This document shows positions 1-13,310 of a DNA stretch of 13,310 nt, piece by piece (positions within the stretch are counted from its first letter, which is position 1; each line of letters opens with the position of its first letter). The translations under genes were made by a program, and so were the position numbers. Source of the stretch: a virus (lineage: Duplodnaviria > Heunggongvirae > Uroviricota > Caudoviricetes); the IMG/VR virus record IMGVR_UViG_2537561622_000007. One strand, 5' to 3'. The notes below the pieces were generated by a model. That model ran no database searches and had not been told where the DNA came from. It saw only the letters and a program-made list of their open reading frames with translations.

Positions 1-600
1 ATGGCGCATATACAACTGGTCAAACAAACCTCTTCCGGATTACTTCTCCCGGCGACGCCGGAGAGTTGCGATTTTTTGCATCAAATCAAAATAGGTGAGT
101 GGATACACGCAGACTTTAAGCGTGTGCGTAACTACGCATTCCACAAGCGTTTTTTCAAACTCCTGCAACTGGGATTTGATTACTGGACTCCGGTCGGTGG
201 GGCGATCACGCCTCGCGAACGAAAACTGGTATCAGGCTTCGTTGATTACCTGTGCGAATCAGTAGGTCGGGAACACACTCCAGCCCTGAGTGATGCCGCA
301 GAGCAATACCTTAATACAGTTGCGACATGCAGAACCCGGGATACGGCATTGCTAAAGTCGTTTGACGCTTTCCGCGAGTGGGTAACTATTCAGGCCGGAT
401 TTTACACCGAGCATATTTATCCTGATGGTAGTCGTGGGCGCAGGGCAAAATCAATCGCATTTGCGAACATGGACGAAACCGAGTTTCAGCAGGTTTATAA
501 ATCTGTACTGAATGTGCTGTGGAACTGGATCCTGTTCCGTAAATTTTCCTCTCCGGAGGAAGTCGAAAATGTGGCCGCGCAGTTACTGGAGTTTGCGTAA
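1..600 (+). CDS. Lambdoid prophage nin-region protein, DUF1367-like (199 aa)
   Basis: Full ORF in the six-frame track. Stop TAA 598-600 overlaps the next ATG (TAATG), typical phage translational coupling. Family assignment is from recalled similarity to lambdoid nin-region proteins, not a search. Confidence 0.5.
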   Translation: MAHIQLVKQTSSGLLLPATPESCDFLHQIKIGEWIHADFKRVRNYAFHKRFFKLLQLGFDYWTPVGGAITPRERKLVSGFVDYLCESVGREHTPALSDAAEQYLNTVATCRTRDTALLKSFDAFREWVTIQAGFYTEHIYPDGSRGRRAKSIAFANMDETEFQQVYKSVLNVLWNWILFRKFSSPEEVENVAAQLLEFA

Positions 601-889
601 TGGTGGATTTACGTAAAGCGGCGCGGGGGCAGATGTGCACCGTCAGAATTCCTGGCTACTGCAATCACAATCCCGAAACTTCTGTGCTGGCGCATTACAG
701 GCTGGCGGGGACGTGCGGAACAGCGACAAAACCACACGATATGCAGGCAGCGATTGCCTGTAGCTCATGCCACGATTTAATCGACGGGCGGGTAAAAACC
801 AGCGATTACACCAAAGAAGAATTACGCCTGATGCATGCAGAAGGTGTTTTCGCACACAAGAAATCTGGAGAAAGGAAGGTTATTTATGA
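600..889 (+). pseudogene. YbcO-like (DUF1364) Cys-rich protein, frame broken by a 1-bp shift near 849-851
   Basis: N-terminal part in frame 0 (MVDLRKAARGQMCTVRIPGYCNHNPETSVLAH...IACSSCHD) resembles DLP12 YbcO as recalled. The YbcO-like C-terminus (RTQEIWRKEGYL*) is in another frame and ends at TGA 887-889, which overlaps the next ATG 886-888 (ATGA). The track ORF 600..1007 is an out-of-frame read-through. The shift lies at a T-run (847-850). Confidence 0.5.
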
Positions 890-1277
890 TTTACCCAACA
901 AATACAGGCAAAAGCGGGGAACACCTTCGTCTCACCACGCTGGAAAGTGTCTGGATTCAGGGAAAACTGCGCATGTGGGGGCGCTGGTCGTATATTGGCG
1001 GCGGTAAGACGGGAAATATGTTTAACCAGTTGCTGGCATCCAAAAAATTGACGAAAACAGCCGTCAATGAAGCCCTGCGCAGGATGAAAAAGCGGGAATA
1101 GAGAAACCTGAGCTGGAAGCGTTTTTGCGAGAGATGATCAATGGCAAGCAAAAGACCTGGCTGGCGCATTGTACTGATGCAGAGGCGTTATGTATTGATA
1201 GAGTCATAAGTGAGGTGCTGGCAGAGCATCCTGGATTGATTAGTGTCCTCCGGCAACGGTATGAAGGCGGGGGATGA
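886..1277 (+). pseudogene. Q-like late antiterminator candidate, frame interrupted at TAG 1099-1101
   Basis: ATG 886 (MIYPTNTGKSGEHLRL...RRMKKRE) stops at 1099-1101; the reading continues in the adjacent frame from 1101 (EKPELEAFLREMINGKQKTWLAHCTDAEALC...RYEGGG*) to TGA 1275-1277. One inserted base near 1098 (gaatag to gaaatag) would restore a single ~130-aa ORF. Position after the nin genes and before a promoter/terminator pair fits Q. Family identity is from memory. Confidence 0.4.
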
Positions 1278-1441
1278 CTAAGCGTAAAATGGCTGAATTG
1301 CTGAATGACGCACACCCTGAGTGGTGTTTCCGGACGTGCTGCAGTCGGGTAGATGTATGGCTAAATCTTGCTGAATATATGCTCTATCTACCGGTGCGTG
1401 ATGCATTCTCTTCCGGGGATCTAAAGACCGTTTGTTGACTC
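1274..1441 (+). CDS. Hypothetical small Cys-containing protein (55 aa), below the ORF-track cutoff
   Basis: ATG 1274-1276 overlaps the Q-like stop 1275-1277 (ATGA). Translates as MTKRKMAELLNDAHPEWCFRTCCSRVDVWLNLAEYMLYLPVRDAFSSGDLKTVC*. No recognised family. Confidence 0.2.
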
Positions 1442-1464
1442 AATCTGTTATCCGGGGCTATATT
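1435..1464 (+). promoter_or_regulatory. Sigma70-type promoter, candidate lambdoid late promoter (PR'-like)
   Basis: -35 TTGACT at 1435-1440, 18-bp spacer, -10 TATATT at 1459-1464. Lies just downstream of the Q-like gene and ~65 bp upstream of a strong intrinsic terminator, the arrangement of lambda PR'/tR'. Confidence 0.4.
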
Positions 1465-1526
1465 CCTCACGCGCCAGCAAAATCTGGCGTCGGGATTGGC
1501 GTCCCGGATGTTTACGGAGCGATATG

Positions 1527-1547
1527 AGACGCGCCCGCGTCTTTTTT
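1527..1547 (+). terminator. Intrinsic terminator, tR'-like
   Basis: GC-rich hairpin: AGACGC (1527-1532), loop GCCC, GCGTCT (1537-1542), followed by a T-run 1542-1547. Confidence 0.5.
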
Positions 1548-1825
1548 CATATCGTTTGCACAGTCACATTCGCGATTTATGGCGGGCTGTGTGGGGGAGC
1601 CGAAAGGCTCGCCGGTTTCCGTACCCGGTTACGCCAACCCTGCACAGTTCGCCACCAGTTCGATTGGCGTCGTCGGTGGCGATAATTTCCAAATGTACGG
1701 AGTTATCGTTATGACCACTCAAATCTCTGTTGAAACTCTCTCCCCGATCACCCATAACCAGTGAGGTAGCCTGAGTTTAACGGACACTCCTTCCTGAAAT
1801 AGAATGGCATCAGAAGGAGCTAATA

Positions 1826-2128
1826 ATGAGCAGAAAAACCCAACGTTACTCTAAAGAGTTCAAAGCCGAAGCTGTCAGAACGGTTCTTGAAAATCAACTT
1901 TCGATCAGTGAAGGCGCTTCCCGATTATCCCTTCCTGAAGGCACTTTAGGACAATGGGTTACCGCCGCCAGAAAAGGGCTCGGTACTCCTGGTTCCCGCA
2001 CGGTGGCTGAACTGGAATCTGAAATTCTGCAACTGCGTAAGGCGTTAAATGAAGCTCGCCTTGAGCGAGATATATTAAAAAAAGCAACAGCGTATTTTGC
2101 ACAGGAGTCGCTGAAAAATACGCGTTAA
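1826..2128 (+). CDS. IS600 OrfA (helix-turn-helix / leucine-zipper transposase subunit)
   Basis: MSRKTQRYSKEFKAEAVRTVLENQ... with AGGAG upstream; IS3-family OrfA architecture. Confidence 0.85.
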   Translation: MSRKTQRYSKEFKAEAVRTVLENQLSISEGASRLSLPEGTLGQWVTAARKGLGTPGSRTVAELESEILQLRKALNEARLERDILKKATAYFAQESLKNTR

Positions 2129-2163
2129 TCGAACAATGGCGACAACAATTTCCCATTGAAGCG

Positions 2164-2982
2164 ATGTGTCAGGTATTTGGTGTATCCAGGAGCGGTTATT
2201 ACAACTGGGTACAGCATGAACCCTCAGACAGAAAACAAAGTGATGAGCGGCTAAAACCGGAGATTAAGGTGGCACATATCCGCACTCGCGAAACATATGG
2301 AACCCGGCGGCTCCAGACGGAGCTGGCAGAGAATGGCATCATCGTTGGTCGTGACCGACTGGCACGTCTTCGTAAGGAGCTGAGGCTACGCTGTAAGCAG
2401 AAACGCAAGTTCAGAGCGACTACGAACCCGAACCACAATCTGCCAGTTGCGCCAAATCTGCTGAACCAGACGTTCGCTCCTACAGCACCAAATCAGGTCT
2501 GGGTGGCGGACCTGACGTATGTTGCCACACAGGAGGGATGGTTGTACCTCGCTGGCATCAAAGATGTTTATACGTGTGAAATTGTCGGCTACGCCATGGG
2601 AGAGCGCATGACAAAAGAGCTGACAGGTAAAGCCCTGTTTATGGCGCTCAGGAGCCAGCGCCCACCTGCCGGGCTAATCCACCACTCTGATCGAGGTTCA
2701 CAGTACTGCGCATACGATTACCGGGTCATACAGGAGCAGTCTGGTCTGAAAACATCAATGTCGCGTAAAGGTAACTGTTACGACAACGCTCCGATGGAAA
2801 GCTTCTGGGGAACGCTGAAAAATGAGAGCCTGAGCCACTATCGTTTTAATAACCGGGATGAAGCCATCTCAGTAATACGGGAATACATTGAGATTTTCTA
2901 CAATCGTCAGCGTCGTCACTCTCGTCTGGGGAATATCTCCCCGGCAGCCTTCAGGGAAAAATATCATCAGATGGCTGCTTAA
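2164..2982 (+). CDS. IS600 OrfB (DDE transposase catalytic domain)
   Basis: 272-aa ORF with IS3-family OrfB motifs (HSDRGSQY, KGNCYDNAPMESFWG). Probably expressed as an OrfAB fusion by -1 frameshift, so the true start lies upstream of 2164. Confidence 0.85.
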   Translation: MCQVFGVSRSGYYNWVQHEPSDRKQSDERLKPEIKVAHIRTRETYGTRRLQTELAENGIIVGRDRLARLRKELRLRCKQKRKFRATTNPNHNLPVAPNLLNQTFAPTAPNQVWVADLTYVATQEGWLYLAGIKDVYTCEIVGYAMGERMTKELTGKALFMALRSQRPPAGLIHHSDRGSQYCAYDYRVIQEQSGLKTSMSRKGNCYDNAPMESFWGTLKNESLSHYRFNNRDEAISVIREYIEIFYNRQRRHSRLGNISPAAFREKYHQMAA

Positions 2983-3631
2983 AAAAAGAACAAATGGTAG
3001 TGTCCGCTATTGCCAGTACACCTCACAGATTCCTGTTATTACCACCGAACTTTTGGCGCAGCTTTACGGCACTGAGCCGGTGCGTATTCGCCAGAATCAT
3101 CATGAGAACAAAGTACGCTTCGTTGAAGGGAAACACTTTTTCAAAGTTGTTGGTAATGACCTTAAAGAATTGCGGGTCGCTTTAAACTACTCACAAAATC
3201 CAGTTTCACCCAAAGCCCGCTCCCTCATCCTCTGGACAGAACGAGGCGCAGCACGCCACGGCAAAATGCTCGAAACCGATCAGGCGTGGGATGTGTTCGA
3301 AAAACTGGAAGACTGCTATTTCAGTCAAAGGGATCCGTCAACGCCAGTTTCATGCCAGAAAAGTTACGACACGCGAGTTCTCTGTTATCAGAGAGGCGGT
3401 GTCACTGTTTCCACAATTCAGTTACGGGATGATGATATTGTTATTTCCCTTGAGTCATGGCTGGAACTGGCGAGAGCCAATGGTTGGTTTGTTGTTCGCA
3501 GAGATAAACTGGTGGAAAGGTTGATGCAGCTTTAAAAAAGTTCTTGCATTTTTGCACATAAACTGCTTCAATTACGGTAAGCTTCGCAAAGCTGTATCGC
3601 GAGGCGAATAGCAGACATGGACACTTGAAAG

Positions 3632-3657
3632 AACCCGCTTTATGCGGGTTTTTTTGT
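3632..3657 (+). terminator. Intrinsic terminator after the ORF6N gene
   Basis: AACCCGC (3632-3638), loop TTTAT, GCGGGTT (3644-3650), then a T-run to 3657. Confidence 0.55.
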
Positions 3658-3705
3658 GCCTGAAAAATGGCACAGGGCGTTAAACGCGCTGGTGGTCAGA
3701 TGAGT

Positions 3706-3734
3706 TTGCAGATGTGATGACATATGGTTATTAT
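3706..3734 (+). promoter_or_regulatory. Possible sigma70 promoter for the tRNA array
   Basis: -35 TTGCAG at 3706-3711, 17-bp spacer, -10 TATTAT at 3729-3734, ending 9 bp before the first tRNA. The -35 is weak, so this is tentative. Confidence 0.3.
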
Positions 3735-3743
3735 TCTGCCTCC

Positions 3744-3820
3744 GGCCCTTTAGCTCAGTTGGTCAGAGCGAGCGACTCATAATCGCCAGGTCGCTGGTTC
3801 AAGTCCAGCAAGGGCCACCA
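3744..3820 (+). tRNA. tRNA, anticodon CAU; ileX/ileZ-like (Ile2, lysidine-type) rather than Met
   Basis: Manual cloverleaf fold: 7-bp acceptor GGCCCTT/AAGGGCC, anticodon loop CTCATAA, T-arm GCTGG-TTCAAGT-CCAGC, 3' CCA encoded. Near-identical over most of its length to E. coli ileX as recalled. Confidence 0.8.
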
Positions 3821-3821
3821 A

Positions 3822-3898
3822 CCACCACTAGCTCATCCGGATAGAGCATCAACCTTCTAAGTTGACGGTGCGAGGTTCGAGTCCTCGGTGGTGGGCCA
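3822..3898 (+). tRNA. tRNA-Arg, anticodon UCU
   Basis: Acceptor CCACCAC/GTGGTGG, anticodon stem TCAAC/GTTGA, loop CTTCTAA, T-loop TTCGAGT, CCA encoded. Starts 1 nt after the previous tRNA. Confidence 0.75.
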
Positions 3899-3900
3899 GC

Positions 3901-3976
<76 letters not shown>

Positions 3977-3979
3977 TAT

Positions 3980-4054
<75 letters not shown>

Positions 4055-4168
4055 TGACCTTTCTTAAAGTACTCCAACCTACTGAATCCTAAGGGATACG
4101 GCTTTAAGCCTCCTTGCAGAGTTACTTACTGTAACCCACTGTGTAACCCTCTCAGGGCATGCAGACAT

Positions 4169-5773
4169 ATGATTCAGCTATCCAGTAGTCACAAACTTCC
4201 AGCAGTCTACTATCTCTACCAGCGTAACGGCGTCTACTACTTCCGTCTTAGGGTCAGACAATCAAACAATGATAGAATGACCTCAATATCATTACGGACC
4301 AAGGATAGACGCACCGCTATGGCTTACTCAAGGCACATAAAGGCAGCACTCAAGGCAATACACGCAGACAGACCCAACGCTACCTATGAGGAAATGAGGG
4401 AACACCTTAAGGACATCGCTGAGTGTGAACTGTCTATGGGCCGTTCAGATCTCTTTGAGCCTGACATGAGGGATATCTACCGGGACCAATACGGAGAACT
4501 TGGTGAGAGCCTTACCGATGCTCTGGCTAGTGAGCCGCTAAGCATTGACCAGCATCGTTACATCAATGAGGCCCTGAAGGTGCTAAAAGCCTGTATGAGG
4601 CGTATCGAAGCGGGAGACAGTCAGCTTCTGATAGATTACGTCGATCTTTTTAATGATATTGATAGGCAAGATAACCAAGCAGACTCTGTGTCCCTATCTG
4701 TTAATGCTCCAGAAGTAAAACCAGAAGTTACGCCTAGCATTACCATAGCGAGCCTCTTTGAGCAATACGAAGCGGAGAACTATCAGAACTGGAAGCCTGC
4801 AACCTTAAGGGAAAACAAGGCGTCACACGCTGCGTTAATCGAAATATTCGACCATCTGGGTCTCAATGCAGACGCTAACAGGGCTGACATGCTTAGGGTC
4901 CGTGATGTGCTCCAGCAGTTACCTAGGAACCGTAAGCAGCGCTTCAAGGATGTCCCACTTGCTGACCTGTTGAGCCGTGAAGATAAGACAGATTGTCTGG
5001 ATGTCGTTACCATCAACAACAAGTATCTTATTAAGATGGCTGCTGTCTTTAGGTGGGCTGTGCGCAATGACTTGATTAAAAAGAACATGACTGAGGGTCT
5101 GGAGCTTAAAGTCCCTCAGCGTAAAGCCTCAGGGGCCCGTAACGCCTTCTCTACGGAGCAGGTGGGGCAACTACTGGTCGCAGCTAAGGCATACTCTCAG
5201 AAGACCTCTGGTAAGCCGTATCATTATTATGTTACCGCCTTGGCTGCTATCACTGGGGCGAGACTCAATGAAATAGCCCAACTACAGGTCAAAGACGTCA
5301 GGACCACTGAGGCGGGAACCGTTTATATTCATATCAATGAAGACGATAGTAGTCTACCCGGTAAGAGCATCAAGAACGCTCATAGTGACCGCTGTGTGCC
5401 TCTGGTCGATGGGGCCTATGGTTTTATATTGGCTGACTTTATGGCGCTTGTAGAGACCCGTAGAGGCGCTGACGGTGATGACGCTATGGTGTTCGATGGT
5501 CTGCGTCTCATGAAGAACGGTTACGGTGAGCAGGTGAGTAAATGGTTTAATCGGACGTTGTTGCCTAAAGTCCTCGTAGACCGTAGCGGCTTAGCGTTTC
5601 ACTCGTTTAGACATACAGTTGCGGCCCAGTTAAAACAACATGGGGTCGAGTTGGCGTATGCACAGGCGATCATGGGGCATAGTTCAGGGTCTATTACGTA
5701 CGACCGTTATGCTAAAGAGGTCGAGGTTGATAGGCTGGTCAATGTGATGGCTGATGTTTATAAGGAGACCTAG
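4169..5773 (+). CDS. Tyrosine recombinase / integrase (534 aa)
   Basis: C-terminal catalytic motifs visible: box I Arg in ALAAITGARLNEIAQL, box II HSFRHT, and the nucleophile region GHSSGSITYDRY. Unusually long N-terminal region (~300 aa). Starts 114 bp after tRNA-Gly, same orientation. Confidence 0.85.
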   Translation: MIQLSSSHKLPAVYYLYQRNGVYYFRLRVRQSNNDRMTSISLRTKDRRTAMAYSRHIKAALKAIHADRPNATYEEMREHLKDIAECELSMGRSDLFEPDMRDIYRDQYGELGESLTDALASEPLSIDQHRYINEALKVLKACMRRIEAGDSQLLIDYVDLFNDIDRQDNQADSVSLSVNAPEVKPEVTPSITIASLFEQYEAENYQNWKPATLRENKASHAALIEIFDHLGLNADANRADMLRVRDVLQQLPRNRKQRFKDVPLADLLSREDKTDCLDVVTINNKYLIKMAAVFRWAVRNDLIKKNMTEGLELKVPQRKASGARNAFSTEQVGQLLVAAKAYSQKTSGKPYHYYVTALAAITGARLNEIAQLQVKDVRTTEAGTVYIHINEDDSSLPGKSIKNAHSDRCVPLVDGAYGFILADFMALVETRRGADGDDAMVFDGLRLMKNGYGEQVSKWFNRTLLPKVLVDRSGLAFHSFRHTVAAQLKQHGVELAYAQAIMGHSSGSITYDRYAKEVEVDRLVNVMADVYKET

Positions 5774-5861
5774 AGGAGACCATAGTCTAGGATGACACTT
5801 ACTACAGACCTGTGTGGTCATGTTTTTGACTCATAGTTTTCTCTACTTGTCAAGGGATAAT

Positions 5862-5884
5862 TAATACGACTCACTATAGGGAGA
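5862..5884 (+). promoter_or_regulatory. T7 RNA polymerase promoter, consensus (copy 1); +1 G at 5879
   Basis: TAATACGACTCACTATAGGGAGA, 23/23 match to the T7 class III consensus (-17 to +6). Confidence 0.8.
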
Positions 5885-5982
5885 AGGGACACAAAAAGTT
5901 TTCTCTTCTAGGATGACACTTACTACAGACCTGTGCGGTCATGTTTTTGACTCATAGTTTTCTCTGCTTGTCAAGGGGTAAT

Positions 5983-6005
5983 TAATGCGACTCACTATAG
6001 GGAGA
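5983..6005 (+). promoter_or_regulatory. T7 RNA polymerase promoter (copy 2, one mismatch); +1 G at 6000
   Basis: TAATGCGACTCACTATAGGGAGA, 22/23 (A to G at -13). Confidence 0.7.
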
Positions 6006-6102
6006 AGGGACACAAAAAGTTTTCTCTTCTAGGATGACACTTACTACAGACCTGTGTGGTCATGTTTTTGACTCATGGTTTTCTCTACTTGTCAAGGATA
6101 AT

Positions 6103-6125
6103 TAATACGACTCACTATAGGGAGA
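6103..6125 (+). promoter_or_regulatory. T7 RNA polymerase promoter, consensus (copy 3); +1 G at 6120
   Basis: TAATACGACTCACTATAGGGAGA, 23/23 match. Confidence 0.8.
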
Positions 6126-6319
6126 AGGGACACAAAAAGTTTTCTCTTCTAGGACAACTAACCGTAACTTATCGCATCCTTTCAGGGGCGGGATGACCAA
6201 TTACAGACACCAAGCGTTCTACTTAAAGTGAATGCTTCCTGTGTGCTCTGGGTCAGTCGATAAGTGAATAGCAATAAGACACAATCATCTTAATTATGGT
6301 CTCTAGTCCCTACAGGGGC

Positions 6320-6463
6320 TTAACTTAAAGTTAACTTAAAGACACAATTAAAGATTAACTTATAGTATTACTTAAAGTTAACTTAAAGACACAATTAGAG
6401 ATTAACTTTAAGTATTAAATAAAAGATTTAATTAAAGACCAATTAAAGATTAACTCTAAGGGA
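6320..6463. repeat. AT-rich iteron-like direct repeats (~47-bp period, 2 good copies plus 1 degenerate) full of TTAAAG motifs
   Basis: Core TTAACTTAAAGACACAATTA[A/G]AGATTAACTT..AGTATTA at 6331-6370 and 6378-6417; degenerate third copy ~6424-6463. No ORF of 60 aa or more on either strand between 5774 and 6530. Confidence 0.6.
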
Positions 6464-6530
6464 ATACCTTAAGGGGTGATGATATTTATAATAATCAATC
6501 ACCAAACCTATAGGTCTTCTCTTGAAGTGG

Positions 6531-7729
<1,199 letters not shown>

Positions 7730-7787
7730 ATCACCTCTGTTCAGGTGGCCAAATTCAGTGTGCCACTTCACAGATAAGGATTGAGTA

Positions 7788-8636
7788 ATGGCTGATTCGA
7801 ATCTCAATGTGCCGGTAATCATCCAAGCTACGCGGCTCGATACATCAGTCCTTCCACGCAATATCTTCTCGCAGTCGTATCTGCTTTACGTTATCGCACA
7901 GGGCACTGATGTTGGTAACGTGGCTAACAAAGCCAACGAGGCCGGACAGGGCGCTTATGATGCACAGGTCAGGAACGATGAGCAGGATGTGATTCTCGCT
8001 GACCATGAGCAGCGAATTTCTGCTGCGGAAGCAACGCTTGTTAATCATGAGGAGCGAATCAGACAGGCAGAATCAACTCTTCAGGACCATGAAACACGAA
8101 TAGCTCAGAATGAAAGCGATATTTCGTCGCTTGACACAAGAGTTCAGTCGCTGGAGTCGCAGGTTTCAGACCATGAAACGCGCATCGATGCTCTGGAGTA
8201 TGCAACCACACGCAAGAAGTCAGAGGTTGTTTACTCTGGTGTATCTGTAACCATCCCGACAGCGCCGACCAACCTTGTTAGCCTGCTGAAAACGCTCACA
8301 CCGTCATCCGGCTCGTTGGCACCATTCTTCGACACCGTTAACAACAAGATGGTTGTGTTCAACGAGAACAAAACCCTGCTCTTCAAGTTGTCGATTGTCG
8401 GCACGTGGCCCAGCGGAACCGCCAACAGGTCAATGCAGCTAACCTTTTCCGGCTCTGTTCCTGACACACTGGTCAGCAGTCGTAATGCGGCGACAACAAC
8501 CGACAACATCCTGTTAGCTACGTTCTTCAGCGTGGATAAAGACGGCTTTCTTGCCACAAATGGCAGTACGTTAACCATTCAGTCGAATGGTGCGGCGTTT
8601 ACTGCCACAACCATCAAGATAATCGCGGAGCAGTGA
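7788..8636 (+). CDS. P22 gp26-like tail needle with C-terminal extension (282 aa)
   Basis: N-terminus [43 protein letters not shown]...[18 protein letters not shown] closely matches the recalled P22 gp26 N-terminus; heptad-like HE.RI repeats follow, then a ~130-aa Ser/Thr-rich C-terminal region, as in Sf6-type needles. AAGGA precedes the ATG. Confidence 0.75.
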
Positions 8637-9091
8637 TGATTACATTCAAACCAACGCGAAACATCGACCTGATAGAAGCAGTCGGAAATCACCCTGACAT
8701 TATCGCCGGGAGCAACAACGGTGATGGATACGACTACAAACCTGAATGCCGTTACTTTGAGGTGAACGTGCACGGTCAGTTTGGCGGCATTGTTTACTAT
8801 CAGGAGATTCAGCCGCTGACATTAGATTGCCACGCCATGTACCTGCCAGAGATTCGCGGCTTCAGCAAGGAAATTGGGCTGGCGTTCTGGCGATACATTC
8901 TGACTAACACCACCGTTCAGTGCGTAACATCGTTCGCTGCACGCAAATTCCGACACGGTCAGATGTACTGCGCAATGATTGGCCTTAAGCGTGTAGGAAC
9001 CATCAAGAAATACTTCAAAGGCGTGGATGACGTGACTTTTTACAGCGCCACACGCGAAGAACTAATCGACTTCCTGAATCACGGGAGATAG
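8636..9091 (+). CDS. P22 gene 14-position protein (about 151 aa)
   Basis: Assigned by synteny (after the needle, before the ejection proteins). GTG 8633 / ATG 8636 overlaps the needle stop (GTGATGA). No family recognised from sequence. Confidence 0.4.
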   Translation: MITFKPTRNIDLIEAVGNHPDIIAGSNNGDGYDYKPECRYFEVNVHGQFGGIVYYQEIQPLTLDCHAMYLPEIRGFSKEIGLAFWRYILTNTTVQCVTSFAARKFRHGQMYCAMIGLKRVGTIKKYFKGVDDVTFYSATREELIDFLNHGR

Positions 9092-9093
9092 CC

Positions 9094-9786
9094 ATGTTAT
9101 ATGCATTTAAGCTGGGCAGAAAACTGCGCGGCGAGGAACCTTATTGCCCTGAAAAAGGCGGGAAAGGTGGCAGTTCTGATAAAAGCGCAAAGTATGCAGC
9201 AGAAGCCCAGAAGTATGCTGCAGACCTGCAAAATCAGCAGTGGCAGACGATCATGAAAAACCTTGCTCCGTTCACGCCTCTTGCGGAGCAGTATGTTAAC
9301 CAGCTTCAGAACCTTTCCAGTTTAGAAGGTCAGGGGCAGGCACTTAATCAGTATTACAACTCTAAGCAGTATAAAGACCTTGCAGGGCAGGCGCGTTACC
9401 AGAGTCTTGCTGCTGCGGAGGCGACGGGTGGACTTGGTTCGACAGCCACAAGCAATCAACTGGCTACGATCGCGCCGACACTCGGTCAGTCTTGGTTATC
9501 AAATCAGATGAGCAATTACAACAATCTGGCAAACGTTGGGCTTGGTGCGCTGCAAGGTCAGGCAAACGCCGGGCAGACGTACGCCAACAACATGAGCAGC
9601 ATTGCACAGCAAAGCGCAGCTCTTGCCGCTGCTAATGCCAATAAACCATCAAGTCTTCAGACTGCAATTAGCGGTGGCACGTCTGGTGCGATTGCCGGTG
9701 CAGGTCTTGCCAGCCTTTTGGGAACATCAACGCCTTGGGGCGCTGGTATTGGTGCTGGTATCGGATTGCTTGGCTCGTTGTTTTAA
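9094..9786 (+). CDS. Ejection protein, P22 gp7-like (230 aa)
   Basis: Size and position match P22 gp7 (229 aa). Gln/Ala-rich with a Gly/Ala-rich hydrophobic C-terminus (GAGIGAGIGLLGSLF). GGGAGA precedes the ATG. Confidence 0.55.
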   Translation: MLYAFKLGRKLRGEEPYCPEKGGKGGSSDKSAKYAAEAQKYAADLQNQQWQTIMKNLAPFTPLAEQYVNQLQNLSSLEGQGQALNQYYNSKQYKDLAGQARYQSLAAAEATGGLGSTATSNQLATIAPTLGQSWLSNQMSNYNNLANVGLGALQGQANAGQTYANNMSSIAQQSAALAAANANKPSSLQTAISGGTSGAIAGAGLASLLGTSTPWGAGIGAGIGLLGSLF

Positions 9787-9795
9787 GGGGGAATC

Positions 9796-11127
9796 ATGGC
9801 TACTTGGCAAGGAACAAACGGCGGATTGTTGGCTGGTATCGGCGGCGTCAACTCAAACGCTCCGAGCGTAAATGACATCGGCAATACGCTTCAGCTTATC
9901 AGGCAGAACAATGATATTGAGCGTTCAGGCGCTAACAATGTTGGGCTGACTGCTTTGCAAGGTCTTTCAGGTATTGCGGGTGTTTTTCAGCAGGAAAAGC
10001 AGGCTCAGCGGCAGAAAGAATTTCAGCAGGCGTACGCTAATGCTTATGCGTCTGGTGATCGCGGTGCTTTGCGTCAGTTGGCTACTCAATATCCAGACCA
10101 GATTGAATCCGTTCGTAAAGGCATGGGATTCATTGATGAAGAGCAGCGTAATTCTATCGGCACCTTAGCGGCTGGCGCACGCCTTGCGTCATCGTCTCCA
10201 GAAGCAATGCAATCATGGCTGCAAAACAACGCCGGTGAGTTAGCTCGTGTTGGCGTTAATCCTCATGACGTCGCTCAGATGTACCAACAGAACCCGCGGC
10301 AGTTCGGCGAATTTGTCGATCACCTGGGGATGAACAGTCTCGGGCCCGAAAAATACTTTGACCTACAGGATAAAATGCAGGGTCGCCAGGTTACCATGCG
10401 CGGTCAGGATCTGGATTCGCAAACCGCCGCTCGGAATCAGGCAATCACAATGCGCGGACAAGATATCCAGGCGAATTTAGGTCAGCAGCGCATTAATCTG
10501 GACGCAGAAACAAACCGCATTAACAACGAAAATAAGCGCCTTGACCGGATGCTATCAGCAGAAACTAACGACCTGAAGCGCCAGGAAATACAGAGCCGCA
10601 TAGCAGCCAACAACCAGCAGTTGCAGCAGAAGCAGCAAGCGCTAAATGATGGCTACAAAGACGGCATCAACACCCTCACAACCAGCATGTTCACTCTGAA
10701 CGATATCGTTAGTTCTCCTTCACTTAAGAGCATTACAGGCTTACGTGGAGTAATCCCCAACGTTCCAGGCTCACAGGCTGCAGACACTCAGGCACGACTT
10801 GATACCTTTAAATCACAAGCATACCTGACAGCGGTTCAGGCCATGCGAGGCATGGGCGCACTTTCTGATGCCGAGGGCAAAAAGCTCGACCAGGCTGTTG
10901 GTTCGCTGCAGAACTCGCAGAGCGAGGAGTCCTTTCGTCGCAACGCTGGCGTCATCCTGAACACGCTCAACCAGAAGCGTAATGAGGCGGTTGGTAAGTA
11001 CGTTCAGCAAAACGGTATCAAGCGAGTGGAAGCGCCTCAGGCTTCTATAGATTACCTGAAGCAGCACCCCGAGCTGTCAATCGACTTCATTAATCGCTAC
11101 GGATATCTTCCATCTTTGGGGCAGTAA
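9796..11127 (+). CDS. Ejection protein, P22 gp20-like (443 aa)
   Basis: Position and size in the gp7-gp20-gp16 order. Gln/Asn-rich, with a strong RBS (AGGGGG). Confidence 0.5.
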   Translation: MATWQGTNGGLLAGIGGVNSNAPSVNDIGNTLQLIRQNNDIERSGANNVGLTALQGLSGIAGVFQQEKQAQRQKEFQQAYANAYASGDRGALRQLATQYPDQIESVRKGMGFIDEEQRNSIGTLAAGARLASSSPEAMQSWLQNNAGELARVGVNPHDVAQMYQQNPRQFGEFVDHLGMNSLGPEKYFDLQDKMQGRQVTMRGQDLDSQTAARNQAITMRGQDIQANLGQQRINLDAETNRINNENKRLDRMLSAETNDLKRQEIQSRIAANNQQLQQKQQALNDGYKDGINTLTTSMFTLNDIVSSPSLKSITGLRGVIPNVPGSQAADTQARLDTFKSQAYLTAVQAMRGMGALSDAEGKKLDQAVGSLQNSQSEESFRRNAGVILNTLNQKRNEAVGKYVQQNGIKRVEAPQASIDYLKQHPELSIDFINRYGYLPSLGQ

Positions 11128-12858
11128 ATGGCTAATTACCGTGATTTGTTAGAGCAGGCTGGCGCACGTTACGGTGTGCCAGAAGGGTTGATGACTGCAC
11201 TGGGTGCCAAGGAGTCTTCTTACAACCCTGCCGCAGTAAGCTCCGCCGGGGCTGTAGGATTGACTCAGGTCATGCCTGGGACATGGCGTGATATGGGTTA
11301 TACCGATGAGCAAATGCAAAACCCCGAATATCAGGCTGACGCTGGCGCGCGCTATCTGGCAAAGATGTACCAGCAGTTTGGTAACTGGCGTGACGCTCTT
11401 CAGGCTTATCACGACGGTCCCGGCAACGTTATGAAGGCAAAGCGTGGTGAATATACGCCAGGACCTGAAGGCCGCGGTTACGTTGATGATCGCTTTGCTC
11501 AATGGGCTGGTGACCCGGTGACAGACTCAACAGTCGAACAGCGCGCCACCTCTGCAAAGGTACATCCTCAGCAAGACCCTAACAACCCGTTTGCACAACT
11601 GGAAGTACAGTCATCCGAACAAGTATCGGCATCAGGTGTGCAGTCAGACCCAAATAATCCATTTGCTCAGATTGAGCAGCAGGCAGCCAGTCAGCAGCCA
11701 CCTCAACCCGTAAGTTCTGTCGCACCGAAACCTGTTCAGCAACAAACAGTTAATCAGGCCAATAATGCACCAACACGGGAAGAACCATCATTGATGCAAC
11801 AAGCTGGCGATTGGCTCACTGGTGGTCAAAGTGCAGGGCAAATTGCAGAACAGGCTGGTCGTGGTCTGGTAAACATACCATTTGACGTATTGCAGGGTGG
11901 CGCAAGTCTGATTAATGCAATCAGTCAGGGGCTTGGGGGGCCAAAAGTATTGGATGATGTTTATCGTCCAGTAGACAGACCGACAGACCCCTACGCGCAA
12001 GCTGGAGAGTCAATAGGCGGTTATCTTGTTCCTGGAGCAGGTGTAGCTGGAAACATGGTCATTGGTTCTCTCGCTGACGCGGCGAATCAACGGGGTGATT
12101 TTGCCGAAAATGCCGCTATTAATGCCGGACTTAGCATTGCTACGCATGGCCTGATAAATGGCGTTACCCGTGGTGTTCGTGGTGCATCAAATATAATTAG
12201 TGGCAATAAAACATCTGCACAGAGAGCGACCACTGCGCCAACAGAAACATCACCATTCTCCGGTGATGCCGCTGCAGCAACAAATCCTGCGGTTCATGCC
12301 GCAGAGGCAAGAGTAGCACAAGGTGTACCAATGACGCCTGCGACGAAGAACCCAGAGGAAGTCGTTCGCACAGTAGCAGCACAAAAAAGGCCAAATCTCG
12401 CTTCATCGCTTGATGAACTAGATATCAATCCTCAGGCTGAAGTTCTGGAGTCTGCTGAAAGGCTTAATGTTGATTCATTACTCCCTTCACACTTTTCCGG
12501 GAACGAGCAATACAAGGCAGTTGAGCAAGCAATCAAGTCCCGTGCGGGTTCTGCTCTACAGGTGCAGGAAAATGAAGCAATCAGGCAGCTAGCACAGGGC
12601 GCGGGTGAGATAATTGATCGCGTTTCCGGTGCAAAAGATGCTCTTGGTATGAGCGACAAGTTTATTGATACGGTCAATGGAAGAATGTCTGCGCTGATGA
12701 AACGAAGCGACCAGCTTTATCGCAATGTTGAAAAGGCGATGCCTGCAGGTGCAAAAATTGATGCGCCATCAACAAGGTCAATGCTCAAACAGGTGGCAGA
12801 AGATCTTGGCGGGATGAAAAACCTTGACCCTATTGAAAAGAGAGTTGAGGTAGCCTGA
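11128..12858 (+). pseudogene. Ejection/internal virion protein (gp16-position) with N-terminal lytic-transglycosylase motif; 3' end truncated by IS600
   Basis: N-terminus carries an SLT-like signature ([30 protein letters not shown]). The ORF runs into the IS600 inverted repeat at 12846 and stops at TGA 12856-12858, which is inside the IS, so the native C-terminus is missing. Confidence 0.55.
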
Positions 12859-12929
12859 GTTTAACGGACACTCCCTCCTGAAATAGAATGGCATCAGAAG
12901 GAGCTAATAATGAGCAGAAAAACCCAACG
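12846..12929 (+). mobile_element. IS600 fragment (first 84 bp, including the OrfA start), interrupted by IS629
   Basis: 12846-12929 matches 1762-1845 of the complete IS600 except one base, then diverges where IS629 begins. Confidence 0.8.
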
Positions 12930-13310
12930 TGAACCGCCCCGGGAATCCTGGAGACTAAACTTCCTGAGAAAGAGGTAAACAGGATGACTAAAAATACTCG
13001 TTTTTCCCCCGAAGTCCGTCAACGGGCAGTCCGTATGGTTCTGGAAAGTCAGGGCGAATATGACTCACAATGGGCGACAATTTGTTCCATTGCCCCAAAG
13101 ATTGGCTGTACGCCGGAGACTCTGCGTGTCTGGGGTCGCCAGCATGAGCGGGATACCGGGGGCGGTGATGGAGGGCTCACCACCGCTGAACGTCAGCGTC
13201 TGAAAGAGCTGGAGCGTGAAAATCGTGAACTGCGCCGCAGTAACGATATCCTTCGCCAGGCTTCCGCTTATTTTGCGAAGGCGGAGTTCGACCGCCTCTG
13301 GAAAAAATGA
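12930..13310 (+). mobile_element. IS629-like element (IS3 family), left end only; runs off the window
   Basis: Left end TGAACCGCCCCGGGAATCCTGGAGACTAAACTTCCTGAGAAAGAGGTAAACAGG, then OrfA, matching recalled IS629/IS1203. Confidence 0.8.
12984..13310 (+). CDS. IS629 OrfA (108 aa)
   Basis: [50 protein letters not shown]...; complete, stop at 13308-13310. Confidence 0.8.

Follow-up and report, generated by a model that had tools for sequence, protein, structure and literature searches.

The tandem T7 promoters found in this viral record are part of a T7 island that has been truncated by IS911, and T7 islands are an already known class of element, named in 2006 (Chen & Schneider, Nucleic Acids Res 34:1133; PMC1380254). 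The window, by which we mean the whole stretch of 13,310 nucleotides that was analysed, contains a remnant of such an island between a tRNA gene and the insertion sequence (Table 1), and this copy is in all likelihood unable to function as a mobile element. Judging from their sequence, the intact relatives of this remnant are most likely natural T7 phagemids that encode no replication or packaging proteins of their own. We lean towards the reading that the T7 island is a helper-dependent satellite of T7-group phages which would work through cis signals alone.

T7 is the classic example of a virulent phage, and the expression system in widest use comes from it. If the islands are mobilised, strictly lytic phages of the T7 group would be shuttling chromosomal DNA among E. 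coli, Shigella, and Klebsiella, and there would be satellites without induction, replication, or packaging genes, for which mimicry and an integrase suffice. The anti-T7 immune gene RAZR/PD-T7-4 would then sit on a T7-responsive mobile element, and the islands would offer a natural template for designing T7 phagemids. For the window alone, the promoters belong to a described class of element and the copy is an IS-damaged remnant.

Table 1. Features of the truncated T7 island and its surroundings in the window.
Feature	Position	Strand	Basis or detail
Prophage-borne tRNA-Gly(UCC)	3980..4054	+	ARAGORN
attL of the island, the tRNA-Gly 3' end, TTCGATTCCCGCTGCCCGCTCCA	4032-4054		
T7 island remnant: left end, integrase, promoter array, origin-like block	4055..6522	+	
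Tyrosine site-specific integrase, 534 aa, apparently intact	4169..5773	+	Pfam, PHROG
Predicted mimic of T7-group concatemer junction, within the integrase ORF, CTCTGTGTCCCT then ATCTGTTA	4684..4703	+	
Tandem array of 121-bp units	5786..6154	+	Tandem Repeats Finder; alignment to one- and two-copy relatives
T7 class III consensus promoter, copy 1	5862..5884	+	23/23
T7 promoter, copy 2	5983..6005	+	22/23; A to G at -13
T7 class III consensus promoter, copy 3	6103..6125	+	23/23; predicted transcription start 6120
Conserved leader, about 200 nt, predicted T7 RNA polymerase transcript	6120..6319	+	
AT-rich block with CTTAAAG-type repeats, candidate T7-type replication origin element	6320..6460	+	Tandem Repeats Finder
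Inverted repeat GGTGAT...ATCACC, closing the origin-like block	6475..6503	.	Read from sequence
IS911, outside the island proper, severing it	6523..7778	-	Transposase domains

A T7 island cut by IS911

The left boundary of the remnant is the 3' end of the tRNA-Gly gene, which matches the direct repeat bounding intact islands at glyU in 20 of 23 bases. The sequence directly 3' of this attL is the island left end also present in FT130, and the remnant is colinear with the intact islands L001 and L003-L005. The window has the left repeat only (4032-4054), with no second direct repeat (attR), no left-end junction motif, and no phage-related cargo genes 3' of the promoters; IS911 follows the origin-like block at 6523. 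We attribute the missing right repeat to truncation by IS911 and not to another kind of element. This IS911 copy gives 100% matches to the IS911 annotated in phages Sf6 and SfII, and its junction with the island is identical in contigs L010 and L011, which match the prophage-embedded locus of the window at about 99.4%. At a sister locus with one promoter (L012), a cargo gene starts about 360 nt 3' of the conserved block, and its first 60 codons are left before an IS. The IS911 insertion leaves the island copy in the window defective, and since cargo, left-end signal, and attR are lost, it could at most be transcribed during a T7 infection, and perhaps replicated in place.

The promoter array

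The earlier note on this DNA described two perfect T7 promoters and one single-mismatch copy in a head-to-tail triplet of about 121 bp, and both observations hold. The 23-mer TAATACGACTCACTATAGGGAGA occurs on the plus strand with 0 mismatches in the first and third copies, none of 200 shuffled sequences (0/200) has a match at three or fewer mismatches, and Tandem Repeats Finder reports a period of 121 with 3.1 copies and 95% matches. All three promoters span 264 bp, and each 121-bp unit consists of one T7 promoter and its 5' leader hairpin. The initiating sequence, GGGAGAAGGGACACAAAAAG, is identical in all promoter copies of the window, and consensus promoter copies with this invariant initiating sequence are present in all islands. 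The note described it as unlike the pET and pBluescript leaders; the initiating and flanking sequence is island-specific and common to natural chromosomes. The note was also right that no phage-type RNA polymerase gene is present among the ORFs of the window, the longest of which encode a transglycosylase/ejection protein (576 aa), the integrase (534 aa), and a P22-type injectosome protein (443 aa).

The junctions of the array, which the note had proposed confirming with long reads, are found together with all three copies at 99.4% identity in the independently assembled contigs L010 and L011, which argues against an assembly artefact. There is one promoter in L012 and one or two in E. coli relatives, so the copy number of the array is naturally variable.

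The integrase and an embedded concatemer-junction mimic

The integrase gene is upstream of the promoters on the same strand and ends 13 bp from the array. Its product has a Pfam Phage_integrase domain (2e-17) and DUF6538, matches PHROG 1 (integrase) at 2e-44, and at the DNA level the gene is 81-94% identical to the E. coli and Klebsiella island integrases.

We searched for origin and junction likeness by sliding local alignment and exact-word comparison against the whole genomes of T7, T3, and K11. Within the integrase ORF there is a stretch with exact matches of 20 nt to T7 (149-168), 19 nt to K11 (170-188), and 17 nt to T3 (223-239), and it is the top genome-wide window in all three phages. 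Among the matches listed, it is the longest non-promoter match to T7, T3, and K11, the next being 15 nt or less. Positions 180-188 of K11, inside the matched stretch, are annotated as 'concatemeric junction'. The stretch is a predicted mimic of the right end of the phage terminal repeat together with the class II T7 RNA polymerase pause signal. Its ATCTGTT is retained in 27 of 28 loci, with hypervariable flanks.

The conserved non-coding block

A non-coding block of ~450 bp is nearly invariant among the islands, while the integrases are 81-94% identical and the cargo differs. When the non-coding region was compared by BLAST with 50,697 phage records, the promoters were the sole matches.

The leader is likewise nearly invariant among islands of differing integrase and cargo. 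The candidate RNA structure consists of a 5' hairpin and a long-range helix, ACTTATCG/CGATAAGT, with fold z-scores of -1.9 for the E. coli type and -2.5 for the Klebsiella type and a similar topology in both. One compensatory pair is present in the leader helix of 9 bp, and within-clade changes in the hairpin that we found by hand preserve and disrupt pairs about equally often. The leader is possibly a structured RNA, with modest support. It has no similarity to the T7, T3, and K11 genomes, a search of 5700-6600 against Rfam found no known RNA family, and T7 primase-site enrichment, sigma-70 promoters, and terminators were not found above chance.

The AT-rich block that follows has its best genome-wide matches in T7 in the AT-rich stretches just 3' of phi1.1B (the primary origin) and of phiOL, in T3 in the stretches of phiOL and the annotated rep_origin, and in K11 in the stretches after phiOR and phi1.05. 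All of these matches are on the same strand, with scores of 20.5-26 compared to block-shuffle maxima of 16.5-18.5. The score exceeded the block-shuffle maxima in five of the six island-phage pairs, and in the sixth pair an origin still ranked first. For the Klebsiella-type AT-rich block, 53 of 71 positions are identical to the T7 primary origin at 5930-6000. The inverted repeat GGTGAT...ATCACC is conserved in both E. coli and Klebsiella islands.

Intact relatives

We found related islands in 91 of 5426 complete E. coli genomes (1.7%), in Klebsiella, and in gut metagenomes (24 metagenome contigs), so the context of the array, which the note had proposed comparing with other genomes, is shared by 91 complete E. 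coli chromosomes. Intact islands are 4203-6435 bp long and have on either side a 23-bp direct repeat that corresponds to the 3' end of tRNA-Gly; both copies are present in L001, L003-L005, L009, and L013-L015. The gene order is integrase, promoters, conserved block, and then variable cargo. Islands of the same type in K. pneumoniae and E. coli are 94% identical. Klebsiella-type islands have K11-type and T7-type promoters together, a mix that fits sensing of several helper phages. As a side observation, whole-number multiples of island length plus repeat give 38.8-39.5 kb in five islands; these represent only about two independent lineages and L015 misfits, and we treat this as a curiosity.

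The cargo 3' of the promoters includes KilA-N, Rha/Ant, DUF6971, and hypothetical genes, and the first cargo gene always encodes a phage-regulator-type DNA-binding protein (KilA-N or Rha/Ant type). In a PADLOC comparison of the promoter-driven cargo, the only match was a marginal one of KilA-N-type proteins to PD-T4-2_B (E-values 4e-5 and 1e-3). A subset of islands carries the anti-T7 gene PD-T7-4/RAZR upstream of the promoters. RAZR is an RNase that acts by abortive infection and is activated by the portal protein of T7 and T3, and its action against T7 and T3 has been shown experimentally. In none of the islands examined did we find virion structural genes or T7-like structural, polymerase, or replication genes. 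No excisionase was identified in the islands, and Pfam and PHROG scans and record annotation gave no AlpA or primase in the cargo of intact islands.

A left-end junction of the T7 type precedes attR by about 260 bp in intact islands. It is identical in 52 of 69 positions to T7 39743-39810 and in 39 of 45 to T3 37944-37988, in both cases the top genome-wide window. The terminal bases of this mimic are TCTAATAG or TGTAATAG in islands versus TCTCACAG in the phage, and the exact T7/T3 left-terminus 8-mers, TCTCACAG and TCTCATAG, are absent from the islands with one exception, a stray TCTCATAG that lies outside any terminus context, within the integrase gene of L015. The alignments argue that the left-end homology is real but diverged. 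The island signals have the order and strand that phiOR, terminal repeat, junction, and phiOL have in phage concatemers. Of these satellite-type cis signals, the window holds only the predicted origin-like block and junction mimic.

A possible satellite of T7-group phages

From the sequence features that we observed in the islands, their conservation, order, and strand, and their specific likeness to phage signals, we infer transcription, replication, excision, packaging, and transfer, which might proceed as follows. The island would be silent until an infecting phage supplies its single-subunit RNA polymerase. This polymerase would fire the array, so that the leader, the origin-derived AT-rich block, and the downstream cargo are transcribed. 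The transcript would prime the phage replisome, as at T7 origins, and the excised circle would give rise to concatemers. In the circle or concatemer, the left-end junction and the right-end junction, the latter with its pause site in the integrase gene, would face each other across attP and bound a pseudo-terminal repeat of about 0.92 kb. The phage polymerase would pause at ATCTGTT, terminase would cut, and concatemers would enter phage heads. In a new cell, the terminal repeats could recombine to form a circle, which the integrase would insert at tRNA-Gly.

We count the promoters, the att structure, the origin-like block, both junctions, and their colinearity in favor of the satellite reading, along with the fact that this set of cis signals is the one that enables replication and packaging of laboratory T7 phagemids. 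We are evenly divided on whether T7 islands would rank as the most minimal of the known phage satellites, with the integrase as the sole conserved protein, purely cis mimicry of promoters, origin, and both terminal-repeat boundaries, signals that would be functional only after excision, and mixed promoters that would exploit several helpers across genera.

Several points count against a satellite. The pseudo-terminal repeat (about 0.92 kb) would be 4-6 times as long as phage terminal repeats (160-231 bp), and a 200-nt leader splits the promoter from the AT-rich block, which are adjacent in phages. T7 rapidly degrades host DNA, so excision of an island would need to be fast. The lack of an identified excisionase and the divergent terminal bases at the left end also weigh against it, as does the low prevalence in E. 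coli (1.7% of complete genomes). RAZR on some islands would seem to oppose the same phages that would serve as helpers. Finally, island DNA occurs in just three IMG/VR contigs (L010, L011, and L012), none of which resembles DNA recovered from particles.

Alternative explanations

We think it unlikely, though more plausible than the other alternatives, that the island is a non-transferred defence or abortive-infection module in which the T7 promoters act as an infection sensor and the origin- and junction-like sequences as decoys for replisome and terminase. A T7-like polymerase would then activate cargo with toxic or interfering effects, such as KilA-N, Rha/Ant, and a small membrane protein. 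The position of the cargo immediately 3' of the promoters and the regulator type of its first gene fit such a module, as do the experimentally shown anti-T7/T3 RNase on some islands and the fact that known satellites frequently serve as defence elements too. However, RAZR is upstream of the promoters and reportedly uses its native promoter, so it is not a promoter-driven effector, and apart from the marginal PD-T4-2_B match the promoter-driven cargo that we tested belongs to no known defence family. The integrase and the cis block are conserved and the cargo is interchangeable. Both terminal-repeat boundaries, precise and colinear across attP, exceed what decoys would need, and a defence module leaves unexplained how Klebsiella and E. 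coli both came to have an element of 4 kb that lacks transfer genes. A defence role and the satellite model are compatible.

The earlier note expected the promoters to stay silent until a T7-like phage brings in its polymerase, which our analysis supports. It offered two readings, the remains of a temperate T7-like phage and an integrative element with a satellite or defence role, and the evidence is on the side of the second. The integrase with its tRNA-Gly att site, the recurrent repeat-bounded islands, the origin and junction mimics, and RAZR all favor an integrative element. It is improbable that the islands are non-functional relics of a temperate T7-like prophage whose remainder was deleted, even though all the cis signals are homologous to T7-group signals and adjoin an integrase, a T7-like genome is a plausible ancestor of the island family, and the copy in the window is itself a decayed fragment. 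The lack of T7-like structural, polymerase, and replication genes in any island disfavors a decaying prophage. In addition, intact islands have a narrow size range, clean direct repeats, and integrase ORFs annotated as intact, their non-coding block is nearly invariant over strains and genera, and the junction motif is retained within a hypervariable coding linker. The tight size, clean repeats, invariant block, and kept motif point to selection and not to decay.

There is next to no chance that the array comes from a cloning vector or synthetic contaminant or was produced by misassembly. Laboratories use the 23-mer as their standard promoter, and three unrelated assemblies in our GTDB scan do contain vector-borne copies, but those are in a pcDNA-type polylinker context unlike that of the window. 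Here, the array has a native integrase gene and a tRNA gene beside it, its context is common to 91 complete E. coli chromosomes, to Klebsiella, and to 24 metagenome contigs, and the three-copy array and the IS911 junction recur in independent contigs. A vector match, which the note had considered, was not found, and the island-specific flanks in natural chromosomes rule out a vector or synthetic origin of the array.

Comparison with known systems

Chen and Schneider reportedly gave T7 islands their name in 2006 from a computer analysis of enteropathogen genomes. Such an island is said to be 4-13 kb long and bounded on each side by a short direct repeat, with tandem T7-like promoters but no polymerase gene; a tyrosine integrase is encoded ahead of the promoters, and a handful of phage-type, non-structural genes come after them. 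The definition calls for 2-3 tandem promoters confined to a few hundred bases, 17-24-base repeats, and 2-5 downstream phage-related genes. The window and its relatives fit each feature that we checked. In the window itself, we find the tandem promoters without a polymerase and the upstream same-strand integrase, and we do not find two-sided repeats or downstream phage-related genes. The window copy differs in being cut by IS911 and in its location in a prophage-borne tRNA-Gly(UCC) versus the chromosomal glyU. The link to RAZR is later than the 2006 description. We found no experimental follow-up on T7 islands in the literature that we searched.

P4-like satellites, PICIs, and PLEs are integrase-bearing and helper-mobilised, as is predicted for the islands, and often have anti-phage systems. 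They differ in size (7-18 kb), and they encode their own regulators and replication and packaging or capsid-redirecting proteins. No P4-like satellite, PICI, or PLE is known to use a phage single-subunit RNA polymerase promoter as a switch. A survey of satellite families makes no mention of T7-like helpers (PMC10085698).

The PICMI of Vibrionaceae are very small satellites of virulent phages that have no capsid-remodelling genes, are packaged as concatemers, and may carry defence genes (PMC10803314). They integrate beside fis and encode three core proteins that excision and replication require, and AlpA chiefly controls their activation (PMC10803314). T7 islands resemble them in small size, absence of capsid-remodelling genes, defence genes, and virulent helpers and concatemer packaging (both predicted for the islands). 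In contrast, T7 islands are in tRNA-Gly and have the integrase as the sole conserved protein, and cis mimicry alone would serve replication and packaging. There is no sequence relationship between the two.

Like the T7 primary origin (phi1.1A/phi1.1B), phiOL, and phiOR, the islands have tandem promoters followed by a same-strand AT-rich stretch of the CTTAAAG type. The island differs in the ~200-nt leader between them and in its candidate origin block, which is longer and internally repeated.

A further parallel is offered by the laboratory T7 phagemids. These plasmids of 3.5-9.7 kb, in which a T7 origin is combined with a pac site and a terminal repeat, are replicated and packaged by T7, which also transduces them (Chung & Hinkle 1990, J Mol Biol 216:911; used in PMC13236587). 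The islands share the T7 promoter-type origin, the packaging signal or concatemer junction, and the terminal repeat, each as a predicted element. The differences are that the island is natural, that an integrase and att site replace the plasmid origin, that its predicted repeat (about 0.92 kb) extends across attP and into the 5' part of the integrase gene, and that its signals are diverged copies and not the phage's own sequence.

The promoter array lies in a remnant of a T7 island

The earlier note had described three T7 RNA polymerase promoters in head-to-tail repeats of about 121 bp, and both observations hold. On the + strand, TAATACGACTCACTATAGGGAGA is present without mismatch at 5862-5884 and 6103-6125 and with one mismatch at 5983-6005, within a tandem array (5786-6154) that has a 121-bp unit, 3.1 copies and 95% matches. 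All three promoter copies share the initiating sequence GGGAGAAGGGACACAAAAAG, and no shuffle of the window contained a match to TAATACGACTCACTATAGGGAGA at three or fewer mismatches. The array recurs with all three copies and with its flanks, 99.4% identical, in two independently assembled IMG/VR contigs (L010 and L011), while a sister locus (L012) has one unit and the E. coli relatives have one or two, so we consider the array real and its copy number naturally variable. As had also been noted, there is no phage-type polymerase gene within the window.

Features around the promoter array and the RAZR genes of related islands (positions in the window unless a locus is named)
Feature	Position	Remark
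Lambdoid nin-region genes DUF1367, YbcO, DUF1133		Left of array, first in order
IS3-family element		Left of array, after nin-region genes
ORF6N antirepressor gene, 3' part only	3026-3535	Cut by an IS3-family insertion sequence
tRNA cluster Met(CAT)-Arg(TCT)-Thr(TGT)-Gly(TCC)	3744-4054	Carried by lambdoid prophage
Tyrosine integrase, 534 aa	4169-5773	3' of tRNA cluster
Conserved leader, then AT-rich repeat block		Right of array
IS911 copy	6523-7778	Minus strand
Tail needle and ejection protein genes, P22/Sf101-type prophage		Beyond IS911
PD-T7-4/RAZR	L013 5153-5785; L009 6397-7029; L014 5229-5858; L015 5226-5867	Between integrase and promoter array

The last 23 bases of the tRNA-Gly in the window are identical at 20/23 positions to the direct repeat that bounds related islands, and the 60 bases directly after it are the conserved left end of such islands. 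The attachment site here is a prophage tRNA-Gly(UCC), not the chromosomal glyU (CCC), and the core differs at 3/23 positions. At least three IS3-family insertion sequences, IS911 included, break the prophage and the island (1826-3025, 6523-7778, and 12984-13310), and lambdoid fragments are mixed with P22/Sf101-type ones in a mosaic here.

Related islands in E. coli and Klebsiella

The block 3' of the promoters was found in 91 of 5426 complete E. coli genomes, always on the chromosome and never annotated, and on 24 metagenome contigs. In E. coli FT130, 14EC001, E110019, and 21AR0133, a homologous element is located at glyU and flanked by 23-bp direct repeats of the tRNA 3' end, with sizes of 4276, 4203, 4264, and 7342 bp (the last including an IS5), respectively. 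These glyU islands have a constant order of integrase, promoters, conserved block, and one to four variable genes. The islands of E. coli 22F46, 2011C-4251, and GF31 and that of K. pneumoniae ATCC 13883 show a second architecture, in which an extra 210-aa gene separates integrase and promoters, and the Klebsiella island is 94% identical to the 22F46 island over 7.1 kb. The shared island architecture, the direct repeats, and the recurrence in E. coli and Klebsiella support the integrative element that the earlier note had offered as an interpretation.

The T7 islands of Chen and Schneider (2006) are said to be 4-13 kb long and to have promoters in tandem, two or three per island, a tyrosine integrase upstream of them, direct repeats of 17-24 bases and no structural genes, and a dependence on T7-like phages was reportedly suggested. 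The instance in the window is a remnant of this already known class. In the literature searched, T7-like phages and phage satellites were nowhere combined and the wording "T7 island(s)" came up in a single paper; a 2023 satellite survey (PMC10085698) makes no mention of T7-like helpers. The class is known, seemingly without experimental tests so far.

A conserved block resembling T7-group origins

From the last promoter unit to CACCAAACCTATAGG (about 6060-6516 in the window), five islands are almost invariant; the integrase genes of these islands share just 81-94% DNA identity, and the cargo, the variable genes 3' of the promoters, is different. The first part of this block is the promoter unit, whose predicted transcript begins with a hairpin, as T7 late transcripts likewise do. 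The second is a leader, about 200 nt long, for which comparison with the T7, T3, and K11 genomes gave no similarity. Modest signs that the leader may be a structured RNA are its RNA fold z-scores (-1.9 and -2.5), folds that are alike in the E. coli type and the Klebsiella type, and one compensatory change. The compensatory change (T-A to C-G in Klebsiella-type islands) falls in a long-range inverted repeat of 9 bp, ACTTATCG/CGATAAGT (6167-6175 with 6255-6264 in the window; columns 13-21 and 104-113 of alignment A2), which may form an RNA helix or serve as paired half-sites for protein binding.

The third part consists of AT-rich CTTAAAG-type repeats closed by the inverted repeat GGTGAT...ATCACC. 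When the post-promoter segment was slid along both strands of the whole T7 genome, three regions scored highest: the primary origin immediately 3' of phi1.1B (26), the secondary origin that follows phiOL (23), and, by the left terminal repeat, the short-repeat region (21.5), against a maximum of 19 in twenty block-shuffles. The result was reproduced when T3 and K11 were scanned and when the Klebsiella island served as query: the top matches again begin a few bases 3' of a phage promoter on the same strand, at phiOL and the annotated rep_origin in T3, at phiOR, phiOL, and phi1.05 in K11, and at 5930-6000 in T7, where the Klebsiella island is identical at 53/71 positions. Given where the top matches lie, this origin-like block is, judged by sequence similarity, a relative of the promoter-adjacent AT-rich element in T7-group origins. 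At these origins, a transcript of the phage polymerase primes the phage DNA polymerase.

Variable short tandem repeats flank the conserved block. FT130 has about 14 copies of a 13-bp unit, CCATAGGCGATGA, ahead of its promoters (L001 12085-12245), and other islands have TCTCTAGGG-type repeats after the origin-like block (L003 ~11560-11700, L012 4030-4100). These repeats recall the short ones found next to the terminal repeat of T7.

Cargo genes, RAZR, and promoter diversity

The first gene past the conserved block encodes a KilA-N or Rha/Ant-type DNA-binding protein, and other cargo includes DUF6971, small membrane proteins, and proteins without assigned function. A promoter-like CAATACGACTTACTAATAGGAGA, with 5 mismatches to T7, is conserved between a run of CAATACGAAT repeats and the KilA-N cargo gene, which begins just 3' of it (L001 13058-13080, L004 11558, L005 11625).

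The extra gene of the second architecture is PD-T7-4/RAZR, a DUF4145/HEPN RNase (PADLOC 4e-99, full length). PD-T7-4 was found by selection against T7 and is described as "often overlap an integrase gene"; RAZR, the same gene, is an abortive-infection HEPN RNase that responds to phage portal proteins (T3, T7, and SECphi18) and to the SECphi27 protein Gp77. The PD-T7-4 and RAZR papers do not mention natural T7 promoters beside the gene. Because RAZR lies between the integrase and the array in this subset, an experimentally proven anti-T7/T3 gene sits on an island bearing T7 promoters. In the K. pneumoniae island (L009 7038-7614) and its 94%-identical E. coli relative (L013 5794-6382), a K11-type AATTAGGGCACACTATAGGGAGA, the T7 consensus, and the variant AATTAGGTAGCACTATAGGGAGA are found side by side, a mixture that suggests a response to several helper polymerases. 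Other E. coli islands have T7 promoter variants.

Mimics of phage packaging signals

Searching the + strand of the islands for ATCTGTT, the class II pause signal of T7 RNA polymerase, we found exactly one per island, at a constant place inside the integrase gene. In the window the match extends to CTCTGTGTCCCTATCTGTTA (4684-4703), which encodes SVSLSV within a hypervariable linker. It matches 20 nt of T7 exactly (149-168, the last bases of the terminal repeat and then the pause site), 19 nt of K11 (170-188, with 180-188 annotated as "concatemeric junction" in the record), and 17 nt of T3 (223-239). This is the longest non-promoter exact match to each phage, the next longest among the matches listed being at most 15 nt. 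ATCTGTT is kept in 27/28 loci, compared by an anchor chosen independently of it.

About 260 bp ahead of attR, the right attachment site, intact islands also have a sequence clearly related to the phage left-end junction (TTTAAAATTTCCCACAAAAATCTCAGCGTCTA/TCTAATAGTAATAACCTTGCAACATTCCCCCATA in FT130, TTTAAAATATACCATAAAAATCTGAGTGACTA/TCTCACAGTGTACGGACCTAAAGTTCCCCCATA in T7). FT130 and T7 agree there at 52/69 positions, and the Klebsiella island and T3 at 39/45. For each of the four islands tested, this junction is the top genome-wide window in T7 and in T3. In K11 it ranks first for the Klebsiella and 14EC001 islands and ties with an unrelated window for FT130, and the 21AR0133 island gave no signal. 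On a circle or concatemer, the two junction signals face each other across attP, the joined site, and span 913-925 bp. Integer multiples of island length plus this pseudo-terminal repeat come to 38.8-39.5 kb (9 x ~4.2-4.3 kb or 6 x 6.4 kb; L001, L004, L005, L009, L013), near the size of T7-group genomes (38.2-41.2 kb), with L015 a misfit and only about two independent lineages represented.

T7 islands as candidate phagemids

The best-supported reading of these sequence features is that intact T7 islands are natural T7 phagemids. The promoter array would sense the helper's polymerase, and the transcript would both express the cargo and prime the phage replisome at the origin-like block. The excised circle would be amplified into concatemers, and the junction mimics would steer the phage terminase to cut these and package them. 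After delivery to a recipient cell, the DNA would recircularise through its long terminal repeat, and the integrase would insert the island at tRNA-Gly. We infer all steps of this cycle from the features described here. The window's copy retains attL (the left attachment site), the integrase with its junction motif, three promoters, and the origin-like block, and would be unable to finish such a cycle because it is without cargo, left-end signal, and attR.

A purely defensive role, in which the polymerase would trigger effectors and the signals would act as decoys, fits RAZR and the position of the cargo and may coexist with a satellite role, but it leaves the precise colinear packaging signals and the spread across genera unexplained. 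Decay of a T7-like prophage is disfavoured, since the islands are uniform in size, their repeats are clean, their integrases are annotated as intact, and their non-coding block is conserved. In a scan of 100,044 species-representative genomes, other exact T7 23-mers occur only in a pcDNA-type polylinker on small contigs. Assemblies of Pseudoalteromonas caenipelagi, Pseudomonas schmalbachii, and Proteiniclasticum aestuarii have an identical pcDNA-type promoter and polylinker (L006 2373-2395, L007 483-505, L008 2323-2345), and in these three unrelated assemblies the copies are probably laboratory vector contamination. An artefact can be excluded, since the context of the 23-mer in the window does not match the vector copies and the block is natural and recurs in E. 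coli chromosomes.

The T7 island family is of interest because the cis-signal evidence makes a T7-group satellite directly testable. The islands match the phage arrangement in order and strand, from phiOR through the AT-rich region, left boundary, terminal repeat, right boundary and pause site to phiOL, and a plasmid that combines a T7 origin with a pac site and a terminal repeat becomes a substrate for replication, packaging, and transduction by T7.

Follow-up and report, generated by a model that had tools for sequence, protein, structure and literature searches.

The window, that is, the whole stretch of 13,310 nucleotides that was analysed, begins with P22-like prophage genes (1-3535) and returns to them at 7771-13310. 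Inside this P22-like prophage lies a tRNA cluster, Met-Arg-Thr-Gly(UCC), at 3744-4054, and the 3' end of its last tRNA, the tRNA-Gly(UCC) at 3980-4054 (+ strand, called by ARAGORN), is the attL of a second, smaller element. The element contains an ORF for a tyrosine integrase of 534 aa, int (4169-5773, + strand; Pfam PF00589, E = 2e-17; phrog_1, E = 2e-44), followed by three 121-bp tandem repeats (5786-6148, + strand), each of which carries a T7 promoter and a 5' stem-loop leader. Between these promoter repeats and an IS911 (6523-7770, - strand, 99.9% identical to the annotated IS911), which truncates the element, there is a region without genes at 6154-6522. The original prediction that this region holds no ORF of at least 60 aa is borne out, since none was found inside it and its edges are touched only by a 46-aa ORF (6056-6196, + strand) and a 52-aa ORF (6443-6601, - strand). 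Its description as AT-rich applies to 6320-6470 (20.5% GC) but not to 6154-6275 (45% GC), and the region is a composite. The att junction, ...CCGCTCCA followed by TGACCTTTCTTAAAGT, is also present at the chromosomal glyU tRNA-Gly(CCC) of relatives. The window element sits in the prophage-borne tRNA-Gly(UCC) of a four-tRNA cluster and most relatives sit in chromosomal glyU tRNA-Gly(CCC); the 3' ends of the two tRNAs have TTCGATTCCC...GCCCGCTCCA in common.

The cut by IS911 at 6523 is confirmed, and the window copy is a truncated relic without cargo genes and attR, in which the promoters, an origin-like block and a copy of a phage concatemer junction are intact. What followed the cut had been given up as lost; this is true for the window but not for three uninterrupted relatives (L011, L001 and L002). 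These three show short GGTC-containing tandem repeats and often another phage-type promoter, and beyond these a leader that is conserved, an ORF of the KilA-N or Rha-like kind and finally attR. Within the window lineage, L011 is the copy without an interruption. Another relative (L010) has an IS911 (1279-2530) at exactly the junction of the window, but in the reverse orientation, with TCT duplicated and with more of the element beyond it. In the window, IS911 has no target duplication and P22-like genes come directly after it, from which it follows that an IS-mediated rearrangement removed the rest of the element; the sequence suggests an inversion or deletion between IS911 copies.

By megablast, 104 of the 5,426 complete E. 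coli genomes contain the region together with the promoters and the integrase; when an intact relative was the query and sensitivity was raised, the number was 351. The E. coli copies always adjoin tRNA-Gly (glyU), at the edge of the ETT2 island. A 24-nt core motif, used as a query for copies beyond E. coli, gave matches in K. pneumoniae ATCC 13883, Rouxiella silvae, Edaphovirga cremea and an Enterobacteriaceae isolate, and also in three viral contigs and 24 metagenome contigs. The region is part of an element of 4-7 kb that has tRNA-Gly as its integration site and is found in E. coli, Klebsiella, Rouxiella and other Enterobacterales. Like a phage satellite, the element is small and bounded by an integrase and att sites; in intact copies the 3' end of tRNA-Gly recurs at the right boundary. 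The lengths from att to att, measured on L001, L002, L016, L017, L019, L020, L023, L035 and L037, are 4.2-4.8 kb for type A and 6.4-6.6 kb for type B. A T7 or K11 head of 39-41 kb corresponds to about nine copies of the 4.2-4.8 kb class or about six of the 6.4-6.6 kb class. The type B elements of E. coli ESY002 (L006) and K. pneumoniae ATCC 13883 (L016) are almost identical, which points to recent transfer between genera. One copy (L030) is inserted in tandem, with another mobile element in front of it, and the metagenome and virome contigs yielded no copies of the element in excised, circular or concatemeric form. Literature searches for a T7 satellite returned nothing relevant and no earlier description of the element, and the element family is apparently undescribed.

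The T7 promoters that had been noticed upstream of the region are indeed there, one in each 121-bp repeat. They are of the class III type and lie on the + strand at 5862-5884, 5983-6005 and 6103-6125 (+1 at 5879, 6000 and 6120), the second with one mismatch to the T7 consensus and the other two exact. As in a T7-type origin, a promoter for a phage RNAP faces the tract on the + strand, and this arrangement is kept in nearly all relatives. Among the 36 related loci, one to four T7-group promoters are located just upstream of a conserved core on the same strand in all except two, namely L035, which has no promoter match, and L027, which is 5'-truncated. Promoter specificities are mixed within single elements: the T7 type TAATACGACTCACTATAGGGAGA, the K11 type AATTAGGGCACACTATAGGGAGA, the przondovirus type AATTAGGTAGCACTATAGGGAGA, of which a Klebsiella przondovirus genome has about 12, and T7/T3-like hybrids. 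Arrays for mixed RNAPs upstream of one core are seen in L006 (3793-3910 and 4347-4369), L008 (3881-4022), L013, L014 and L015. A mixed promoter array is what a sensor for several helper phages would look like.

The core itself (6167-6265, + or transcript-sense strand, 45% GC) is near-invariant across genera and structured. A closing stem, ACTTATCG/CGATAAGT, surrounds a hairpin, CATCC/GGATG, and a long irregular hairpin. In the fold, 99.6% of cells are paired and three pairs are changed on both sides, whereas slid controls are 29-41% paired. Two lineages show compensatory changes in the closing stem (UA to CG) and in the inner hairpin, whose sequence is otherwise replaced, and the G-U pairs in the core point to the transcript-sense strand. 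Support for the structure is moderate because these are essentially two lineages. Rfam has no family for the core. A small conserved peptide in the core was considered and rejected, because indels change the reading frame between lineages.

The AT-rich block at 6320-6470 (+ strand) is made of ACTTAAAG-type units and is a candidate origin tract; all five ACTTAAAG octamers of the window are within the region. The dense array of TTAAAG motifs reported for it holds up, as there are 17 in the window against 6.5 ± 2.5 expected (none of 200 shuffles reaches 17), and 9 of the 17 lie inside 6154-6522, 8 of these on the + strand. The 47-bp direct repeats are also real but had been placed about 8 nt off: the two copies occupy 6323-6369 and 6370-6416 and are 94% identical, and the degenerate third copy is found at 6415-6455 (71%). 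The TCTCTAG element at 6300-6318 (+ strand), which was said to stand just before the repeats, is present as TCTCTAGTCCCTACAGGGG with a small palindrome, CCCTACAGGGG, but its hairpin is no better than that of shuffled sequences (z = -0.36), and family-wide only ...CAGGGGCT(T/A)AACTTAAAG is conserved. At the other side of the block, an inverted repeat, GGTGATGATATTTAT...ATCACC (6475-6503, + strand), resembles the hairpin downstream of phiOR in T7 and K11, its counterparts being at about 39330-39355 in T7 and about 40612-40630 in K11. The GGTGAT...ATCACC part (6455-6522) has its best score along both T7 and K11 after phiOR (p about 0.001-0.002 for that target). Judged by folding alone, the small hairpins at 6309 and 6475 were rejected, neither being significant (z = -1.35 for that at 6475).

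GGGTC, TGGTC and GTGTC are recognition sites of the T7 gene 4 primase, and a GGGTC at 6250 and a TGGTC at 6298, both on the + strand, lie just upstream of the AT block. The density of primase sites is 2-4 times the background, which is a moderate and inconsistent excess, with arrays in some relatives only. Short tandem repeats of variable number flank the module, each with TGGTC, GGGTC or AGGTC (9085-9245 in L001, 4030-4110 in L011, after the AT block in L032, and 5786-5830 in the window); examples are GATGACCATAGGC, repeated 14 times, and units of GGTCTCTCTATA and of GGGTCATCCCTT. The local density is up to 4-5 per 100 nt against a background of 0.24, though not in every lineage.

The region was originally read as a possible T7-RNAP-activated origin, and comparison with T7-group phages supports this reading: T7-group promoters face the block in the relatives, and the best matches of the block along the whole genomes of T7 and K11 are the tracts after phiOL, phi1.1/phi1.05 and phiOR. 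In T7, the tracts after phiOL, phi1.1 and phiOR are known origins, the primary one at phi1.1A/1.1B and those at phiOL and phiOR secondary; that units of a promoter and an AT tract are T7 origins was reportedly worked out by the Richardson laboratory in the 1980s. In a blastn search of the region against 50,697 phage genomes, only promoter matches were found at E ≤ 1e-5. Small-word searches against the whole T7 and K11 genomes, with first-order Markov controls, placed the T7 matches of the block at 5912-6007 (after phi1.1B, the primary origin), 414-495 (after phiOL), 261-340 and 39277-39365 (after phiOR), and its K11 matches at 5825-5860 and 40530-40588. The score of the block against T7 is 36.8 bits, compared with 24.2 ± 3.0 for the controls, none of 100 of which reaches the observed value. 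When the repeat run of four lineages was compared with K11 and T7, none of 100 controls reached the observed score in six of the eight tests. The two exceptions were both against T7, the window (1 of 100) and L013 (44 of 100, not significant), and the top matches were again just after phiOL, phi1.05/phi1.1 and phiOR. Moreover, the tract after phi1.05 in K11, ACTTAAAGTCTTAACTTAAAGA, which consists of a hairpin and then ATTACTTAAAGTCTTAACTTAAAGAATACTTAAAGA, aligns to 6322-6354 of the window (0 of 1000 shuffles), and this is the best place along K11. Matches in a relaxed database search are weak and were used only for location; most come from T7-like phages, where they lie between the genes for RNAP and ligase or towards the ends of the genome. 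The similarity scores between the block and these tracts are modest, and the AT block begins about 200 nt past the last +1, compared with about 12-80 nt in T7 and K11. Because AT-rich tracts after T7 promoters include translation-initiation-like sequence, the similarity could reflect features of the transcript and not origin function.

The second option that had been offered for 6154-6522, a relic of a concatemer junction, is not supported at that place; the junction copy lies instead 1.6 kb upstream, inside int. The 20-mer at 4684-4703 (+ strand), CTCTGTGTCCCTATCTGTTA, which is oriented like the promoters and stands in a linker of int that is variable, is an exact copy of the T7-group concatemer junction, CTCTGTGTCCCT followed by ATCTGTTA. 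In T7 the same 20 letters are found at 149-168, where the first 12 of them close the 160-bp terminal repeat and ATCTGTTA follows; the window has one match against 0 expected. K11 carries the identical sequence, annotated as 'concatemeric junction'. A 71-nt piece of int matches 529 phage records, almost all of them T7-like phages of Enterobacterales, and where annotated, the matches are the terminal repeat or the concatemeric junction. Although the linker is hypervariable and indel-rich, 19 distinct int genes all keep CTA TCT GTT unchanged, and the ATCTGTT signal, which is the class II pause site of T7 RNAP, stands at a fixed place in every integrase gene of the family. A full pac region, a full terminal repeat and a left end were not recognised in the element. 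Just upstream of the int start in the type B element L006 (1533-1549), CACAGTGAGCGGACCTA agrees with T7 4-20 at 15 of 17 positions, about 530 bp before the junction copy; as a candidate left end it was rejected, the match being too weak alone (E about 1).

Type A elements carry a KilA-N-like or Rha-like ORF and a small variable ORF, and type B adds DUF6971 (5732-6142 in L006) and a 375-aa protein (6237-7364 in L006). The structural model of the latter (pLDDT 67.5) matches HK97-fold capsids and encapsulins in Foldseek with probability 1.0 and E = 6e-8 at low TM scores, and a sequence search against PDB returned nothing. Because the predicted fold matches HK97-type capsid and encapsulin shells, this protein may provide the element with a capsid of its own or act in size determination. 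No excisionase was identified. All lineages have a conserved leader in front of the first cargo ORF (for example 10183-10298 in L001 and 4770-4883 in L006); it contains an inverted repeat, CTCAAAGTC...GACTTTGAG, and the ORF behind it differs, being KilA-N-like or Rha-like. In many relatives a DUF4145 gene comes directly after int and is PD-T7-4, or RAZR (E = 8e-99); the window copy is without it. The gene is found at 3152-3784 in L006 and also in L008, L013, L014 and L015. RAZR is described as an abortive-infection RNase that is triggered by the portal rings of T7 and T3 (PMC13017515), and PD-T7-4 was noted to 'often overlap an integrase gene' in a 2022 paper (PMC9519451). The searched passages of these two papers make no mention of the promoters, the origin-like block or the junction, and on the strength of these passages such native neighbours of RAZR appear not to have been described previously.

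We propose, as the simplest account, that 6154-6522 is a T7-RNAP-primed origin, the cis module for replicating a small satellite that is integrative and exploits T7-group phages or, in other words, a natural "T7 phagemid", and we put the probability of this reading at roughly 55%. From the sequences, their conservation and orientation and their similarity to phage elements, we infer priming, amplification, pausing and packaging as follows. The RNA polymerase of an infecting phage would fire from the promoter array at 5862-6125, and transcription would cross the structured leader at 6167-6265 into the AT-rich ACTTAAAG block at 6320-6470, which would imitate the tracts that T7 and K11 have behind their replication promoters (phiOL, phi1.1/phi1.05 and phiOR). 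The transcript would then prime the phage DNA polymerase, as at T7 origins, so that the helper replisome could amplify the element without any replication gene of its own. A polymerase rounding the excised or concatemeric element would reach the junction copy at 4684-4703 in int, where the helper terminase could cut and package multimers. Judged by sequence, natural look-alikes of an origin, of a pac site or junction and of a terminal repeat are lined up in one orientation on an integrative element, and the element is probably amplified and carried away on infection by a T7-like virus. Whether this extends to the whole widespread family, as satellites of virulent T7-like phages that work almost throughout by cis-mimicry, with a promoter sensor for multiple RNAPs, a transcription-primed origin and a junction in the int frame, is in our estimate an even call.

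An alternative that we regard as unlikely is that the region is the transcribed leader of a defence cassette triggered by the phage polymerase. It would act at the RNA level only, through stability, processing or timing, for a T7-RNAP-driven KilA-N, Rha-like or membrane-protein cargo that aborts infection, and neither replication nor transfer would be involved. It agrees with this explanation that the cargo ORFs are downstream in the same orientation behind the conserved leader, that the core is structured on the transcript-sense strand, G-U pairs included, and that in many copies the AT block is followed by yet another promoter. The RAZR gene next to int in relatives, a proven anti-T7 abortive-infection gene according to the searched passages (PMC9519451; PMC13017515), would likewise fit a purely defensive island (PMC13017515). 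However, a defence leader leaves unexplained the exact junction copy in int, the HK97-fold gene, the integrase with its att sites and the near-identity of elements between genera, as well as the specific likeness of the block to the origin tracts of T7 and K11, and the window lineage has no RAZR.

Somewhat less probable still is a packaging signal or mimic of a genome terminus, in which TCTCTAG, the palindrome and the TTAAAG array would imitate the left end of a T7-like genome, with its terminal repeat and short repeats, and form a cutting or terminase-binding site. T7 starts with TCTCACAG...CCCCCATAGGGGG...CCTAAAG and has 14 of its 57 [CT]TAAAG motifs in 1-500; some of the best T7 matches of the block are the short repeats at 261-340, and the GGTGAT..ATCACC hairpin resembles the phiOR-proximal region of the right end. 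Against this, the palindrome is not significant, TCTCTAG at 6300 is confined to type A lineages and replaced in type B, and the junction sequence is elsewhere, at 4684-4703. Neither TCTC[AT][CT]AG nor ATCTGTT occurs in 6154-6522, and the region has neither the right boundary of a terminus, ...GTGTCCCT and then ATCTGTT, nor a left end of the form TCTCACAG or TCTCATAG. Furthermore, the terminal short repeat of K11, CCTGAGG, is absent from the elements with K11 promoters. The 'iteron' label of the original prediction, under which an initiator encoded by the element would bind the 47-bp repeats of a plasmid- or satellite-type origin, has the direct repeats in an AT-rich region on its side but is highly improbable, as no complete relative has a Rep, primase, helicase or other replication gene, the number of repeats differs between near-identical copies (two in the window, one in L011), and the sequences of the units differ among lineages with only ACTTAAAG-type motifs persisting.

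T7 is the best-studied virulent phage. If the region is indeed the transcription-primed origin of a satellite, phages that are strictly lytic and degrade the host DNA also drive specific gene transfer, the element offers a natural test bed for the priming of T7 replication by transcription and for the coupling of RNAP pausing to packaging, and the anti-T7 gene RAZR (PD-T7-4) gains a mobile context. The elements are also relevant to phage therapy and to T7-based expression strains, because the chromosomes of the carriers hold perfect T7 or K11 promoters.

Compared with the origins of T7 itself, the module is alike in that phage-RNAP promoters, in tandem in both, read into an AT-rich tract, and in that its sequence is measurably similar to precisely these tracts in T7 and K11. 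It is unlike them in that it resides in a bacterial integrative element and not in a phage, and that several promoter specificities can be combined; its tract, of about 150-230 bp, exceeds theirs in length and is repetitive, and the conserved structured core lies in the roughly 200 nt between it and the last +1. The locus of RAZR, or PD-T7-4, is the same kind of place in many relatives, with the DUF4145 gene next to int, but the papers, in the passages searched, treat a single defence gene, which the window copy does without (PMC9519451; PMC13017515). T7 is reported to replicate a plasmid that has a T7 origin, a pac site and the terminal repeat, to package it in multimeric form and to transduce it (PMC13236587, citing Chung & Hinkle 1990). 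According to the searched part of that source, such laboratory phagemids have a promoter-dependent origin and a concatemer junction and no phage genes (PMC13236587), and the element resembles them in these functions by sequence likeness. In contrast to them, it is natural and integrative, with int and a tRNA att site, its junction lies within coding sequence, and neither a full terminal repeat nor a full pac region can be recognised in it. The closest described concept is that of PICMI, minimalist satellites of virulent vibriophages that are packaged as concatemers of helper-genome length (PMC10803314). PICMI and the element are both very small and bear an integrase, a virulent phage is the helper, actual for PICMI and proposed for the element, and there are no capsid-remodelling genes, which for the family described here applies to type A (PMC10803314). 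Whereas PICMI has AlpA, a primase and headful-like packaging (PMC10803314), the element described here, without a replication gene, appears to copy the promoters, the origin tracts and the specific junction of its helper.
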